Assembly (NCBI GenBank): GCA_042090305.1
Contig: JBELJQ010000005.1
Coordinates: 527 to 64,526 of the forward strand
DNA: 64,000 bases
From: Pelagibacteraceae bacterium
Lineage (GTDB): Bacteria > Pseudomonadota > Alphaproteobacteria > Methylaequorales > Methylaequoraceae
Reading direction: 5' to 3'
Part shown: positions 1 through 64,000 of the stretch, piece by piece
How the letters are laid out: each line of letters begins with the position of its first letter
How positions within the stretch are numbered: the stretch's first letter is position 1
Made by a program: the position numbers and the translations under genes
The notes under the pieces: model-generated
Seen by the model: only the letters and a program-made list of their open reading frames with translations
The model's database searches: none
What the model was told of the DNA's origin: nothing

Positions 1-1470
1 CAAAGACCTATAAGTTTGAGTGGAACGAGGGTTTATGATGCAACTTCAACGGCTTCGTCATCTGATCTTACTACATTGACAAATCTTGTTGGCTCTGAAA
101 CATTAGTATTGTCTAACTCAGGAACTGTATCTAATGCGAATGTAGGAACTGACAAAACCGTGACAATAGGTTCATTAAGTTTAGGAGATGGTTCTAATGG
201 TGGACTTAGTTCAAACTACACATTGTCAGGTGGAACTCATACACTGAGTGTGACAAAAAGACCTGTGACAATAAGTGGTTCAAGGTTTTACGATGGGACA
301 ACAACTGTAAGCGCCTCAGATATATCCACTTTCAATAATAGAGCGGGAGGTGAAACACTTACAATTACTGGGTCAGGAAGTATTGCAACAGCAGTTGGAG
401 GCAGTGGCAAAACCATTTCATTAGGTACGCTTAATTTAGGAGATGGAAGCGGGGTAGCCTCAAATTATTCAATAGCAAGCGGGACTTTTGATGTAAATTC
501 TAGAACGGTTAACATATCAGGTTCGAGAGTTTATGATGGAACAACTACAGTTAGTGGTTCAAACCTTGTTATCGCAACTGGCGTAGGCAATGAGATTTTA
601 ACTGTTACCGGAACAGGAAGTATAATTAGTGCTGATGTTTCCAGTAATAAAGCCGTAACAGCTGGTTCACTAGCATTGGCTAGTGGGAGTGGTAATGCGT
701 CAAACTATACAATTGGTTCCATAACATTAAGTGTAACAAAAAGAGCAGTTAATACAGACTTTCAAAAAATATATGATGCAAGCACAGACGTTTTGGCGAC
801 TAATTTAAAAACCAATGGGATTAGTAATACTGTACTAGGACATTCACTTTCCGTTAGTGGAACTGGTTCAATTTCAACAACTGGTGTTGAAATCGATAAA
901 ACAGTATCAGTAGGCACATTAACTTTATCGGGGGCTCAATCATCCAATTATACATTGTCTGGTGGGGTGCATACAGTTGATGTCTCCGCAAGAACAGTTA
1001 ATGCAAGTGGTTCAAGACATTATGATGGAACAACAAAAGCTAATTCAAATCACTTTTCAAGCTTTAGTAATTCTGTAGGTAGTGACACGATTACTCTATC
1101 TGGTTCTGGTACGATAGCTTCTTCTACTCCTGGTCCTAAAGGAGTTATAATCGGTTCACTCCGGTCTGCTCATCCTAACTATATTTTAGGAAATGCAAGT
1201 CTTGTTGTAACTCAACGCCCAGTTAGTTTGATTGGCTCAAAATTTGTGGATGGAAAAATAATTGTAAAATCCAATGAACTTGCTATTGCAAATTTAGCTA
1301 ACTCAGAGAATCTTACACTTTCAGGAACAGGTAGTATATCAGGTAGTAGTCCTGGTCAATCACATTTAATTAATCTACTATCTTTATCTATTTCAAATGG
1401 CACTGGCCCTAATGCTGGACAAGTTTCAAATTATACTTTAGTTGGTGGGAGACATTTAATGAGAATTCTT
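1..1470 (+). repeat. Six degenerate ~80-aa YDG-type protein repeats (protein-level; DNA diverged)
   Basis: Repeat cores RVYDATST, RFYDGTTT, RVYDGTTT, KIYDASTD, RHYDGTTK, KFVDGKII, each followed by a G-x-E/D-T-L segment and an NY motif. Confidence 0.85.
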
Positions 1471-1662
1471 CATAGGTTAACTTTTGTGCAACGAGTTAGA
1501 AATATTATGAAAGCCGGTTTATCTGGTAAAAGTGTGATTCGAACACCATCAAGAACAACGCATAGAAGAGTGCCTGCAGTTGCTGAGAGAATATCCATAT
1601 CAACTCCTGATCAGTCAATCTCTGTCAGTCCATGCATGCTTAAAAGTGGATATTGTAACTAG
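1..1662 (+). CDS. Large Ser/Thr/Gly-rich YDG-repeat surface adhesin (filamentous haemagglutinin/TpsA-like), C-terminal part; 5' end lies outside the window
   Basis: Frame is open from base 1 (QRPISLSGTRVYD...). Six ~80-aa repeats with R/K-x-YD[GA]...ETL...NY motifs, then a basic tail ending SPCMLKSGYCN. Confidence 0.85.
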   Translation, partial: QRPISLSGTRVYDATSTASSSDLTTLTNLVGSETLVLSNSGTVSNANVGTDKTVTIGSLSLGDGSNGGLSSNYTLSGGTHTLSVTKRPVTISGSRFYDGTTTVSASDISTFNNRAGGETLTITGSGSIATAVGGSGKTISLGTLNLGDGSGVASNYSIASGTFDVNSRTVNISGSRVYDGTTTVSGSNLVIATGVGNEILTVTGTGSIISADVSSNKAVTAGSLALASGSGNASNYTIGSITLSVTKRAVNTDFQKIYDASTDVLATNLKTNGISNTVLGHSLSVSGTGSISTTGVEIDKTVSVGTLTLSGAQSSNYTLSGGVHTVDVSARTVNASGSRHYDGTTKANSNHFSSFSNSVGSDTITLSGSGTIASSTPGPKGVIIGSLRSAHPNYILGNASLVVTQRPVSLIGSKFVDGKIIVKSNELAIANLANSENLTLSGTGSISGSSPGQSHLINLLSLSISNGTGPNAGQVSNYTLVGGRHLMRILHRLTFVQRVRNIMKAGLSGKSVIRTPSRTTHRRVPAVAERISISTPDQSISVSPCMLKSGYCN

Positions 1663-1691
1663 TTAAACTCACATTAATTAAAATTTATAAA

Positions 1692-2906
1692 TTGATTTCA
1701 TTATTAAAAAAAAAATACATTAGGGATTGGTGTTTATTCGATTTTAGCATTTCAAGTTACCCTACTCTAATATTAACATTCTTTTATGGTTCATTTTATG
1801 TCAAACAAATAGCAGACAACGAAATTGTTGGAACAAGTGATTGGGGATATTCCATCTCCATAGCTAGCGTATTAACATTTTTACTTTTCTCTTGTTTGTT
1901 GTTTCTAAAAAATAAGAGCTTAAGGAAACTAAACTTATCCTTTTTCCTTTTCTTTTTTTATTCGTTAATTTTGTCAATGGTTTGCCTTTTTTTCTTAGAT
2001 AAGGGTACTTATAATCTTTTACCGTTACTATTTATAATAATATCCTTCGTATCATTTGAAGTTCTAAATTTTTTTTATAACTTATCGCTCCACAAAATTT
2101 CTAAAAGAAGTTTTCATGGGGCTGTTTCAAATCTTGGGTGGGCATCAGGGTATGTTGGCGGGTTGCTTTCATTACTGCTTATATTTATATTTATTAAATT
2201 AACAAGGAGCGAGAATTATGAGTTTCTTGGATTTTCTTCTTTTTTATTTATAGGCCCATTCGTAGCCGTTTGGTGTTTAATATTTGGTCGATTACATTTG
2301 AATAATTTTAAAGATAAAACCTTTTCAATCCCTATGATTCATAATATTCTACCTGAACTAAAAAAATCAGGACTTCTGCGGTTTCTATTAGGTTATTTCT
2401 TTTTTAATAACGGAGTAATATGCATATTTGTTTTCGCTAGCATGTTTGCATCACTCCTATTTGACCTAAAAGAGACAGAGATATTGTTAATGGGAGTATT
2501 TATTAATTTGAGTGGTGTAGTTGGTTGCCTGGTTCTGGGTAGTATAGACGATAAAGTAGGTTCAGAAAAGATTGTTATTTCATGTTCTTTGCTACTCTTC
2601 TTTTTAACCTTAGCACTTTATTTTATAGAAAGTGTCTTTTTGTTTTGGATAATAGCTATGTTAATAGGGTTTTTTGTTGGACCAATACAGGCATCAAGTA
2701 GAAGTGTTATTGCTAAGAGTTCATTAAGTAAAAATCAAACAGTTTCATTTAGTATTTTTACGATATTTGGTAGTTTATGCTCAATATTAGGCCCATTTTT
2801 AGTAAGTATAATAATAGATATATCAGACTCTATAAGATTGGGACTATGCGTAATTTCTTTATTCTTCATTATTCCTGTATTACTATATACTATAAATAGG
2901 CACTAA
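1692..2906 (+). CDS. MFS transporter, UMF1/Atg22-like family
   Basis: 404 aa, about 12 hydrophobic segments; N-terminal WCLFDFSISSY resembles the UMF1 WALYDWANS motif; DKVGSEK loop. TTG start. Confidence 0.75.
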   Translation: MISLLKKKYIRDWCLFDFSISSYPTLILTFFYGSFYVKQIADNEIVGTSDWGYSISIASVLTFLLFSCLLFLKNKSLRKLNLSFFLFFFYSLILSMVCLFFLDKGTYNLLPLLFIIISFVSFEVLNFFYNLSLHKISKRSFHGAVSNLGWASGYVGGLLSLLLIFIFIKLTRSENYEFLGFSSFLFIGPFVAVWCLIFGRLHLNNFKDKTFSIPMIHNILPELKKSGLLRFLLGYFFFNNGVICIFVFASMFASLLFDLKETEILLMGVFINLSGVVGCLVLGSIDDKVGSEKIVISCSLLLFFLTLALYFIESVFLFWIIAMLIGFFVGPIQASSRSVIAKSSLSKNQTVSFSIFTIFGSLCSILGPFLVSIIIDISDSIRLGLCVISLFFIIPVLLYTINRH

Positions 2907-2907
2907 T

Positions 2908-4449
2908 TTAGTGTCTAAAATGTCGTATATTAGTAAATACTATAGGTATTTCCTTTTCATTGGCAGATTCTATTACAATTCTATCATTCAAAGAACCACC
3001 TGGCTGAATTATTCCTTTAATATTATTGGCAGAACATAACTTAATAATATCAGGGAAAGGAAAAAAACCATCGGATGCTAGAACAGGTTTTGAATTTTTA
3101 AAGTTCTTTTTCATTTTAGAGATTGCGAGGATAGTTGAGTCAATACGGCTTGTTTGACCAACTCCAATTCCAAGTGTACTTAGATTGGATGCAAGAACTA
3201 TTGCATTAGAGTTTACATGCTTTGCTACTGTAAAGGCAAAGATCATGTCATCTATATCATTTTTACTTGGATTTTTTGTGGTTTGGAAATGTAAGTCAGA
3301 TTTTGATATGATTTTTCTATCCTTTTCCTGCACTAGAATAAAGTTGGGGGTTGATTTGATGTGAAACTTTTTTTGTTTTTTTGTTTTTTTGTACTTTATA
3401 AGTATAAGATTCTTCTTTTTTGATAGAAGATCTTTAGCTTTAGTAGAAAAATCTGGAGCAATCACAATTTCGGTAAAGATTTTAGCTATTTGTGTTGCTG
3501 TTTTTTCGTTAACCTCTTGATTAAAGGCAACAACTCCACCAAAGGCGCTTGTTTTATCACATGTAAGGGCCTTTTTGTATGCTTTATGTTGGATATTATC
3601 TAGAGCTACACCACACGGATTTCCATGCTTAACAATTACACAGGAATTTTTTTCAAACTCATAAGATAACTCTACTGCAGACTCAAGATCATAAATATTA
3701 TTAAAAGAGAGACTCTTACCATTAATCTGTGATAGTTTATTATTTCCATACTTGTAATAGGCACCAGACTGATGGGGATTCTCACCATATCTTAAATCTT
3801 TTATTTTTTTAAGAGGAATTGAAGAATTTGTTTCACATATTGCAGTGTTATCTTTATTAAACCAACTTGAAATCAGGCTTTCATAATATGCTGTATTTTC
3901 AAAGGCAAGACCTGCTAATTTTTTTCTAGTATCTTTCGAAATAAAACCATTATCTCTAATTTCATTTACAAATACGTCATATTGGTCAGGGTTACTGAGT
4001 GTTATAACATTCTTATAATTCTTAGCTGCTGCCCTAATCATGGTTGGACCGCCAATATCTATATTTTCTATACATTTTTCATCAGAGTTCCTAGAATTAG
4101 ATGATATTTTCTCGAATGGATATAAATTTACTACTACCAAATCTATGAAGTTAAATTTTGAAACTTCCATTTCCTCAAGGTGTTTTTTATTTTTCTTATC
4201 TGCCAATAAGCCTGAATGAATTTTAGGGTGTAAGGTTTTCACTCTTCCATTTAGTATTTCGGTAAATTTTGTATATTTAGATATTTCAACAAGATTAATT
4301 TTAGAACTAAGAGACTTTAAATACTTAGCTGTTCCTCCTGTGCTCAGTACTTCAACTTTATTTTTAATAAAATAATCTATTAAGATATTAATTTTTGATT
4401 TGTCATATACAGAAACTAAAGCTCTTTTGATTGTCATTTTATTGGTCAT
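2908..4449 (-). CDS. purH: Bifunctional AICAR transformylase/IMP cyclohydrolase
   Basis: RALVSVYDK, STGGT, GRVKTLHP, IDIGGPTMIRAAAKN, LRYGENPHQ, ASDGFFPFPD, IIQPGGS motifs. Confidence 0.98.
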   Translation of the reverse strand: MTNKMTIKRALVSVYDKSKINILIDYFIKNKVEVLSTGGTAKYLKSLSSKINLVEISKYTKFTEILNGRVKTLHPKIHSGLLADKKNKKHLEEMEVSKFNFIDLVVVNLYPFEKISSNSRNSDEKCIENIDIGGPTMIRAAAKNYKNVITLSNPDQYDVFVNEIRDNGFISKDTRKKLAGLAFENTAYYESLISSWFNKDNTAICETNSSIPLKKIKDLRYGENPHQSGAYYKYGNNKLSQINGKSLSFNNIYDLESAVELSYEFEKNSCVIVKHGNPCGVALDNIQHKAYKKALTCDKTSAFGGVVAFNQEVNEKTATQIAKIFTEIVIAPDFSTKAKDLLSKKKNLILIKYKKTKKQKKFHIKSTPNFILVQEKDRKIISKSDLHFQTTKNPSKNDIDDMIFAFTVAKHVNSNAIVLASNLSTLGIGVGQTSRIDSTILAISKMKKNFKNSKPVLASDGFFPFPDIIKLCSANNIKGIIQPGGSLNDRIVIESANEKEIPIVFTNIRHFRH

Positions 4450-6262
4450 GTATTTTTTTGAACTCAGGTAGTAATTTCATAATATCATTTAAGGGATGCT
4501 CAATACTATTATTTTCTATTCTTGAAATTAATTTATTAAGTTTTGATAGATTTGATACAAACGAATATTCAGTGGCACATAAAATCCCACTAATATTAGT
4601 TTTCTTTATCTTTTCTTCCTTGAAATATAGGTCTTCACTTATTTTTTCTCCTTTTCTTAGCCCAGTAATTTCTATTTTGACTTCATCTAAATTTTTTCCA
4701 GATAGAGTAATCATTTTTTTTGCGAGATCCTTAATCAAAACTGGTTTTCCCATCTCTAAAATATAAATCTCTCCATTTTTCCTACTTTTTATTTGTGATG
4801 ATATAATAACAAGTTCTACGGCTTCTCGTATGGTCATGAAATATCTCTGAACTTTAGGATGGGTTATCGTTATCGTTCCATTAGTTTTTATTTGTTCCTC
4901 AAATATTGGAACAACCGAACCAGTTGAACCGAGAACATTTCCAAATCTTACAATTGAAAAGGAAGAGACCTTTGATTTTTTTGATATCTCTTGTATATAT
5001 TTTTCCGATAATCTCTTGGTGGCTCCCATAATATTTGATGGATAAACCGCTTTATCAGTTGAGATAAATATCATTTTCTCCACCTTTTGCTTAATACATA
5101 GTTCGCATAGAAAAACTGTAGATAAGAAATTGGTTTTTAGAGCTTCCAAGGGATCACTTTCGACAAAAGTTATATGCTTTAATGCTGCAGCATGAAAAAC
5201 ATAATTTGGTTTGTGGATGTCTAATACTTTAGTTAGTTTTATTTTATCTCTTACATCAGTGAGAGACTCGATACATTGGCCTTTAAGTTCCTGGGTGATT
5301 TTGAATAGAGCATATTCATTATTATCAAGTACTATTAATTTTTTCGGATTAAGAGAAATTATTTGTCTGCATAATTCACTTCCAATAGTTCCGCCCGCAC
5401 CAGTGACTAAGACAGTTTTATTCATAATATCTTTTAGTTTGCTTGTATCATTTACATTTTGTTTTCTTCCCAAAACATCTTCGATAACAATGGGTGAAGT
5501 ATCAAATATTTTTTCATTTAGCGAAAGGTTAAAGACTTTATTAGCCTGCCCAATAGCTAGTCCATTCTTTTTTGCAAATATGTAAATTATTTCAATTAGA
5601 TCCTTCCTAATATTTTGGTTAACAATAATAATTCGTTCTGGAATATTTTTTGTTTGATTAATGTACATACTCTCAAAGTTCTTGAACTTTTCAAGAGATC
5701 CAATGATTGGAATATTATGAATTCTTCTGCCAACAGATCTTTCTCTCATAGAAATTATTCCGATAATGTTATACGGTGCATTTCTATCTATTTTTGTATA
5801 TCTAGCAAAGTTTTCAGCAGAAGAACTATCACCGACAATTAGTGTCGAAATTTTTTTTAATGAATCTTTTTTTAGATTATCTTTAATGATCCTATAAATC
5901 AATCTTGGACTAATAGCACCAAATATCGAGATAATAAATAAAAGAACTGGAAAGGACCTGGGAATATTTTCCAATCTTATTATTAAGAATAACAACGCAA
6001 TTATTATCAAAGTAGAAATTGTTATACTTTTTAATATAGAAACCATTTCATGAGTAGAAGCGTAACGCCAAATTCCATGGTAAAGGCCATATAAATTTAA
6101 TAAAACAATATTAAGAATTGCAAATACGATAGAGTAAATCCAGATTTGGCTAAATAAATAATACGCCTGATCAAATTCAAGTCTAAGCCATAAAGAAATA
6201 AAGAAGGATATACAGAAAATGAAAATATCATGTAGAATTGTTAATGGAATTCTAATGTTCAT
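4439..6262 (-). CDS. Membrane-anchored UDP-GlcNAc 4,6-dehydratase (CapD/WbpM/PglF family)
   Basis: Four N-terminal TMs, TGAGGTIGSELC, HAAALKH, STDKAV, MGATKR (MxxxK), VRFGNVLGSTGSV. Confidence 0.93.
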   Translation of the reverse strand: MNIRIPLTILHDIFIFCISFFISLWLRLEFDQAYYLFSQIWIYSIVFAILNIVLLNLYGLYHGIWRYASTHEMVSILKSITISTLIIIALLFLIIRLENIPRSFPVLLFIISIFGAISPRLIYRIIKDNLKKDSLKKISTLIVGDSSSAENFARYTKIDRNAPYNIIGIISMRERSVGRRIHNIPIIGSLEKFKNFESMYINQTKNIPERIIIVNQNIRKDLIEIIYIFAKKNGLAIGQANKVFNLSLNEKIFDTSPIVIEDVLGRKQNVNDTSKLKDIMNKTVLVTGAGGTIGSELCRQIISLNPKKLIVLDNNEYALFKITQELKGQCIESLTDVRDKIKLTKVLDIHKPNYVFHAAALKHITFVESDPLEALKTNFLSTVFLCELCIKQKVEKMIFISTDKAVYPSNIMGATKRLSEKYIQEISKKSKVSSFSIVRFGNVLGSTGSVVPIFEEQIKTNGTITITHPKVQRYFMTIREAVELVIISSQIKSRKNGEIYILEMGKPVLIKDLAKKMITLSGKNLDEVKIEITGLRKGEKISEDLYFKEEKIKKTNISGILCATEYSFVSNLSKLNKLISRIENNSIEHPLNDIMKLLPEFKKIHDQ

Positions 6263-7277
6263 AAGATTTCCTTGTTTCGAAAAAATATAAAAGTACCAAA
6301 GAAAGAATTATTGAAGTGAAAAGGGCTGAGAACGGAAATTGTGTTGACATCATTCCTAGTATCAAAAGTAGAGAATTAAGTATCATTATCCTTTTAAGAA
6401 CATAATTATGAGAAAAACCCCTTCTTATTATTTTTTGATAAAAGTGAGAACTATGAGCTTGAAAAATATTCTGATTAGTGACTAATCTTATGATTAAAGT
6501 AATAGATGAATCTAAAAGATAATACATATTAATGATTAAGAATGGGATGATTATATTACTATAAAGGAAATTTGAAATCATTATAAATCCAACCAAAAAT
6601 CCGCAACTAATAGAACCCACATCACCTAAAAAAACTTTTGCAGGAGTCTTGTTGAACCTGTAAAAAGCAATGAACACAGTAAGAATCATTAAACTTAATA
6701 TTTGGTATTCAATATTAATTTTCCCAAAAAGTGATAATAAATTTGTTAACAAAGCAATAGAGCATATCTGAAGTGTTGTGATCCCATCCATCCCATCCAT
6801 AAAATTATAAAGATTAATAATCCAAATCCAGAATAAAGAAAATAAAATTATTAGTAAAAAGATTACTAAAAATGACTGTTCAAATTCTAGATAACTTTGA
6901 ATGGTATTTGCTAGGTTAAATATTTCATTTCTAAAAAGAAATAAGGAGAAAATTACAATTAAAAAATGAAATAGTAGGCGTACTTTTGTGCTAAGATTCT
7001 TTAGATCGTCGACAAAAGATATCGAACTAAGGAGTAAACATAAAAGTAAGACTATAATCCAATTAATAGTAAGTAATTTATTAAAATAAAGAAGGATTAA
7101 AGTTGAAATAATAATAAGTGGAATTATTATGATTCCAGCACCTTTGGGTGTGGGAAACTTATGATTACTTCTCAATCCAGGGTAATCAATCAATGAGAAT
7201 TTATTAAGAAGTTTTATTGATTTGTTAATTAAAAGGATTGAAAAAAAATATAAAAAGATGGAATAAACTATAATCAT
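6252..7277 (-). CDS. Polyprenyl-phosphate HexNAc-1-phosphate transferase (MraY/WecA/WbpL family)
   Basis: RSNHKFPTPKGAG, VDD, NLYNFMDGMDG, FLGDVGS motifs; polytopic membrane protein. Confidence 0.92.
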   Translation of the reverse strand: MIIVYSIFLYFFSILLINKSIKLLNKFSLIDYPGLRSNHKFPTPKGAGIIIIPLIIISTLILLYFNKLLTINWIIVLLLCLLLSSISFVDDLKNLSTKVRLLFHFLIVIFSLFLFRNEIFNLANTIQSYLEFEQSFLVIFLLIILFSLFWIWIINLYNFMDGMDGITTLQICSIALLTNLLSLFGKINIEYQILSLMILTVFIAFYRFNKTPAKVFLGDVGSISCGFLVGFIMISNFLYSNIIIPFLIINMYYLLDSSITLIIRLVTNQNIFQAHSSHFYQKIIRRGFSHNYVLKRIMILNSLLLILGMMSTQFPFSALFTSIILSLVLLYFFETRKSYEH

Positions 7278-7307
7278 GATAAAACACTACTATATCAAAG
7301 TTTAATA

Positions 7308-8558
7308 ATGAATGAAAAGAAAATAGCAATACTGGGCTTGGGTTATGTTGGTTTGCCATTAGCCGTAAATTTATCACCTCATTTCAAGGTTATTGGGTTT
7401 GATATATCCATTGAAAGAATCAAGGAACTGAATCTTGGAATTGATAAAACTCTTGAAGTTGAAAAAAAGGATCTAAAAAAAGCATTAAATAAAAACTTAA
7501 TAATAACCAACAAACAAAAAGATTTAATTAACAGTAATGTGTATATTGCAACAGTACCTACTCCAATCGATAACCAAAATAAGCCCGACCTCAAACCCCT
7601 GAAAAGCGTATGTAAAATTATCGCAGGTCTTTTAAAGAAAGGTGATATCGTTGTTTTTGAAAGCACTGTTTTTCCAGGAGCCACAGAGGAAGTTTGCGCA
7701 AATGAACTTGAAAAGAACAAGAAAAAATTAAAATCTGGAACTGATTTTTTTCTTGGGTACTCTCCTGAGAGAGTGAACCCAGGTGATAAAGAGCATACAA
7801 TAGATAGAATAAATAAGGTGATATCTGGACAAAATTCAAATGTTGAAAAGGTACTATTGAATATTTATTCAAAACTAACTTCAGGAGAAATCCATTTAGC
7901 CAAGAATATTAAAGTAGCTGAAGCATCAAAAGTTATTGAGAATGCACAAAGAGATATAAATATTGCATTTATAAACGAAGTTACACAGATTTGCTCTAAA
8001 TTAGGTATCAGTGTTTATGATGTGTTGGAGGCATCAAAAACGAAATGGAACTTTTTGCCTTTTTCGCCTGGTCTTGTTGGAGGCCATTGTATAGGAGTTG
8101 ATCCCTATTATCTTTCACATAAAGCAATTCAACTAAAGATTATTCCTAATGTAATTTTGTCGGGTCGTAAGACAAACGATCAGATGCCAAGATTTGTATC
8201 ACAACAAATTCGGACTAAATTAAAAAAAAATGCTAAAGTTCTATTCTTAGGATTGACATTTAAAGAAGATGTACCTGATCTAAGGAACTCAAAGTCAGTT
8301 GAGTTGCTAAAAATACTTAAAAGCTTAAAAATAGAAATAGATACTTTTGATCCTTTTGTGAGAAATTCAGATTTTAAAAATATTGACTTTGATAAGATTA
8401 TTCATAGTTCATATGATGGTATCATCATATCGGTACCACATTCTTTTTTTATTGAAAAAATTAGTACAATTAAAAAATTTCTCAAGCCAAATGGTATAAT
8501 TTTTGACATTAAAGGTGTGTTAAAAAAAAGGGAATTAAAAAATTATTGGTCTCTTTAA
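7308..8558 (+). CDS. UDP-HexNAc 6-dehydrogenase (WbpO/TviB/WecC family)
   Basis: GLGYVGLPLA, ESTVFPGATEE, GYSPERVNPGD, ENAQRDINIA, GGHCIGVDPYYL, FKEDVPDLRNSK. Confidence 0.93.
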   Translation: MNEKKIAILGLGYVGLPLAVNLSPHFKVIGFDISIERIKELNLGIDKTLEVEKKDLKKALNKNLIITNKQKDLINSNVYIATVPTPIDNQNKPDLKPLKSVCKIIAGLLKKGDIVVFESTVFPGATEEVCANELEKNKKKLKSGTDFFLGYSPERVNPGDKEHTIDRINKVISGQNSNVEKVLLNIYSKLTSGEIHLAKNIKVAEASKVIENAQRDINIAFINEVTQICSKLGISVYDVLEASKTKWNFLPFSPGLVGGHCIGVDPYYLSHKAIQLKIIPNVILSGRKTNDQMPRFVSQQIRTKLKKNAKVLFLGLTFKEDVPDLRNSKSVELLKILKSLKIEIDTFDPFVRNSDFKNIDFDKIIHSSYDGIIISVPHSFFIEKISTIKKFLKPNGIIFDIKGVLKKRELKNYWSL

Positions 8559-8559
8559 G

Positions 8560-10155
8560 TTACTTGATAATTCTGAACATCCATTTGATTTTTTTGTTTG
8601 GAATAACGCTATCTCTTATAAGAATATGGTTATTTTCTTTTTTTACTCCATCACCAAGATATATACCTTCTCCAATTTCTAGAATTGGTTCGGAACAGAT
8701 AAATTCCCACCCAACATTATTTTTGAGTTTAAGAACAACTTTTTTTTTACTAGACGTAACATTTAGTTCAATTTCTGGATGTATGTGAAACAAAATATAA
8801 AAATATTTAGCAATATTATGATTCCTCTTAATTGGTTTTGCTAAATAGTCCTGACCTTTTATAGTGAGATTGAGTGAATCGATATGGATTTTTCTATTGT
8901 GAACAATACCAAAAATTTGCCTATATCCAGAATGAGCAGAATTAATCCATACTAAATTGTTTTCTTCATATTTTTCAGACCAAACCTGAGCTTTTCTGGT
9001 TTTATTAAATCTATTAAAGAAAATATCGGAGGAATTCACTTCGTCTAAATTCAGAGTGCTATGAGCGGCTGTTGAGCGCATTGCTTCATGCCATTTTTTA
9101 TTATTAATAAATGGAGAACCACAATTAACAACAATCTTATTTTTTTGGTGAGAAAATTCGAATGACAATGAACCCGCATAAGTATTTGCATTAGATGGTT
9201 GTCCACAATCCATCAAAAAAGTCAGTTTATTTTTTGAAACTCTATGGAATCCAGAGGAATGGAGTATAGAAGGAATTTTTTTTATTTTCCTCCCTCCTTT
9301 TTTTATTACATTTTCAATTTTAACTGAATCTATATGCTTGTGTTCATTAAATATTGAAAGTTGCCCATCTGCAATTCTAAAGAATTTCAGAACATTTACC
9401 ATCTCATCAATTTTGTCATTAAGTAGACTGGGAATCTTTTTTTTTGCATTACTTAAAAAGTTTCTTATATCAATCATCGAACAAAGAAAAAAGAAGTGTT
9501 GACTTGGTGATCTTTTATAATGCATGCCATCTTCAAGAATATCCTCTTGTAAAAGTTTGTGAAAATCTTCAAGAAGTATTGGAAATCTTTTTTCTAAATT
9601 TTTAATACATAATGATGAAAGTATAAGTGCCTTGATCGTAAATATTTCCTTTTTTCTAAAGCGAGATGTATGAAATAAGAATTTTGTTTGAATAAATATA
9701 TATCTAGCCACACGTTTTTGGAAATCCTCATTAGCAGTATCAAAATAAAATGACAAATGTGTTAGAAGACTAAACATTCTTTTCGAAACAGTTTGCTCTT
9801 TCCATGAAATATCATTGAAATATTTATTTTTATCTAGCCAATTATCTAGGAAATTCCTAAAGAAAATTCTTGATTCGTTAGTCCGCAATGTACTTAAATC
9901 TTTCAACCATAAAAAACTATTAAGATAATCTCTCCATGATTCGCTTGCATTATTCCTAAGAAAATTGTCCAGAGGAAATGATTCACCCTGGTAATTTAAA
10001 TAACCGTTTAGTATTCGTGATCCATTTTGCTTATTTCCTTCCCACAAGCTTTTTGGATTAAATATGAAGCCTGATTCTGATTTTCTTTGAAGAATAAAAT
10101 GATATAAAGGGTTTTTAAATAATAAATAATTATTAAGACTGATAAAGTTATTCAT
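8560..10155 (-). CDS. Heparinase II/III-like protein (conserved alphaproteobacterial rsmB neighbour)
   Basis: DGMHYKRSP, FFRIADGQLSIFN, GSLSFEFS, VVNCG, RSTAAHSTL, SAHSGY, FHIHP; conserved position after rsmB. Confidence 0.85.
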   Translation of the reverse strand: MNNFISLNNYLLFKNPLYHFILQRKSESGFIFNPKSLWEGNKQNGSRILNGYLNYQGESFPLDNFLRNNASESWRDYLNSFLWLKDLSTLRTNESRIFFRNFLDNWLDKNKYFNDISWKEQTVSKRMFSLLTHLSFYFDTANEDFQKRVARYIFIQTKFLFHTSRFRKKEIFTIKALILSSLCIKNLEKRFPILLEDFHKLLQEDILEDGMHYKRSPSQHFFFLCSMIDIRNFLSNAKKKIPSLLNDKIDEMVNVLKFFRIADGQLSIFNEHKHIDSVKIENVIKKGGRKIKKIPSILHSSGFHRVSKNKLTFLMDCGQPSNANTYAGSLSFEFSHQKNKIVVNCGSPFINNKKWHEAMRSTAAHSTLNLDEVNSSDIFFNRFNKTRKAQVWSEKYEENNLVWINSAHSGYRQIFGIVHNRKIHIDSLNLTIKGQDYLAKPIKRNHNIAKYFYILFHIHPEIELNVTSSKKKVVLKLKNNVGWEFICSEPILEIGEGIYLGDGVKKENNHILIRDSVIPNKKIKWMFRIIK

Positions 10156-11071
10156 ATTCTTTCTTTAAAATAGCTATAAAAAACCCATCAATTATACCAA
10201 CTAAATTTTTAGTAAAATAGTTCTGCTTTGGTGTTATTAGTAGCATACTCTTATTTAGTAATTTACCATATTTTTTTATATCATCGTCTGGAGTTACTAA
10301 TGAAAAGTTCTTATATTTTTTCAGAAAATTTTCAATTTGCTCTTTACCCTCTTTTGAAAATATAGAGCAAACACAATAGACAAGATATCCACCATTCTTT
10401 AAATGTCTACTGGACTTTTCTATTAGCTTTCTTTGTTTTTTTATTAAACTTTCAAGATCTTCCGTTTTATTTTTTATTAAAATTTCTGGTTTTTTTTGCA
10501 TAAGTCCAGAAGCAGTGCATGGAGCATCCAAAAGCACGGCATCATAAATTACGTCATCACTATAATTAAGAAAGTCCAAACACTTAAAATCTGTATTATA
10601 ATTTAATCTACTTAGATTTTCTTTTAATTTTTCGGCTCTGATAGCTGAAATATCAATGGATCTAGTTTTGAACCCGTAATCAATCAATTGAGCGGTCTTT
10701 CCACCAGGGGCAGCGCCTATCTCTAGAATCATCTTAGAATTTAACTTGTCGGATTGATAAAGCGTCTTTAAACATTTTACTGGAAGTGAAGATGAAATAC
10801 CTTGTACCCACCAAAGACCATCTTTAAAAAAAGGTAAGTTATTAATTCGTCCTTTATTTTTTACTCTAATAATATCTGTATCGATAAACTTTCCGTCTAA
10901 AATAGTTTCCCAATCCTTAGATTTGATATATTTATTTTTAATTTTAATGTCTAGTTCTGGTTCTTGGGTAATAATTTTTGAAATCTTTTTAAGTTCATTA
11001 GCCCCATAAGATTTAGATAAATTTTTCTCTAGCCAATTGGGAATATTTGAAATATCGTCGATTTTTGACAA
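10148..11071 (-). CDS. rsmB: RsmB/Sun m5C RNA methyltransferase, catalytic (C-terminal) part of a frameshift-split gene
   Basis: WWVQGISS, GAAPGGKTAQL, LLDAPCTASG, YCVCS, DGFFIA motifs. Lacks the N-terminal NusB-like domain, which is in the overlapping upstream ORF. Confidence 0.9.
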   Translation of the reverse strand: MSKIDDISNIPNWLEKNLSKSYGANELKKISKIITQEPELDIKIKNKYIKSKDWETILDGKFIDTDIIRVKNKGRINNLPFFKDGLWWVQGISSSLPVKCLKTLYQSDKLNSKMILEIGAAPGGKTAQLIDYGFKTRSIDISAIRAEKLKENLSRLNYNTDFKCLDFLNYSDDVIYDAVLLDAPCTASGLMQKKPEILIKNKTEDLESLIKKQRKLIEKSSRHLKNGGYLVYCVCSIFSKEGKEQIENFLKKYKNFSLVTPDDDIKKYGKLLNKSMLLITPKQNYFTKNLVGIIDGFFIAILKKEYE

Positions 11072-11451
11072 CAGTTCTTTTTTTGCCTACAAACATTCCT
11101 AAGAATGCCATTGATTAGTCCTTGTAAATTAAATTTTTTAGATATTTCAACCGCAGAATTCACGACTGCGTACTCCGATACTTTTAGAAAAAGTATTTGG
11201 CATACAGAAATCCTTAGAAGAAACTCTAAGAATATTTTATTTTTATCAATTGGTTTTTTTAAAAAGAACTTAATAATAAAATCAAGCTGCCTATTTCTTC
11301 TTAAACTCTCTAAAACTATTAATCTAACAAAACTTCTATCCCTTTGTTCCAAGCTATTAAAGTTTTTATTCTTTTCACAGGCTTTTTCAAAATCATTATG
11401 TAAATAAATATATTGTAGAATTTTTGATGCTATTTCTCTTGTATTAGTCAA
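11029..11451 (-). CDS. rsmB: RsmB N-terminal NusB-like domain (N-terminal part of the split gene)
   Basis: RDRSFVRLIVLESLRR, LLRISVCQILFL, YAVVNSAVEI, INGILRNV. Goes out of frame at the A7 run (11078-11084). Confidence 0.88.
   Translation of the reverse strand: MTNTREIASKILQYIYLHNDFEKACEKNKNFNSLEQRDRSFVRLIVLESLRRNRQLDFIIKFFLKKPIDKNKIFLEFLLRISVCQILFLKVSEYAVVNSAVEISKKFNLQGLINGILRNVCRQKKNCCQKSTIFQIFPIG
11077..11083 (-). other. A_AAA_AAG slippery heptamer / A7 tract at the rsmB frameshift junction
   Basis: Minus strand reads AGG CAA AAA AAG AAC; a -1 shift gives ...RQKKELLSKIDDISNIPNW, joining the two halves. Confidence 0.7.
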
Positions 11452-11493
11452 TAATCTATGGCATTAAATGAATTGAAAATTAAGAGTACCATA

Positions 11494-11628
11494 ATGACTA
11501 AAAATCAAAATCAAAAAAAATATAAAACAAAATCAAAAAAAGATTTAAAGGAAATTGGCGGACCAAAAGGACCGGAGCCTACAAGATATGGTGATTGGGA
11601 AAAAAAGGGTATCTGTTACGACTTTTAA
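11494..11628 (+). CDS. DUF1674 / SDHAF4-like small protein (44 aa; missed by the ORF track; alternative in-frame ATG at 11458)
   Basis: Manual translation [44 protein letters not shown] contains the family signature E[19 protein letters not shown]. Confidence 0.93.
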
Positions 11629-13547
11629 CTAGAATCTCTGTGTTTAATTAGATCATCAACCACATCTGGCTCATTAAGTGTGGAGGTATCTCCAATTGAG
11701 TTTTCTTCATTGCAGGCCACCTTTCTCAGTATTCGTCTCATTATCTTTCCCGACCTTGTCTTTGGTAAATTGGGTGACCATTGAATAATGTCCGGTGCTG
11801 CTATTGGCCCTATTATAGATCTTACCCATGACACTAAGTCTTTTTTTAACTCATCTGTATATTCTTGACCGTGCATCAATGTTACATATGCATATATTCC
11901 TTGGCCCTTTATATCGTGAGGGTAACCAACAACTGCGGCTTCAGATACTTTCTCATGGAGAACAAGTGCGCTTTCAACCTCTGCAGTCCCTAATCTATGG
12001 CCAGATACATTTATTACATCATCAACCCGACCAGTTATCCAGTAGTAACCATCTCCATCTCTTTTACATCCGTCACCAGTAAAATATTTTCCTTTAAATG
12101 ATGAAAAATAAGTATCAATAAATCTTTTGTGATTTCTGTAAACAGTTCTCATCATTCCTGGCCATGATGTATTGATGCATAAGTTACCTTCACACTCGCC
12201 ATCCAGTTCATTTCCATCATTATCCACAATTAATGGTTCAACACCAAAAAATGGGAGAGTGGCCGATCCAGGTTTTAAAGGTGTTGCCCCAGATATGGGT
12301 GAAATAAGAATCCCTCCTGTCTCAGTTTGCCACCATGTATCGATGACTGGACATTTTTTTTTGCCGACTATATCGTAGTACCATTTCCATGCTTCAGGAT
12401 TAATTGGCTCACCAACTGTTCCAAGAATTTTTAAAGAATTTCTTGAAGATGAGTTTACTAAATGATCACCAAGTCCCATCAATGCTCTTATCGCAGTTGG
12501 AGCGGTATAAAAAATTGTAACTTGGTATTTATCAACTATTTCCCAAAACCTTGAAGCAGATGGATAGGTTGGAACGCCTTCAAACATCAAGCTTGTTGAG
12601 CCATTACATAATGGTCCGTAAACTATATATGAATGACCTGTAACCCACCCCACATCAGCTGTACACCAATATACATCATCCTCTTTAATATCAAAAACAA
12701 CTTTGTGAGATAAAGATGTATGCAATAGATATCCTGCTGTTGAGTGAAGTACTCCCTTTGGCTTTCCAGTGGAGCCTGAGGTATATAAAATAAATAAAGG
12801 ATCTTCAGAGTGCTGCTCAGAAATTTTGCATTCTTTTTCTTGTTTATCTACTAAGTCACTAAACCATATATCAGTCTTAGGATCAAAAAATTCTGAGGAA
12901 TCAGTTCTTTTCACAACAACTATTTTTTTTAAACCATCATAATTTTTAACTGCTTTTTTTACATTTGATAGAAGTGATATTTTTTTCCCCCCTCTTAAAC
13001 CTTCATTTGCAGTTATAACAACAGTTGACTCACAATCTTCAATCCTATTTTTTAACGAATCAGGTGCGAATCCTCCAAAAACTACGGAGTGCACTGCACC
13101 AATTCGAGAACATGCTAACATTGAAACTGCCGCTTCAGGTATCATTGGTAAATAAATTGTAACTCTATCACCTTTTTTAACTCCAATTGATCTTAAACCG
13201 TTTGAGAGTTTACATACTCTTTCGTGAAGTTCTTTGTATGTAATTTTTTGGTTTTCTGACGGATCATCACCCTCCCAAATAATCGCTACTTTATCTCCTT
13301 TAGTTTTTAAATGTCTGTCTAAACAATTGTAGGAAACATTGAGCGTTCCACCTTCAAACCAATTTATTTTTACGTCATTTTCAAAATTATCACTCTTAAC
13401 TTTTTCAAATGGTTTAATCCAATCTATCCCTTTTGATTTTTCTTTCCAGAAAGATTCCGGATCTGAAATAGAGAACTCGTATTCTTTCTTATACTCATCG
13501 AAAGACATTGAGCTATTATTCAGTATATTTTTATAAATTTCATTCAT
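11625..13547 (-). CDS. acs: Acetyl-CoA synthetase
   Basis: [66 protein letters not shown]. Start may extend to 13559. Confidence 0.98.
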
Positions 13548-13582
13548 TTTCAAAATCATATTATAGTTATTTTTTATTAAAG

Positions 13583-13855
13583 TTAAAAAACTTTTTTAAA
13601 CTCTTTAACTATTATTTTTTGAAATAGTTTTTTTTTTGCGTAAGGATCATTATTTAAAAAACTGTTTACTTCCGCGATATTTTCGAAATTTAATATTAAT
13701 AGACTTCCATAAGGAGTGCCAGCTTTATCCAGCAATGGTCCAGCTGTGATAATACTTTTCTCAAATTTTTTTAGATAATTAATATGCTCATCTCTTGTTC
13801 TCATCCTCTTTTCAAGTGAATTTTTTTTATCTATACATGTAATAAAATACGACAT
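13583..13855 (-). CDS. yciI: YciI family protein
   Basis: [25 protein letters not shown] motifs; conserved location after gpsA. Confidence 0.9.
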
Positions 13856-14784
13856 TATTTTTCAAATTGAATAGGTCTAGAAAGTAAATCAAAAATTATC
13901 TTCTCTAATTTTTGCCCATTTACGATTGATTTAACAGATAAACAAATTGGCAGCTCAACTTTATATTTTTTACCCAACTCACATATACTATCGCAGGACT
14001 CAAGACCTTCAAGTAAAATATTTTTAGGGAGTTCATCAGTATTTGCCAGTTTATAACCAAACTTTGCATTCCTTGATTTTAAAGAGGAGCAAGATAAAAC
14101 CAGATCACCGATACCGGATAATCCGTAAAATGTTTCTCTTTTCGCACCCATTTTCAGACCAAGATTAATTATTTCCGATAAGCCTCTTGTAATTATTGCC
14201 GCTTTAGCATTTTCTCCTAAACCACACCCATGAATATAACCACATGCTATAGCAATTATATTTTTCATTGTCCCCCCAATTTGAGTGCCTATTATGTCAT
14301 TATTGAAGTAAATTCTAAATTTATCTTGAGAAAAATATTTAGCAATTTCTTTCAAAACAATTTTACTTGATGATGCAAGTACAGATGCTGATGGCTTTCT
14401 TTTAATAAGCTCTGAAGAAAAATTCGGACCAGATAGTATCGCTACTTTTGATGATGGGAAGAAATCTTTTATTACTTGACTCATGAGTTTATTGGTTCTT
14501 TTTTCAACACCCTTTGAGCAAACTACAAATGTAGGTTTATTTTTATGAGATACATTTTTTAATTTTAAAAGATTTTCTCGCATTGTTTGTGACGGGATTG
14601 CCAAAAAAATTATATTGGAATTTGTTAAATCCTTAAAATCACTTGTAAGTCTTAATCTATTTGAGTTAAATTTATTTTCGATGGACTTAATTTTTCTACA
14701 TTTTATCAGAATCTTTTGATTAACAAGTATTTTAGTAAGCGCTTCAGCCCAACTGCCTGATCCAATTATACTTATATTACTCAT
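13855..14784 (-). CDS. gpsA: NAD(P)H-dependent glycerol-3-phosphate dehydrogenase
   Basis: IIGSGSW, CSKGVE, LSGPNF, GGTMKNIIAIACG, GLSGIGDLVLSCSSLKSRN. ATGA overlap with tsaD puts the start at 14784. Confidence 0.93.
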   Translation of the reverse strand: MSNISIIGSGSWAEALTKILVNQKILIKCRKIKSIENKFNSNRLRLTSDFKDLTNSNIIFLAIPSQTMRENLLKLKNVSHKNKPTFVVCSKGVEKRTNKLMSQVIKDFFPSSKVAILSGPNFSSELIKRKPSASVLASSSKIVLKEIAKYFSQDKFRIYFNNDIIGTQIGGTMKNIIAIACGYIHGCGLGENAKAAIITRGLSEIINLGLKMGAKRETFYGLSGIGDLVLSCSSLKSRNAKFGYKLANTDELPKNILLEGLESCDSICELGKKYKVELPICLSVKSIVNGQKLEKIIFDLLSRPIQFEK

Positions 14785-15806
14785 AATGATTCTAAACTCC
14801 ATCTTGGATTTGGTGATATGTCAAGGTTATCACCTTTTTTATTTTTACAAAGCTTTTCAATTCCTGCCCATGCAATCATTGTCGCATTATCTGTACATAA
14901 TTTTTTGTCGGGAGCAATGAAATTTAGGTTGCTAGTCTTACAAAGTATTTTAAATTTGTTACGTAAAAAATTATTAGACGCCACACCACCAGTCAGTACA
15001 AAATCTTTGATTTGATATTTTTTAACAGACTCTTTTATTACTAAATGTACTTTATTAATCAAACATTCTGAAACACATAACTGAAACTCATAAGCAATTT
15101 CTGGTTTATCTGACTCGCTTATACCTGATTCAATTATCCGTCTAACAGCTGTTTTAAGTCCAGAAAAAGACAAATTTGTAGTTTTATCTTTTATTAAGGG
15201 TCTTGGAAGGTTGAATTTTAATTTCTTTTTTGATTGATTTGCTAGATTTTCTATATGCGGTCCACCTGGATAATTAAAACCAAGAACTTTTGCAGTTTTA
15301 TCAAAGGCTTCGCCGACAGCATCATCAATTGATTCACCAAGCACTTTAAATTCATCAAATTTTTTTACAATTAGAATAATTGAGTGACCTCCTGAAACAA
15401 GTAAGCATAAATATGGGTAATTAATCCTTTTTTTTATACGAGCTACAAGAACATGTCCTTGTAGATGGTTAATAGATAAAAAGGGCTTACCAGTTGTTAT
15501 AGATAATCCTTTAGCATAATTACATCCAACTAATAAGCCCCCTAAAAGACCGGGCCCTGTTGTTGCTGCAAATGCGTCTATTTCACTCAAATTTATTTTA
15601 GCTTCTTTTAAAACCTCTTTCATAAGCTTATTTATGCTATCACTATGTTCTCTAGAAGCTAATTCAGGAACAACTCCACCAAAAACTTGATGTTTATTTA
15701 CTTGAGATAATGTCTTTTCTGATAAAACTTCTCCAAAACCTCTAGTTTTTTTTACTATTGAAACAGAAGTTTCATCGCAACTACTTTCTATGCCCAAAAC
15801 TATCAT
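14781..15806 (-). CDS. tsaD: tRNA t6A threonylcarbamoyltransferase TsaD
   Basis: LGIESSCDET, GGVVPELASREH, GPGLLGGL, NHLQGH, LLVSGGH, DDAVGEAFDK, TDNATMIA. Confidence 0.97.
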   Translation of the reverse strand: MIVLGIESSCDETSVSIVKKTRGFGEVLSEKTLSQVNKHQVFGGVVPELASREHSDSINKLMKEVLKEAKINLSEIDAFAATTGPGLLGGLLVGCNYAKGLSITTGKPFLSINHLQGHVLVARIKKRINYPYLCLLVSGGHSIILIVKKFDEFKVLGESIDDAVGEAFDKTAKVLGFNYPGGPHIENLANQSKKKLKFNLPRPLIKDKTTNLSFSGLKTAVRRIIESGISESDKPEIAYEFQLCVSECLINKVHLVIKESVKKYQIKDFVLTGGVASNNFLRNKFKILCKTSNLNFIAPDKKLCTDNATMIAWAGIEKLCKNKKGDNLDISPNPRWSLESL

Positions 15807-15866
15807 TATATATTAATTTTTCATTGCCTTAATTATTTTTATCTATAATAAAATAATACCTATACA

Positions 15867-16793
15867 ATGAAATATAATATTGAAAAAATAATTATTGGTT
15901 CTAGAGAAAGTAAATTAGCAAAAGCTCATATAGAAATTTTTAAAAAAGAATTTTATAAAAAGATAATTGGAAGTGAAAATTTAATAGTAGATTCGAAATT
16001 CATTAAAACTACAGCTGATAAATTTTTAGATAAAAACATTTCCGAAATTGGAAATAAGGGGCTTTTTACAAAAGAAATAGACAAAGAACAGATTAACAAT
16101 AATATACACATCGGAATCCACTCTTTAAAAGACCTACCAACTAAACTTCACTCAGGATTAGAAATTTTATCCGTACTAAAAAGGGGAGACCATAGAGATG
16201 CATTATATTCAGAAAAAGCATGTAGCCTAGATCAACTCAAATCTGATTCAGTTATAGGAACATCATCAATAAGAAGAAGAAATCAAATTTTGAATCTTAG
16301 GCCTGATATAGTTATCAAAGATATTAGAGGTAATGTTGATACAAGAATAAAAAAACTACAGAATGGTGAGTTTGATGCTATCATTTTAGCTTTATCAGGT
16401 TTAAAAAGGTTGAGGGTTAAAAAAAATTTTTATGCATTGGATATCAATTTTATTGTTCCTTCGGTAGGTCAAGGTTCTATTGCATTGGTTGGAAATAAAA
16501 AAAATACTAAAATAAATAAATTAATAAAAAAAGTAAACGATGAAAAAACATTCATTGAGGTTTCTTGTGAGAGAGAATTTCTTCGAGCTCTTGATGGTTC
16601 ATGCAAAACCCCAATCGGAGCATATGCAGAAATTAAAGATTTTAATAGAAGGGATTACATTTCACTTTTCTATTATGTATCTTCAATTGATGGAAAAAAT
16701 TTTGTTAAGAATAAAAAAAATATTAACCTTAAAGATTATTTATCCGAAAGCTATAATTTAGGAGAGGATGTCAAAAGAGAACTTAAACTTTAG
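15867..16793 (+). CDS. hemC: Hydroxymethylbilane synthase
   Basis: GSRESKLA, KGLFTKEID, HSLKDLPT, GTSSIRR, RGNVDTR, LDGSCKTPIGA. Confidence 0.96.
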   Translation: MKYNIEKIIIGSRESKLAKAHIEIFKKEFYKKIIGSENLIVDSKFIKTTADKFLDKNISEIGNKGLFTKEIDKEQINNNIHIGIHSLKDLPTKLHSGLEILSVLKRGDHRDALYSEKACSLDQLKSDSVIGTSSIRRRNQILNLRPDIVIKDIRGNVDTRIKKLQNGEFDAIILALSGLKRLRVKKNFYALDINFIVPSVGQGSIALVGNKKNTKINKLIKKVNDEKTFIEVSCEREFLRALDGSCKTPIGAYAEIKDFNRRDYISLFYYVSSIDGKNFVKNKKNINLKDYLSESYNLGEDVKRELKL

Positions 16794-17517
16794 TAAAAAG
16801 AAAATTCTTCTAACCAGACCATTAGAAGATTCTTTAGAAATATCCAAAAAAATTAGTAAAAGATTTGATGTTTACTTAACACCTCTTTTAGAAATAAAAA
16901 GTATCAACAATAGGATAGATTACATTGATGAAATAGATATAATAATCTTTACAAGTAAGAATGGATTACGACATTTTAATGGAAAAAGTTGTATAGGAAA
17001 ACAGCTTATTTTCACAATAGGTGACGGCACAAAAGAATTGGCAAACAAAGAAGGTATTGATAATGTAATAAATATTGATGGTGATTTAAAAAGATTGCAA
17101 TTAAAAATTAAACCTTATTTAAAAAAAAAAATGAAAATTCTTCATCCAACTTCACAAAAAATAAATTTAGAACTAGAGTCATTTTTTTCAGAAAATAGTT
17201 GTTCATATATTGCATTTTCATGTTACGAATCAATTAAGATCAATAAGAATAAATTGAAATTCAAGAAATTTATGAAAAATAGTGATGATGGAATTATAAC
17301 TTTGTTTTCCTCAAAAACTGCAGACTCTTTTAAGAATGAATTGATTTCCATGGAATGTAAAGAATATTGTAGGTATAAAAATTTGATAGTACTGAGTAAA
17401 CAAATTTTCAATAAAGTAAGTGACCTGAGTTTTAAGCAAGTAGAAGTAACAGACAAACCAAATCTAAAGTCAGCAATCAAAAGAATTGAACAATTTTTAG
17501 ACGGGAGAAAAAGTTGA
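16768..17517 (+). CDS. hemD: Uroporphyrinogen-III synthase
   Basis: ILLTRP, IIFTSKNG, IGDGT, FSSKTA motifs; directly after hemC. Confidence 0.88.
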   Translation: MSKENLNFSKKKILLTRPLEDSLEISKKISKRFDVYLTPLLEIKSINNRIDYIDEIDIIIFTSKNGLRHFNGKSCIGKQLIFTIGDGTKELANKEGIDNVINIDGDLKRLQLKIKPYLKKKMKILHPTSQKINLELESFFSENSCSYIAFSCYESIKINKNKLKFKKFMKNSDDGIITLFSSKTADSFKNELISMECKEYCRYKNLIVLSKQIFNKVSDLSFKQVEVTDKPNLKSAIKRIEQFLDGRKS

Positions 17518-18527
17518 GTAGTCAAGAACCCAATTCTCCCAAAGAGGGTGACTTTATTGATTTAAACAAAAAAGATTTCAAAAAGAAAAGTAATTTTATT
17601 AGAAATTTTTTCCTCTTTTTGATCTTAGTTTCAATAGGTTTATTTGTAGGCTTTTTAGCTAGTAAGGAAGATCTGATGAACTTATTACAGCTAAACACCC
17701 TTCCAGAAACACCTGTATTAAACTATTCACAAGATAGCTACATAGAAAATAAACAAAATAAAGAAGTAGAAACCTTTACTCAAAGGATAGAAGATATAAA
17801 GTTAAATTATAATAATTTAGAAAATAAGTTAAAAATTTTAGAAGATAGAAATAATGGACTAAATAATCAGCTATCAGAGATTAAAAAGTTAGTCGTACAA
17901 AAAAGAAAAAATCTAGTTCCTGAAGACTACAAGAATTATTTTTTGTTTTTAAAATTTAAATCTAAACTTATAGGTAAACAAGATTTCAAAGTTGAGCTTG
18001 AAGATTTATTTCTCAATCTAAGTCAAGAAAGCGAGTCATATGGTTCATTAAATTTTTTTAGCAGTATTAATGCAAATGAAATTACAACAAGATTTGAATT
18101 ACTAGAATTAATTAATAATATGATTAAAGTACATAAATCAGATATTGAAATACTCATCGAAAGAATTCAATATGATGATAATCTTAAGCTTGAAAAGGTC
18201 TTTGAAAGTAAGGAATCCTTTATTAGTTATTTAAAAGAAATATTTTCATCCACATTTAAAATAACCAAATTTCAAAATAATAAACCCAATGAACAATCAT
18301 TTGATAGTAATTTAGTTGTTAATACCCTAGAGACAGCTAAAGAGTATATTTTAATCGGAGAAATTGATGAATTTATAAATATTCTTGGATTATTAAGTAT
18401 AGACGACTCCGATTTAAATCTTTTGAAAAACAAAGCTATTATTTATGAAAAATATAATGACCACTTAAATAAAATTGAAAATGATATTTTAAAAATAACT
18501 GGGAATAGTGTTGATAAGAACTTTTAA
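17514..18527 (+). CDS. Mitofilin/Mic60-like (COG4223/HemX-position) inner-membrane coiled-coil protein
   Basis: One N-terminal TM, long coiled coil, C-terminal TAKEYILIGEIDEFINIL resembling the mitofilin signature; lies between hemD and hemY. Confidence 0.65.
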   Translation: MSSQEPNSPKEGDFIDLNKKDFKKKSNFIRNFFLFLILVSIGLFVGFLASKEDLMNLLQLNTLPETPVLNYSQDSYIENKQNKEVETFTQRIEDIKLNYNNLENKLKILEDRNNGLNNQLSEIKKLVVQKRKNLVPEDYKNYFLFLKFKSKLIGKQDFKVELEDLFLNLSQESESYGSLNFFSSINANEITTRFELLELINNMIKVHKSDIEILIERIQYDDNLKLEKVFESKESFISYLKEIFSSTFKITKFQNNKPNEQSFDSNLVVNTLETAKEYILIGEIDEFINILGLLSIDDSDLNLLKNKAIIYEKYNDHLNKIENDILKITGNSVDKNF

Positions 18528-19824
18528 ACTTTTCATAATTTTAATTTTAGTATCAACTGGTTTTGTATGGCTAACAAATAACCCGGGTACTATTACAATT
18601 GTATGGAGTGACTACCTAATTAAGACAAATTCATTTGGATTTATTTTTCTGATTTTAGTAACATTTATAATTATTTTTTTTCTTATAAATCTCTTTCAAA
18701 AAATAAGAAATATTCCTAGAGAAATTAATATATCAAGACAGAAAAAGAATATCAAATTAGCTGATCAGACATTAAATAGTCTTGCTGAGAATTTATTTCT
18801 TGGTAATGCTAAAGGCATAGAAAAAGATTCTAGAAGAATAAAAAAATTTTTAAATAATGATTTTTTTACAAATTTCATGCTCTTCCAGTCTGCCTTTATT
18901 CAAAATGATATCAATAATTCAAAAAAATATTTAGAGTTTTTAAAAATTGATAAAAAATATAGTTATATTGCAAGGCGAGTCGAAATTTTGATCTTACATA
19001 AATCTAAAGACACTGATTCATTAAAAAAATTGTTAATAAAATCGTGTAAGGATTACCCAAATGATGATTGGTTTCATGAAAGATTATCTTTGATTTATTC
19101 AATAGAAAAGGATTGGGAGAAAGCCCATGATACACTGGAAAAAATTAAGCCAAATATATCTGTCCGTAATAAAAAAATGCTAGCAAATTTAAAAGTCCTA
19201 TCAAAAAAAAATGTTGTAGAGGCATTTAATCTCACTAATAATTCAATAATTGTTATTTTAGAGAACATTAAATATTACATTGACAATAATAACGTTAAAA
19301 AGGCAGCTCAGATCCTTAATAAAATGTGGCCCAACTTTTTATGTTTTGAAATAATGGAAATCTTTATGACATACAAATTAACTAATTCAAAAGATGCGCT
19401 TCAAAGATATAAGCTTATAAATAGGAATCTAAAAAAAATTATTAATGCAGGTGGCAATGAAACAAAACTAGCATTAGCCTACGCTTGTTACAAGTCTTCT
19501 TTGTGGGGAGAGTCACAAAATTATCTTGACCAAGTAGATAAAAAATCTATCGATAAAAGAGTTATTGGACTTTACAAAAAATTATCTGAAAAAAGTGAAA
19601 AGATTAATTTTGATGATAAAAGTATTACGACTTGTGTGGAGCCAATGTGGAGATGTACTACGTGTAGTTTTAAAAGCAAAAAATCGGAATATCTTTGTAG
19701 TAATTGTAATTCAATTGATTCCTATGTATGGCCTAAAGCAAAAAAAGTCTCTGAAAAGAAGATTAATTTTTATTCTGACTTTTTACAGAATTCTTTTAGA
19801 CATCTTCCAAAAATGGAGAGATAA
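18508..19824 (+). CDS. HemY-like TPR membrane protein with C-terminal CxxC...CxxC zinc ribbon
   Basis: WLTNNPGTITIVW N-terminal motif, two TMs, helical repeats, SLWGES, WRCTTC...CSNC. Confidence 0.8.
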   Translation: MLIRTFKLFIILILVSTGFVWLTNNPGTITIVWSDYLIKTNSFGFIFLILVTFIIIFFLINLFQKIRNIPREINISRQKKNIKLADQTLNSLAENLFLGNAKGIEKDSRRIKKFLNNDFFTNFMLFQSAFIQNDINNSKKYLEFLKIDKKYSYIARRVEILILHKSKDTDSLKKLLIKSCKDYPNDDWFHERLSLIYSIEKDWEKAHDTLEKIKPNISVRNKKMLANLKVLSKKNVVEAFNLTNNSIIVILENIKYYIDNNNVKKAAQILNKMWPNFLCFEIMEIFMTYKLTNSKDALQRYKLINRNLKKIINAGGNETKLALAYACYKSSLWGESQNYLDQVDKKSIDKRVIGLYKKLSEKSEKINFDDKSITTCVEPMWRCTTCSFKSKKSEYLCSNCNSIDSYVWPKAKKVSEKKINFYSDFLQNSFRHLPKMER

Positions 19825-20391
19825 AATTGACAAAAATGGAGAGAAGGTGGAGTAAAAATCAATCTCACTACCTTCTTGTTGGGTGATTTTAAATATTACC
19901 TTTTTTATCACTAAATCATCACTTGGAAATACATTCAGTCTTTTAAAAAAGAAAATCAACATATTATCTGCTGTCCATGGTCCTATACCATTAAATGATT
20001 CGAGCTTGCTTTTAAGTTTAAGGTCAGATTCAAATTTTAAATCATCTGGTACTATTCTTTTTTCATTTATCGAGTCATAAATTTCCTCAATATACTTTTT
20101 TTTCCTTTCTGAAACCTTTGTAATTTTTAGTGCATTCAATAAATGAGACTTTTTAGTAAATAATTTATATATTTTCTTTTGTGAATTAAAGCAGAATTCA
20201 TTCCAGATCTTTTCAGCAACTTGATTAGATATTTGCTGGGATATTATAATTTTACTAATGTACATAAAAAAGTCTAACTTTGTATTTTTTATACTCATTA
20301 CGTTGTTTATCTGTATTTGATTTTTTAAAAAAATAAAATTCTTACTTTTTTGAATTAAAGTTTTGTGAATCTTTTTGAAGTCTTTTGTCAT
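19783..20391 (-). CDS. DNA-3-methyladenine glycosylase II-like (AlkA, HhH-GPD)
   Basis: IISQQIS, FNGIGPWTA HhH motif, RLNVFPSDDLVI. Confidence 0.85.
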   Translation of the reverse strand: MTKDFKKIHKTLIQKSKNFIFLKNQIQINNVMSIKNTKLDFFMYISKIIISQQISNQVAEKIWNEFCFNSQKKIYKLFTKKSHLLNALKITKVSERKKKYIEEIYDSINEKRIVPDDLKFESDLKLKSKLESFNGIGPWTADNMLIFFFKRLNVFPSDDLVIKKVIFKITQQEGSEIDFYSTFSPFLSILSLHFWKMSKRIL

Positions 20392-20693
20392 TAGCGAATT
20401 TTCATAATTTTAGATGGGTCATTCTTTTTGTTTTCCCCTTCCTTTTTAATTAAATATAAATTTCTTGTATAAATTAGGAAACCGCAGGATTGGCCTACTA
20501 TAAAAACTGGATCTGATTTATGGATTGCATAGCTTAGTAAAATAAAACTACCAGCAAGACTAATCCACCAGAAAATGTTTGGTATTATACTTTTAGATGC
20601 CCTTTCACTTACAATCCATTGAATTAAAAATCTGGAGGCAAAAACAGTTTGCCCTATAAAACCAACTATTAACCAAATTTGTTCAGTACTCAT
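20391..20693 (-). CDS. Lipid A biosynthesis N-terminal (LAB_N) domain small membrane protein
   Basis: GFIGQTVFASRFLIQWIVSE, PNIFWWISL, DPVFIVGQ, IYTRNL. ATGA overlap with GT2 puts the start at 20693. Confidence 0.92.
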   Translation of the reverse strand: MSTEQIWLIVGFIGQTVFASRFLIQWIVSERASKSIIPNIFWWISLAGSFILLSYAIHKSDPVFIVGQSCGFLIYTRNLYLIKKEGENKKNDPSKIMKIR

Positions 20694-21391
20694 ATTTTTC
20701 TCCTTTTTAAAATCATTAGTCGAACTTTTATTAAATCTGAAACACCAACCCAAAAACGGTTATTAAAGGAATATTTAGAAACTCCTCTTTCTCTTTTCCT
20801 ATCTGTTACAGAAACATTATAAATTTCTCCAGAATTCATTTTAAATAATGCTGGTAGAAATCTATGCATGTTCAAAAAGTAATTTAATTTCAAATAATCG
20901 TCCCTTGAAAATACTTTGAGAGCACAAGCTGTGTCATTACACTCGTCATTAAGAATAAAGCGTCTTACTTTATTTGCTATTTTGGAGCTTATCCTTTTTA
21001 TTATAGTATCCTGCCTGTTAATTCTGTTTCCACAAACAAGACCAAACTTTTTTTGTTTTTCTCCAAGGTTAATCCAATATTTCATTAATTTTCTCGCTTC
21101 ATATGGTGGATTTTGACCGTCTCCATCAATAATACAAATATTTTTATTTTTAGCATTTTTAATTCCAGAATACATAGCTCTACATTTCCCATAATTATGA
21201 GTATGAGTTATTAATTTGAATGGCTTATATCTAATTTTATCTTTTTTTTTTAAAAAATCGTCTGTACTACCATCATTCACTATTATTAGTTGAGGCTTTA
21301 GGTTTTTGAATTCTTTAGCAAGCTCCTCAACCAAACTAAAAATAGACTCAGATTCATTAAAAATTGGAATTATAATTGTAAAATTTTTCAT
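20690..21391 (-). CDS. GT2 polyprenol-phosphate glycosyltransferase (ArnC/RgtE/DPM-like)
   Basis: IIPIFNE, VNDGSTD, IDGDGQNPP, DTACALK, MHRFLPAL, GVSKY. Confidence 0.92.
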   Translation of the reverse strand: MKNFTIIIPIFNESESIFSLVEELAKEFKNLKPQLIIVNDGSTDDFLKKKDKIRYKPFKLITHTHNYGKCRAMYSGIKNAKNKNICIIDGDGQNPPYEARKLMKYWINLGEKQKKFGLVCGNRINRQDTIIKRISSKIANKVRRFILNDECNDTACALKVFSRDDYLKLNYFLNMHRFLPALFKMNSGEIYNVSVTDRKRERGVSKYSFNNRFWVGVSDLIKVRLMILKRRKI

Positions 21392-21428
21392 TATTTTATC
21401 TTTGATGTGATAAAGTTATTAAATAATT

Positions 21429-23042
21429 ATGTATTTTTCTCAAACTAACAGATTTCTAATTTTCATAGCAATCTGTTTTTTAATTTTTTTATCTGGTGTT
21501 TTTAAATTACCTGTTCTCGATAGAGACGAGGCTAGATTTGCTACCGCTTCAAAAACTATGCTTATGGAGAGAAATTATATAGATATAAAAATGTATGATG
21601 AGGTAAGATATAAAAAACCAGTTGGAATCTACTGGCTTCAGGTAGTATCCAATAAAATTTTTGGTGCGCGCCCTTTTGACAAAATAGCAATCTATAGACT
21701 ACCTTCTATCATTGGTATTTTTTTAAGTTTTATTTTAGTTTTTAATTATTTACGAAAAATATATTGCAATGAAATAGCTTTCCTTTCTGTATTTTTTATT
21801 ATGTTTTCATTAATAACTTTTTCAGAAACACATCAAGCTAAGACTGATGGTATTTTATTTCTTACAATTACTTTGTGTAATTTAATCACAATCAAATTTT
21901 TGGAACGTAACAACATTACCCCTTTAGAACAAATTACCTATTGGATTAGCCTTGCAATCGGAATCTTAATTAAAGGTCCAATAATTTTGATTTTTACAGT
22001 CTTACCTATGTTAATTCATTCATTTATAAAAAAAAAAAATTTATTAAAATCTTTATTTTCTCCTCTAGCATTCTTGATTTTTTTATTAATTTCAGTCCCT
22101 TGGTTTGTACTTATAACTATTGAATCTCATGGACTATTCTGGCAAGAATCAGTTGGACATGATTTGCTAAAAAAAGTAGGTTCTGGTCAAGAGTCGCACG
22201 GTTTCCCTCCGGGTTACTATTTATTAACAACTTTTATTCTTTTTTGGCCAGGTTCGGTATTCATTTTTCCAGCTATAAAATCTTTACTAAATAAGTTTAA
22301 GAGAAAATCTAAGGCTTCCGATTCCTTTCTTTTTTTGGTACTAATTATTTTTATTCCATATTTTATTTACGAAATAATTCCAACAAAACTCCCACATTAT
22401 ATATTTCCTGCATACTTCCCATTAAGTGTAATTATATCAAGATATATTATTGAATATGGAATTAATGAAGGTATTGACAAAAGATATCTACCATTGATTC
22501 TTTTATATCCATTACTTGTGATTGTGTTGATCTCTTTTGTAATATTCGAGTACTCACAAATTGACGTTAACTTTTTTTTAATTATACTTTCCCTTTCATC
22601 TATATTTATAATATTTTGGAAAAAAATTATTAATTGTTTCCAAAAATTTTTAATAATAGCTGCATTGTTCCAACTCTCGCTTTATTTAACTCTTATCTTT
22701 TTTGTAAAAGATCGTATTGATTCACTATGGATAGCTAGTAATGTAAATAGTATCATTGATACGAATTTTCCAAAGTATGACTTAATTTATAATTTTGGAT
22801 TTAATGAGCCAAGTTTAGTTTTTTTAACATCTCATAAATCAAAAAAGATAAACCCACAATACTTAAATACTGGTAATGTAAAAAACAAAAATATATTATT
22901 TATAGTAACTGATGAGTTATCAGATAGCTTCAATGATGAAAAATTAAAGGGGTTTAAACTGATTGATGAATTTTCAGGATTTAATTATTCTAAAGGAAAA
23001 AAAGTAAAATTTAATATCTTTGATAATATTGAAAATGAATAA
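21429..23042 (+). CDS. ArnT-like (GT83/PMT_2) polyprenol-phosphate-sugar:lipid A glycosyltransferase
   Basis: DRDEARFA, RYKKPVGIYW, YRLPS, AKTD, LIKGP, PTKLPHYIFPAY, EPSLVF. Confidence 0.9.
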   Translation: MYFSQTNRFLIFIAICFLIFLSGVFKLPVLDRDEARFATASKTMLMERNYIDIKMYDEVRYKKPVGIYWLQVVSNKIFGARPFDKIAIYRLPSIIGIFLSFILVFNYLRKIYCNEIAFLSVFFIMFSLITFSETHQAKTDGILFLTITLCNLITIKFLERNNITPLEQITYWISLAIGILIKGPIILIFTVLPMLIHSFIKKKNLLKSLFSPLAFLIFLLISVPWFVLITIESHGLFWQESVGHDLLKKVGSGQESHGFPPGYYLLTTFILFWPGSVFIFPAIKSLLNKFKRKSKASDSFLFLVLIIFIPYFIYEIIPTKLPHYIFPAYFPLSVIISRYIIEYGINEGIDKRYLPLILLYPLLVIVLISFVIFEYSQIDVNFFLIILSLSSIFIIFWKKIINCFQKFLIIAALFQLSLYLTLIFFVKDRIDSLWIASNVNSIIDTNFPKYDLIYNFGFNEPSLVFLTSHKSKKINPQYLNTGNVKNKNILFIVTDELSDSFNDEKLKGFKLIDEFSGFNYSKGKKVKFNIFDNIENE

Positions 23043-23811
23043 TGTTAGTAAAATATCTTTTATAATAACAACTAAGTTTTTCATACTAATACTATTAACA
23101 ACTTTAATTTTTTTTATTTTCTTAGATATTCCTATCTATGAGCTGACAAAGTCATTCAAAGGAATTATTTTTAGTTTTTTTAGAAACATCATTGATCCAA
23201 TATCGGATATATTTGATCCATTTAATATCATTATTTTATGCTTAATTTTATTGACAATAAACTTAAATATTCATTCCATCTTAAAAAATGACGTGAAGAT
23301 AAAAACACTAAAAAAAAAAACTAACTTTTCAGAAAAAAAAATTCTAGATTCATTTAGCTTAATTAAATTAATATGCCAACATTTTATAATATCTTTAGCA
23401 TTAGCAGGAATTATTTGTAATTTGCTGAAATATATAATAGGTGTTTCTCGTCCTAAATATTTTTTTTTGCATGATTATGATAGAGTTAATCCCTTTAATT
23501 TTGAACATAAAGTAAATTCATTTCCATCAGGGCATACTCAAGCAGCTTTCACATTAGCTATACTATTAATTATATATACAAATAGATATACAATTTTTAT
23601 TTTAGTCATGGCAATTCTTATGGCTTTATCGAGAATTTTTATGTCGATGCACTTTCCAAGTGATTTAATCTTTGGGGCTTATGTAGGAAGTTTTATTCCC
23701 ATAATAGTTTTTAAACTTTATTTTATGAAAAAAATTGAAAAAATTATTTCATCTAATGATATTGAAATTTCTGATCTTTCTAGAATAATGTATTATAGAG
23801 TATTTATATGA
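23035..23811 (+). CDS. PAP2 phosphatase, LpxE-like lipid A 1-phosphatase candidate
   Basis: KYIIGVSRP, SFPSGH, SRIFMSMHFPSD (all three PAP2 motifs); coupled to arnT. Confidence 0.85.
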   Translation: MNNVSKISFIITTKFFILILLTTLIFFIFLDIPIYELTKSFKGIIFSFFRNIIDPISDIFDPFNIIILCLILLTINLNIHSILKNDVKIKTLKKKTNFSEKKILDSFSLIKLICQHFIISLALAGIICNLLKYIIGVSRPKYFFLHDYDRVNPFNFEHKVNSFPSGHTQAAFTLAILLIIYTNRYTIFILVMAILMALSRIFMSMHFPSDLIFGAYVGSFIPIIVFKLYFMKKIEKIISSNDIEISDLSRIMYYRVFI

Positions 23812-24122
23812 AAATCTTTATTGTTATTTTGATGACTATAACATTTAAGTTTAGTGACTTGCATGCAGGTAATTGGTGTAAAGCTGTTTATCAAGTAGAT
23901 ATCGCAATGGGAGAACTTACTAGACAAATTTCAAAATGTAAAAATTCTGATAACTTTTTTCTTGCTATTCATACCACATACAAGAATTCTGGTCATTTGA
24001 TTAATGCATTAATAGCTCAGTATTGTGATATTAGAAGACAAATTATTACAACCAACCCTAGGGAAGGTGATCCATTTTTTACAGTTGTATGTGAATTTAG
24101 AAGAAACAAGATCAGAAAATAG
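23808..24122 (+). CDS. Hypothetical small secreted protein with 4 Cys
   Basis: Signal-peptide-like N-terminus ending LHA|G; ATGA overlap with the PAP2 gene; Cys in NWC, SKC, QYCD, VVCE. Confidence 0.75.
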   Translation: MKIFIVILMTITFKFSDLHAGNWCKAVYQVDIAMGELTRQISKCKNSDNFFLAIHTTYKNSGHLINALIAQYCDIRRQIITTNPREGDPFFTVVCEFRRNKIRK

Positions 24123-24157
24123 TTAAACAAATTTGTTAAAAGTCGTTTATTTTATGA

Positions 24158-24331
24158 ATGCTAAATTTAATAAACAATTTAAGATTTGATAGACTAGAGA
24201 AATCTAGACAACATTCTTTCAAAAAAGATCTCGAGAATTATACTTCTTCTGAACTCAGTTTATCTGATTATTCTAAGTTTGATAACAAACATTTATCTTT
24301 GGATTGGATTTCTATTTACAGAAAGCAATAA
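24158..24331 (+). CDS. Putative unannotated 57-aa small protein
   Basis: Manual translation MLNLINNLRFDRLEKSRQHSFKKDLENYTSSELSLSDYSKFDNKHLSLDWISIYRKQ; the stop falls in the 5' arm of the terminator. No clear SD. Confidence 0.45.
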   Translation: MLNLINNLRFDRLEKSRQHSFKKDLENYTSSELSLSDYSKFDNKHLSLDWISIYRKQ

Positions 24332-24357
24332 AACCCTAGTAAACTAGGGTTTTATTG
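24326..24357. terminator. Bidirectional intrinsic terminator (perfect 15-bp inverted repeat)
   Basis: CAATAAAACCCTAGT-AA-ACTAGGGTTTTATTG; CCCTAG/CTAGGG stem with a U-tract on both strands. Confidence 0.85.
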
Positions 24358-24364
24358 GAGGAAA

Positions 24365-24448
24365 TTAAAATAGACTTGAAACTAGTAATAACAAAAATAT
24401 TGTTGAGAATGTAATTGCACAAAACTTTGTTATTGAAATACTAGCCAC
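24365..24448 (-). CDS. Putative leaderless 27-aa hydrophobic peptide (or ~120-nt sRNA)
   Basis: GTG at the predicted TSS; MASISITKFCAITFSTIFLLLLVSSLF; stop just before the terminator. Confidence 0.35.
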   Translation of the reverse strand: MASISITKFCAITFSTIFLLLLVSSLF

Positions 24449-24455
24449 AAATATC

Positions 24456-24484
24456 AATATATAGTAACAATTTTTAGTTGTCAA
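24456..24484 (-). promoter_or_regulatory. Near-consensus sigma70 promoter pointing away from the ufa operon
   Basis: Minus strand TTGACA (24484-24479) - 17 nt - TATATT (24461-24456). Confidence 0.6.
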
Positions 24485-24492
24485 ACAATATA

Positions 24493-24521
24493 TTGATTTT
24501 TTGTATTTAAATTTTTACATT
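24493..24521 (+). promoter_or_regulatory. Possible sigma70-type promoter for the ufaD-like operon
   Basis: TTGATT-N17-TACATT about 20 nt before the GTG start; a weak match in AT-rich DNA. Confidence 0.3.
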
Positions 24522-24541
24522 TTTTTTTTTAATATTATCTT

Positions 24542-25792
24542 GTGAGAAAATTAAAAATAGCAGTTATCGGTAGCGGCATATCAGGTTTGGCAACATCATG
24601 GATGTTATCAAAATCATGTGATGTTGAATTATATGAGAAAAATAACTACTTCGGTGGGCACGCCAATACCCAAAATGTAAAATTAGGAGATGAGAAACAA
24701 TTCAAAGTAGATACTGGCTTCATTGTCTTTAATGAAGTTAATTACCCCAATTTATGTGATTTATTTAAAAATCTAGGTGTTGAAACTTATTCAAGTGATA
24801 TGTCGTTTGCTGCATCAATAAATGATGGTAATGTTGAATATTCAGGTTCATCTTTACTAAATATCTTTGCTCAGAAAAAGAATATTTTTAATTTAAAATT
24901 CTTAAAAATGGTTTATGAAATAATAAGATTTTATAGAACCGTTGAAAAAGATGCAGCAAAATATACCGAATATACATTAAAGGACTACCTGGAAGAAAAA
25001 TGTTATTCAGAATATTTCAAATTTTATCACATTTATCCAATGGCTTCTAGCATATGGTCGTCATCTATAAATGAAATATCAAACTTCCCATTTACTCAAT
25101 TTGTAAATTTTTTTTCAAATCATGGTCTTTTAAATTTAGTAAATAGACCCAAATGGAGAACAGTTGTTGACGGTAGTCAAGCATATGTAAAAAAGATTAT
25201 AGATTCACCTAATTTAAAATCATTTAAAAATGCTAATGTGAAAGTCATTAAATGTAATAAGAATGGAGTGAATTTAACAATTAATAAAAAGCAAAAAAGA
25301 TTTGATCATGTTGTTGTTGCAGTACATTCCGATCAAGTTATAAGGCTAGTAAGTTGCTTAGGTGATAAACAAAAAAAACTTTTCAAAAAAATTAAATATT
25401 CAGTTAATAAAGTATACTTACATACTGACGATCAATTTATGCCAAAAAGAAGAAATGTGTGGGCGAGTTGGAATTATATTCAAGGTAAAGGAAATAAAAA
25501 AAAACTGTCTGTTACCTATTGGATGAATAAGTTACAAAAACTAGATACAAAAAAAAATATTTTTGTAACTTTGAATCCAGAAAAATCGCCTTTAAAAGGT
25601 AAATTAATTAAAACAGTATTATATAACCATCCATTATTTGATCTAGATACATTTAAGACTCAAAAAAAAATCAAAAAAATTCAAGGTTTGAATAAATTAT
25701 GGTTTTGCGGGGCTTATTTAGGATATGGTTTTCATGAAGACGGAATTAAATCTGGCTTATCTGTTGCAAGTAAAATTTTAGAAACAAAATAA
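24542..25792 (+). CDS. FAD-dependent oxidoreductase COG2907 (UfaD/RSP1091-like fatty acid desaturase)
   Basis: GSGISG, GGHANT, VDTGFIVFNEVNYPNL, WASWNY, VTYWMNKLQ, GAYLGYGFHEDG; followed by DUF1365 and cfa. Confidence 0.88.
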   Translation: MRKLKIAVIGSGISGLATSWMLSKSCDVELYEKNNYFGGHANTQNVKLGDEKQFKVDTGFIVFNEVNYPNLCDLFKNLGVETYSSDMSFAASINDGNVEYSGSSLLNIFAQKKNIFNLKFLKMVYEIIRFYRTVEKDAAKYTEYTLKDYLEEKCYSEYFKFYHIYPMASSIWSSSINEISNFPFTQFVNFFSNHGLLNLVNRPKWRTVVDGSQAYVKKIIDSPNLKSFKNANVKVIKCNKNGVNLTINKKQKRFDHVVVAVHSDQVIRLVSCLGDKQKKLFKKIKYSVNKVYLHTDDQFMPKRRNVWASWNYIQGKGNKKKLSVTYWMNKLQKLDTKKNIFVTLNPEKSPLKGKLIKTVLYNHPLFDLDTFKTQKKIKKIQGLNKLWFCGAYLGYGFHEDGIKSGLSVASKILETK

Positions 25793-25793
25793 T

Positions 25794-26558
25794 ATGGAAC
25801 AAATAAGTTTTCAAGAAAACACAATTTTTTCAGGATTAGTTTCACACACCAGATTATTACCCTTTCAGCATACATTTAAATATAGAGTTAATTATTTCTG
25901 GTTTAGTTTAGATAATTTTAGAAAATATAAATTTTTCAAAAAGAATGAATTCAGTTTATTCTCTTTTTACGATAAAGATCATGGTCCAATTGAGAAGGAT
26001 GTGGACTTATATGAATATTTGAAGAAAAAAATTGATTCTAAAGTGTTAAGTATATCACATATTAAGGCATTTTGTTTGCCTAGAATTGTAGGTTATAACT
26101 TTAACCCAATATCAATTTTTGTTTGTTATAATTCAAGAAAAATTCCCAATACAATAATTTTTGAAGTAAATAATACATTCAGAGAAAGACATATATATTC
26201 ATGTAAGATTTTAAGAGAAAAGGAGATTTTTAATCTTAAGAAAAAATTTTATGTTTCTCCCTTTTTTTCTGTTGAAGGGTATTACAAAGTTCAATTTAAA
26301 ATAAATAACAAAAAAATTAACTTGATTATCGATTATTATTTGAATAAAAAAAAAGTATTTAACGCATCGTTTAATGGTATCCCTAGAAAAATGAGTAACT
26401 CAAACTTAATTAAAACTTTTTTATTATCTTTGACCCAAAATATTAAAGTAACTCTCTCGATATATATTCAAGCCTTGAAACTTTTTTTAAAAGGAGCCAG
26501 ATATATTAAACGTCCAAAATTTTCAAAAACTATTTTTACAAATACAAATGACCAGTAA
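25794..26558 (+). CDS. DUF1365 protein (UfaO/RSP1090-like)
   Basis: HTRLLPFQHTFKY, LPRIVGYNFNPIS, EVNNTFRERH, KKFYVSPFF, IYIQALKL. Confidence 0.9.
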   Translation: MEQISFQENTIFSGLVSHTRLLPFQHTFKYRVNYFWFSLDNFRKYKFFKKNEFSLFSFYDKDHGPIEKDVDLYEYLKKKIDSKVLSISHIKAFCLPRIVGYNFNPISIFVCYNSRKIPNTIIFEVNNTFRERHIYSCKILREKEIFNLKKKFYVSPFFSVEGYYKVQFKINNKKINLIIDYYLNKKKVFNASFNGIPRKMSNSNLIKTFLLSLTQNIKVTLSIYIQALKLFLKGARYIKRPKFSKTIFTNTNDQ

Positions 26559-27738
26559 TTCAGATTTTAAGCAAAAGATTGATTTATTTTTGTCAGTTCT
26601 AAAGCAAAGCAGGTTCGGGAATATATCTGTATTCCATAAAAATAAAAAATTATTAGACTTTAAAGCACCAGAAGTAGGACCAAATGCAGAAATTAACATA
26701 ATCAATGAAAAATGTTTAGATGATTTCTTTTTGAAAGGTGATCTTGGCTGGGCAGAAAGTTATATTCAAAAAAATTGGGAAACAAATAATTTATCGATGT
26801 TTCTTGAGTGGGGGGCAAAAAATTTTCATGAGTTTACAAAATTTATAAGAGGAAAATGGTACATAATATTTTATCTTAGACTCAAACATTATTTGAATAA
26901 TAATTCAAAGAAAGGGTCAAAGAAAAATATTCATTTTCATTATGATTTGGGAAATAAATTTTATGAGAAGTGGCTTGATAAATCTATGACCTACTCATCG
27001 GCCTATTTTAAAAAAGAAAATGAATCTTTACTATCTGCACAGATTAATAAGTATCAAAATCTCGCAAATTTAGTTCAAATTAAACCGGGTGATAGAGTGC
27101 TTGAAATAGGTTGTGGTTGGGGCGGATTTTCAGAGTTTCTGGCAACAAAATATAAGGCCAAGGTAACAGCGATTACAATCTCCAAAAATCAATACGTAGC
27201 TGTCAAAAAACGAATTAGTGAAAAAAATCTTAAAGATTTGATTAGAGTTGAACTTAAAGACTACAGAGATATTAAGGGAAAGTTTGATAAAATTGTGTCT
27301 ATTGAAATGTTTGAGGCGGTTGGCGAAAAGTATTGGAATATATTTTTTAATAAACTTAGTGAAAGTCTTAATGTAAATGGATGTATTGGGTTACAAACAA
27401 TTACTATCGAGGAAAGATTTTTTAAAACCTATAAAAAGTTCCCTGACTTTATACAAACCTATATTTTCCCAGGTGGGATGCTACCTTCCATACCAGCTAT
27501 AAGTAAGCTGATGTCAAATAGTGGTCTTGAAATAGAAAAAAATATGATGTTTGGTTCCCACTATGCTAAAACATTAGAACATTGGAGAGAATCATTTCAA
27601 AAGTCTATTTCTTCACTTAAGGTATTAGGATTTAATGAAAAATTCTATAGAATGTGGCAATATTATCTAAGTTATTGCGAAGGTGGATTTAGATCTGGCA
27701 ACATAAACGTCGGTCAATTTCTAATAAAAAAAAATTAA
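26548..27738 (+). CDS. cfa: Cfa-family SAM-dependent fatty acyl methyltransferase (UfaM/RSP2144-like)
   Basis: HYDLGNKFY, MTYSSA, LEIGCGWGG, SIEMFEAVG, FIQTYIFPGG, WQYYLSYCEGGF. Confidence 0.93.
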   Translation: MTSNSDFKQKIDLFLSVLKQSRFGNISVFHKNKKLLDFKAPEVGPNAEINIINEKCLDDFFLKGDLGWAESYIQKNWETNNLSMFLEWGAKNFHEFTKFIRGKWYIIFYLRLKHYLNNNSKKGSKKNIHFHYDLGNKFYEKWLDKSMTYSSAYFKKENESLLSAQINKYQNLANLVQIKPGDRVLEIGCGWGGFSEFLATKYKAKVTAITISKNQYVAVKKRISEKNLKDLIRVELKDYRDIKGKFDKIVSIEMFEAVGEKYWNIFFNKLSESLNVNGCIGLQTITIEERFFKTYKKFPDFIQTYIFPGGMLPSIPAISKLMSNSGLEIEKNMMFGSHYAKTLEHWRESFQKSISSLKVLGFNEKFYRMWQYYLSYCEGGFRSGNINVGQFLIKKN

Positions 27739-27749
27739 TTGGTTTTTAA

Positions 27750-29021
27750 TTGAAACATATATTTTATTCACTTCCTGCCTTTGCATTTGCAATCCCAACA
27801 TTCCCAGTAATGGTGTTCCTACCTGCCCTTTACTCTGAAAACTTTGGACTTAGTGTTTCATATATAGGAATTGTTTTATTTATAGCAAAAATCTTTGATA
27901 TAATCACAGATCCTGTTATGGGTTTGTTAAACGATAAAAGGATTTTGAGCAGAAAATTTTGGATAATAATTGGAGCAATACTTTCTGGACTCTCGTTACA
28001 TAAATTATTCCAGCTGGAAAGTTTACCTTATAATGAATATTTATTTATTTGGATAGTATTACTTTACGTTGGGTGGACAATGTTTCAAATTCCTTACTTA
28101 TCAATAGGTTATGAAATAGAGGATAACTATCATGATAGAACAAAGTTAAGTGCATCTAGAGAGTTTTTTGTTTTACTAGGGTTATTTTGTTCCTTATCAA
28201 TTCCGATGATTGTTGAATTAGATAATAAAGAATTAGTCAAAAGTTTAGTCAATTTAGCTTTAATCTCAGGTTTTTTGGGGTTAGTTTGCTTTTTATTTTT
28301 TGTTAGAATTAAAAGGCCCAAAGCTAGGGCAAAACTCTCCATCAACACCATTTTGAATTTAAAGAAAAATTCAAAAATAAAGAGATTATTTTTTATATGG
28401 TTTTTAAACTCTCTTGCAAATGTTTTCCCAATGATTCTTTTCGTTTTTTTTATTACTTATGTTTTAGGAGGAAATGATGGAAATAGGCAGGAAACCTTAT
28501 TTTACTATTTTCTTTTTTCAGTAATTGGAATTCCAATTTGGACTTTCTTGTCAAAAAAAACTAATAAAGTTTTTACATGGAGAATTTCATTAGTATTATC
28601 GGCTATTTTTTTTTCACTAGTTTTACTCTTAGAAAATGGAAATTTTACTTATTTTATAATTATATCATGCTTAACAGGACTATGTTTAGGAGCTGACTTA
28701 CTTATTCCATTATCTATACAGGCAGATATGATTGATCTTCATAAAATGGAATTTAAGGAGGATATATCAGGCTTTATTTTTTCAGTAATTACATTTCTGA
28801 ATAAGATATCTTTTGCAATAGCAAGCATATTTATTTTTGGAATCCTAGGCATGCTTAATTTTGATTCTGATATGGATATAAACCAAGAAAGTAAATACTT
28901 TATCATATTTAGTTATGCTGTAATTCCTATAATACTTAAGTTAATTGCATCACGCCTTCTTAAAAGATTTAATTTTACTGAAAATGAATTAATAACTATA
29001 CAAAAAGAAATAAATATGTGA
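27750..29021 (+). CDS. GPH/MelB-type MFS transporter (RSP1089-like)
   Basis: KIFDIITDPVMG, IPYLSIGYEI, REFF, GADLLIP, ADMID; polytopic membrane protein. Confidence 0.85.
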   Translation: MKHIFYSLPAFAFAIPTFPVMVFLPALYSENFGLSVSYIGIVLFIAKIFDIITDPVMGLLNDKRILSRKFWIIIGAILSGLSLHKLFQLESLPYNEYLFIWIVLLYVGWTMFQIPYLSIGYEIEDNYHDRTKLSASREFFVLLGLFCSLSIPMIVELDNKELVKSLVNLALISGFLGLVCFLFFVRIKRPKARAKLSINTILNLKKNSKIKRLFFIWFLNSLANVFPMILFVFFITYVLGGNDGNRQETLFYYFLFSVIGIPIWTFLSKKTNKVFTWRISLVLSAIFFSLVLLLENGNFTYFIIISCLTGLCLGADLLIPLSIQADMIDLHKMEFKEDISGFIFSVITFLNKISFAIASIFIFGILGMLNFDSDMDINQESKYFIIFSYAVIPIILKLIASRLLKRFNFTENELITIQKEINM

Positions 29022-29051
29022 AAAAATGTTAAGAATTAATATATTAAGTTT

Positions 29052-29576
29052 ATGAAATTTTTTTTTTTAACAGTTTCACTTTTTCTGTTTTCTTGTTCAA
29101 CTGATATGAATATTCAAAGTTTTAAAAATAATAAGCCAGAATTGATTTTAGAGGATTATTTTAACGGAAAAACAAGAGCATGGGGCCTGTTTCATGATCG
29201 ATTCGGTAATCTTAAGCGTTCTTTTGAAGTAGATATCAATGGCGTGTTAGATGGTAATACACTTACTCTTGATGAGAAATTTACATATAATGATGGAGAA
29301 AAAGAATCTAGATTATGGACAATTAAAATTCTTGAAAATAATAAGTATTCTGGAACTGCAGATGATGTAGTAGGTGAAGCTATTGGAGAGTCGTCGGGAA
29401 ATGCACTTCATTGGAAATACAAACTTAACTTGAAAGTAAAAAACTCAGTAATACAAGTTGATTTCGATGATTGGATGTTTCTTCAGGAAGAAGATATCTT
29501 GATTAATAGAGCTGAAGTTAAAAAGTGGGGATTAAATCTTGGAGTTGTAACAATAACTTTTGTCAAATCTCGTTAA
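29052..29576 (+). CDS. DUF3833 lipoprotein (RSP1088-like)
   Basis: Lipobox LFSC; LEDYFNG, LTLDEKF, ADDVVG, FDDWMF, KWG. Confidence 0.88.
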   Translation: MKFFFLTVSLFLFSCSTDMNIQSFKNNKPELILEDYFNGKTRAWGLFHDRFGNLKRSFEVDINGVLDGNTLTLDEKFTYNDGEKESRLWTIKILENNKYSGTADDVVGEAIGESSGNALHWKYKLNLKVKNSVIQVDFDDWMFLQEEDILINRAEVKKWGLNLGVVTITFVKSR

Positions 29577-29983
29577 TTTTTTTTATGAATTAATCTAAAT
29601 ATTCTTCCTATAAAAGGAAGTTTACAGTAAAAATTATACCCTGTGTCCCAAAAATCAATGTGACGAATGATCTTTCCTTTATTAACAATTATTTCACTCA
29701 TTCCATCAAATTCATGAGAGATTCCCCGGTAATAGAACTTAAAATGCCACTTTATAATAGATTTATTTTTTTTATAAAATATTTCATCAATTATGAATTT
29801 AGGTTTATCAAGAACATCAAACATCTTTTTGAATAACTTTTCTAATTTTTCTTTCCCTTCTATTCTATTAAAAGGGTCTTCAAACTCTATACTATCTGAT
29901 ACATAACTGATAAGTGTTGAAATATTATTTTTAGTAAGTTTTTGATAGGACTTTGCATATTGTTCAACTACTTTTTTTATCAT
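29573..29983 (-). CDS. NTF2/SnoaL-like protein
   Basis: FEDPFN, GMSEI, HIDFWD motifs. Confidence 0.85.
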   Translation of the reverse strand: MIKKVVEQYAKSYQKLTKNNISTLISYVSDSIEFEDPFNRIEGKEKLEKLFKKMFDVLDKPKFIIDEIFYKKNKSIIKWHFKFYYRGISHEFDGMSEIIVNKGKIIRHIDFWDTGYNFYCKLPFIGRIFRLIHKKN

Positions 29984-30729
29984 GGTAATCTTACAAACTT
30001 ATTAATTACGTTAAAATATATACCATACGGAAGCATTCGTAGAAATTTCATCATCAGAACAAGTCTTTTTGGGAAATAAATTTCAAAATTATTAGATTCA
30101 AGGTTACTCAAAATTCTTTGGGCCGCTTCATCTGATGAAAGTAAGAATGGCATTTTAAACTTATTCTTATCTGTCATCGGTGTTTTTACAAAGCCAGGAT
30201 GAACTACTTGAACTTTAATTTTAAATTTTGCAAGCTCAATTTTTAAGGTTTCTGCCAAAAAGGTAAGCGCAGATTTTGTTACACCATATATTCCAGCACC
30301 TGGAAGCCCGGTGAATCCAGCAGGAGATGATACAAAAACTAAATGCCCCTGCTCTTTCTTTTTCATATATTCCAACACTCCAGATAAACAATTAATAACA
30401 CCCATTAAGTTAATATCTATTACAGACCTGATATTTTTTGGGTTAATATTTTCAATAGGGCCAGGATTGTAAGTGGCTGCATTAAATATAATAACATCAA
30501 GTGCTTTATACTTTCTTATTATGAATTCTGAAATTTTTAGACAATCTTTTTCATTTGACACATCACCAGTCATTGGAATGATGTTTTTATTATTCTTAGA
30601 CGTTTTTTCTAATTTTGATTTGGTTCTACCGCTTATAACAACTGTATTACCAAGTTTGGCAAGTTTTACTGCTAGTTGACCACCAATACCAGACCCACCA
30701 CCTGTGATCCAAAAAACTTTATTGGTCAT
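29980..30729 (-). CDS. Short-chain dehydrogenase/reductase (RSP1087-like)
   Basis: WITGGGSGIG, YGVTKSA (YxxxK), PGFVKTPMTDKNKFKMPF. Confidence 0.92.
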   Translation of the reverse strand: MTNKVFWITGGGSGIGGQLAVKLAKLGNTVVISGRTKSKLEKTSKNNKNIIPMTGDVSNEKDCLKISEFIIRKYKALDVIIFNAATYNPGPIENINPKNIRSVIDINLMGVINCLSGVLEYMKKKEQGHLVFVSSPAGFTGLPGAGIYGVTKSALTFLAETLKIELAKFKIKVQVVHPGFVKTPMTDKNKFKMPFLLSSDEAAQRILSNLESNNFEIYFPKRLVLMMKFLRMLPYGIYFNVINKFVRLP

Positions 30730-31390
30730 GAGTAACATCAAAGTTTTTATCTTTATATTCTATTTCCGTTCCATCCTTTATAAAAATCATTTTTACCCAA
30801 TTTTTACTATCATCATACCAAATGTCTATAATGACGTCCTCTCCAGTTTGTTCTTTTCCCACTAACTTATAATGTTTTGTATTTAGTTTATTATTATAAA
30901 TTTTTTCCTCGCCTAAAAAAGTTATATTAAAATTTATTACGCTACAATCCTGAGTATTTAACGTGGTTTTGTAGTTTGATTCAACTAGTTCCATTCTCCA
31001 ATAGCTTGTTGGCATCATATAACTATTTGTATTTTTTTCTCCGGATGACCCCTTAATTTTATAAGTACCTTCTTGATTATTTAGTGTACAGAATAGAGAA
31101 TCCCCATTCTTATCTGTTTTGCTATTAAGTTTGTTTAGTTCACCATTTTGCCATTTTTCTATGTTTTTATGAAAATAATCATAAACAACGAAACCTAGGA
31201 AAGTTACTTCAAATTTTATCTCTATATCTGCTGTGGTCTCTTTTCCATTAGTGTAAAAGTTAAGCTTATGATAACCAATAAGACCATCGTTTCTATAAAC
31301 ATTGAAATGGATATCTTTGGGTTCAAATGATTGTTTTGAATTTACATTATCGAAAATAATGCTTAACAAAAATAAGTATAGAAGTTTCAC
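30719..31390 (-). CDS. DUF6134-like exported beta-rich protein
   Basis: Signal peptide; FNVYRND..IGYH, YDYFH...E.W, PTSYW, WYD motifs. Confidence 0.7.
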   Translation of the reverse strand: MKLLYLFLLSIIFDNVNSKQSFEPKDIHFNVYRNDGLIGYHKLNFYTNGKETTADIEIKFEVTFLGFVVYDYFHKNIEKWQNGELNKLNSKTDKNGDSLFCTLNNQEGTYKIKGSSGEKNTNSYMMPTSYWRMELVESNYKTTLNTQDCSVINFNITFLGEEKIYNNKLNTKHYKLVGKEQTGEDVIIDIWYDDSKNWVKMIFIKDGTEIEYKDKNFDVTHDQ

Positions 31391-31406
31391 TTTATTATAA
31401 TTACTG

Positions 31407-31438
31407 TATGGCTGGTCAGACTTAAGAGACCAGCCATA
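31407..31438. terminator. 11-bp GC-rich stem-loop between the BI-1 gene and DUF6134
   Basis: TATGGCTGGTC-N10-GACCAGCCATA; no clear U-tract on the minus strand, so it may be a stability element rather than a terminator. Confidence 0.5.
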
Positions 31439-31448
31439 GCAATTTTAT

Positions 31449-32180
31449 TTAACGTCTTTGACCAAAAAGTTGAATTAACATAATGAATAGGTTTATGAAG
31501 TCTAGGTAAAGTGTTAATGCACCCATAATTGCTTTTTTACCTTCATTACCAGTACCATCAAAATACATAGCTTTTATTCTTTGCGTATCGTATGCAGTCA
31601 GACCAGCAAAAACTAAAACACCGATAACTGAAATACCAAATTGAAGAGCTGAACTAGCAACAAAAATATTAACAATAGATGCTATCAATATACCAATCAA
31701 CCCAATAAACAGAAATGAACCCCAACCAGTCAGGTCTTTTTTGGTAGTGTATCCATAAAGACTTAAAGCACCGAACGCACCCGCGGATATGAAAAATACT
31801 CTTGCGATTGATTCACCTGTATATTGAATAAAGATTGACGATAAAGATAATCCCATTACAGCAGCAAATGTCCAGAAAAGCATCTGAACTGTACTTTCTC
31901 TCATTTTGGAAATGCCCATATTAAGAGCAATTATAAAACCAAGCGGGGCAAGCATTATTATAAATGCCAATGGTGAACCGTAAATTACGTTACCAAAAGC
32001 TGTCATTGTGTTTGACTGAAAGTCAAAAGCCATAGTTGAGGTTAAGTGAGCTATAACACCAGTAAGCGCCAGTCCAACAGCCATGAACGAATATACCTTG
32101 TTCATATATGCTTTAAGACCTAAGTCAATTTCAGCTGCAGAACTCCTAGTTTTTACATCTCTTTTGTAGTCGTAAGCCAT
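31449..32180 (-). CDS. Bax inhibitor-1/YccA family membrane protein
   Basis: DLGLKAYMNKVYSFM, YGYTTKKDLT, LTAYDTQRIK, GALTLYLDFINLF; AAGGAG SD before the ATG at 32180. Confidence 0.93.
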   Translation of the reverse strand: MAYDYKRDVKTRSSAAEIDLGLKAYMNKVYSFMAVGLALTGVIAHLTSTMAFDFQSNTMTAFGNVIYGSPLAFIIMLAPLGFIIALNMGISKMRESTVQMLFWTFAAVMGLSLSSIFIQYTGESIARVFFISAGAFGALSLYGYTTKKDLTGWGSFLFIGLIGILIASIVNIFVASSALQFGISVIGVLVFAGLTAYDTQRIKAMYFDGTGNEGKKAIMGALTLYLDFINLFIMLIQLFGQRR

Positions 32181-32280
32181 AGTTTTCTCCTTATTAGTAA
32201 TAATATTTAAATGTATTATACTACTTTTATTCAATAGTTTAAATATGTTACAATTTTTTTAATTCAAGAGGAATTTATAT

Positions 32281-33321
32281 ATGAAATATACAAAGTTAGG
32301 AGATACTGATATTAACGTAAGCTTAATATGCTTAGGAACAATGACATGGGGCGAGCAAAATACAGAAAAAGAGGCCTTTGAACAAATGAATCTTGCTCTT
32401 GAAAATGGAATAAATTTTTTTGATACAGCTGAACTTTATTCAGTGCCGCCCAAAAAAGAAACTTGGGGTTCAACTGAAAAAATTATTGGAAATTGGTTTA
32501 AGGAAAAGAAAAATAGAAATGAAGTAATTTTAGCCACTAAAGTGACAGGAAGATCTGGAATGAAATGGTTCAGAAATAAAGAAACAAGACTCAATAAAGA
32601 GCAAATTACAGAGGCATTAAATGGAAGTCTAAAAAGACTTAAAACAGATTATGTTGATCTTTACCAATTACACTGGCCTGATAGAAAATCCAACTTTTTC
32701 GGTAAACTTGGTTATAATCACGAGCAGGAGGATGATTATATAGATATCAAGACCCAACTTGAAGCTTTAGAGACCTTAGTAAAAAGTGGCAAGGTTAGGT
32801 ATATTGGATTATCTAATGAAACTCCTTGGGGACTAATGAAATTTCAGTCAGTCGCGAAAATGTATAATCTGCCAAGAATTATGTCTGTTCAAAACCCCTA
32901 TTCACTTTTAAATAGAAGCTATGAAGTAGGAATGGCTGAAATTTCGATTAGAGAAAAATGTGGATTACTTGCCTACTCTCCACTTGCCTTTGGAATGCTT
33001 ACAGGAAAATATGATTATGGACAAAAACCAGATGGAGCGAGGCTAACTTTGTTTGGACAAATGTTCACTCGCTATACTAAAGATAATGGACTAAAGTATT
33101 CAGAAAAATTCAATGAACTAGCTCGCTCAAACGACTTGTCACCAACTCAAATGGCACTAGCCTTTGTCAATTCTAGACCCTTTGTAACAAGTAATATAAT
33201 CGGCGCTACTACCACTGAACAATTAATGGAAAATATTAATGCAGTCAATATAGAACTTGATGAAATGTTGTTAGATGAAATAAATAAAATTCACGAAGAA
33301 TGTCCTTACCCTTGCCCTTAA
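32281..33321 (+). CDS. tas: NADP(H)-dependent aldo-keto reductase, Tas family
   Basis: LGTMTWGEQN, DTAELY, DLYQLHWPDR, GLSNETPWG, QNPYSLLNR, YSPLAFG. Confidence 0.92.
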   Translation: MKYTKLGDTDINVSLICLGTMTWGEQNTEKEAFEQMNLALENGINFFDTAELYSVPPKKETWGSTEKIIGNWFKEKKNRNEVILATKVTGRSGMKWFRNKETRLNKEQITEALNGSLKRLKTDYVDLYQLHWPDRKSNFFGKLGYNHEQEDDYIDIKTQLEALETLVKSGKVRYIGLSNETPWGLMKFQSVAKMYNLPRIMSVQNPYSLLNRSYEVGMAEISIREKCGLLAYSPLAFGMLTGKYDYGQKPDGARLTLFGQMFTRYTKDNGLKYSEKFNELARSNDLSPTQMALAFVNSRPFVTSNIIGATTTEQLMENINAVNIELDEMLLDEINKIHEECPYPCP

Positions 33322-34166
33322 GTATTTTTTCTCTTAACACTAAAAGTTGTTAAAGTGATGAGAATGATTCCAATAAAATTTTGTAGACTTATTGTTTCAT
33401 TTAAAAAGAAAAACCCCAAGCCCGTAGAAAATATTATTCTTGAATAGCTTAGTATTATAACTTCATTAGTTGGGCTCGATTTAAATGATTCTGTATTAAA
33501 ATATTGACCTGCTAATGCAGTAAGCGTTATCAAAAGAAAATTAAAATGATCCAAGAACAATGATAAATCAATTTTTTCTTTGAAGAGTAAATAAAAAATT
33601 ATGGTTGAGAAAAAAGAATGGTTAAGGAGAATATTTTTTGTGTCTTCTTTTTTACTAAGATATGAAATTGACAAAATACCTCCGGAAACGCATAGTGCAG
33701 AAAAAAGTGACATATAAATTCCTATATTATTATCTATAGCTTTAGGATTAGAAATAAGAAAGATGCCAGAAAAACCAACAAAAATATAAACTATATTTAT
33801 AGGTTTGACATTTTCCCTAAAAAATATTAATGCTAAAATCGTTGTGAAGAAAATCTTTGTATAGCCTATAGTACTGGCTTGTGCGAGAGTAAGGTGGTTG
33901 AGTGAATTATAACCAAAATACATTGCTAAAACGCCAAAGATAGCTCTTAAAAAATGAATATTAATATTATCAAAATTATAATTTTTGAAAGAAAAGGTTT
34001 TTCTACTGATAAAAAATATAATAATTAAGAAAATAACTCCCCACAGGGATCTAAAAAAGACGATATTTTCTATACTACTACTTTCTAATTCCAATTTAAT
34101 TTGAAAACCTAGTAATGAAAAAAAACAACAACTTATGATCTGATAATAGGGTTTAAAACTTTTCAT
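33318..34166 (-). CDS. DMT/EamA transporter
   Basis: About 10 TMs; FFRS, LRAIFG, FFRENV, FLNETI. Confidence 0.85.
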   Translation of the reverse strand: MKSFKPYYQIISCCFFSLLGFQIKLELESSSIENIVFFRSLWGVIFLIIIFFISRKTFSFKNYNFDNINIHFLRAIFGVLAMYFGYNSLNHLTLAQASTIGYTKIFFTTILALIFFRENVKPINIVYIFVGFSGIFLISNPKAIDNNIGIYMSLFSALCVSGGILSISYLSKKEDTKNILLNHSFFSTIIFYLLFKEKIDLSLFLDHFNFLLITLTALAGQYFNTESFKSSPTNEVIILSYSRIIFSTGLGFFFLNETISLQNFIGIILITLTTFSVKRKNT

Positions 34167-35010
34167 CGCTCCTTATTTGTTTTATTAAAATATTATTTAA
34201 TATTAATAATCCGATTGAGCTTATTATCACAATATAATCAAGTTTTTCATCGAAAAAAAACAATCCAAGTAAAGTTGCAAATATTAATTTTGAGAATTCA
34301 AATGGCATTAAATTAGTGAGTTGTTCCATGCTCAATGCTTTAGTCCATAAATAATTACCAATAGTAGCAAAAATTGCTATTAGTAATAAATATAAAATAA
34401 CAGTTAGGTTATTTGGATGCACCCATACATATAACGATGGTATTAAAGATATTGGTGTCATTATACAAACCATACTTAACATTAAAGTTAAAACGGACTC
34501 TGTCTTTGATATTTTTTTAACAAGTAGTCCAGCAATAGCATGCATTATAGAAGCTAATAAAGCTATTAAAGCACCTAATTTCAGTTCTAAATCAGGCCTA
34601 ATGAGTACTACAGTCAAAATGAAACCAAGAATAAGTACAGTATTATTTGTTTGAGCAACTCTCTCCTTAAAAAAAAGGATTGCACCAAAATACATAAAAA
34701 GAGGTGTTGTAAAGCTAATCGCCATAGCTTGTGATAAAGGAATTAGGGTGTAAGACCAGAATAAAAGAATCATAGTAATACCACCAAATAAACCTCTTAA
34801 AATAAGAAGTTTAATATTCTGTTTATTTTTGACTAAAACTTTTTGTCGCAAAACAAAGGGTAATATAAACAACAAACTTATAATATTTCTAAAAAAAGCT
34901 TGTTCAAAGGGATGTACTTGATTGGATAAAAACTTAATCAATGCTGCAAGGATTGAAAAAGATAGACAAGATAGTATTATTAGAAAAACGGCATACATTT
35001 TATAATTCAA
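34153..35010 (-). CDS. DMT/EamA transporter
   Basis: AFFRN, LRGLFG, FTTPLF, FFKERV, LIRP, FFDE. Confidence 0.88.
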   Translation of the reverse strand: MNYKMYAVFLIILSCLSFSILAALIKFLSNQVHPFEQAFFRNIISLLFILPFVLRQKVLVKNKQNIKLLILRGLFGGITMILLFWSYTLIPLSQAMAISFTTPLFMYFGAILFFKERVAQTNNTVLILGFILTVVLIRPDLELKLGALIALLASIMHAIAGLLVKKISKTESVLTLMLSMVCIMTPISLIPSLYVWVHPNNLTVILYLLLIAIFATIGNYLWTKALSMEQLTNLMPFEFSKLIFATLLGLFFFDEKLDYIVIISSIGLLILNNILIKQIRSDEKF

Positions 35011-35054
35011 CTATAGTTTCTTGCAATTTAGTTTTAATTATGTCAATAAAAATA

Positions 35055-35561
35055 ATGTTTAATTTTTCTTATCTAACAATTTTAATCACAAGTTTATTAT
35101 TATTCGCAGGGTTGATTGAGTCTAAGGAAATTTCAAAATTTAAGGATTGGTCTTCTTATGCAGAAGGTGAAGGAAAAAATCTTGCATGCATGGCAGTATC
35201 TAAACCAAAAAAGTCAGAGGGTAACTATAAAAGAAGAGGTGATGTTTTTGCTATTATTACTCACTTACCGGGACAAGATAAATTCAATGAGTTCAGTATA
35301 GTTGCTGGTTATAACTTTAAAACAGATAGTAATCCAGAGGCTACAATAGGCGATATGAAGTTTCAATTATTTACATCTGGATCCCGCGCATGGAGTTTTA
35401 GTCCATCAGACGATGAAAAAATTATAAAATATCTTAAATCTTCTATGAAAATGAAGATTGTAGGAACCTCCTCAAGAGGAACAATTACAACAGATACATA
35501 TTCATTAATGGGTTTTAGTAAAGCTTACCAGGCAATAAATGAAGCTTGCAATAAAAAATAA
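35055..35561 (+). CDS. Invasion-associated locus B (IalB)-like periplasmic protein
   Basis: Signal peptide; FKDWSSY, CMAVSKP, GTSSRGTITTDTYSLMGFSKAY, C-terminal Cys. Start moved from 34941. Confidence 0.82.
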   Translation: MFNFSYLTILITSLLLFAGLIESKEISKFKDWSSYAEGEGKNLACMAVSKPKKSEGNYKRRGDVFAIITHLPGQDKFNEFSIVAGYNFKTDSNPEATIGDMKFQLFTSGSRAWSFSPSDDEKIIKYLKSSMKMKIVGTSSRGTITTDTYSLMGFSKAYQAINEACNKK

Positions 35562-35570
35562 TTTAATAAA

Positions 35571-36767
35571 ATGAAAAAAAAAATTGTTTTAGCTTTTTCA
35601 GGTGGTTTAGATACATCAATCATTCTCAAATGGCTCCAAAATGAATACGATGCAGACGTTGTAACTTTTACTGCTGATATTGGTCAAGGAGTAGAAGTTT
35701 CTCAAGCTATCGAAAAAGCAAAGACACTTGGGGTGAAAGAAATCTTTGTTGAAGATCTTCGAGAAGAATTTGTCAATGATTACGTTTTTCCAATATTTAG
35801 GGCAAATACAGTTTATGAGGGATATTATTTGTTAGGAACATCCATAGCTAGACCTTTGATAGCTAAAAAACAAATCGAAATAGCAAGAAACGTTAAAGCT
35901 AAATATGTTTCACATGGTGCTACTGGTAAAGGTAATGATCAAGTAAGATTTGAGCTAGGTTATTATGCAAATAATCCTGCTATAAATGTAATAGCTCCTT
36001 GGAGAGAATGGGATTTGAAGTCTAGAGATCAACTTTTAAACTATGCAATGAAAAATCAAATAGAAATTCCGAAAGATAAATTAAATGAAGCTCCATACTC
36101 AATGGATGCTAACTTGTTGCATACCTCGTATGAAGGAAAAGTGCTCGAGGATCCTTGGTCTGCTCCTGATCAAGATATGTTTCTGAGAACTGTTAGTCCA
36201 AAAAATGCTCCCGACAGAATCACGGAAATCATTTTAGGCTTTAAAGAAGGGGATCCAGTATCTATCAATAAAAAGAATTACTCACCTGCAAATTTGTTGA
36301 CTGAATTAAATAGAGTGGGCGGAGAAAATGGAGTAGGAAGGTTAGATATAGTTGAGAATAGGTATCTAGGAATGAAGTCACGTGGTGTTTACGAAACTCC
36401 TGGAGGTGAAATAATACTTAAAGCACGAAGGGCAATTGAAAGTATAACGTTAGATGGAGAGTCATCTCATTTAAAAGATGAAATTATGCCAAAGTATGCA
36501 AAGTTAGTTTACAACGGATATTGGTTCTCCCCTGAAAGAGAAATGCTCCAGGCTCTTATTGATGAAAGTCAGAAAAGAGTCAATGGATCTGTAAAATTGG
36601 AAATTTATAAAGGTAATGTTGTCGTAGTTGGAAGAAAATCTGATGACTCGCTTTACTCAAAGGATATAGCAACATTCGAGGAAGATGATGTTTTTGACCA
36701 AAAAGATGCAGAAGGCTTTATAAAACTAAATGCTTTAAGATTAAAGATCCTTAAGAATAGAGGATAG
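35571..36767 (+). CDS. argG: Argininosuccinate synthase
   Basis: [50 protein letters not shown]. Confidence 0.98.
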
Positions 36768-37646
36768 GTCGGGTAGTTCCATATCGAATTGTCTATAAGA
36801 TGTAAGAAGAGTATTTAGCAGCAAGCAAGCTATTGTCATCGGACCCACACCTCCTGGCACGGGCGTTATCTTTGATGAGTTTTCTAGACACTTGTTATAA
36901 TCTACATCACCAACAAGTAATTTTTTACCATCCCTTTCTATTCGATTAATGCCAACATCGATCACAATGGCACCTTTTTTTATCCAACTTCCTTTAACCA
37001 TTTCTGGAATCCCTACAGCCGCCACAACAATGTCTGCTTGTTTAACCATTGACTGCAAGTCATTTGTTCTTGAGTGACAAACCGAAACTGTTGCATTCAT
37101 TCCAAGGAGTAATGCAGCCATAGGCTTCCCAACAATATTTGATCTTCCAATAATCACAGCATGTTTTCCTGATAAATCTGGTTCAAGCATTTTCAACATT
37201 ATACTACAACCAAGAGGTGTACATGGTACAAGTGCATCCATTCCAGACCAAAGTTTCCCAACATTCACAGCATGGAATCCATCTACATCTTTTTTGGGAA
37301 GAATGGTATCCAAAACTTTATCTGCATTTATATGTTGGGGAAGGGGCAGTTGTACTAGTATGCCTTGTATTGAATCATCATTATTTAGTTTATTGACTAT
37401 TTTTAGTAATTCTTCCTCAGAGACATCTTCATTAAGTTTATGTTCAACGGAATTAAATCCTACTTCTTTGGTTTTTTCTGTTTTATTTTTGACATATACT
37501 TTACTTGCAGGATTTTCTCCAACTAAAACAACAGCTAATCCAGGAGTTTTTCCTGAACTTTTAATAAGTTGACTTCCAAAATTTTTTATTCTATCACGAA
37601 TCTTGCTAGATACGAGCTTACCATCAATTACTTTATCATCAGACAT
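36741..37646 (-). CDS. folD: Methylene-THF dehydrogenase/cyclohydrolase
   Basis: [49 protein letters not shown]. Confidence 0.98.
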
Positions 37647-37654
37647 ATTTTCTC

Positions 37655-37945
37655 CTACATAAAACCATATTTAGTAATAATAAACTGCAAACCTTCTATC
37701 AATATTATCAATACAACTGGAGCGATATCAATTGAACCAAAATTTGGAGTAAATTTTCTTATAACGCTAAGAACGGGTTCGATCAATCTAAATAAAAAAT
37801 TCATAATTATTGATATAAATTGACTGTTAGTATTGATAATATTAAAGGAAATTAGCATGCTTATTATAACATAAATGATTATTGCATATTTATAAAAATT
37901 TAAGAGTTGAAAAGATATATATAAAAGAAAATCAAAAAAAATCAT
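37655..37945 (-). CDS. yggT: YggT family membrane protein
   Basis: ISMLISFNIIN, LIEPVL, IDIAPVV; conserved position before folD. Confidence 0.9.
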   Translation of the reverse strand: MIFFDFLLYISFQLLNFYKYAIIIYVIISMLISFNIINTNSQFISIIMNFLFRLIEPVLSVIRKFTPNFGSIDIAPVVLIILIEGLQFIITKYGFM

Positions 37946-37962
37946 GATAAAAATTTTATATT

Positions 37963-39339
37963 ATGAAAATGGATAACTATCAAATGAATTTTGAACTAAG
38001 CCGCGCAATAGATTTTCAAAAGAACTTGGATACAGAATTGATGCTAAAAATTGTGGGCGAACTCTTTGATAAGAAAAACCTACTAAACCAAAACTTTTAT
38101 AAACATGCAAATTTTATTATAACTGAGCTGTTTTTTTGTTGGCTTGAGTCAGAAAATCAATTTTTGTCTGTTTCAATGTCAAAAAGAGGATATAGATCCA
38201 AATCAAGGTATAATCCCAGTGAACTATCATCATATAGTATAAAACTGATAAAGTATTTGAAAGATGCAAACTTAATTGACTTTCAAAAAGGTTTTTATGA
38301 TACAAGAACTAAGAGAGGTAGATTATCAAGAATAAGAGCTAATAGCTCTGTCATTAATTATTTTAGAAAGATTAAACTAAAAAATTTATCTAAAATTGAT
38401 CATAAAAAAAGAGAATATGTATATTTCTTTAAAGATAAAAATTACTCAGAATATAGAGATAACTTTAGAACTCACGAATTAAGAGAAATACTTAAAGTTT
38501 ATAATAAAATAATCAAAAAGAATTTTTTCGATATTCCCTGTCACCATGAAAATCAGATAACTAGATACGATAATAAAGAAATAAATTTATCAATTTTGAA
38601 CTCAACGTTAAACTGCTGCTTCTACGACAAACTTGATGAACCTTACATACTAAACGGTTGTTGGTGGAATAAACTTCACGAGTCAAATATTATGAAATAC
38701 AAAAGGAATTTCATTATAAATAATTCTGATACTGGTTATATTGATTTGTTAGAATTTTTTCCCATTTTCTTACTTAAATTTTTTGAAACAAAAATTGACC
38801 TTACTAGTTCATACTCCGACAACTTTAGTTATAATGAAAAATGTAATTTAATTCTTAAATTATTAAGATCCAAGAATCATGAATTTTTTAAAACTTCTAT
38901 CTTGAGAGAAAAAAAGAGATATGGTCTTGGTGATTTTAATAATGAGAATTTAAGAAAAATGTTAAATTTATTTATAGAACAACATGGTCATTTAAGTATA
39001 TATTTAAAAGATAAAAATATTAATTGGGATTCCTTTTGTTCAGAAATTTTTATTGAATTATTAAAAACAAATTTAAATTTCGATAATCCAATTTACTTAT
39101 TAAAAGATAAAATATATTTTTCTGTTAGCCACCAAAAAAGCTTAATTTCAAATTTAGTTAAAATATTAGAAAAAAAGTTTAAGGTTAGGGAAATTTCAAT
39201 TAAGATAGAATTATGTAAGGAATTAAAATCTAATAAAAGTAAATTCTTGAATAGCTTTTTGCGTGTCAAAGAAAATATTGCAGGAAGATATATTAAAAAT
39301 TTAAAAAATTTTGAGAGAAATATTAAAAATGGAAGTTAA
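37963..39339 (+). CDS. Hypothetical protein resembling a degenerate Pol-A/T7-RNAP-like (TV-Pol-type) polymerase with a basic N-terminal region
   Basis: Recalled family pattern: SRYNP, SRI, EYRD...L..YN, G-x-WW, motif-A-like TGYID261, motif-C-like PIYLLKD382KIYF. By-eye match only; start may be 37969 or 37984. Confidence 0.5.
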   Translation: MKMDNYQMNFELSRAIDFQKNLDTELMLKIVGELFDKKNLLNQNFYKHANFIITELFFCWLESENQFLSVSMSKRGYRSKSRYNPSELSSYSIKLIKYLKDANLIDFQKGFYDTRTKRGRLSRIRANSSVINYFRKIKLKNLSKIDHKKREYVYFFKDKNYSEYRDNFRTHELREILKVYNKIIKKNFFDIPCHHENQITRYDNKEINLSILNSTLNCCFYDKLDEPYILNGCWWNKLHESNIMKYKRNFIINNSDTGYIDLLEFFPIFLLKFFETKIDLTSSYSDNFSYNEKCNLILKLLRSKNHEFFKTSILREKKRYGLGDFNNENLRKMLNLFIEQHGHLSIYLKDKNINWDSFCSEIFIELLKTNLNFDNPIYLLKDKIYFSVSHQKSLISNLVKILEKKFKVREISIKIELCKELKSNKSKFLNSFLRVKENIAGRYIKNLKNFERNIKNGS

Positions 39340-39733
39340 AAAATTAGGAATAGACCAACTAAAGTTTTCTAGAGGAAGCAAGATTTACTCCAAAGGAGAG
39401 AAGGCACATTTTGCATATTATGTTCATTCTGGAAAGGTAAATATTTACAGTCCTGGTGGCCTGCTTTTAGGCCAAATTGGAGAAGGGGAAATTTTTGGGG
39501 AAAGAGGACCATCTCTAGATGAGTCAAGGTCAGTATCAGCAGAGGCTTCAACAAATTGTATTCTTTACCCAATAAATGAGAAAACAATAAAAAAAAAAAT
39601 TAAGGAAGCTGACCCTGTTGTTAGAGCAATAATGAGGAGCTTGCTAATTAGGTTGAATGACATAAATATGAAAAGTGAAGATTTTTGGAGAAGTTTAAAT
39701 GTAATGACTTCAATCTCCGAAGATAAAGACTAG
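39329..39733 (+). CDS. Stand-alone cyclic-nucleotide-binding (CNBD) protein without HTH
   Basis: IYSKGE, YYVHSGKV, GEIFGE...RSVSA phosphate-binding cassette, C-helix; 134 aa; overlaps the upstream stop by 11 nt. Confidence 0.88.
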   Translation: MEVKKLGIDQLKFSRGSKIYSKGEKAHFAYYVHSGKVNIYSPGGLLLGQIGEGEIFGERGPSLDESRSVSAEASTNCILYPINEKTIKKKIKEADPVVRAIMRSLLIRLNDINMKSEDFWRSLNVMTSISEDKD

Positions 39734-41010
39734 AGTGTATTCTTTCCTTGCCTGTGCAGGGTGTTTTCTTCACCTTGTACTAAGTTCCAAAATTCTTTCA
39801 TATAGTCATCACCGAATCTACTGATGCTGAACTTTTTATAATCAAATTTTTTAGTGATATTATTTTCGTTCATTATTTCCTCAGCTACTGATTCTCCTAG
39901 GACCGGTGAATATTTCATAGCTTGTCCTGACCCTAGGTTGTGGTAAAGGTTTGAGTATTTTGAGTCTTCACCTAGGATAAATCTCAAATCTGGAGTAATA
40001 TCAAAAAAAGACCGGTAACCGGAAGCATAAACTGTTTTGTCAATGTTAGAGAATCTCTTTTTTGAAATATCTTCGTAGTTTTTTATTTGATTATACGCTA
40101 GTGATTGATTCATAGGCTCATTCAAGTATTCACCACCACTTACAGATGTAAGATCGTTAATAAAATTTTTAGCAATTTCATAAACTGATCTTTTCCTTGG
40201 TTGGTGTGCATGCATTTTATTACCTCTCCATGATCTGAAGTAGCAAAGATTTGTATAGTCTGCAATTATTGGATATTCATATTTTATTTGGCGTGGACTT
40301 TCCATCCAATTAACAACAGATACAGGTTCAATTGTTACTGGAATTTTTAAACCAACTTTTGAGAAAAGTTGTGAGCTCCATGCTCCAGTTGCATTGACGA
40401 AGTTTTTAGCATCGAACTTACCATTATTAGTTGTACAGCTTAGAATTTGATTTCCTTTGAAAATAATAGAGTCAACTTCGGTTTTTTCAAACAAATCTAC
40501 TCCATTTTCATCTATAGCACTATAAAGAGTCGACCTTAATATACTTGGATCTAACTGAAATGCTGCTGGTTCGAAGAAATATGATTCTTGTTCATCTGTT
40601 ATTAAAGTTGTACCACACTTCGATATCGCAGATTTTGAATCAATTTCCTCAAAAGTTAAATTAATCTTTTTCATTCTTTCAGACAAGTTAGTCCAAACAG
40701 GGTTTTCACCTTCTTCGTTCTTTTTGGCTATCCATATGGCGCCAAATTCGTCAAGCTCAATGTCAAGACCCCAAATAGGTGAAAGGTTTTTCCACATTTT
40801 GGTGCTCAGTGAAGCCATCATAGATGCATCTGGATCAGCGTTAGCAGATCTTACAATTCCTGAATGTCTAGATGATTCGGCTGCGCAAAGTACAGCTTTC
40901 TCTATAAGACATACTTTTTCACCCTTACCAACTTTATTGAGTTTTCTCTGAAGAGATACTGCTGTAGCTGCTCCAAGGCATCCCCCACCAATTATTACTG
41001 TATGATACAT
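39730..41010 (-). CDS. FAD-dependent amine oxidoreductase (DAO/sarcosine oxidase beta-like)
   Basis: IIGGGCLG, SRHSGIVR, VNATGAWS, DITPDLRFILG, GQAMKYSP. Confidence 0.85.
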   Translation of the reverse strand: MYHTVIIGGGCLGAATAVSLQRKLNKVGKGEKVCLIEKAVLCAAESSRHSGIVRSANADPDASMMASLSTKMWKNLSPIWGLDIELDEFGAIWIAKKNEEGENPVWTNLSERMKKINLTFEEIDSKSAISKCGTTLITDEQESYFFEPAAFQLDPSILRSTLYSAIDENGVDLFEKTEVDSIIFKGNQILSCTTNNGKFDAKNFVNATGAWSSQLFSKVGLKIPVTIEPVSVVNWMESPRQIKYEYPIIADYTNLCYFRSWRGNKMHAHQPRKRSVYEIAKNFINDLTSVSGGEYLNEPMNQSLAYNQIKNYEDISKKRFSNIDKTVYASGYRSFFDITPDLRFILGEDSKYSNLYHNLGSGQAMKYSPVLGESVAEEIMNENNITKKFDYKKFSISRFGDDYMKEFWNLVQGEENTLHRQGKNTL

Positions 41011-41050
41011 ATTTTAATTTCTATATTTATTGTTATAAATAGAGGATAAA

Positions 41051-42466
41051 ATGTCAAATTCAATAAATTTTAATTTTAAAAAAAAAAGAAATGGTAGATT
41101 TACCTACTTGTATGTCTCTTTAAAAGAGCATAAAAAGTTTGATCTATTAAGTTTAACTCGTCGAAATTCGACTAAATACCCTTACTTTTTGGAAAGTTCT
41201 TCAAGTGGAAACAGTTCTAACAGAAGCTCCATAATGTTTTATTCTCCTAAAATTATATTACAAAAACCAAAAGGTGCCGATAGCAATTTCTTTAATGAAC
41301 TAAATGAACTATGGAAAAAAAATATCATTGAACAAAAAGATATATATCACGAAAATTTTAAAATTCCATTCTTTGGAGGGTGGTTTGTATATTTGGGTTA
41401 TGAGATGGTGAAGGAGATTGAAAGAAAACTAAATATACCAGAATCGCCTTATCTATTACCAGATGCATTTGCTTCAAGAGTCAGCACGGCAATAATATTT
41501 GATAATGTTGAAAAAAACTTATTTATTGTAACTGATAAATTTAAGGATTACGAAAAGGATTTTAATGATATTTTAAATGATATTAACTCTATAGATCACG
41601 AGGCGATAAATACATCTGAAAAAGGCTCAATTGAAATTATTAGTAAGGGGTCATCTGAGGAACATCAAGAGCAGGTTAAATCTTGTATTGATTACATTTA
41701 TCAAGGCGAAATTTTTCAGGCAAATTTATCAAGGCTCTGGAATTATAAAATTTCAGATAAAATTTCTGATGTTGAAATATATAAACAACTCAGAAAAACA
41801 AATCCCTCGCCTTTTTCTGGTTTAGTAAAATTTAATGATAGTACTATTATTAGTTCTTCACCAGAAAGGTTAATTTCAATAAATAATAAACATCTTCAAA
41901 CAAGACCTATCGCAGGAACCAGACCCCGTGGTGCTTCAGGAATTTTAGACATTCAACTTTCTAATGAATTGATTAACTCTGATAAAGAAAAAGCAGAACA
42001 TCTTATGCTTGTTGATTTAGAAAGAAATGATATTTCAAGAGTTTGCAAACCTGGTACAGTCAAAGTAGATGAGATGATGTCAATAGAATCCTATGCTCAT
42101 GTTCATCATATTGTTTCAAACATATGTGGTGAGTTAAAAGAGGAAATTTATCCGGCAGATGTTATTAAAGCTGTTTTTCCCGGAGGGACAATTACTGGTT
42201 GCCCCAAAGTGAGATGTATGGAAATACTTGGTGAACTTGAAAAAGAAGGTAGAGGACCGTACACAGGGTCAATAGGATATTTAACACATTCAGGTAATAT
42301 GGATTTTAATATATTAATTAGAACGATGTTACTGGAGAAAAATAAACTCTACTTTAGAGCAGGTGGCGGAATTGTTGCGGATTCTATTCCACAAAATGAA
42401 ACACTCGAAACGGAAGCAAAAGCTAATGGAATGTTAAAAGCGGTTGGAACTTTTATAAATGACTAA
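41051..42466 (+). CDS. pabB: Aminodeoxychorismate synthase component I (chorismate-binding, PabB/TrpE family)
   Basis: [68 protein letters not shown]; followed by pabC. Confidence 0.8.
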
Positions 42467-43343
42467 ATCTATTTCATTAATAAATGGAGAATTTAAGGAA
42501 ACAATATCGGTTTATGATAGAGGGTTATCCTATGGTGACGGTTTATTTGAAACTATGATTTGGCATAAAAAAAGTGGAGGTAAACCAATTTTTTTTGTTG
42601 AATATTGGAAACGTCACATAATGAGATTAATTAAAGGTTGTAAAATTTTAAAAATCCCACCGCCAAATTTGGATGTTCTTGAAAAATCTAGAAAAAAGAT
42701 ACTTAAGAGATCTTATATCGAAGGCTTAAACAATGGAATATTGAAAGTACTATTGACAAGGGGTGTTGGAGGTAGAGGTTATAAATTTGATCGCTCTATG
42801 AAACCAACAATGATATTCCAGGTTTTTCCTTATAAAAAACCTGAAAAAGAAAACTATTTGAATGGAGTAAATGTGAAATTTTGTAAGACGCAAATTTCAA
42901 CTAATGACAATATATACGGAATAAAACATTTGAATCGACTTGATTCAGTACTTGCAAGGTCTGAGTGGAAAAATAATTATTTTGAGGGTGTATTTAGTGA
43001 TCATAAAGGTAACCTGGTAGAGGGTACAATGACAAATATATTTTTTATAAAAGATAATATTCTATATACACCTAAGTTAAATTCAGCCGGAATTGATGGT
43101 GTGATGAAGAAAGTTGTTAAGGATAAAGCAGGTCTTTTTTTTAAAAAATTTGTCTCAAAAAAAATAAACATTGATGAAGTTGAATTTTATGACGGTATGT
43201 TTATTACAAACTCTGCTATAAAAATATTACCTGTCAAAAAATTAGGTCTAGTAAAGTTTAATATCACTAGAGAAATAAAAGGGATGATTGATTTTTATGA
43301 TTACCAAAATTCCAAGAGAGTTGATAATTTAGAACTAATCTAG
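42459..43343 (+). CDS. pabC: 4-amino-4-deoxychorismate lyase (class IV PLP enzyme)
   Basis: DRGLSYGDGLFET, RGVGGRGY, KHLNRLDSVLAR, EGTMTNIF, FITNS. Confidence 0.88.
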   Translation: MTKSISLINGEFKETISVYDRGLSYGDGLFETMIWHKKSGGKPIFFVEYWKRHIMRLIKGCKILKIPPPNLDVLEKSRKKILKRSYIEGLNNGILKVLLTRGVGGRGYKFDRSMKPTMIFQVFPYKKPEKENYLNGVNVKFCKTQISTNDNIYGIKHLNRLDSVLARSEWKNNYFEGVFSDHKGNLVEGTMTNIFFIKDNILYTPKLNSAGIDGVMKKVVKDKAGLFFKKFVSKKINIDEVEFYDGMFITNSAIKILPVKKLGLVKFNITREIKGMIDFYDYQNSKRVDNLELI

Positions 43344-43961
43344 TTCATATTTATCATTGATTTTTTTAAGAAAGCTCTGATCTATTTTCTCTATTTTTTT
43401 TAAATCCTCAAACTCTTTTTTCGCCAATCCTCTATTACCTAAATAACTTAATATATCTATTATTAATTCTCTTGATTTCAAGTCATTTGGATATGAAGTT
43501 TTCAATTTAGCAAGTAGCTTTAATGAGCTTTTAAACTGATCAGTATTTTTCTTTAGTATAGCATATTCAAATAGTAAATTTTTATCGAGAGGAAATTCTT
43601 TCAGACCCTTTTTAAAATATAAGTCTGCTTTTTGAGGATAACCACCTATACTGCAAGCTCTAGCAAGAACCAACCAACCCTCTTTATCCCTAGGGTTCTG
43701 TTTTAATTTTTCTTCTAAATAAATAATTAATCTATTGGGATCAAGATTTTCTAATCCATCATTTGAGTTAACAATATCTTCAACAATGATTTCATTATTT
43801 TCATAAAAGTGAAAACTTTCTACATTTCCTTTTAAAAAATAGATTATTGAAACTCCGAAAAAAAGAAAAAAAAAAGTAATGGATTTATTTCTTTGCCCCT
43901 CTGTTAAATAAAAAGATATAAGAAATATCACAATTATAATTGTCAGAACAAATATTATCAT
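43335..43961 (-). CDS. ccmI: CcmI/CycH-like TPR cytochrome c maturation protein
   Basis: Two N-terminal TMs; LKQNPRDKEGWLVLARA TPR; last gene of the ccm operon; TGATG overlap with ccmH. Confidence 0.72.
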   Translation of the reverse strand: MIIFVLTIIIVIFLISFYLTEGQRNKSITFFFLFFGVSIIYFLKGNVESFHFYENNEIIVEDIVNSNDGLENLDPNRLIIYLEEKLKQNPRDKEGWLVLARACSIGGYPQKADLYFKKGLKEFPLDKNLLFEYAILKKNTDQFKSSLKLLAKLKTSYPNDLKSRELIIDILSYLGNRGLAKKEFEDLKKIEKIDQSFLKKINDKYELD

Positions 43962-44335
43962 CAGCGCTTTCTGAAAAATATAAATACTAGAACAAAGATA
44001 AATATAAGTGGAGTAAGCCAAAGTGCTATAGTGTCAAATCTTACAGGAGGTGAGAAGAGAACAAAATCACCATATCTTTGATGAACGTATTTAATTATTT
44101 CTTTATTTGTCTTACCCTCATTAAGTAACTTTCTTACTAATTTTCTTAAATCCTTAGCCACATCTGCATTTGAATTCTGGATATCTTCATTTTGACAAAC
44201 AAGACACCTTAATTGTTCTCCAATTATCTTAGCTCTCTTTTCTAAATTCACATCACTTAAAATTTCATTGGGTTCGACACTAATTACTGAAAATGATTTT
44301 ATAAAAAAAGCAAAGAATATAAAAAAGAATTTCAT
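43961..44335 (-). CDS. ccmH: Cytochrome c maturation protein CcmH (CycL)
   Basis: LRCLVCQN, RYGDFVLFSPP, LWLTP. Confidence 0.95.
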   Translation of the reverse strand: MKFFFIFFAFFIKSFSVISVEPNEILSDVNLEKRAKIIGEQLRCLVCQNEDIQNSNADVAKDLRKLVRKLLNEGKTNKEIIKYVHQRYGDFVLFSPPVRFDTIALWLTPLIFIFVLVFIFFRKR

Positions 44336-44838
44336 AAGGAACTGTCAATTATATCTACTATTTTATCTATATTATTTTCTGTAATCGGTCCAATATGTCT
44401 ATAGAGTATTTGCCCAGATTTACTGACTATGAAGGTTTCTGGCAATCCATAAACTCCCCACTCAATACTTGTTAGACCGTCATTATCAAATCCAATTTTT
44501 TTGTATGGATTACCTTTTTTTTCAAACCATAACTTTATGTTTTCTAACGTATCTTTCTTTACAATTCCATAAATATCATAATTCTTACTTAAATTCATTA
44601 AGTGTTCGTGTTCTACTTTACAAGGGGGGCACCATGATGCAAAGAAATTTACAATCTTGATACCTTTGTATGATAAGTCTTGGTTTGAAAACGGTTTTCC
44701 ATTTAGGCCTTTTAAGATAAAATTTGGTATATCTTTAGAAATAAGATTCGATGGTACAGCTTTTGGGTCGTTCTTTAGACCTTTATAGAACAAAATGAAT
44801 GTAGATAAAAATATAACTACAATTATTAAGTACTTCAT
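44332..44838 (-). CDS. ccmG: Thiol:disulfide oxidoreductase CcmG/DsbE
   Basis: VNFFASWCPPCKVEH, WGVYGLPETF, GPI. Confidence 0.95.
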   Translation of the reverse strand: MKYLIIVVIFLSTFILFYKGLKNDPKAVPSNLISKDIPNFILKGLNGKPFSNQDLSYKGIKIVNFFASWCPPCKVEHEHLMNLSKNYDIYGIVKKDTLENIKLWFEKKGNPYKKIGFDNDGLTSIEWGVYGLPETFIVSKSGQILYRHIGPITENNIDKIVDIIDSSL

Positions 44839-46751
44839 TTTTTTAACCTTATAGAATTTGTAAATGATAGCATTCCTGCAGCTGCTAGAAAGAGAACACT
44901 AATCCAAATCCAAATAGTGTAAGGGTTATACCAAATTCTTGTTGTCCACTGTTTCCTCCCCTTATCTTTCTCGTTAACATCACCTAAGGCAATATACAAA
45001 TCCCCTAGCAAGGAAGAACTTATTGCTGCTTCAGTAGTAACTTGTTTTCCAGAATTATAAAATCTCTTTTCTGGTTGCATTAATTTTATCATTTGACCAT
45101 TTTTACTTATCTCAAATAAACCCATTTTACTAATATAGTTTGTTCCTTCTACATTCTTAACACCAAGGAATTTAACATCATAATTTTTAATTCTTATTAT
45201 CTCATCAATTTTTTGAAACTGAATTTTTTCCTCTTTTAAAATACTACTTCCAGTAATACCGATTACTAAGATACCTATACCCATGTGTGCAAGTACCTGA
45301 GCCAAAACTTTATTTGATATATAAAATTTTTTTTTAGTGGTTCTGCTCAATAATATAAAGAACTCATAAAAGGAACTTAGAATCAAACATCCACCTAAAA
45401 CAAAAAAGACTATGGATAATATAGGTCCTCCAAAATTTACATACCATATGAGCATCGAGGCGAAAAAAAGTAAAAAAATTAAATTTTTAAGCCTATTTAT
45501 TAAAAAATTTAGGTCATCTCTACCCCACTTTATAAATGGTCCTATTATCATTCCAACAATAAAAGGAATCATTATTGGTGATAAAATAGAATTAAAAAAA
45601 GGAGCGCCGACCGATAACTTTTTATCGAATACTACATTAGAAAAAATTGGATATATAGTACCTATAAGTACGGTTAATGTAAGAGAGAGCATAAATATAT
45701 TATTAATAGAAATGACCCCTTCCCTTGATAATAGACTAATCTGTTTTGAATTTTTGATATCAACTATGGATAAAAACTTGATAACTCCGAACAATGATAT
45801 GATGAACAGTAAAATAAGAATAAATAGCCCCCTACTTGGGTCATTAGCAAAGGCATGTACAGATACCAATACACCAGAACGAACGAGAAAGGTACCAAGA
45901 AGACTTAGAATGAAAGTGAAAATTGATAAAAATACTGTCCACTTATAGAACAATTGATTTTTTCTGGCTAGAAGTATTGTATGAAGTAATGTTGAAGCTG
46001 TTAACCAAGGAAGAAGAGACGCATTTTCAACTGGATCCCAGAACCAAAAACCACCCCAACCAAGCTCATAATAAGCCCACCAACTTCCAAGACCAATTCC
46101 AATAGTTAAGAAAGTCCATGATATAAATATCCATGGTTTTAAAACCATTATAAAATCAGAGTTTTTCTTATTACTGATTACAGCTAGTGTAATTGAATAA
46201 ACAATGGAAAAACCAACATACCCCAAATAAAGAAATGGAGGGTGTATTGCTAGACCAGGGTCTTGAAGCAATGGGTTTAAATCTGCCCCTTCTATTCTTG
46301 GCGGAAAGTCTCTTGAAAAAGGGTTGGAGGTTATTACCACAAAAAGACTAACAAGAAAAATTAGACTATTTTGTATTGTTAAAACGAATTCTTTGAATTC
46401 TTTATCTTTGATATTATTTAAAGAAAATAGAAAACCAAAAAAAGTCATTACAAGTAACCATAGTAGAATTGAACCCTCATGATTCCCCCAAACCCCGGTA
46501 ATTTTATAAATTAAAGGAAGTTGACTATTTGAATTTTTATAAATTACCTCTAATGAAAAATCAGAAATTATAAATGAATAAGTTAAGCACAGGAAGGATA
46601 GTAGTGTGAGAAAAAATGCCAGCCAACTTGACTTAATCTCGTTAACAATTGATAAACTCTTCCCTGAAAAACTTAATACTAGTTTGGCAAAGCTGAGTGA
46701 AGTTAAAACCAAAACCAGCCCAAGAGAAATTAGCCCAAATTCAGATATCAT
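44835..46751 (-). CDS. ccmF: Heme lyase CcmF
   Basis: WGNHEGS, HPPFLYLGY, WAYYELGWGGFWFWDPVENASL, VRSGVLVSVHAFA. Confidence 0.97.
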   Translation of the reverse strand: MISEFGLISLGLVLVLTSLSFAKLVLSFSGKSLSIVNEIKSSWLAFFLTLLSFLCLTYSFIISDFSLEVIYKNSNSQLPLIYKITGVWGNHEGSILLWLLVMTFFGFLFSLNNIKDKEFKEFVLTIQNSLIFLVSLFVVITSNPFSRDFPPRIEGADLNPLLQDPGLAIHPPFLYLGYVGFSIVYSITLAVISNKKNSDFIMVLKPWIFISWTFLTIGIGLGSWWAYYELGWGGFWFWDPVENASLLPWLTASTLLHTILLARKNQLFYKWTVFLSIFTFILSLLGTFLVRSGVLVSVHAFANDPSRGLFILILLFIISLFGVIKFLSIVDIKNSKQISLLSREGVISINNIFMLSLTLTVLIGTIYPIFSNVVFDKKLSVGAPFFNSILSPIMIPFIVGMIIGPFIKWGRDDLNFLINRLKNLIFLLFFASMLIWYVNFGGPILSIVFFVLGGCLILSSFYEFFILLSRTTKKKFYISNKVLAQVLAHMGIGILVIGITGSSILKEEKIQFQKIDEIIRIKNYDVKFLGVKNVEGTNYISKMGLFEISKNGQMIKLMQPEKRFYNSGKQVTTEAAISSSLLGDLYIALGDVNEKDKGRKQWTTRIWYNPYTIWIWISVLFLAAAGMLSFTNSIRLKK

Positions 46752-47196
46752 TAACCCTACTCTTTATCGATTTAATATTTTTTATTTCGGGAGGCATATA
46801 ATTCTCATCATGTTTAGCTAGGACCTCTTTAGCTGTTAATATATAGTTTTTGTCTAGCCTCCCCTCAACAACGACACCTTGGCCCTCTTTGAAGAGGTCT
46901 GGAAGAATACCTATAAATTTTACCTCAACTTCATTTTCAAAGTCTGTGACTACAAAAGAAACCTCTTCAACATTTTTTCCATTGAATTCAATTTGTGATT
47001 TATTAACACTTTCTTCTTTAACCATTCCTCCAAGCCTGATAAGGTTATCTAAGTTAAATTTACTACTGTGAATCTCTGTAGGGGAATAAAAGAATACAAT
47101 GTTATCCCTTAAGTTATAAAATATTATAGTTGTTCCTGTAAAAAGAAGAGACAAAAAAAACACCAAAGTAAATATTCTTTTATTTTTTTTTTTCAT
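46741..47196 (-). CDS. ccmE: Heme chaperone CcmE
   Basis: GILPDLFKEGQGVV, LAKHDENYMPPE (HxxxY). Confidence 0.97.
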   Translation of the reverse strand: MKKKNKRIFTLVFFLSLLFTGTTIIFYNLRDNIVFFYSPTEIHSSKFNLDNLIRLGGMVKEESVNKSQIEFNGKNVEEVSFVVTDFENEVEVKFIGILPDLFKEGQGVVVEGRLDKNYILTAKEVLAKHDENYMPPEIKNIKSIKSRVNDI

Positions 47197-47351
47197 TTTT
47201 TATTTAATTCATCGAAGTCATTTTCTAACCTCTTTAGTTTTAAAATACTATGAACTAAGATAATAACTAGTATGAAAAATACAATAATATAAGAGGTCAC
47301 CACGTAAGGTAGATGTTCTTTTGATTCAAGAAATTTTAGAAAATATTCCAT
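47193..47351 (-). CDS. ccmD: Heme exporter protein CcmD (52 aa, missed by the ORF track)
   Basis: Manual translation MEYFLKFLESKEHLPYVVTSYIIVFFILVIILVHSILKLKRLENDFDELNKK; one TM plus charged tail; ATG directly after the ccmC stop and ATGA overlap with ccmE. Confidence 0.85.
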   Translation of the reverse strand: MEYFLKFLESKEHLPYVVTSYIIVFFILVIILVHSILKLKRLENDFDELNKK

Positions 47352-48071
47352 TTAACTTAATTCCGTTGACCTAATTATATCAATTTTCCTCTGAAGGATT
47401 TCTGATTTGATTCTTATTAATGTAACTTGTATGGAAAAGAAGAGTAAAGCAAATGTCATCACAATTAAAGGCGTAAGCATTGATGGATCAATTGAGGGTG
47501 ATGAAAATTTAGAAATGCTTGCTGGTTGGTGAAGGGTATTCCACCAGTCTACCGACCATTTAATGATTGGTAAATTAATTATCCCAACTAAAGACAATAT
47601 TGCTGCATATTTATCTCCTTTAGTCTTATTTTCAAATGAATTGGATAATATAATTATTCCTAAATATAAGAACAATAAGACTAACTCAGAAGTTAGTCTA
47701 GCATCCCAAACCCACCAGGTTCCCCAAGTTGGTTTACCCCAGATAGAACCAGTAATTAAAGTTGCTAGAGTAAGAGAGGCACCAAGGGGAGCAAGAGCTC
47801 TAGATATTATATCGGCAAGTGTATGCTTAAAAATTAATGAAAAGAAACTACAAATAGCTATAGAACTGTAAAACATAAGAGAAAACCATGCGCAAGGTAC
47901 ATGGATATACATTATCCTTACAGTCTCACCTTGAAGGTAATCAGGTGGACTTTTAAAAAAACACAAAAATAATCCATAAGAGATAAGCAAAATAAAAAGA
48001 TAAAAAAGATAAGGTGAGATTCTATCGGAGAATCTTATGAATCTGTTTGGATTGGCAAGCTTAAAAATCAT
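47352..48071 (-). CDS. ccmC: Heme exporter protein CcmC
   Basis: YIHVP, WGKPTWGTWWVWDARLT, SVDWWNTLHQ. Confidence 0.97.
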   Translation of the reverse strand: MIFKLANPNRFIRFSDRISPYLFYLFILLISYGLFLCFFKSPPDYLQGETVRIMYIHVPCAWFSLMFYSSIAICSFFSLIFKHTLADIISRALAPLGASLTLATLITGSIWGKPTWGTWWVWDARLTSELVLLFLYLGIIILSNSFENKTKGDKYAAILSLVGIINLPIIKWSVDWWNTLHQPASISKFSSPSIDPSMLTPLIVMTFALLFFSIQVTLIRIKSEILQRKIDIIRSTELS

Positions 48072-48736
48072 TTATTAACCTCTTTTAAAATCATTTTTCC
48101 AGAGAAAAGTGCTATTGGTAATGTAATTAAAAAAAAACCAATTAAAATTAAAAATTTATTTAAATCTATAAGATCTGATGAATCATTAGAGTTACTAGCA
48201 GTTGTAAAAATAATTAATGGTATGTAGAACGGCATTATTATTACAAATTGTAGTACTTTACTTTGCCTTACTTGGATAGTTAATAGGTTAGAAATGATAG
48301 ATATTAGAATTAAGCTCGGGCTACCTAAGATTACATTAATACTTAGGCGTATTAGTTCTATTGAATTAAGGTTAAGAAGAATCGAACATATAGGAATTAA
48401 AAAAAAGTGAGGAATGATTAAAATTAAAAACATTACAACAGTTTTAGAAAATATGATTAACTCCTCAGAATAACCTAGATATTGAAGCTCTCTAAGACTT
48501 CCGTCTCTATAATCATTCATCAGAAAATTCTCTGAAATTAATATTATTGAAAAAAGCATTATTAACCAGACTATTGGGGAATAAAGTTCATTTAATTTTC
48601 CAATATCTGGACCTATTCCAAAAGTAAAAATTAACAAAGACATTAAAAAAAAGGAAGAGTAGCTTATAATTATAGAAATATTAACAATAGCAAGCTTTAT
48701 TTCTCTTTTAAGAAGTTTAATAAAGATATCTATCAT
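48068..48736 (-). CDS. ccmB: Heme exporter protein CcmB
   Basis: LLKREIKL, DYRDGSL, polytopic; between ccmA and ccmC. Confidence 0.85.
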   Translation of the reverse strand: MIDIFIKLLKREIKLAIVNISIIISYSSFFLMSLLIFTFGIGPDIGKLNELYSPIVWLIMLFSIILISENFLMNDYRDGSLRELQYLGYSEELIIFSKTVVMFLILIIPHFFLIPICSILLNLNSIELIRLSINVILGSPSLILISIISNLLTIQVRQSKVLQFVIIMPFYIPLIIFTTASNSNDSSDLIDLNKFLILIGFFLITLPIALFSGKMILKEVNK

Positions 48737-49401
48737 CTCAAAGAATCCCAACAATCATTACTTTCTTTAGATTGAGTATTAAATTTTTTTAATTTAATAT
48801 AAACATTTTTTGTATCTTTTATTTTTAGATCAATATGGCTGGCTAGTAAAATAGAGCCACCATTTTTTCTATGATTTAATAAAACATCTTTTAACTTTTT
48901 CATATTTTCCGAATCTAAACTGTTAAATGGTTCATCTAAAAGCCATAGGGTACATCTTGATAATAATAATTTTACTAATGAAACTCTTTTTTTTTGTCCC
49001 TGAGATAACTTACTTACAGGTGTATGTTTTAGTTGTAATAAATCGAAGAATTTTAGTTTTTCATCCAGTTTTTTTTGAGTAAATTCAGAAGATGAAAGTT
49101 CACTCCATAACATAAGGTTGTCTTGAACAGAAAAGTTTTCTTTAAAAGTATCAATAAAAGGAAGGTAAATAAATTTAAATTTTTTATTTTCACCAATTTC
49201 GTTTATATCACATCTATCGATTATTATTTTTCCAGAATCTGGTTTTATTAACCCAACAATCATGTCCAACAAACTTGTTTTACCGGAACCATTTTTCCCA
49301 ATAAGTGATGCTATTTCAGATTTTTTTAATTTAAAATCAAAATTTTTAAATATTCTTTTTTTATTTCTAAATAAACTTATTGATATAATTTCTAAAATCA
49401 T
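48733..49401 (-). CDS. ccmA: Heme exporter ATP-binding protein CcmA
   Basis: GKNGSGKTS, LSQGQKKR, LWLLDEPF, SH. Confidence 0.92.
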   Translation of the reverse strand: MILEIISISLFRNKKRIFKNFDFKLKKSEIASLIGKNGSGKTSLLDMIVGLIKPDSGKIIIDRCDINEIGENKKFKFIYLPFIDTFKENFSVQDNLMLWSELSSSEFTQKKLDEKLKFFDLLQLKHTPVSKLSQGQKKRVSLVKLLLSRCTLWLLDEPFNSLDSENMKKLKDVLLNHRKNGGSILLASHIDLKIKDTKNVYIKLKKFNTQSKESNDCWDSLR

Positions 49402-49436
49402 GAAAATTGTATATTTATTTAACAATAACATAGACA

Positions 49437-52049
49437 ATGAATTTAACTACTTCCAGCTTTATTGAAAAAATTAAAATCCAAAATCAAACTTTTAGTTTTG
49501 TTTGTTTAAACAAAATTAGTGAATATTTTGATTTTGATCTACTAAGCTTGCCTTTTTCGTATAGAATTTTAATTGAAAATATAGTCAGATGTGAAAAAAA
49601 CCCTTCAGTTTTAGCGGATGAAGTTGCTAAGATTTATAATCGAGCGATTGGGGAAGAAATTTTTTTTTCTCCTTCAAGAGTTTTGATGCAAGATTATACA
49701 GGAGTACCTGCTATTGCTGATCTTGCCGCAATGAGAGATAAGGTAAGTAAAGAGGGTAAGAACCCAAATATTATTAATCCAGTTGTTCCAGTAAGCTTAG
49801 TTATCGATCATTCCGTCTCGGTAGATAGTTATTCAAATGCAAATTCTCTAAAGTTTAATGTTGAAAAGGAGTTTGAACGAAATGAAGAAAGATATAGACT
49901 ATTAAAATGGGGACAAAACTCATTAAAAAATTTTTCCCTATTCCCCCCAGGTTCAGGTATTTGTCATCAGATAAATATAGAATATCTAGCTGAAATTGTT
50001 TCTAAAAAAAATAATTTGTTATTTTTAGATTCTGTCGTGGGTACAGACAGTCATACTACTATGGTAAATGCTTTGTCGGTCTTAGGTTGGGGCGTTGGTG
50101 GTATAGAGGCTGAAGCGGTTATGCTCGGTCAGTCCATTTCAATGACGGTACCTGAGGTTGTTGGGGTAAAGTTAAATGGAAGTTTAAATGATGGTCTAAC
50201 TGCTACAGATTTAGTATTAACAATTACCGAAAAATTAAGAAAATTAAAAGTTGTTGGGAAATTTGTGGAGTTTTTTGGAGATGGCCTCGAATCTCTATCA
50301 TTATCAGAAAGATCAACAATCTCAAATATGGCCCCAGAATATGGCGCTACATGTGGATTATTCCCGATAGATAATGAAACGATAAAATATCTTGAAAATA
50401 CAGGAAGAAAACAGGAAAATCTTGATATAATAGTTAATTACGCAAAAGCTCAAAAGATTTGGCATCAAGACTTTAATGAAATAAATTATTCGGAAATCTT
50501 AGAGATTAATCTTGATACTATCAATCCTTCACTTGCCGGACCTAAGAGACCACAGGATAGAATTAATTTGAACGAAATTTCACAAATTTTTAAAAATGAA
50601 CTGACAGTAGATGAAACTCAAAAACAAATTAAAAATTCTAAACTTGATTTAGGCCATGGATCGGTTTGTTTAGCAGCCATAACAAGTTGCACTAATACTT
50701 CAAATCCTGCAGTTTTAATAATGGCTGGTTTAGTTGCAAAAAAGGCAACTGAATTTGGTCTAAAAGTCCCTTGGTGGGTTAAAACCTCTTTTGCACCTGG
50801 AAGTAAAGTCGTGAATGAGTATCTAAAAGACGCAAGGTTAATAAACTTTCTTAATGATATTGGTTTTGATATCGTTGGTTATGGCTGCACAACTTGTATT
50901 GGAAATTCTGGGCCACTAGATGAAAAAGTTAATAATATAATTACTTCTGATGACTTGAATGTTTGCAGTGTTATATCTGGGAATAGAAATTTTGAAGGAA
51001 GAATCCATCCTTTAATAAAATCTAATTTTTTAGCTTCTCCTCCGTTAGTAATTATTTTTGCCTTATGTGGTACGGTAAACATTGATTTTGAAAAAGATCA
51101 TATTGGAATGTGTGGTAATAAAAAGATTTTTTTTAAGGATTTGTGGCCCTCAATGAATGAGGTTAAAAAAATAGTTGAAAGGACTGTTAAAAGTGAATTC
51201 TACAAAAAAAACTATGAATCAATTTTTAATGGCGATAGCAATTGGAACAATGTTAAAGCATCGAGCACCCCAACATTTGATTGGTCTATTTCTTCAACAT
51301 ATATAAAAAAACCTCCATTTTTAGATGATAATTCGCAAGATTTATCCAAAGACTTAATTGCTAGACCACTTCTTGTATTTGGGGATTCAATAACGACAGA
51401 TCATATTTCGCCAGCTGGCGTAATTAAAGAGAATAGTGCTGCTGGGAAATACTTGAGTGATCGACAAGTAGTGACTCAAAATTTTAATTCTTTTGGAGCT
51501 AGAAGAGGAAACCATGAGGTGATGGTACGAGGCACTTTTGCAAACATAAGATTACAGAATAATTTAGTTAATAAAAAAGGTGGATTTACAAAATATTTCC
51601 CATCTGAAGATGAAGGAGAAATATTTGATATAGCAAAAAAATATAAAGATGAAAACACACCTCTTGTGGTTATTGCTGGTAAGGAATACGGAACTGGGTC
51701 ATCAAGGGATTGGGCTGCTAAAGGAACAAAGTTATTAGGTATAAAATGTGTAATTGCTGAAAGTTATGAAAGAATTCATAGGTCAAATCTAGTTGGGATG
51801 GGAGTTCTTCCTTTACAGTTTGTTGATAATGATGTTGAGTCTCTTAACTTAGATGGATCGGAGTTATTTTATATTGGGCGTTTGGAAGAATATTTGATTA
51901 AACCTAATACCCAAAAATCAATAAAAATCATAAATTCAGATAAAAAAGAAAACCTTATTCAAGTTAAATCAAGAATAGATACAGATAAAGAAATTCGTTA
52001 TTTTAAATCAGGTGGAATATTACCATTTGTTTTAAGTAAATTAGTTTAA
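49437..52049 (+). CDS. acnA: Aconitate hydratase A
   Basis: RVLMQDYTG, DHS, GTDSHT, AITSCTN, CTTCIGNSG, SGNRNFEGR, TDHISPAG, GSSRDWAAKG. Confidence 0.97.
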   Translation: MNLTTSSFIEKIKIQNQTFSFVCLNKISEYFDFDLLSLPFSYRILIENIVRCEKNPSVLADEVAKIYNRAIGEEIFFSPSRVLMQDYTGVPAIADLAAMRDKVSKEGKNPNIINPVVPVSLVIDHSVSVDSYSNANSLKFNVEKEFERNEERYRLLKWGQNSLKNFSLFPPGSGICHQINIEYLAEIVSKKNNLLFLDSVVGTDSHTTMVNALSVLGWGVGGIEAEAVMLGQSISMTVPEVVGVKLNGSLNDGLTATDLVLTITEKLRKLKVVGKFVEFFGDGLESLSLSERSTISNMAPEYGATCGLFPIDNETIKYLENTGRKQENLDIIVNYAKAQKIWHQDFNEINYSEILEINLDTINPSLAGPKRPQDRINLNEISQIFKNELTVDETQKQIKNSKLDLGHGSVCLAAITSCTNTSNPAVLIMAGLVAKKATEFGLKVPWWVKTSFAPGSKVVNEYLKDARLINFLNDIGFDIVGYGCTTCIGNSGPLDEKVNNIITSDDLNVCSVISGNRNFEGRIHPLIKSNFLASPPLVIIFALCGTVNIDFEKDHIGMCGNKKIFFKDLWPSMNEVKKIVERTVKSEFYKKNYESIFNGDSNWNNVKASSTPTFDWSISSTYIKKPPFLDDNSQDLSKDLIARPLLVFGDSITTDHISPAGVIKENSAAGKYLSDRQVVTQNFNSFGARRGNHEVMVRGTFANIRLQNNLVNKKGGFTKYFPSEDEGEIFDIAKKYKDENTPLVVIAGKEYGTGSSRDWAAKGTKLLGIKCVIAESYERIHRSNLVGMGVLPLQFVDNDVESLNLDGSELFYIGRLEEYLIKPNTQKSIKIINSDKKENLIQVKSRIDTDKEIRYFKSGGILPFVLSKLV

Positions 52050-52073
52050 ATTTTTTAAGACGCCGAGAATATA

Positions 52074-54404
52074 TTGAAGACTAGAATTTCAGCCATACTT
52101 GGTCCTACAAATACAGGTAAGACATATGAAGCAATTAAAAGATTGCTTAACCATTCTAATGGAGTTCTTGGATTCCCCCTCAGACTTTTAGCAAGAGAAA
52201 ATTATGAACTTACCAAAGCAATGGTTGGGAAGGAGAAGGTTGCATTAATAACAGGTGAAGAAAAAATTATACCAAATGATGCTAAATATTTTTTTTGTAC
52301 AGTTGAATCAATTCCGCGTGACTTGGGATTTGACTTTGTGGGGATAGATGAGGTTCAGTTGGCGAGTGATTATGAAAGAGGTTACATTTTTACAGATAGG
52401 GTTTTAGAGAATGTAGGAGTTAAGGAAACTATATTTATGGGTTCCGAAGCTGCAGAAAAAATTCTAAAAAGGATTTATCCTGACATTAAGGTCATAAAAA
52501 AAAGTAGGCTATCTCAGATTACCTACTGTGGATACAAAAATTTATCTAGATTGCCAAAAAGGTCTGCCATCATCGCCTTTTCACAAATGGATGTATATGA
52601 ATTTGCTACTAGAATTAAACAAATGCACGGAGGTGTTTCAATAGTTATGGGATCGTTATCTCCAGAGGTAAGAAATGCTCAAGTAAAATTGTTTGAAGAG
52701 GGAAAAGTTGACTATATTGTTGCTACAGATGCAATTGGATTAGGATTAAATTTAGATATTAAGTATGTATTCTTTTCAAGTATAAAAAAATTTGATGGCT
52801 TTAATGAGAGAAGACTCACTAATGATGAAGTTGCACAAATTGCAGGTAGAGCTGGAAGATATTTAAATAACGGTCATTTTGGAACAACAGGTGAATTAAA
52901 AAAATTAAGTGATGAAATAGTAAAATTTGTTGAAAACTATTCCTACTCGGAACTACAAAATTTTTATTGGAGAAATAGTAGCCTTAATTTTGGAAGTTCT
53001 AAAAGATTAATTCAATATTTATCAAAAAAACCAGAAAATTTTTTTTTCAAGCTTAAAAGGAATGCTAGTGACGAAAGATATCTTAAATTACTTATAAAAT
53101 ATGATGAGGTAAAAGAACAACTTACAAAACCAAATAATTTAAGAATTTTGTGGGATGTTTGTGGAGTACCTGACTATTCAAAAAATTTAGATGAACATCA
53201 TACAATTTTTTTAAAAAAAGTTTTTTTGTATCTTGCTAAAGATAAAAGAATTTCAGAAGATTGGATAAAAAAATCACTAGAAGAAATTGAAAAAAAAACA
53301 AATAAAATATCAAAATTGAATTATAAATTGTCACAAATTAGAGTCTGGTCTTTTATCGCTTTTAAAGATCAATGGATTAATAATAGCCAATTTTATAAAA
53401 AAAAAGTAAAGCAAATTGAAACAAATTTATCTATAAGTTTGCATAAAGAATTGATAACCCATTTCGTTGAAGAGTCAAAAAATCAACTAAATACAGAAAA
53501 TACCTTTAGAAATACTTCTCTGGTAAGACTCGTGAAAAAAACTCTAATTCTTGGTAGAGAAAAAATAGGTAAATTAGATGGCCTAAGATTTATAATAAAA
53601 ACTAATTTTAACAAAACGAGTAAAACGTTTAAAAACAGAATTTTGAAAGATAGTCTTAGTCAAATTGTTAATGAGGTAATGGTAGACTTTGAAACCACAG
53701 ACTTCAAAAAATTTAAGTTTACAATTGATGGATCGATACATTGGGACGGATATGTTATTGCTAAAATTATAAAGGGAAGAGATTTAGTTAACCCACGTAT
53801 TAAAATAGTTTCGGATGAATGTTTTAACCAACATCACGACAAGATCTATAAAAAAATTTATTCAATAATTAATCAAAATCTCAATTATGACTTATCTTAT
53901 CAACCTTTTAATAATGAAAATTCAAGTAATCCAAATCTAAGAGCACTGAATTTTTATATATACGAAAAATTTGGGCATTGTCTTAAAAAAGATATTCAAA
54001 ACTATTATGATAATTTAGGAAAGAAAGAGATAATTGTTCTTAAAAATAGGAGGCTGAATGTTGGAGTTTTTTTTATTTTTTTTAAAGAAAAAAGGATTTC
54101 ATTTTTAAAACAAGCTCTGCTCAATGTATTCTTTGAAGGTAAACTTGAAAGTTTTATGACTAAAGAGGTATATAAATTAAATAAGAAAATATTAAATAAT
54201 GTTCCAGGTTTATATGAAAAACTTGGATTTTATTACGTTTCTATTAAAAAAAATAAATTCTTAGTCTATTATCAATATTTAGAAGATGTTTTAAGAAAAA
54301 TTTACTTCTACAAAAAAAAAAAATCTTTTAAGTTTCTACCAAAAAATTCATTTGAAGAGCTAGCTTATAATTTCAACAAATTTATAATCATTAATAGAAT
54401 CTAG
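52074..54404 (+). CDS. SUV3/MgpS-like SF2 helicase
   Basis: GPTNTGKT, DEVQ, SAIIAFS, ATDAIGLGLN, QIAGRAGR; TTG start. Confidence 0.92.
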   Translation: MKTRISAILGPTNTGKTYEAIKRLLNHSNGVLGFPLRLLARENYELTKAMVGKEKVALITGEEKIIPNDAKYFFCTVESIPRDLGFDFVGIDEVQLASDYERGYIFTDRVLENVGVKETIFMGSEAAEKILKRIYPDIKVIKKSRLSQITYCGYKNLSRLPKRSAIIAFSQMDVYEFATRIKQMHGGVSIVMGSLSPEVRNAQVKLFEEGKVDYIVATDAIGLGLNLDIKYVFFSSIKKFDGFNERRLTNDEVAQIAGRAGRYLNNGHFGTTGELKKLSDEIVKFVENYSYSELQNFYWRNSSLNFGSSKRLIQYLSKKPENFFFKLKRNASDERYLKLLIKYDEVKEQLTKPNNLRILWDVCGVPDYSKNLDEHHTIFLKKVFLYLAKDKRISEDWIKKSLEEIEKKTNKISKLNYKLSQIRVWSFIAFKDQWINNSQFYKKKVKQIETNLSISLHKELITHFVEESKNQLNTENTFRNTSLVRLVKKTLILGREKIGKLDGLRFIIKTNFNKTSKTFKNRILKDSLSQIVNEVMVDFETTDFKKFKFTIDGSIHWDGYVIAKIIKGRDLVNPRIKIVSDECFNQHHDKIYKKIYSIINQNLNYDLSYQPFNNENSSNPNLRALNFYIYEKFGHCLKKDIQNYYDNLGKKEIIVLKNRRLNVGVFFIFFKEKRISFLKQALLNVFFEGKLESFMTKEVYKLNKKILNNVPGLYEKLGFYYVSIKKNKFLVYYQYLEDVLRKIYFYKKKKSFKFLPKNSFEELAYNFNKFIIINRI

Positions 54405-54452
54405 AGCTAATAAAGCTTGAATAAATATTATTTCTGATTTATATAACCTATA

Positions 54453-54791
54453 ATGACCTACGTAGTTAAAGATCAATGCATTAAATGTAAATACATGGAT
54501 TGCGTTGAGGTCTGTCCAGTCGATTGCTTTTATGAGGGTGAAAATATGCTGGTGATTCACCCTGACGAATGTATAGATTGTGGAGTTTGTGAGCCTGAAT
54601 GTCCAGTAGAGGCTATAACCGATGATTCCGATGACTCATCAAAAGAGTGGATAGAAATAAATAGAAAGTATGCTGAGGCATGGCCTAATATAAATAAAAT
54701 GGGTACTCCCCCTGAAGATCGCGATGATTGGAAAGATATAAAAGATAAATTCAAAGATCATTTCAGTGAAAAACCTGGCAAGGGTACTTAA
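54453..54791 (+). CDS. fdxA: 7Fe-type ferredoxin FdxA
   Basis: [17 protein letters not shown] and [12 protein letters not shown]. Confidence 0.95.
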
Positions 54792-54854
54792 GTCTTTTAA
54801 ACTAAATATTTTTGTGTTAATATCCACAACTTATTAATTATTGGAGTCAATTAA

Positions 54855-55352
54855 ATGAAAAAAGATTTAGATTTAGAAATAGGTGATTTAGTTGTTTATC
54901 CAACTTATGGAGTAGGCGAAATAGAGAAATTCGATACTTATGACATTGATGGATCTAATCAGGACTTTATATTAATTAATTTCAAACAAGATAAAATGAA
55001 ATTACGAATTCCAAAAGAAAAAGCATCAAGCTCAGGTTTGAGGAAATTAAGTAATAAAAATAGATTATCAAAGGCTCTTGATGTTCTAGCTGAAAAGCCT
55101 GCTGTCAAAAAAGATATGTGGATTAAACGTGCAAAAGAATATGAAAAGAATATAAATAGTGGCGACCCAGTTTTAATAGCCGAAGTTGTTCGAGATCTCC
55201 ATAAAAAAGACGATTCCTTGGAACAACAATCATACTCAGAAAGACAAATTTACTTAACAGCATTAAATAGATTGAGTAACGAATACGCAGCGGTTCAAAA
55301 TCTTGAAAAAAAGAGTGCTAAAACAAAATTAGAGGATCTTTTAAATCAATAA
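54855..55352 (+). CDS. carD: CarD family transcription factor
   Basis: GDLVVYPTYGVG, GLRKL, KDMWIKRAKEY, AEVVRDL, SYSERQIY. Confidence 0.95.
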   Translation: MKKDLDLEIGDLVVYPTYGVGEIEKFDTYDIDGSNQDFILINFKQDKMKLRIPKEKASSSGLRKLSNKNRLSKALDVLAEKPAVKKDMWIKRAKEYEKNINSGDPVLIAEVVRDLHKKDDSLEQQSYSERQIYLTALNRLSNEYAAVQNLEKKSAKTKLEDLLNQ

Positions 55353-56773
55353 ATAGTCTTAATTTTTTCACCTATCTTCAATTCCTTGCCTTTTAAATCA
55401 TTAATCACTTGGAAAATCTCTTCGGCTTCTTTTTCTTGAAGATTGATATTATCTAAAGTACTCTTAAGAAATTTTTCATCACTTTTAACTGTGATTATTT
55501 TTATTCTTGGAGGTTGGTAATAATTCTCATCTACTGCTCTAAATTCATTTATCATACTGGAAAAATCATCATTATATTTTATATTGTTTTTTGACGATAA
55601 TATAAACCTGTAAAAATAACTATTTCTTTTATCTTTGATAATTCCAATAAATAAATTTTTTTGCTTGTTCTTTGAATTTGCAATTATGTATTCAAAATTT
55701 TGATTCATCCATGAATTATGATTACTTATTTTAATCTTTGATTCTCTAGCCCACTCTTTTAAGTATGAGATAGCACTATCTTTTTTTGATTCTTTTAAAT
55801 CAAATATAATTTGAGCATCTTTACCATTCACCCCCAAAATTCTTTTAGGCGTATTTATGAAGTAAAAATTTTTTAACAAAGGGAATGTTATGCCTAAATA
55901 TGGATGTACAAATTTATCTTTAAGAAAAAAACCTTCTTTTTTGTTGTGACCAAAAATAAGTCCATCAATTTTTTTTAAGTAAATATCTCTCCCAAGTATT
56001 GGGCTAATTTGAGAATCAGCTTGCGATTCTTTTATTACTTCTCGCACTCTTTTTTGAGAATTTGGATGAGTTAGTAAGAGCTCTGAGGTTTTTTCATCGA
56101 TATTTAAGATCTCCTTCTTTGCTTTTGAATAATTTTCCATCATACCTAAAAATGTTGCCATCTGTGTTGTTTCGAATCCAGCCCTTGTCATGTACCTTAA
56201 TGCTAATTTGTCAGCTTCATATTCTTGAGTTCTGGAGTATGATAATAAGTATAATCCAGCTGTTTGGCCAAGAAGATTACTAGCAATTTGATTTTTTGTT
56301 AGCGTACTTAAAATATTAAGAATTAAATTAGTCCCAATAGTTTTGGTATATCTTCGCGCACTATGCCTCGCTGTCACATGCCCAATCTCATGAGAAATTA
56401 CTCCTGCCAGTTGAGCCTCGTTGTCACATAGAGCTAAAAGTCCTCTAGTGAGATATATATATCCACCTGGGAGAGCAAATGCATTCACAATTGGAGAATC
56501 GAGAATGGTGAACGTAAATTTTTTATTAGATAATTCAGAGGTACTTACAAGAAAATTCCCCAAACTATTTATGTAATTACCCAAAACACTGTCATTATAA
56601 ATGCCATATTGTTTAATTATTTTATCATGCTCTTGTTTGCCTATTAAGTCCTCCTCTTTACTCGACATAAGGCTAATCTCCTTATTTCCTGTTGCTGGAT
56701 TAATTTGGCAGCCTGATATAAAAACAATAATTACAAGAAGAACTTTTAAACAATATTTATTTTCAATTTTCAT
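55346..56773 (-). CDS. M48 family zinc metalloprotease lipoprotein (BepA/YfgC-like)
   Basis: Lipobox ISGC, NAFALPGGY, HEIGH, YSRTQEYEAD, LLTHP. Confidence 0.92.
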   Translation of the reverse strand: MKIENKYCLKVLLVIIVFISGCQINPATGNKEISLMSSKEEDLIGKQEHDKIIKQYGIYNDSVLGNYINSLGNFLVSTSELSNKKFTFTILDSPIVNAFALPGGYIYLTRGLLALCDNEAQLAGVISHEIGHVTARHSARRYTKTIGTNLILNILSTLTKNQIASNLLGQTAGLYLLSYSRTQEYEADKLALRYMTRAGFETTQMATFLGMMENYSKAKKEILNIDEKTSELLLTHPNSQKRVREVIKESQADSQISPILGRDIYLKKIDGLIFGHNKKEGFFLKDKFVHPYLGITFPLLKNFYFINTPKRILGVNGKDAQIIFDLKESKKDSAISYLKEWARESKIKISNHNSWMNQNFEYIIANSKNKQKNLFIGIIKDKRNSYFYRFILSSKNNIKYNDDFSSMINEFRAVDENYYQPPRIKIITVKSDEKFLKSTLDNINLQEKEAEEIFQVINDLKGKELKIGEKIKTIY

Positions 56774-56817
56774 TTTAAAATGTTAATTTGTTAGTCATCG
56801 TTTGTTAAGAAAAAAGA

Positions 56818-57333
56818 ATGAAAATATATTATTTAAGATTTTTATGGGTTTTATTTGTCACACTAATTAGTACAAAAGCAATTTCGTATGATAATCAGCC
56901 ACGCATTGCAGTTGGAGGGGGAATCTATAATTTTATGGAACATGGAAGTGATGGATTTAATGATTCATCAATTATGTATAACTTTGAACTACTTCTTAAA
57001 AAAGGTAAAAAGAGTTTTATCAGACCGTTGATAGGATTTCTGGGAACAGATCAATCTGCCTATTATGCTTACTTTGGATTGACAACAGACTTGTATTTTC
57101 TCAAATGTAAGTGTATTTTATTATCACCCAGTTTAGCTGCTGGATATTATGAAGATGGAGACCAAATAAGATTGGGTCATGCCTTAGAGTTTAAAAGTGG
57201 TGCAGATTTGAGTTATAAATTTAAAAATAATATGAGGGTAGGTGTTGGTGTTTATCACATATCAAACGCAGGAATCGGTTACAGAAATCCTGGTTCTGAA
57301 CAAGTGGTTCTTAAATATCATATACCTTTTTAA
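56818..57333 (+). CDS. PagL-like lipid A 3-O-deacylase / acyloxyacyl hydrolase outer-membrane beta-barrel, copy 1
   Basis: Signal peptide, LGHALEF, YHISNAGIGYRNPGSE, C-terminal Phe (YHIPF). Confidence 0.85.
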   Translation: MKIYYLRFLWVLFVTLISTKAISYDNQPRIAVGGGIYNFMEHGSDGFNDSSIMYNFELLLKKGKKSFIRPLIGFLGTDQSAYYAYFGLTTDLYFLKCKCILLSPSLAAGYYEDGDQIRLGHALEFKSGADLSYKFKNNMRVGVGVYHISNAGIGYRNPGSEQVVLKYHIPF

Positions 57334-57338
57334 AAAAA

Positions 57339-57854
57339 ATGAGATATTTTAGTAAATTAATATTTTTAAAATTTTTATGCGTAATCTTAGTTAATAGTTC
57401 AACAAACGCAAAAGATTCACGAAGAATTTCATTGGGAATTGGTCAATTCAACTTTATGGAAGACGGGACACCACCCCATAAAGAACAGTCTCAAATGATT
57501 AATTTTGAGATCCATTCTGGACGAAAACTTTTTTCGCTTATAAAACCTTTTGCGGGATTTTTAGGTACGAATCAAAATGCTTATTATGCATATGGAGGAT
57601 TTGGCATTGATGGATATTATGGAAAAAAGAAAAACTTTATATTAACTCCCAGCCTAGCATGTGGATTTTATAAGGATGGAAGTGAAATTAAAGCAGGAAA
57701 TCCACTTGAATTTTATATTGGTATTGATGCTTTTTATAGATTCAAAAATATCGTTAGATTAGGCTTTGGTATTTTTCATATTTCAAACGCTGATAGTGGT
57801 TATAGAAACCCAGGTTCAGAAACATTAGTACTAAAGTATCAGATACCATTTTAA
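57339..57854 (+). CDS. PagL-like lipid A 3-O-deacylase, copy 2 (tandem paralog)
   Basis: Signal peptide, FHISNADSGYRNPGSE, C-terminal YQIPF; clearly homologous to copy 1. Confidence 0.85.
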   Translation: MRYFSKLIFLKFLCVILVNSSTNAKDSRRISLGIGQFNFMEDGTPPHKEQSQMINFEIHSGRKLFSLIKPFAGFLGTNQNAYYAYGGFGIDGYYGKKKNFILTPSLACGFYKDGSEIKAGNPLEFYIGIDAFYRFKNIVRLGFGIFHISNADSGYRNPGSETLVLKYQIPF

Positions 57855-57863
57855 TTTTGAAGA

Positions 57864-57939
57864 GGTCTCATAGTTAAACTGGATATAACAAGTCCCTCCT
57901 AAGGATTAGTTTCTGGTTCGAGTCCAGATGAGATCGCCA
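57864..57939 (+). tRNA. tRNA-Arg(CCT)
   Basis: Acceptor GGTCTCA/TGAGATC, D-arm GTTA...TAAC, anticodon arm AGTCC-CTCCTAA-GGATT, T-arm TCTGG-TTCGAGT-CCAGA, encoded CCA. Confidence 0.96.
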
Positions 57940-57954
57940 GATAGGAGATAAGAC

Positions 57955-58560
57955 ATGAGTAAGGAGATAAAAAATTTTTTTCATAGTCAGTTTGATGAAC
58001 ATGACCTCATAGTAATGAGATCAAAGGAAGAGTTAGAGAAGAACTTTATAAACTTAGTTGAAATTTGTGTAAAAGCTCTAAAGAAAAATAAAAAGCTAAT
58101 TTTTTTTGGTAATGGAGGAAGTGCAGCTGATTCTCAACATCTGGCCACTGAATTAACAGTTAGATTCTCTAAAAATAGATTGGCAATTCCCGCATTGTCT
58201 TTGGTCACGGATACTTCAGCACTAACAGCAATTGGAAACGACTTTGGTTTTGAGAAAATATTTTCAAGACAGATTGAAGCATTAGGTGGAGAAGGGGATG
58301 TTGCCATTGGAATTTCTACTTCTGGCAAAAGTAAAAATGTAATGGAAGGACTAAAGATGGCTAAAAAGAAAAAAATGAAATGTATAATTTTTACAGGAAA
58401 AAACTCAAAAGTATTTGTAAAAAATTGCGATGAGATCATATCTATACCAGCAATTAATACATCAAGAATTCAGGAGATGCACATAATGATTGGCCAGATG
58501 CTTTGTAATGCAATAGAAAAGAGGTTGAATTTATCACCATTTGTTAGGGAGGAAACATAG
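57955..58560 (+). CDS. gmhA: Phosphoheptose isomerase
   Basis: GNGGSAADSQH, TAIGNDFG, FSRQIEALG, ISTSGKS, RIQEMH. Confidence 0.96.
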   Translation: MSKEIKNFFHSQFDEHDLIVMRSKEELEKNFINLVEICVKALKKNKKLIFFGNGGSAADSQHLATELTVRFSKNRLAIPALSLVTDTSALTAIGNDFGFEKIFSRQIEALGGEGDVAIGISTSGKSKNVMEGLKMAKKKKMKCIIFTGKNSKVFVKNCDEIISIPAINTSRIQEMHIMIGQMLCNAIEKRLNLSPFVREET

Positions 58561-58562
58561 CA

Positions 58563-59240
58563 ATGAAATCAAAGAAATTGTTAGTTAATGTTATCTTATT
58601 GTCTATTTTTTTTTTGAACTCTTGTAATAAAAAAAAATATCTTCCAGAACAAATAAATGAAACAGTTTTTTACGAGGTGATATTTAAAGATAAAGATAAT
58701 AAAGTAAAAAAACTTAGGGAAAGTTATCATGTTCTTGAGGAAGATAATAAAATAGTTTTACTTAAAAATGACGGCCAATTGATCAGTTATGAGTTACAAA
58801 ATGAGGGAATAAAAATTTACGCGACACATTATACAACTTTTAATAATGATGAATCTTTTAAAATTGATAAAAAAATGTACTTACCATTTCCGATAGAGCA
58901 GGGTTACCAATGGGATGAGCAGGATAAAACTACTTTACAAATGAAACTTGGATACGATAGAATATTTAATACAAATCTACCTTTGACAATGACTAACCAA
59001 ATTGTTGGGGAAGAGTACGTAAGACTAAAAGAAGGAAAAAAAGTAAAATGTTTAAAAATTGAAGGTGAGGGTAAAACAAGCTATAATCCTGGTCCTCCTC
59101 TTGGCAACATAGATATATCCGTTCATACTAAATTGTGGCTTGCTGAAGATTATGGATTGGTGAAGTACGTTAGAGAGGAAAAATCTGACTCAGCTACAAT
59201 GGGTGAGATATTTTATGAGAAAAATTTACTGATTGAATGA
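58563..59240 (+). CDS. Hypothetical lipoprotein with a beta-rich (DUF3108/TapB-like) fold
   Basis: Lipobox LNSC; LPFPIEQGYQW, KCLKIE, WLAEDYGLVK. Confidence 0.65.
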   Translation: MKSKKLLVNVILLSIFFLNSCNKKKYLPEQINETVFYEVIFKDKDNKVKKLRESYHVLEEDNKIVLLKNDGQLISYELQNEGIKIYATHYTTFNNDESFKIDKKMYLPFPIEQGYQWDEQDKTTLQMKLGYDRIFNTNLPLTMTNQIVGEEYVRLKEGKKVKCLKIEGEGKTSYNPGPPLGNIDISVHTKLWLAEDYGLVKYVREEKSDSATMGEIFYEKNLLIE

Positions 59241-59301
59241 TATTTTGAATAAATATTGTATTGATAAATAAGGCTTTAGGTCTTAGATATATACTTAGAG
59301 A

Positions 59302-62300
59302 ATGTTAAGAAAAATTAAAAAAAAAGGCCTTTATGATCCCAGTTATGAAAAAGATTCCTGTGGTATAGGCTTCGTTGCAAATAAGTACGATATATCTTCA
59401 AGAGATATAATTGACAACGCATTACAAATATTATGTAATCTAACCCATCGAGGAGCAGTCAGCGCCGACCCAAAAGCAGGCGACGGAGTGGGAATCCTAA
59501 CCCAAATCCCTCACCAATTCCTCCAAAGAGAATTATCCAAGAGTGATATAATTTTACCTAGGCCTGATGATTATGCGGTGGGTATGTTCTTCTTGCCACA
59601 AAATCCTGATGAGAACAAACACTGTTTGGGCGTCATTAAAAAATACTTTGAAAAGTTTGGACTCGAAACTCTTCACATTCGAAACGTTCCCGTAAACTGT
59701 GACGTTTTAGGGCATTCAATAAAAGGTAATGAGCCATCAATTGTTCAAATTTTTGTTAAACAAAAAATTGGAACAAAGACCATCAACGAATTTGAATCAA
59801 AATTATTTTTATCAAGAAGACATATGGAGATAGAACTCAAGTCATTTTATTTCTATGTTTCATCATTATCACCAAGGGTGGTTACTTATAAGGGCATGAT
59901 AATGTCTAACAGCTTGAAGGATTTTTACATTGACCTTAATGATGAACTTTTCATCTCGTCACTAGCTATTGTCCACCAAAGATTTTCTACAAACACCTTT
60001 CCTAGTTGGGAACTTGCTCAGCCTTTCAGATTTCTATGTCATAATGGTGAGATTAATACACTAAGAGGTAACATTAACTGGATGAATGCAAGAGCAAGGA
60101 TTTCGCAATCTCAGCTTTTCTCGAGGGAGTTTAAGGATGTAAACCCACTCATTTTCGAGGGCGTTTCGGACTCAGCAGCATTCGATAATGCCTTGGAGTA
60201 TTTGATAATCGGAGGATATGATATAGAGCAAGCAATGATGCTAATGATGCCTGAGGCATGGGAAAAAAACAAATTCAATTCACCGCAAGTTAAATCTCTA
60301 TATAAATATTATTCAAACTATGTTGAACCATGGGACGGGCCGGCTGCTATGTGCTTCACTGATGGAAAAAAAATAGGTGGCATTTTGGATAGAAATGGAC
60401 TCAGACCGTCGCGCTACTTGGAAATGGACGATGGTATGATTTTACTTTCATCTGAGATGGGGGTGCTGGATATTGATCAGTCTAAAGTCGTTAAGCGTTC
60501 AAGGCTTGAGCCTGGAAAAATATTTTTGATTGATTTAGTTGAGAAGAGGGTCACAGGAAATAAAGATTTAAAGAAAAAGTTTTCGCAAAAGTATGATTAT
60601 GAGTCCTACTTAAAGAAAAACCAAATTATCCTCGAAGAGCTGGTTAATGAAGAAATAACTACATCGATTGATATCAATAAAGTTAAAGAACTTCAGCTGG
60701 CTTTCGGATATACAAAGGAAGATCTGTCTTTTTTTATTGAACCCATCATTAAATCTGGAGCAGAGCCAATTGGTTCGATGGGAACGGATACCCCAATCTC
60801 ACTCTTATCTTCAAAATCGAAACTTCTATATAGCTATTTTAAACAATGTTTTGCTCAAGTCACAAACCCACCCATCGATCCCATAAGAGAAGAACTCGTA
60901 ATGTCACTTGACATTACACTTGGAAGTAAGCCTAATTTGTTTTCAACTCCAGAACAGAATAAAAATTTTAGGCTAGAGCTAGAACACCCAGTAATTGGTA
61001 ATCAAGAGTTAGTTTCTATTAAGAATCTTGGAAAATCAACCGGTGGTAAGTTAAAAACTGGTTCAATTGATATTTTATTTAAAAATTCTTCAAAGGGAAC
61101 TGAACTTGAAGAGGCTTTAGACAGAATATGCCATGAGGCTAAATTAATGGTCTCAGAAGGTAAAAATATTATTATTTTATCGGATAGAAACATCTCAAGA
61201 GTAAATGCTCCAATACCCGCCCTTTTAGCTATATCCACTGTTCATCATTTTCTCATAAGGGAAGGGTTACGAATGAAAGTCAGTCTGTTATTAGAAACGG
61301 GAGAAGCAAGAGAGCTTCATCACTTAGCCGTTCTTATAGGATATGGTGCTGAAGCGGTTAACCCTTATCTAGCAATAGATACAATAATAAGCCTAGTACA
61401 GAAATCTGATGTTAAAGATTCAGTTATTAAATTTAAAAAAGCTGCGGGCAAAGCAATTTTGAAAATTATGTCTAAAATGGGAATATCAACAGTCAAATCT
61501 TATTGTGGAGCACAAATTTTCGATGCTATTGGAATATCAGAAAAAGTCATATCTAAATATTTTCCAGGAACTGCTTCCCTGATTGGAGGCATCGATTTAA
61601 AACAGATACAAAGCGAGACACTAAGTAGATACAACAAGATATTTCACATGAATGAGAACAAAAATGATTTAGATGTTGGCGGAGAATACTCATTCAGAAT
61701 TAATGGTGAAAAACATGCATGGTCTCCATCTTCGATTACAAACCTTCAGAAAGCTGTTAGAATAAATTCAAAAGAATCCTTTAATGAATTTTCTAAAGAA
61801 ATCAATAATCATAATAAGTCGATGTACTCTATAAGAAGTCTCTTCGATTTTAAGAAAACCAAAAGCATCAATATTAATGAAGTTGAATCAGTTGAGAATA
61901 TAGTAAAGAGGTTTGTTACTGGTGCCATGTCGTTTGGTTCTATTTCAAAGGAGGCTCACACCACACTGGCGTTAGCTATGAATAGAATTGGTGGAAAGTC
62001 AAATACAGGAGAGGGTGGAGAAGAAACAGAAAGATTTAAAACATTAGAAAATGGTGACTCTATGAGAAGCGCTATAAAACAAGTAGCTTCTGGAAGGTTT
62101 GGTGTTACTAATGAATATCTGGTAAATGCTAACGACATTCAAATTAAAATAAGTCAAGGAGCTAAGCCTGGAGAGGGTGGCCAGCTTCCTGGCCATAAAG
62201 TAGATGATAAAATTGCTGCAGTGCGGCATTCCACACCTGGAGTTGGATTGATATCTCCCCCACCTCATCATGATATCTACTCTATTGAGGATTTAGCACA

Positions 62301-63870
62301 GTTAATTTTTGATCTTAAAAACGTAAACCCAATGGCTAGAATAAGTGTAAAGTTAGTCTCCGAGTTTGGGGTTGGTGTTGTTGCCGCAGGTGTAACCAAA
62401 TGTAAAGCCGACCATATAACAATTTCTGGTTATGATGGTGGAACTGGTGCATCGCCGCTCACATCTATTAAAAATGCTGGGACCCCATGGGAACTCGGTC
62501 TTGCTGAAACACATCAAACACTAGTTTTGAACAAGTTGAGGAATAGAATTTCTCTTCAAGTAGATGGAGGGTTAAAAACTGGGAGAGATGTAATAATCGG
62601 AGCTTTACTTGGTGCAGATGAATTTGGATTTTCAACAGCTCCACTGATTTCAATTGGTTGTATAATGATGAGGAAATGCCATTTGAATACCTGTCCAGTA
62701 GGTATTGCCACTCAAAATAAAGAACTTAGGGAAAAATTTAAGGGCACACCAGAGAATGTAATAAACTTTTTCTTCCTAGTTGCAGAGGATGTTCGACAAA
62801 TCATGAGTCAGCTAGGAATTGCTAAGTTCAATGACTTAATTGGTAGATCAGATTTATTGTGCAAACAAAAGCTTATCGATCACTGGAAAGCAAAGGACAT
62901 TGACTTGTCAAAGATACTTTGGAAAGCCCCTACAGACTCTCAAGAAGATAATTATAATTCATCAAAACAAGAACATGATATCGACAAGGTAGCCGACCAT
63001 AACTTAATAAAAAAATCTGTTGATGTCCTAAATGGCAAAGCTTCAAGTATCAAAATAGATGAAGAGATATCAAATGTAGATAGAAGTTATGGAGCACTTA
63101 TTTCTGGAGAAATAGCAAAAAAATTTGGATTTAAAGGTTTAAATGAGGACTCCATTGTAGTTAATCTTAATGGAACAGCCGGACAAAGTTTTGGTACGTT
63201 TTTAAGTAAGGGACTTACATTAAATTTAACCGGTGAAGCAAATGATTATGTTGGAAAAGGTCTTTCAGGAGGCATAATAACGATAAAGCCTTTTAAGAAT
63301 AAGGAATTTAAAGCTGAAGAAAACATTATTGTTGGAAATACAGTTCTTTATGGTGCAATCTCCGGTCAATGTTATTTCTCAGGACTTGCTGGCGAAAGAT
63401 TTGCTGTTAGAAACTCTGGGGCAATAGCTGTTGTAGAAGGAACAGGCGACCATTCTTGTGAATACATGACTGGAGGCGTTGTTCTTGTTCTTGGAAAAAC
63501 AGGTGTCAACTTTGGAGCAGGTATGAGTGGTGGAATTGCATACGTATATGATGAAGACAAAAATTTTGCTAAAAGATGTAATTTAAGTATGGTCGAAGTT
63601 CACAATGTATTATCTAGCCAATCAGTAAATAAAGATAAGATATTTGAGAAATATTATTTTCTAGAAAATGACGAACTTAGAATAAAAGAAATGCTTGTAA
63701 GACATCTCAATTATACTAATTCTGAAAAGGCAAGAAGAATATTGGATAATTTTGATGAAGAAGTAAAAAAATTTGTTAAAGTATTACCTATTGACTTTAA
63801 AAATGTTCTGCTTTCAAGAAGTAATAAAGCAAGCAACCAAACTAAGGAAGATAATGTATGGCAAAAGTAA
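59302..63870 (+). CDS. gltB: Glutamate synthase large subunit
   Basis: SCGIGF (Ntn Cys), HQRFSTNT, HNGEINT, QGAKPGEGGQLPG, CIMMRKCHLNTCP, GXGXG C-terminal domain. Confidence 0.98.
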   Translation: MLRKIKKKGLYDPSYEKDSCGIGFVANKYDISSRDIIDNALQILCNLTHRGAVSADPKAGDGVGILTQIPHQFLQRELSKSDIILPRPDDYAVGMFFLPQNPDENKHCLGVIKKYFEKFGLETLHIRNVPVNCDVLGHSIKGNEPSIVQIFVKQKIGTKTINEFESKLFLSRRHMEIELKSFYFYVSSLSPRVVTYKGMIMSNSLKDFYIDLNDELFISSLAIVHQRFSTNTFPSWELAQPFRFLCHNGEINTLRGNINWMNARARISQSQLFSREFKDVNPLIFEGVSDSAAFDNALEYLIIGGYDIEQAMMLMMPEAWEKNKFNSPQVKSLYKYYSNYVEPWDGPAAMCFTDGKKIGGILDRNGLRPSRYLEMDDGMILLSSEMGVLDIDQSKVVKRSRLEPGKIFLIDLVEKRVTGNKDLKKKFSQKYDYESYLKKNQIILEELVNEEITTSIDINKVKELQLAFGYTKEDLSFFIEPIIKSGAEPIGSMGTDTPISLLSSKSKLLYSYFKQCFAQVTNPPIDPIREELVMSLDITLGSKPNLFSTPEQNKNFRLELEHPVIGNQELVSIKNLGKSTGGKLKTGSIDILFKNSSKGTELEEALDRICHEAKLMVSEGKNIIILSDRNISRVNAPIPALLAISTVHHFLIREGLRMKVSLLLETGEARELHHLAVLIGYGAEAVNPYLAIDTIISLVQKSDVKDSVIKFKKAAGKAILKIMSKMGISTVKSYCGAQIFDAIGISEKVISKYFPGTASLIGGIDLKQIQSETLSRYNKIFHMNENKNDLDVGGEYSFRINGEKHAWSPSSITNLQKAVRINSKESFNEFSKEINNHNKSMYSIRSLFDFKKTKSININEVESVENIVKRFVTGAMSFGSISKEAHTTLALAMNRIGGKSNTGEGGEETERFKTLENGDSMRSAIKQVASGRFGVTNEYLVNANDIQIKISQGAKPGEGGQLPGHKVDDKIAAVRHSTPGVGLISPPPHHDIYSIEDLAQLIFDLKNVNPMARISVKLVSEFGVGVVAAGVTKCKADHITISGYDGGTGASPLTSIKNAGTPWELGLAETHQTLVLNKLRNRISLQVDGGLKTGRDVIIGALLGADEFGFSTAPLISIGCIMMRKCHLNTCPVGIATQNKELREKFKGTPENVINFFFLVAEDVRQIMSQLGIAKFNDLIGRSDLLCKQKLIDHWKAKDIDLSKILWKAPTDSQEDNYNSSKQEHDIDKVADHNLIKKSVDVLNGKASSIKIDEEISNVDRSYGALISGEIAKKFGFKGLNEDSIVVNLNGTAGQSFGTFLSKGLTLNLTGEANDYVGKGLSGGIITIKPFKNKEFKAEENIIVGNTVLYGAISGQCYFSGLAGERFAVRNSGAIAVVEGTGDHSCEYMTGGVVLVLGKTGVNFGAGMSGGIAYVYDEDKNFAKRCNLSMVEVHNVLSSQSVNKDKIFEKYYFLENDELRIKEMLVRHLNYTNSEKARRILDNFDEEVKKFVKVLPIDFKNVLLSRSNKASNQTKEDNVWQK

Positions 63871-64000
63871 CCGGTTTTTTAGAACATGATAGAGTGGAAA
63901 ATAAGTCGGTTGATCCCCAGCTAAGGGTGAAAAACTATAAAGAGTTTACAATCCCTTTTTCTGACGACGTTCTTAACAAGCAAGCTTCTAGGTGTATGGA
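63858..64000 (+). CDS. gltD: Glutamate synthase small subunit, 5' fragment (runs off the window)
   Basis: Manual translation MAKVTGFLEHDRVENK...RVKNYKEF...QASRCM; overlaps the gltB end. Confidence 0.93.
   Translation, partial: MAKVTGFLEHDRVENKSVDPQLRVKNYKEFTIPFSDDVLNKQASRCM

What the first reader, a model, noticed from the sequence alone, without database searches (positions are those of the whole stretch)
24326..24484. Self-contained hidden minus-strand unit: strong promoter, ~120-nt RNA with possible leaderless 27-aa membrane peptide, shared terminator
Seen: TTGACA-N17-TATATT on the minus strand; the predicted TSS (~24448) coincides with a GTG that opens MASISITKFCAITFSTIFLLLLVSSLF-stop. 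This is followed by CCTCC (anti-SD-like) and the perfect 15-bp inverted-repeat terminator. It diverges from the furan-fatty-acid operon, and its 3' end overlaps the convergent plus-strand transcript across the hairpin. Known: leaderless mRNAs, single-TM small proteins and CCUCC-bearing sRNAs are all used by alphaproteobacteria, and convergent 3'-overlap is a type I toxin-antitoxin layout. Inference: an undescribed sRNA, dual-function RNA or micro-protein regulator linked to membrane lipid remodelling.
Basis: partly seen in the sequence, partly recalled or inferred. Interest (0 to 1): 0.62.

Follow-up and report, generated by a model that had tools for sequence, protein, structure and literature searches.

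The report
Unannotated conserved membrane micro-protein gene
A 160-base unit that no annotation has called is a real, very strongly conserved gene in one family of tiny marine alphaproteobacteria: it encodes a 24-27-residue membrane peptide on an mRNA that folds over its own ribosome-binding site and carries an invariant exposed stretch whose function is unknown.

Summary
In this one genome none of it exceeds chance. There are 86 promoter matches of this quality in the genome, against about 130 in simulations. Conservation is what makes it real.

- **Distribution:** the unit sits at the same syntenic site in every sufficiently complete genome of the family (14 genera) and in ocean metagenomes. 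It was not found in about 150-200 other alphaproteobacterial families.
- **Coding:** the substitution pattern is that of a protein. Variable columns by codon position are 14/6/18, Ser switches TCN<->AGT, indels are in frame, and the frame is open in all copies.
- **Start codon:** most genera have a G-rich SD and an ATG. This genus has ATT there and an in-frame GTG at the predicted transcript start, so a leaderless mRNA is plausible here only.
- **RNA structure:** a covarying 9-bp helix locks the SD and the start codon against codons 16-19 (24-aa numbering). A 21-nt single-stranded tract containing the stop codon and CCUCC is invariant, even at synonymous sites. A covarying bidirectional terminator follows.

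Hfq was not found in the family, and I found no conserved trans target and no antisense promoter. Verdict: a new micro-protein family with an additional, unexplained RNA-level constraint.

The parts
24496..24502 (-). A-tract AAAAAAT just upstream of the first decamer, in the position of an UP element
   Evidence: Nearly invariant in the alignments of 21 and 32 sequences. Coordinates checked.
24486..24495 (.). Perfect palindrome CAATATATTG (CTATATATAG in some genera). It abuts the -35 hexamer and lies between the two divergent promoters.
   Evidence: Conserved in all copies. The motif C[AT]ATATAT[AT]G is not enriched genome-wide: 22 observed against 10-22 simulated.
24479..24484 (-). -35 hexamer TTGACA (TTGAC invariant)
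24455..24464 (-). Second decamer CTATATATTG, which contains the -10 hexamer TATATT (24461-24456). It starts 31 nt after the first decamer.
   Evidence: Invariant except for one A-to-G variant. The TTGAC-to-decamer spacing of 15 nt is constant in all copies.
24446..24449 (-). Predicted transcription start, 7-8 nt after the -10 hexamer. In this genus it coincides with the GTG.
   Evidence: Inferred from promoter geometry only. No RNA data could be obtained.
24365..24448 (-). Micro-ORF: GTG start, 27 aa, then TAA. The position that is ATG in other genera is ATT here (24439-24437).
   Evidence: the frame is open in 32 of 32 unique copies, variable columns by codon position are 14/6/18, Ser switches TCN<->AGT and Leu TTR<->CTN. 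GRAVY is 1.9-2.1 with one charged residue. A peptide profile hits once per family genome at E about 1e-12 and nowhere in 198 other genomes of the class.
24439..24447 (-). Helix 1, 5' strand (UGGCUAGUA). It covers the SD-equivalent G-run and the first base of the homologous start codon.
   Evidence: RNAalifold. 97.5% of cells paired, against 30-52% when the partner is slid, with 3 compensatory pairs. 9 of 9 pairs in 42 and 8 of 9 pairs in 12 of 55 unique copies.
24379..24387 (-). Helix 1, 3' strand (UACUAGUUU), in codons 16-19 of the 24-aa form of the ORF (about 19-22 in this genome's 27-aa form)
24358..24378 (-). Invariant single-stranded tract CAAGUCUAUUUUAAUUUCCUC. It holds the last three codons, the stop codon and most of CCUCC.
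   Evidence: Unpaired in the MFE and consensus folds. The tract from AGTCTA to AATAAA is identical in 54 of 55 unique copies, with one synonymous CTG. All 29 complete copies from the metagenome scan that was anchored only on the promoter carry the exact 20-mer.
24326..24357 (.). Bidirectional intrinsic terminator: a 14-bp stem with an A-tract and a U-tract, shared with the convergent 57-aa gene
   Evidence: Covariation at the top of the stem: GC<->AU in 7-8 sequences and CCCUAG/CCCUGA/CCUCGG/GCUCUA variants.
24158..24331 (+). Convergent 57-aa gene (p57). Its stop codon lies inside the terminator stem.
   Evidence: Conserved at 38-66% aa identity at the same position in 50 of 54 loci. It is called in public data with no Pfam family and no name.
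24530..24544 (+). Context: TAATAT, 6 nt, then the GTG start of the divergent ufaD-like operon, with no SD. This is probably a leaderless mRNA.
   Evidence: A TAnnnT hexamer lies at -12 to -7 of the start codon in 46 of 64 unique loci.

Best explanation
This is a genuine monocistronic gene that annotation has missed.

1. **Transcription.** A conserved sigma-70-type promoter (TTGAC[A/T]-N17-TATATT) drives a transcript of about 125 nt. The promoter is bracketed by two copies of a 10-nt near-palindrome, and an A-tract precedes the upstream copy. The transcript ends at a bidirectional intrinsic terminator.
2. **Product.** The RNA encodes a 23-27-residue, very hydrophobic peptide with one charged residue: M-x-x-T-K-[FIL]-C-A-...-S-S-I-F-L-L-L-L-V-S-S-L-F. 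It most likely inserts as a single membrane helix with the N-terminus inside.
3. **Translation control.** The extreme 5' end of the mRNA (the SD-like G-run plus the first base of the start codon) pairs with codons 16-19 in a 9-bp helix. Initiation is therefore throttled, and the 5' end is protected.
4. **Unexplained constraint.** Between that helix and the terminator lies a 21-nt exposed tract with the stop codon and CCUCC. It is held invariant at the nucleotide level, so the RNA or DNA is under a second constraint beyond coding.

Shown: the conservation, the coding signature, both helices and the tract invariance. Inferred: the transcription start, translation, membrane insertion and any physiological role. 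My best guess for the role is a small membrane partner or regulator of an envelope or lipid enzyme.
For: - **Conservation and synteny.**
  - DNA matches in 24 of 24 family genomes.
  - The exact 20-mer at the locus in about 35 of 42 genomes. Any match with up to 2 mismatches was found in 9 of 9 genomes that are at least 90% complete.
  - The same gene order in 54 loci, with neighbours only 38-66% identical in protein sequence.
- **Independent sample.** A metagenome scan anchored only on the promoter found 36 units, and all 29 complete ones carry the invariant tract.
- **Coding.**
  - Variable columns by codon position are 14/6/18.
  - Pairwise codon differences are 1819 synonymous against 1813 non-synonymous, and 210 of the synonymous ones involve at least 2 nt.
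  - Ser switches TCA/TCC/TCT/AGT at one codon.
  - The frame is open in 32 of 32 copies, while three of the other five frames are stopped in all 32 and two in 6-8.
  - There is an in-frame one-codon deletion (L226).
  - In the clade that lost the ATG, all copies have an in-frame GTG.
- **Structure.**
  - MFE -33.7 kcal/mol, z = -6.3, 97.5% of cells paired, and compensatory CG->UA and GC->AU changes.
  - helix 1 is intact in 54 of 55 copies, with a mean duplex energy of -8.2 kcal/mol.
- **Peptide specificity.** The profile gives one hit per family genome at E about 1e-12. GRAVY is about 2.0.
Against: - There is no transcript, ribosome-profiling or peptide evidence.
- The promoter match is not beyond chance within one genome.
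- In this genus the canonical ATG is replaced by ATT. The alternative GTG would sit at a base-paired 5' end, which is a poor context for initiation.
- One single-cell genome copy (L034) has no canonical start codon.
- The peptide matches no Pfam or NCBIfam family, so its function has no anchor.
- The invariance of the single-stranded tract is not explained by a pure micro-protein reading.
Confidence: 0.75

Rival explanations
1. The transcript is a dual-function RNA. Besides encoding the peptide, its exposed invariant tract (AAUUUCCUCCAAU) base-pairs with GGAGGAAAU-type ribosome-binding sites of other mRNAs, acting as an anti-SD riboregulator or SD decoy without Hfq.
For: - The tract is single-stranded in all folds and is invariant even at synonymous sites.
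- It is complementary to the conserved RBS of an aldehyde dehydrogenase gene. The match is 19 of 20 in six genomes of one genus. The predicted duplexes span 19-22 positions and reach -27.7 and -30.2 kcal/mol in two other genomes.
- In this genome that RBS ranks about 17th of 8461 GGAG-type windows.
Against: - A family-wide scan for the complement of the tract gave no more hits than the reversed control pattern. The aldehyde dehydrogenase site matched with at most 2 mismatches in only 5 of 42 genomes.
- In most genomes the complementarity is just the common GGAGGAAAT RBS.
- No Hfq was found in 42 of 42 genomes.
- There is no Rfam sRNA match.
- CCUCC is not displayed in a loop.
Confidence: 0.17
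2. It is a type I toxin-like module. A small hydrophobic toxin mRNA is kept translationally inert by SD sequestration and is countered by an RNA from the convergent strand.
For: - The peptide has the size and hydrophobicity of such toxins.
- The promoter looks strong, and the SD and start codon are locked in a helix.
- A convergent transcript shares the hairpin.
Against: - The gene is single-copy, at one fixed site, present across 14 genera and under purifying selection in streamlined 1.3-1.6 Mb genomes.
- No plus-strand promoter inside or beyond the ORF is conserved. The candidate TTGAAA-N16-TATTGT loses its -10 hexamer in relatives (alignment).
- The overlap with the p57 mRNA is only the 32-nt self-complementary hairpin.
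Confidence: 0.06
3. The unit has no gene product. The conserved block is only cis-acting DNA or RNA: an operator and promoter region for the divergent ufaD-like operon plus the terminator of the 57-aa gene. The ORF is incidental.
For: - The decamer pair and A-tract lie in the 95-bp region between the two predicted transcript starts.
- Part of the terminator is also constrained by the end of the p57 coding sequence.
Against: - The 66 nt between these elements show a clear coding pattern and an always-open frame.
- Loss of the start codon is compensated.
- Helix 1 covaries on the minus-strand RNA. A DNA operator would not require that.
Confidence: 0.04
4. The ORF acts as a sensor whose translation overrides termination. 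The stop codon lies only 7 nt from the terminator stem. A ribosome that keeps pace with RNA polymerase would mask the 5' arm of the stem and allow read-through, antisense to the convergent p57/PAP2/glycosyltransferase operon.
For: - The geometry is invariant: a 7-nt linker.
- Helix 1 can form only after codons 16-19 are transcribed, so a first ribosome could load during transcription (inference).
Against: - This is purely geometric, with no read-through or antisense evidence.
- Stop codons close to or inside terminators are common in compact genomes, and p57 is an example at this same hairpin.
Confidence: 0.08

Closest known systems
Regulatory or accessory single-pass micro-proteins of bacterial membranes, such as PmrR (29 aa, inhibits the PAP2-family lipid A enzyme LpxT in Salmonella), KdpF, CydX, AcrZ and MgrB (from my own knowledge)
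   Same: The peptide is 20-50 residues long, has one hydrophobic helix and almost no charge, and is routinely missed by gene callers. Here a PAP2 phosphatase and an ArnT-like glycosyltransferase lie within 1.5 kb.
   Different: There is no sequence similarity to any Pfam or NCBIfam model. No partner is identified. The nearest of those lipid A genes lies convergent to the micro-ORF, not in an operon with it. The extreme nucleotide-level conservation of the mRNA is not a described feature of those genes.
Type I toxin mRNAs with sequestered ribosome-binding sites, such as tisB, ibs, aapA1, and the 3'-overlapping txpA/RatA and bsrG/SR4 pairs (from my own knowledge)
   Same: It is a small hydrophobic ORF on a compact, stable, highly structured mRNA whose SD is occluded by pairing with a distal segment, with convergent transcription at the 3' end.
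   Different: It is single-copy and universally conserved at one syntenic site. There is no conserved antisense promoter and no long leader that would need processing. Toxicity is untested.
Dual-function RNAs that encode small peptides, such as RNAIII/delta-haemolysin, SgrS/SgrT and SR1/SR1P (from my own knowledge)
   Same: It is a short transcript with both a translated micro-ORF and a separately conserved exposed RNA segment next to the terminator.
   Different: No conserved target was found, and no Hfq was found in the family. The base-pairing function is hypothetical here.
Rfam RF02037, the IMES-4 RNA motif (marine environmental sequences)
   Same: There is a weak cmscan hit on the plus strand at 24308-24370: an AT-rich 13-bp hairpin followed by GGAGGAAAU.
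   Different: The score is 30 bits against a gathering score of 48. The third hairpin of the model is absent, and 19 relatives gave no hit at E <= 0.01. The match is on the strand opposite to the ORF.
CCUCC-type anti-SD sRNAs of alphaproteobacteria, such as CcsR and the 'cuckoo' RNAs (from my own knowledge)
   Same: It is an alphaproteobacterial host with an exposed CCUCC in a small RNA that ends in an intrinsic terminator.
   Different: There is a single CCUCC in a linker, not repeated CCUCCUCCC loops, and there are no tandem copies. There is no Rfam match, and the RNA is also coding.

Membership tests
Sigma-70-type promoter | -35 and -10 hexamers close to TTGACA and TATAAT, 17 +/- 1 nt apart, conserved in relatives | tested here: met
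   11 of 12 matches with a 17-nt spacer. TTGAC and TATATT are invariant at constant spacing in 55 unique copies. Activity is not tested.
Intrinsic (Rho-independent) bidirectional terminator | A GC-containing stem followed by a U-run on both strands, with the stem supported by covariation | tested here: met
   A 14-bp stem with A-tract and U-tract arms. 5 of 15 pairs show compensatory changes and 97.6% of cells are paired.
Protein-coding micro-ORF | Open frame in all relatives, third-position-biased variation, synonymous codon-family switches, in-frame indels | tested here: met
   (14/6/18; Ser TCN<->AGT; open in 32 of 32). (one-codon deletion in L226). (ATG in 41 of 55, and the ATT clade has an in-frame GTG).
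Leaderless mRNA | The start codon is at the 5' terminal nucleotide of the transcript | tested here: inconclusive
   In this genus the GTG lies 7 nt after the -10 hexamer. The neighbouring operon has the same geometry. In the other genera the ATG is about 14 nt or more after the -10 hexamer with a G-run before it. No transcript start data.
Type I toxin-antitoxin system | A cis-encoded antisense RNA with its own conserved promoter that overlaps the toxin mRNA | tested here: not met
   The only plus-strand promoter-like site in the ORF is not conserved. The overlap with the convergent mRNA is limited to the shared hairpin.
Type I toxin-antitoxin system | Overexpression of the peptide is toxic | not testable with these tools
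   Needs expression in a laboratory strain.
Type I toxin-antitoxin system | Patchy, often multicopy distribution | tested here: not met
   One copy per genome at one syntenic locus across 14 genera.
Rfam RF02037 IMES-4 | Score at or above the gathering threshold, and all three hairpins present | tested here: not met
   30 bits against 48, third stem missing. No hits in 19 relatives.
Hfq-dependent trans-acting sRNA | Hfq is present in the organism | tested here: not met
   PF17209 was not found in 42 of 42 family genomes. The control rings in E. coli and Caulobacter.
Trans-acting base-pairing sRNA (any chaperone) | Conserved complementary target sites in orthologous mRNAs | tested here: inconclusive
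   No excess over the reversed control. One recurrent partial candidate, the aldehyde dehydrogenase RBS.
Known small-protein families (Pfam-A, NCBIfam) | A profile match | tested here: not met
   No family at E <= 10 in Pfam or E <= 1 in NCBIfam. No homologue among 5.8 billion protein clusters.

The most novel reading that the evidence does not exclude
The transcript of about 125 nt is bifunctional. It makes a membrane micro-protein, and its invariant exposed AAUUUCCUCCAAU tract acts without Hfq as an anti-Shine-Dalgarno riboregulator or as the docking site of an unknown RNA-binding factor. It would be co-controlled with the leaderless furan-fatty-acid operon through the shared palindrome pair. 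That would make it one of the few dedicated regulators in a streamlined genome in which an earlier follow-up note (e1-5238001, not rechecked here) reports that the usual sigma-E/ChrR control of that operon is lost.
Probability: 0.15. Interest if true: 0.75.

Novelty: new member of a known kind. Interest (0 to 1): 0.5.

Why it matters
Small membrane proteins and small-ORF mRNAs are systematically missed. This one is absent from a collection of about 15 billion predicted proteins, yet it is the most conserved stretch of its neighbourhood in a whole family of abundant, mostly uncultured marine alphaproteobacteria.

It gives a compact, fully specified test object of 160 nt: promoter, operator-like palindromes, a helix that occludes the SD, a 24-aa peptide and an invariant RNA tract. 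This suits the study of how streamlined oligotrophs regulate genes with very few protein regulators.

Its fixed position may point to an unrecognised component of envelope-lipid homeostasis. It lies between a lipid A-remodelling cluster and the furan-fatty-acid operon. In Rhodobacter, as I recall it, the rpoE-chrR regulatory pair sits next to that operon.

Tried and rejected
- **Rfam.** Nothing at gathering score. The weak IMES-4 hit is rejected because it is below threshold, a hairpin is missing, and relatives give no hit.
- **Peptide homology.** No Pfam or NCBIfam match. The word-index search found nothing (the first try failed on the length limit). Exact look-ups were negative.
- **Wider distribution.** The covariance model and the peptide profile found the unit only in its own family.
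- **Regulon for the palindrome.** C[AT]ATATAT[AT]G is not enriched in the genome.
- **Trans targets.**
  - The duplex scan of the genome and the family-wide pattern scan gave no enrichment.
  - The second locus in one genus turned out to be the RBS of an aldehyde dehydrogenase.
  - The RNase E hit is internal to a coding sequence.
- **Self-pairing of CCUCC with the mRNA's own SD.** This works in a few genera (AUUGGAG) but not in most, so I rejected it as a general feature (inspection).
- **Antisense ORF behind the plus-strand GGAGG.** It has no canonical start codon, variable length, and stops in 8 of 32 copies. Ser TCA<->AGT would read TGA<->ACT on that strand.
- **IHF-site reading of AATCAATATATTG.** It fits WATCAANNNNTTR in many copies but fails in the CTATATATAG variants, so I did not pursue it.
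- **Structure prediction.** The peptide is below the tool's 30-aa minimum.
Full report
**Observation.** On the minus strand the window reads as follows.
- TTGACA (24484-24479), 17 nt, TATATT (24461-24456), then 7 nt.
- GTG (24448) opens MASISITKFCAITFSTIFLLLLVSSLF, ending at TAA (24367-24365).
- TTTCCTC follows, then a 14-bp hairpin (24357-24326).

The window is about 27-30% GC. In such DNA these features are not remarkable.
- Promoter-like sites are fewer than in shuffles (53 against 67.6).
- Matches of at least 11 of 12 occur 86 times in the 1.53-Mb genome, against 122-132 in Markov simulations.
- Terminator-like sites are at expectation.

**Conservation.**
- A DNA search with the 419-bp intergenic region matched all 24 sampled genomes of the same family (14 genera) and none of 16 other families of the class. 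The conserved core coincides with the finding's coordinates (query 204-380 = window 24326-24502).
- The order holds only this one family, with 42 species genomes. The 20-mer TTTTAATTTCCTCCAATAAA is present, unchanged, at the locus in about 35 of them. A match with up to 2 mismatches was found in all 9 genomes that are at least 90% complete.
- Across 185,579 species genomes, the 20-mer is accompanied by the promoter and ORF only in uncultured marine alphaproteobacterial single-cell and metagenome-assembled genomes. Their record titles read 'Alphaproteobacteria bacterium AG-...', 'Rickettsiales bacterium SAT45/MED715' and 'Pelagibacteraceae bacterium TMED13'. The other hits are chance reverse complements of ribosome-binding sites in Clostridia and Bacteroidia.
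- Gene order is the same in all 54 loci: glycosyltransferase (PMT_2), PAP2 phosphatase, a 104-aa protein and a 57-aa protein on one strand; then the micro-ORF convergent; then the divergent amine-oxidase/DUF1365/CMAS/MFS operon. Those proteins are only 38-66% identical, while the unit is 70-90% identical in DNA.
- A metagenome scan anchored only on the promoter (GTTTGAC-N15-CTATATATTG) returned 36 further units. All 29 that are not cut by a contig end carry the exact 20-mer. The invariance is therefore not an artefact of how the loci were selected.
- A covariance model of the RNA and a profile of the peptide found the unit once per family genome and in none of 149 and 198 other alphaproteobacterial genomes respectively. 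These samples hold about one genome per family, so the correct wording is 'not found in those searched'.

**It codes for a peptide.** I took the 22 codons that align without gaps in 32 unique copies.
- Variable columns by codon position are 14, 6 and 18.
- One serine codon is TCA, TCC, TCT or AGT. Leucines switch between TTR and CTN.
- Pairwise codon differences are half synonymous (1819 against 1813), and 210 of the synonymous ones need at least two base changes.
- The frame is open in all 32 copies. Three of the other five frames are stopped in every copy and two in 6-8 copies.
- Length changes are in frame: a one-codon deletion in L226 and a start shifted by one codon in several copies.

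The product is M-x-x-T-K-[FIL]-C-A-[IL]-[TS]-[FL]-S-S-[ITL]-F-L-L-L-L-[VI]-[SF]-S-L-F. It is 23-27 aa long, has a GRAVY of about 2.0 and one charged residue, so it is a single transmembrane helix. By the positive-inside rule the N-terminus should face the cytoplasm (inference). It matches no Pfam or NCBIfam model and has never been called as a protein.

**Start codon and the 'leaderless' claim.**
- In 41 of 55 unique copies an ATG lies three codons downstream of this genome's GTG. It is preceded at 5-6 nt by GGG, GGA, GGAG or GGGG. With a start 7-8 nt after the -10 hexamer, the leader is only about 8-11 nt and begins with the SD.
- The clade that contains this window has ATT at that position, and every member has an in-frame GTG at the predicted +1. 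This looks like compensation for a lost ATG, and it is itself evidence that translation matters.
- A leaderless GUG start is plausible for this genus. The neighbouring operon has TAATAT, 6 nt, GTG and no SD. A TAnnnT hexamer sits at -12 to -7 of its start codon in 46 of 64 unique loci.
- No transcript start data could be obtained.

**RNA structure.**
- RNAalifold on 22 diverse transcripts predicts two helices.
- Helix 1 pairs nine nucleotides at the 5' end (GGGCUAGUA: the SD-like run through the A of AUG; window 24447-24439) with UACUAGUUU in codons 16-19 (24387-24379).
- It is supported by compensatory changes (C-G to U-A in 5 sequences, G-C to A-U in 3, from at least three separate lineages). 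97.5% of cells are paired, against 30-52% when the partner is slid.
- Across 55 unique copies it forms 9 of 9 pairs in 42 and 8 of 9 in 12. The one outlier was not identified. The fixed-offset count would mis-score L226, whose loop is shortened by its one-codon deletion.
- The window's RNA folds to -33.7 kcal/mol, z = -6.3.
- Helix 2 is the terminator. Its invariant A-tract and U-tract arms make it bidirectional, and the top of the stem covaries.

Between the helices lies CAAGUCUAUUUUAAUUUCCUC (24378-24358). It is unpaired in every fold. It is identical in 54 of 55 copies, including the synonymous positions of the last three codons. The single difference is CUA to CUG. Coding cannot explain this, because synonymous sites elsewhere in the ORF vary freely.

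**What the tract might do.**
- *Trans-acting anti-SD idea.* No Hfq was found in all 42 genomes.
  - The tract is complementary to the conserved GGAGGAAAU ribosome-binding site of an aldehyde dehydrogenase. In one genus the match is 19 of 20, and in two genomes 19-22 positions pair.
  - A family-wide search for the complement gave no more hits than a reversed control.
  - In most genomes the match is no more than a standard strong RBS.
- *Pairing with its own SD.* This is not conserved.
- *Antisense ORF or antisense promoter.* Neither is supported.
- *Geometry.* The 7-nt gap between the stop codon and the terminator means that a terminating ribosome would cover the 5' arm of the stem. Translation could therefore modulate termination and read-through into the convergent operon. 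This is only an idea.

The tract remains the unexplained part of the unit.

**Promoter region.** TTGAC and TATATT are invariant at constant spacing. They are embedded in two copies of C(A/T)ATATAT(A/T)G, 31 nt apart, and an A-tract precedes the upstream copy. The first copy is a perfect palindrome midway between the micro-gene's start and that of the divergent operon, about 95 bp apart. The motif is not enriched elsewhere in the genome. It is therefore either locus-specific operator DNA or part of an unusually constrained strong promoter.

**Comparison with known systems.**
- The unit works like the mRNAs of small hydrophobic proteins whose ribosome-binding site is sequestered, as in type I toxins. 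It fails that family's tests for an antisense RNA and for patchy distribution.
- It resembles accessory membrane micro-proteins such as PmrR, KdpF and CydX in size and shape only.
- It is not IMES-4: 30 bits against 48, one hairpin missing, opposite strand, and relatives negative.
- It is not a CcsR or 'cuckoo'-type RNA.

I therefore file it as a new family of a known kind, a conserved membrane micro-protein gene on a structured mRNA, with a possible second RNA-level function.

**Context from earlier notes of this scan.** Note e1-5238001 reads the divergent operon as a furan-fatty-acid cluster that has lost its usual regulator. My Pfam scan agrees with the gene content, and PMC7380195 describes the RSP1091-1087 operon and its dependence on ChrR. 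That rpoE-chrR lies next to that operon in Rhodobacter is my recollection and was not checked here. Note e1-5237999 reads the upstream genes as lipid A remodelling, and Pfam PMT_2 and PAP2 agree.

Noticed in passing
window 24530-24544 (+), and the same place in 46 of 64 unique related loci: The ufaD-like amine-oxidase gene has a -10-like TAATAT/TAAAAT hexamer exactly 6 nt before its start codon and no Shine-Dalgarno sequence. The start codon is GTG in this genus and ATG in most others. The whole furan-fatty-acid operon is therefore probably transcribed as a leaderless mRNA. Its start lies a constant 55 nt from the anchor just before the conserved palindrome in most loci.
   Followed up: partly
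window 24158-24331 (+): A 57-aa hydrophilic protein (p57) is conserved across the family at 38-66% identity. It has no Pfam family and no name in public data. Its stop codon lies inside the shared terminator stem.
   Followed up: partly
G000:C35:52769-52792 (outside the window); L132, L137, L143-L147: An aldehyde dehydrogenase gene keeps a strong GGAGGAAAT ribosome-binding site throughout the family. In some genomes this site, plus the start codon, is complementary to the micro-gene's invariant tract over 19-22 positions. It may be a lead for a target, or it may be coincidence.
   Followed up: partly
whole family (42 genomes): No Hfq (PF17209) is detectable in any genome of the family, including nine that are at least 90% complete. 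The same search finds it in Caulobacter and E. coli.
   Followed up: yes
L123 = G045:C34:16400-16921: One genome of another genus carries a second copy of the unit at a contig end. It is of the type seen in this window's genus (GTG...ATT). This is most likely a mis-binned contig rather than a paralogue.
   Followed up: no
window 24308-24370 (+): There is a weak resemblance to the Rfam IMES-4 motif: an AT-rich hairpin followed by GGAGGAAAU. It is below threshold and absent in relatives.
   Followed up: yes
L034 (single-cell genome AG-337-K15): This copy has no canonical start codon (AGT GTA ATA ATA GCA) and a Ser-to-Pro change. It is either a sequencing error or a decaying copy.
   Followed up: no

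What the first reader, a model, noticed from the sequence alone, without database searches (positions are those of the whole stretch)
37963..39339. Orphan protein resembling a domesticated, motif-eroded Pol-A/T7-RNAP-like (TV-Pol-type) polymerase
Seen: a 458-aa soluble protein in a housekeeping region with no integrase, helicase or phage genes nearby. By eye it follows a family of uncharacterised proteobacterial proteins usually found in mobile elements (SRYN..., SRI, EY.D....R..L..YN, GR.YGGWWQ, VEIDY, HDS). Here both putative metal-binding aspartates seem kept (D261 in TGYIDL, D382 in LLKDKIY), but the RxY motif is lost (PYILNGCWW) and HD has become KD. Known: TV-Pol is a minimal superfamily-A polymerase/primase family from mobile elements. 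Inference: a chromosomally captured derivative with a changed activity (nucleotidyltransferase, nucleic-acid-binding scaffold or regulator).
Basis: partly seen in the sequence, partly recalled or inferred. Interest (0 to 1): 0.72.

Follow-up and report, generated by a model that had tools for sequence, protein, structure and literature searches.

The report
Dead mobile-element polymerase kept as core gene
A marine bacterial lineage has kept, in every assembled genome, a polymerase-like gene once captured from a mobile element; it has lost nearly all polymerase catalytic residues but keeps its N-terminal, probably DNA-binding, domain and always sits directly upstream of a small cyclic-nucleotide sensor gene.

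Summary
It is not an orphan. More than 80 full-length orthologues exist, one copy per genome, in 9 of 9 high-quality genomes of one order of small, AT-rich marine Alphaproteobacteria. The position is always yggT(-) | X(+) | cNMP-binding gene(+) | DAO oxidoreductase(-).

X aligns over its full length (hhalign E 1e-58) with a mobile-element family carrying family-A polymerase motifs (GGRFYGGWWQ, E.DYSGLH, R...K, IHDS). That family sits beside integrases and resolvases, and its profile hits the published phage divPolA2 (E 9e-26). A confident AlphaFold model (pLDDT 86) matches family-A DNA polymerases in the PDB and divPolA2-type phage proteins over its whole length.

In X's family the hairpin Arg, RxxxK, the fingers Asp and the His of HD are gone. 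The motif-A Asp is N or S in 28% of orthologues. All conserved N-terminal positions are kept, and dN/dS is 0.2.

My verdict is an exapted, almost certainly non-polymerising protein that most likely binds nucleic acid, possibly working with the adjacent cNMP receptor. It is a new variant of a known kind, and its function is untested.

The parts
37963..39339 (+). Gene X: 458-aa degenerate family-A-type polymerase homologue, an exapted derivative of a mobile-element divPolA2/TV-Pol-like polymerase
   Evidence: ORF. 86 close homologues. hhalign to the mobile-element family at E 1.2e-58 over the full length. AF2 model with pLDDT 86 and pTM 0.87. Foldseek hits to family-A polymerases and divPolA2-type phage proteins. 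dN/dS 0.20-0.23.
38089..38367 (+). Residues 43-135: the most conserved block (SMSKRGY..SRYNP..ISS, GF.D, R..RI); probable winged-helix-like nucleic-acid-binding domain shared with the active mobile-element polymerases
   Evidence: 25 of the 37 sites conserved in at least 98% of orthologues lie here. Every position conserved in the mobile-element family in this region is kept at about 100%. The Foldseek hit list for the isolated N-terminal model is almost all MarR/PadR/GntR winged-helix regulators, but the matches are weak (best E 0.014, model pLDDT 68).
38641..38667 (+). Residues 227-235 (PYILNGCWW): remnant of the GGRFYGGWWQ hairpin; the conserved Arg is lost and G.WW is kept
   Evidence: Joint alignment: the mobile-element family's R261 (97%) corresponds to I/K/L/S in X's family, while G232, W234 and W235 are invariant.
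38731..38748 (+). Residues 257-262 (TGYIDL): remnant of polymerase motif A at the end of a beta strand; D261 is present here but not conserved
   Evidence: Strand E257-261 in the model. The motif E.DYSGLH maps to T.Y.DL. D261 is D58/N17/S6/E1 of 82 orthologues.
38830..38868 (+). Residues 290-302: helix corresponding to the O-helix (motif B); RxxxK is lost
   Evidence: The mobile-element family's R328 (99%) maps to Y/F/N/I, K332 (100%) to C/N/Y/F, and N340 (99%) to R/N/K. Helix H290-302 in the model.
39091..39123 (+). Residues 377-387 (IYLLKDKIYFS): remnant of the motif C beta hairpin; HDS has become KDK
   Evidence: Strands E377-380 and E383-387 in the model. H421 maps to K/R/Q, D422 to D64/E14/S3/N1, and S423 to K.
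39329..39733 (+). Downstream partner gene: stand-alone 134-aa cyclic-nucleotide-binding-domain protein; its ATG overlaps the end of X by 11 nt
   Evidence: PF00027 at E 1.6e-14. Junction sequence. The gap between X's stop and this gene's start is about -11 to +20 nt in all 14 resolvable orthologous loci. 76-98% identical across genera. dN/dS is 0 at dS 0.40. The orthologue is restricted to the same order.
39746..39761 (+). Terminator-like hairpin just after the cNMP gene; possible 3' end of a two-gene transcription unit
   Evidence: Consensus scan only. There is no transcript evidence.

Best explanation
Gene X descends from a family-A-type (Pol I / T7 RNAP-like) polymerase that is carried by integrating mobile elements and some phages (divPolA2 / TV-Pol-like).

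One copy was captured between yggT and a cNMP-binding gene in the ancestor of this order of streamlined marine Alphaproteobacteria. It has been inherited vertically ever since as a single-copy core gene.

On the stem branch it lost the residues that bind the primer terminus, the incoming nucleotide and, in many species, the catalytic metal. It therefore no longer polymerises. This is inferred from sequence and has not been assayed.

It kept the right-hand architecture and every conserved residue of the N-terminal, probably winged-helix-like, domain that it shares with the active enzymes.

The most likely present function is non-catalytic binding of DNA or RNA through that domain and the former polymerase cleft. 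X is encoded immediately upstream of, and probably co-transcribed and translationally coupled with, an extremely conserved stand-alone cyclic-nucleotide receptor. A working hypothesis follows: the two form a cNMP-responsive nucleic-acid-binding pair, with the receptor as sensor and X as output.

Shown: homology, fold, loss of motifs, single origin, synteny and purifying selection. Inferred: loss of activity, nucleic-acid binding, co-transcription and the partnership with the receptor.
For: Homology and fold:
- hhalign of X's family against the motif-bearing family gives probability 100 and E 1.2e-58 over 448 columns.
- The AF2 model has pLDDT 86 and pTM 0.87.
- The PDB hits at ranks 1-17 are all family-A DNA polymerases; the top 13 have probability 0.85-1.0 and E from 2e-4.
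- In BFVD, 11 phage proteins of 400-450 aa match across alignments of 430-480 columns at E 1e-15 to 2.5e-10 and TM 0.41-0.62. They include the Rheinheimera Barba31A 'DNA polymerase'. Barbaviruses are where divPolA2 was first identified (PMC11348598).
- The mobile-element profile hits the divPolA2 type protein AUR84708 at E 8.6e-26.

Mobile ancestry:
- Relatives lie next to a resolvase, and next to an IS110 transposase and integrases.
- In the fetched loci, one integrase cluster recurs in 21 loci, a resolvase cluster in 6 and a second integrase cluster in 4, all within 3.5 kb.
- Relatives are multi-copy and often sit on very small contigs.
- They occur in only 17 of about 297 other alphaproteobacterial genomes.

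Capture and fixation:
- The family is one clade with 100% support on a stem of about 1.8 substitutions per site.
- It is present in 22 of 24 genomes of the family and in 9 of 9 high-quality genomes of the order, always as a single copy.
- The genomes without a match lack the whole locus.
- Gene order is identical in 15 loci from different species.

Loss of catalysis and retention of the N-terminal domain:
- The mobile-element profile matches X only over profile positions 6-263.

Functional gene:
- dN/dS is 0.20-0.23, against 0.06-0.08 for argG and folD.

Partner gene:
- The genome has its own class III cyclases and 8 cNMP-binding proteins.
- It also has a canonical polA, so X is needed neither as the signal maker nor as Pol I.
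Against:
- This particular protein and its genus keep both aspartates, so residual or altered nucleotidyl transfer in some members is not excluded.
- Support for the winged-helix assignment of the N-terminal domain is weak (E at least 0.014, on a model with pLDDT 68).
- The link to the cNMP receptor rests only on conserved adjacency. Because both genes are present in every genome, there is no co-loss or co-gain signal.
- The one apparent fusion (L026) is an artefact of N bases.
- X evolves about three times faster than its neighbours, which could also indicate a marginal or conflict-driven role.
Confidence: 0.6

Rival explanations
1. X is still an enzyme: a polymerase, primase or other nucleotidyltransferase with an unconventional active site. 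It would use D382/E together with family-specific acidic residues (for example position 239, which is D in 79 of 82 orthologues, or E316).
For: The window protein keeps D261 and D382 on the expected strand end and hairpin turn. Position 382 is acidic in 78 of 82 orthologues. The right-hand fold is preserved with high model confidence throughout the palm and fingers.
Against: The hairpin Arg, R and K of RxxxK, the fingers Asp and the His of HD are absent in essentially all orthologues. The motif A Asp is N or S in 23 of 82. The palm and fingers are the least conserved parts of the protein. The genome has a normal polA.
Confidence: 0.12
2. X makes a nucleotide second messenger (cyclic or linear) that the adjacent cNMP-binding protein senses. 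The pair would then be a self-contained signalling module built from a palm-domain enzyme.
For: The two genes are tightly and universally adjacent. Palm-domain enzymes elsewhere (GGDEF, Cas10) make cyclic nucleotides; that point is my own knowledge. An earlier first-reader note on the same stretch proposed this idea (e1-5238003).
Against: The catalytic and nucleotide-binding residues are not conserved. The genome already has two class III cyclases and eight cNMP-binding proteins, so a dedicated maker is unnecessary. No cNMP-binding gene accompanies the active mobile-element relatives.
Confidence: 0.08
3. X is a dominant-negative decoy against related mobile elements. As a dead polymerase that still recognises their origin or priming site through the conserved N-terminal domain, it would block their replication.
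For: The domain shared with active element polymerases is retained selectively while catalysis is lost. Evolution is faster than in the neighbours (dN/dS 0.2 against 0.07; 31-49% identity between genera against 64-95% for the neighbouring housekeeping genes). Related elements are common in co-occurring marine Rhodobacteraceae, SAR116 and Porticoccaceae.
Against: There is no match to any PADLOC defence model. X lies in a housekeeping neighbourhood rather than a defence island, and its position is perfectly stable. No active element of this family was found in the genomes of the order. The fastest-evolving parts are the dead palm and fingers, not the putative recognition domain.
Confidence: 0.1
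4. X has no protein-level function of its own. It would be a relic kept open only because transcription or translation of the essential downstream cNMP gene runs through it.
For: The stop and start overlap, or are separated by a very short gap, in all loci. There is very little intergenic space upstream (16-36 nt). Constraint is relaxed relative to the neighbours.
Against: 36 residues are invariant across sequences down to about 32% identity. dN/dS is 0.2. The full-length ORF is intact in every well-assembled genome over at least 14 genera. Conservation follows the same N-terminal positions as in the active family.
Confidence: 0.05

Closest known systems
divPolA2, a divergent family-A polymerase of barbaviruses and Vibrio/Aeromonas phages (Yutin et al., Virol J 2024, PMC11348598)
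   Same: Both are about 430-460 aa with no exonuclease domain. Both have an N-terminal globular domain in place of a canonical thumb, followed by palm and fingers. The X model matches such phage proteins at TM 0.41-0.62 across alignments of 430-480 columns. The sister mobile-element family of X hits the divPolA2 type protein AUR84708 at E 8.6e-26.
   Different: divPolA2 is described as having an active palm with motifs A, B and C intact. It is phage-borne, has variable neighbourhoods and is sometimes multi-copy. X has lost those motifs and is chromosomal, single-copy and syntenic. X's own profile does not detect AUR84708 (E 0.09).
TV-Pol family (Iyer, Abhiman and Aravind, Biol Direct 2008, PMC2579912)
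   Same: The mobile-element relatives of X show the defining pattern described there: a conserved Arg before the palm, two Asp, RxxxK plus an Asp in the fingers, linkage to resolvases or integrases, and occurrence in marine Rhodobacterales and related bacteria.
   Different: No direct sequence link to a named TV-Pol member was obtained; the profile search of Ma-LMM01 found nothing. X itself lacks the catalytic signature and the mobile context.
Bacterial DNA polymerase I / apicoplast Pol (family A; PDB 9cay, 7sxq, 8jrb, 4ez6)
   Same: Right-hand palm and fingers fold (Foldseek probability 0.95-1.0).
   Different: TM is only about 0.2-0.28. X has no exonuclease domain, a different N-terminal domain and no conserved motifs A, B or C. 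PF00476 does not match X, and the genome has its own 936-aa polA.
TldR, TnpB-like nuclease-dead repressors (PMC10705468); an analogy, not a homologue
   Same: An enzyme encoded by a mobile element is domesticated by the host after losing its catalytic residues while keeping nucleic-acid binding.
   Different: Unrelated fold and mechanism. TldR function is shown experimentally, whereas X's is not.

Membership tests
Family-A polymerase superfamily (Pol I / T7 RNAP-like right hand) | Palm and fingers fold of family-A polymerases | tested here: met
   The PDB Foldseek hits at ranks 1-17 are all family-A DNA polymerases (top E 2.3e-4; top 13 with probability 0.85-1.0). The model has pLDDT 86.
Family-A polymerase superfamily (Pol I / T7 RNAP-like right hand) | Invariant motif A aspartate at the end of the first palm strand | tested here: not met
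   D261 is D58/N17/S6/E1 of 82 orthologues. It is 100% D in the mobile-element sister family.
Family-A polymerase superfamily (Pol I / T7 RNAP-like right hand) | Motif C HD(E/S) hairpin with an invariant Asp | tested here: inconclusive
   D382 is D64/E14/S3/N1 of 82 orthologues. The preceding His is replaced by K/R/Q and the following Ser by K.
Family-A polymerase superfamily (Pol I / T7 RNAP-like right hand) | O-helix RxxxK (motif B) that binds the incoming nucleotide | tested here: not met
   R328 maps to Y/F/N/I and K332 to C/N/Y/F. hhalign gives the same mapping.
Family-A polymerase superfamily (Pol I / T7 RNAP-like right hand) | Conserved Arg of the pre-palm hairpin (TGRLSS in Pol I, GGRFYG in the sister family) | tested here: not met
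   R261 of the sister family (97%) corresponds to I/K/L/S in X's family.
TV-Pol (Iyer et al. 2008) | Detectable sequence relationship to named TV-Pol members | tested here: inconclusive
   The sister-family profile found nothing in the Ma-LMM01 genome at E up to 1. No other named member was available. The paper's species list overlaps the taxa where the sister family occurs.
TV-Pol (Iyer et al. 2008) | Residence in mobile elements or viruses, linked to a D5-like helicase, resolvase, integrase or transposase | tested here: not met
   X lies between yggT and a cNMP-binding gene in a housekeeping block that is identical in 15 loci. The feature is met for the sister family.
divPolA2 (Yutin et al. 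2024) | Architecture: novel N-terminal globular domain plus palm and fingers, with no exonuclease and no canonical thumb | tested here: met
   Foldseek matches to phage proteins of 400-450 aa, including one from a barbavirus, across alignments of 430-480 columns at TM 0.41-0.62 and E down to 1e-15. The architecture is described.
divPolA2 (Yutin et al. 2024) | Intact catalytic palm (motifs A, B, C) | tested here: not met
divPolA2 (Yutin et al. 2024) | Sequence-profile relationship to the type protein AUR84708 | tested here: inconclusive
   The direct comparison of the X-family profile with AUR84708 gives E 0.09. The transitive link is strong: X family to sister family at E 1e-58, and sister family to AUR84708 at E 8.6e-26.

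The most novel reading that the evidence does not exclude
X and the adjacent stand-alone cNMP-binding protein form a two-subunit, cyclic-nucleotide-responsive regulator. It would resemble a split CRP, with the DNA- or RNA-binding subunit being a catalytically dead polymerase domesticated from a mobile element. This would be a new class of bacterial regulator in a lineage with very few conventional transcription factors.
Probability: 0.22. Interest if true: 0.8.

Novelty: new variant of a known kind. Interest (0 to 1): 0.6.

Why it matters
Inactivated polymerase homologues kept as structural or regulatory proteins are known for family B polymerases in eukaryotes and archaea; that statement rests on my own knowledge. 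I found no paper describing a family-A-type polymerase from a mobile element fixed as a catalytically degenerate core gene of a bacterial order.

The case gives a clean natural experiment. The N-terminal domain is the part selection preserves when polymerase chemistry is discarded, and the divPolA2 paper could not assign that domain. This points to the N-terminal domain as an autonomous nucleic-acid-recognition module.

The finding also flags an unannotated family. At least 522 loci in reference genomes have no Pfam or NCBIfam model. It further identifies a lineage-specific gene pair with a cyclic-nucleotide receptor in an abundant, hard-to-culture group of ocean bacteria.

Tried and rejected
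- Direct sequence searches of X against Pfam, NCBIfam, PHROGs, PADLOC and PDB sequences found nothing meaningful. Scanning every member of both alignments against Pfam gave no recurrent family.
- tblastn of X against 50,697 phage records found no match.
- A profile of the sister family against PDB sequences found nothing.
- An apparent X-cNMP fusion ORF of 608 aa in L026 was rejected. The locus contains N bases that mask stop codons.
- An apparent pseudogene of X in G001 (21 stops) was rejected as evidence of loss. The same contig has frameshifts in argG, both EamA genes, pabC, ccmF and the cNMP gene, so these are assembly errors.
- Three genomes without X also lack the cNMP gene, so the whole locus is unassembled and the gene has not been lost.
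- I tested whether the 107-aa ORF upstream of one mobile-element homologue equals the N-terminal extension of longer homologues, as the TV-Pol paper describes. There was no similarity.
- The TV-Pol paper's supplement holds no usable accession list.
- A search for a cNMP-binding gene next to mobile-element relatives found none in 82 loci.
- The isolated N-terminal domain model was only moderately confident (pLDDT 68), and its winged-helix hits are not significant.
- Earlier-findings look-ups by sequence and by words returned nothing.
Full report
**1. The observation**

The window has an ORF at 37963-39339 on the + strand that encodes 458 aa.
- PYILNGCWW at residues 227-235
- D261 in TGYIDL
- K381-D382 in LLKDKIY

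The region is about 25-30% G+C, like its surroundings. The neighbours are housekeeping genes:
- argG (35571-36767)
- folD (36741-37646, minus strand)
- yggT (37655-37945, minus strand)
- a cNMP-binding-domain protein (39329-39733)
- a DAO-type FAD oxidoreductase (39730-41010, minus strand)
- pabB/pabC-like genes
- cytochrome c maturation genes (Pfam calls on an orthologous contig)

X itself hits nothing in Pfam, NCBIfam, PHROGs, PADLOC or PDB sequences.

**2. It is not an orphan but a core gene of one bacterial order**

A word-indexed search found 86 homologues. Nearly all are 450-480 aa and come from marine metagenome-assembled genomes.

In whole genomes, X is present once in 22 of 24 genomes of the window's family. 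It is absent from the 16 genomes sampled from other alphaproteobacterial families. The order holds only this one family. All 9 genomes that are at least 90% complete have X, and so do 11 of 11 genera.

The three genomes without a match also lack the neighbouring cNMP gene, so the locus is simply unassembled there. One apparent pseudogene, in G001, sits on a contig where argG, pabC, ccmF and other genes are frameshifted as well. That is an assembly artefact.

In 15 loci from different species the gene order is identical: aldo-keto reductase, EamA, EamA, IalB-like, argG, folD(-), yggT(-), X(+), cNMP(+), DAO(-), pabB, pabC, ccm. DAO is missing in one locus and pabC in another.

X is by far the fastest-evolving member of the block. 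It shows 31-49% identity between genera, against 64-95% for the neighbouring housekeeping genes argG, folD, DAO and the cNMP gene.

For three close relatives (83-88% amino-acid identity), dN/dS values are:
- X: 0.20-0.23
- argG and folD: 0.06-0.08
- cNMP gene: 0.00 at dS 0.40

X is therefore a functional protein-coding gene under purifying but relaxed selection.

**3. Where it comes from**

An exhaustive HMMER scan of 1.84 billion representatives found 295 clusters at E up to 1e-3.
- SRYNA
- SRI
- EY.D..T..MR..L..YN
- FIDIP
- GGRFYGGWWQ
- E(V/L)DYSGLH
- R...K.L.L.AINA
- (I/V)HDS(F/Y)IV

Profile-profile comparison of X's family (alignment A1) with this family (alignment A2) gives probability 100 and E 1.2e-58 over 448 columns.

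The A2 family behaves like mobile-element cargo:
- One member lies next to a serine resolvase.
- Another lies next to an IS110 transposase and two tyrosine integrases.
- Among the fetched genome loci, one Pfam-confirmed integrase cluster recurs in 21 loci, a resolvase cluster in 6 and a second integrase cluster in 4, all within 3.5 kb.
- Copies are often multiple per genome or sit on contigs of 1.5-4 kb.
- Hosts are mainly marine Rhodobacteraceae, SAR116 and Porticoccaceae.
- In a sample of about 297 near-complete alphaproteobacterial genomes outside the window's family, only 17 carry it, some as fragments or in 2-4 copies.

On a maximum-likelihood tree of 25 X-type and 78 A2-type proteins, X's family is one side of a single branch. 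Support is 100% (SH-aLRT) and the branch length is about 1.8 substitutions per site. This indicates one capture followed by rapid change.

**4. The fold**

AlphaFold2 with the orthologue alignment gave a confident model (pLDDT 86.2, pTM 0.87).

Against the PDB, the Foldseek hits at ranks 1-17 are all family-A DNA polymerases. They include the Plasmodium apicoplast Pol, Aquifex Pol I, a Taq-derived variant, phage G20c Pol I and Bst Pol I. The top 13 have probability 0.85-1.0 and E from 2.3e-4. TM scores are low, about 0.2-0.28.

Against predicted viral structures, 11 phage proteins of 400-450 aa match across alignments of 430-480 columns, at E 1e-15 to 2.5e-10 and TM 0.41-0.62. They include the 'DNA polymerase' of Rheinheimera phage Barba31A and proteins of Aeromonas phages 4L372D and 2L372X.

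Barbaviruses (Rheinheimera phage Barba18A and relatives) are where Yutin et al. (2024) first identified divPolA2. They describe it as an active palm and fingers without an exonuclease or a canonical thumb, preceded by an N-terminal globular domain of unknown affinity (PMC11348598).

Consistent with this, an A2 member hits hypothetical proteins in 72 Vibrio, Aeromonas, Shewanella, Pseudoalteromonas and other phage records by tblastn, including the two Aeromonas phages above. The A2 profile also hits the paper's type protein AUR84708 of Vibrio phage 1.063.O at E 8.6e-26.

The same profile finds nothing in Microcystis phage Ma-LMM01, a named carrier of TV-Pol. X's own profile does not detect AUR84708.

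I therefore treat divPolA2 as the closest documented relative. TV-Pol (PMC2579912) is a family with the same diagnostic pattern and ecology, but strict inclusion of A2 in it is unproven here.

**5. What was kept and what was lost**

I built a joint alignment of 79 X-type and 78 A2-type proteins.

Seventeen positions that are at least 85% conserved in A2 lie in the N-terminal half, from L65 to N208 in A2 numbering. X's family keeps 14 of them at 92-100% and one (R174) at 76%. One (M1) is the start codon, and one (L166) has become variable.

Almost every conserved position of the polymerase core is replaced or variable:

| Position in A2 family (conservation) | What X's family has |
|---|---|
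| R249 | Y/C/F/L |
| G259-G260-R261 (pre-palm hairpin Arg) | variable |
| R275 | K/S/Q |
| E287 | Y/F/H |
| D289 (motif A, 100%) | D58/N14/S6/E1 of 79 |
| H294 | F/L |
| R328 and K332 (RxxxK, 99-100%) | Y/F/N/I and C/N/Y/F |
| N340 | R/N/K |
| D399 (fingers) | V/I/L/C |
| H421-D422-S423 | K/R/Q, then D61/E14/S3/N1, then K |

Only G.WW survives intact.

In the 82-sequence alignment the counts are D261 = D58/N17/S6/E1 and D382 = D64/E14/S3/N1. By contrast R75, R82, N84, D113, R120, R123, E151, D166, N181, D190, G232, W234, W235 and N253 are 82 of 82.

By region, residues 43-135 hold 25 of the 37 sites conserved in at least 98% of orthologues. The fingers (290-372) hold one, and the palm helix and C-terminus hold none. 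The A2 profile aligns to X only over profile positions 6-263.

In the model, D261 ends strand 257-261 and D382 sits in the turn between strands 377-380 and 383-387. That is the topology expected for motifs A and C. I could not measure distances because coordinates are not exposed.

The conclusion is that selection maintains the N-terminal domain and the overall scaffold, not polymerase chemistry.

The genome also has a canonical 936-aa polA.

**6. The N-terminal domain**

Modelled alone (residues 1-195), the domain is only moderately confident (pLDDT 68). This suggests it packs against the rest of the protein.

Its Foldseek hit list is made up almost entirely of winged-helix regulators (MarR, TcaR, SlyA, PadR/LmrR, GntR-type). 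E-values are 0.014-0.4 and TM normalised to the target is 0.3-0.44. The full-length model also drew a few winged-helix hits at E of about 1-2.

This is a consistent but statistically weak indication of a winged-helix-like, nucleic-acid-binding module. The protein is basic (pI 9.6), which is unremarkable in an AT-rich genome.

**7. The downstream gene**

The cNMP-binding gene's ATG (39329) lies inside the last codons of X, an 11-nt overlap reading ATGGAAGTTAA. In 14 other loci where the junction can be resolved, the distance between X's stop and the cNMP start ranges from about -11 to +20 nt. A terminator-like hairpin follows the cNMP gene.

The 134-aa product is a bare cyclic-nucleotide-binding domain (PF00027, E 1.6e-14). 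Its FGE...RS phosphate-binding cassette is intact; this is read directly from the sequence and interpreted from my knowledge of CRP.

The protein is 76-98% identical across genera. Its orthologue, like X, is confined to this order; elsewhere there are only generic 30-36% domain matches. No cNMP-binding gene accompanies the mobile-element relatives, so the pairing arose in this lineage.

The genome has two class III nucleotide cyclases and eight cNMP-binding proteins, five of them small open frames of 126-155 aa. A cNMP network therefore exists independently of X.

An earlier first-reader note on this stretch (e1-5238003) proposed a signalling pair in which the polymerase-like protein makes the signal. 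The adjacency is confirmed, but the erosion of the active site makes X an unlikely signal maker.

**8. Interpretation**

The best-supported reading is an exapted, non-polymerising derivative of a mobile-element family-A-type polymerase. It now acts through nucleic-acid binding and is possibly controlled by, or controls, the co-encoded cNMP receptor.

My confidence in the separate parts of this reading:

| Claim | Confidence |
|---|---|
| Evolutionary and structural identity | about 0.85 |
| Loss of canonical polymerase activity | about 0.75 |
| Nucleic-acid-binding role | about 0.5 |
| Partnership with the receptor | about 0.25-0.35 |

The rivals, scored in the report sections, are:
- residual or altered enzymatic activity
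- synthesis of a second messenger
- a decoy against related mobile elements
- a relic kept only for expression of the downstream gene

**9. Novelty**

No Pfam or NCBIfam model covers either family. The papers found on TV-Pol and divPolA2 describe only active, mobile or viral members. A search for inactivated family-A polymerases exapted from mobile elements found no such case.

The phenomenon is an enzyme from a mobile element domesticated after catalytic death. It has precedents such as TnpB-derived TldR repressors (PMC10705468). I therefore class this as a new variant of a known kind rather than something categorically new.

Noticed in passing
window 37946-37962 and the orthologous loci L013-L028: The start codons of divergent yggT and X are only 16-36 nt apart. 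A TATAAT-like box (TTTTATAAT, TTTATATT or TTTATAGT) abuts X's ATG directly in most genera, and there is no Shine-Dalgarno sequence. X's promoter must lie inside yggT, or the annotated start is not the real one. The window protein has a second ATG at codon 3, and one cluster representative starts there.
   Followed up: partly
G000 contig C16:2385-21499 (L122, L123): A cyclic-nucleotide signalling cluster: two class III cyclase-domain proteins (open frames of 765 and 791 aa), two small cNMP-binding open frames (146 and 155 aa) and one of 574 aa, all within about 20 kb. That makes eight cNMP-binding proteins in a 1.5-Mb genome, a rich set for a streamlined organism.
   Followed up: no
L031-L110 (genome contigs) and proteins P0099-P0233: The motif-intact mobile-element polymerase family has at least 522 loci in reference genomes. 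It is linked to integrases and resolvases and has no Pfam, NCBIfam or PHROG model. Five residues after the motif A Asp, where Pol I has its steric-gate Glu (my recollection), it has a 94%-conserved His (DYSGLH, reminiscent of T7 RNAP). This hints at RNA polymerase or primase chemistry.
   Followed up: partly
L027 (G001:C24:415000-428200): This 745-kb contig has frameshifts in many otherwise conserved genes (argG, EamA x2, pabC, ccmF, X and the cNMP gene). They are probably uncorrected indel errors, so apparent pseudogenes in this genome should not be trusted.
   Followed up: yes
L026 (G018:C20:69400-80128): Scattered N bases in this MAG contig mask stop codons and create a false 608-aa fusion of X with the cNMP-binding protein.
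   Followed up: yes
window 39730-39733: The convergent cNMP-binding gene (+) and DAO oxidoreductase gene (-) overlap by 4 nt at their stop codons. The terminator-like hairpin at 39746-39761 lies inside the 3' end of the DAO coding sequence.
   Followed up: no
window 34941-35561: The 206-aa ORF upstream of argG corresponds to an IalB-family (PF06776) protein in the orthologous locus L111. There the called gene is shorter (173 aa), so the window ORF's start is probably over-extended into the EamA gene.
   Followed up: no
G000:C40:184-498: A second stand-alone cNMP-binding protein, 33% identical to the one next to X. A counterpart exists in G015 about 26 kb from that genome's X locus.
   Followed up: no
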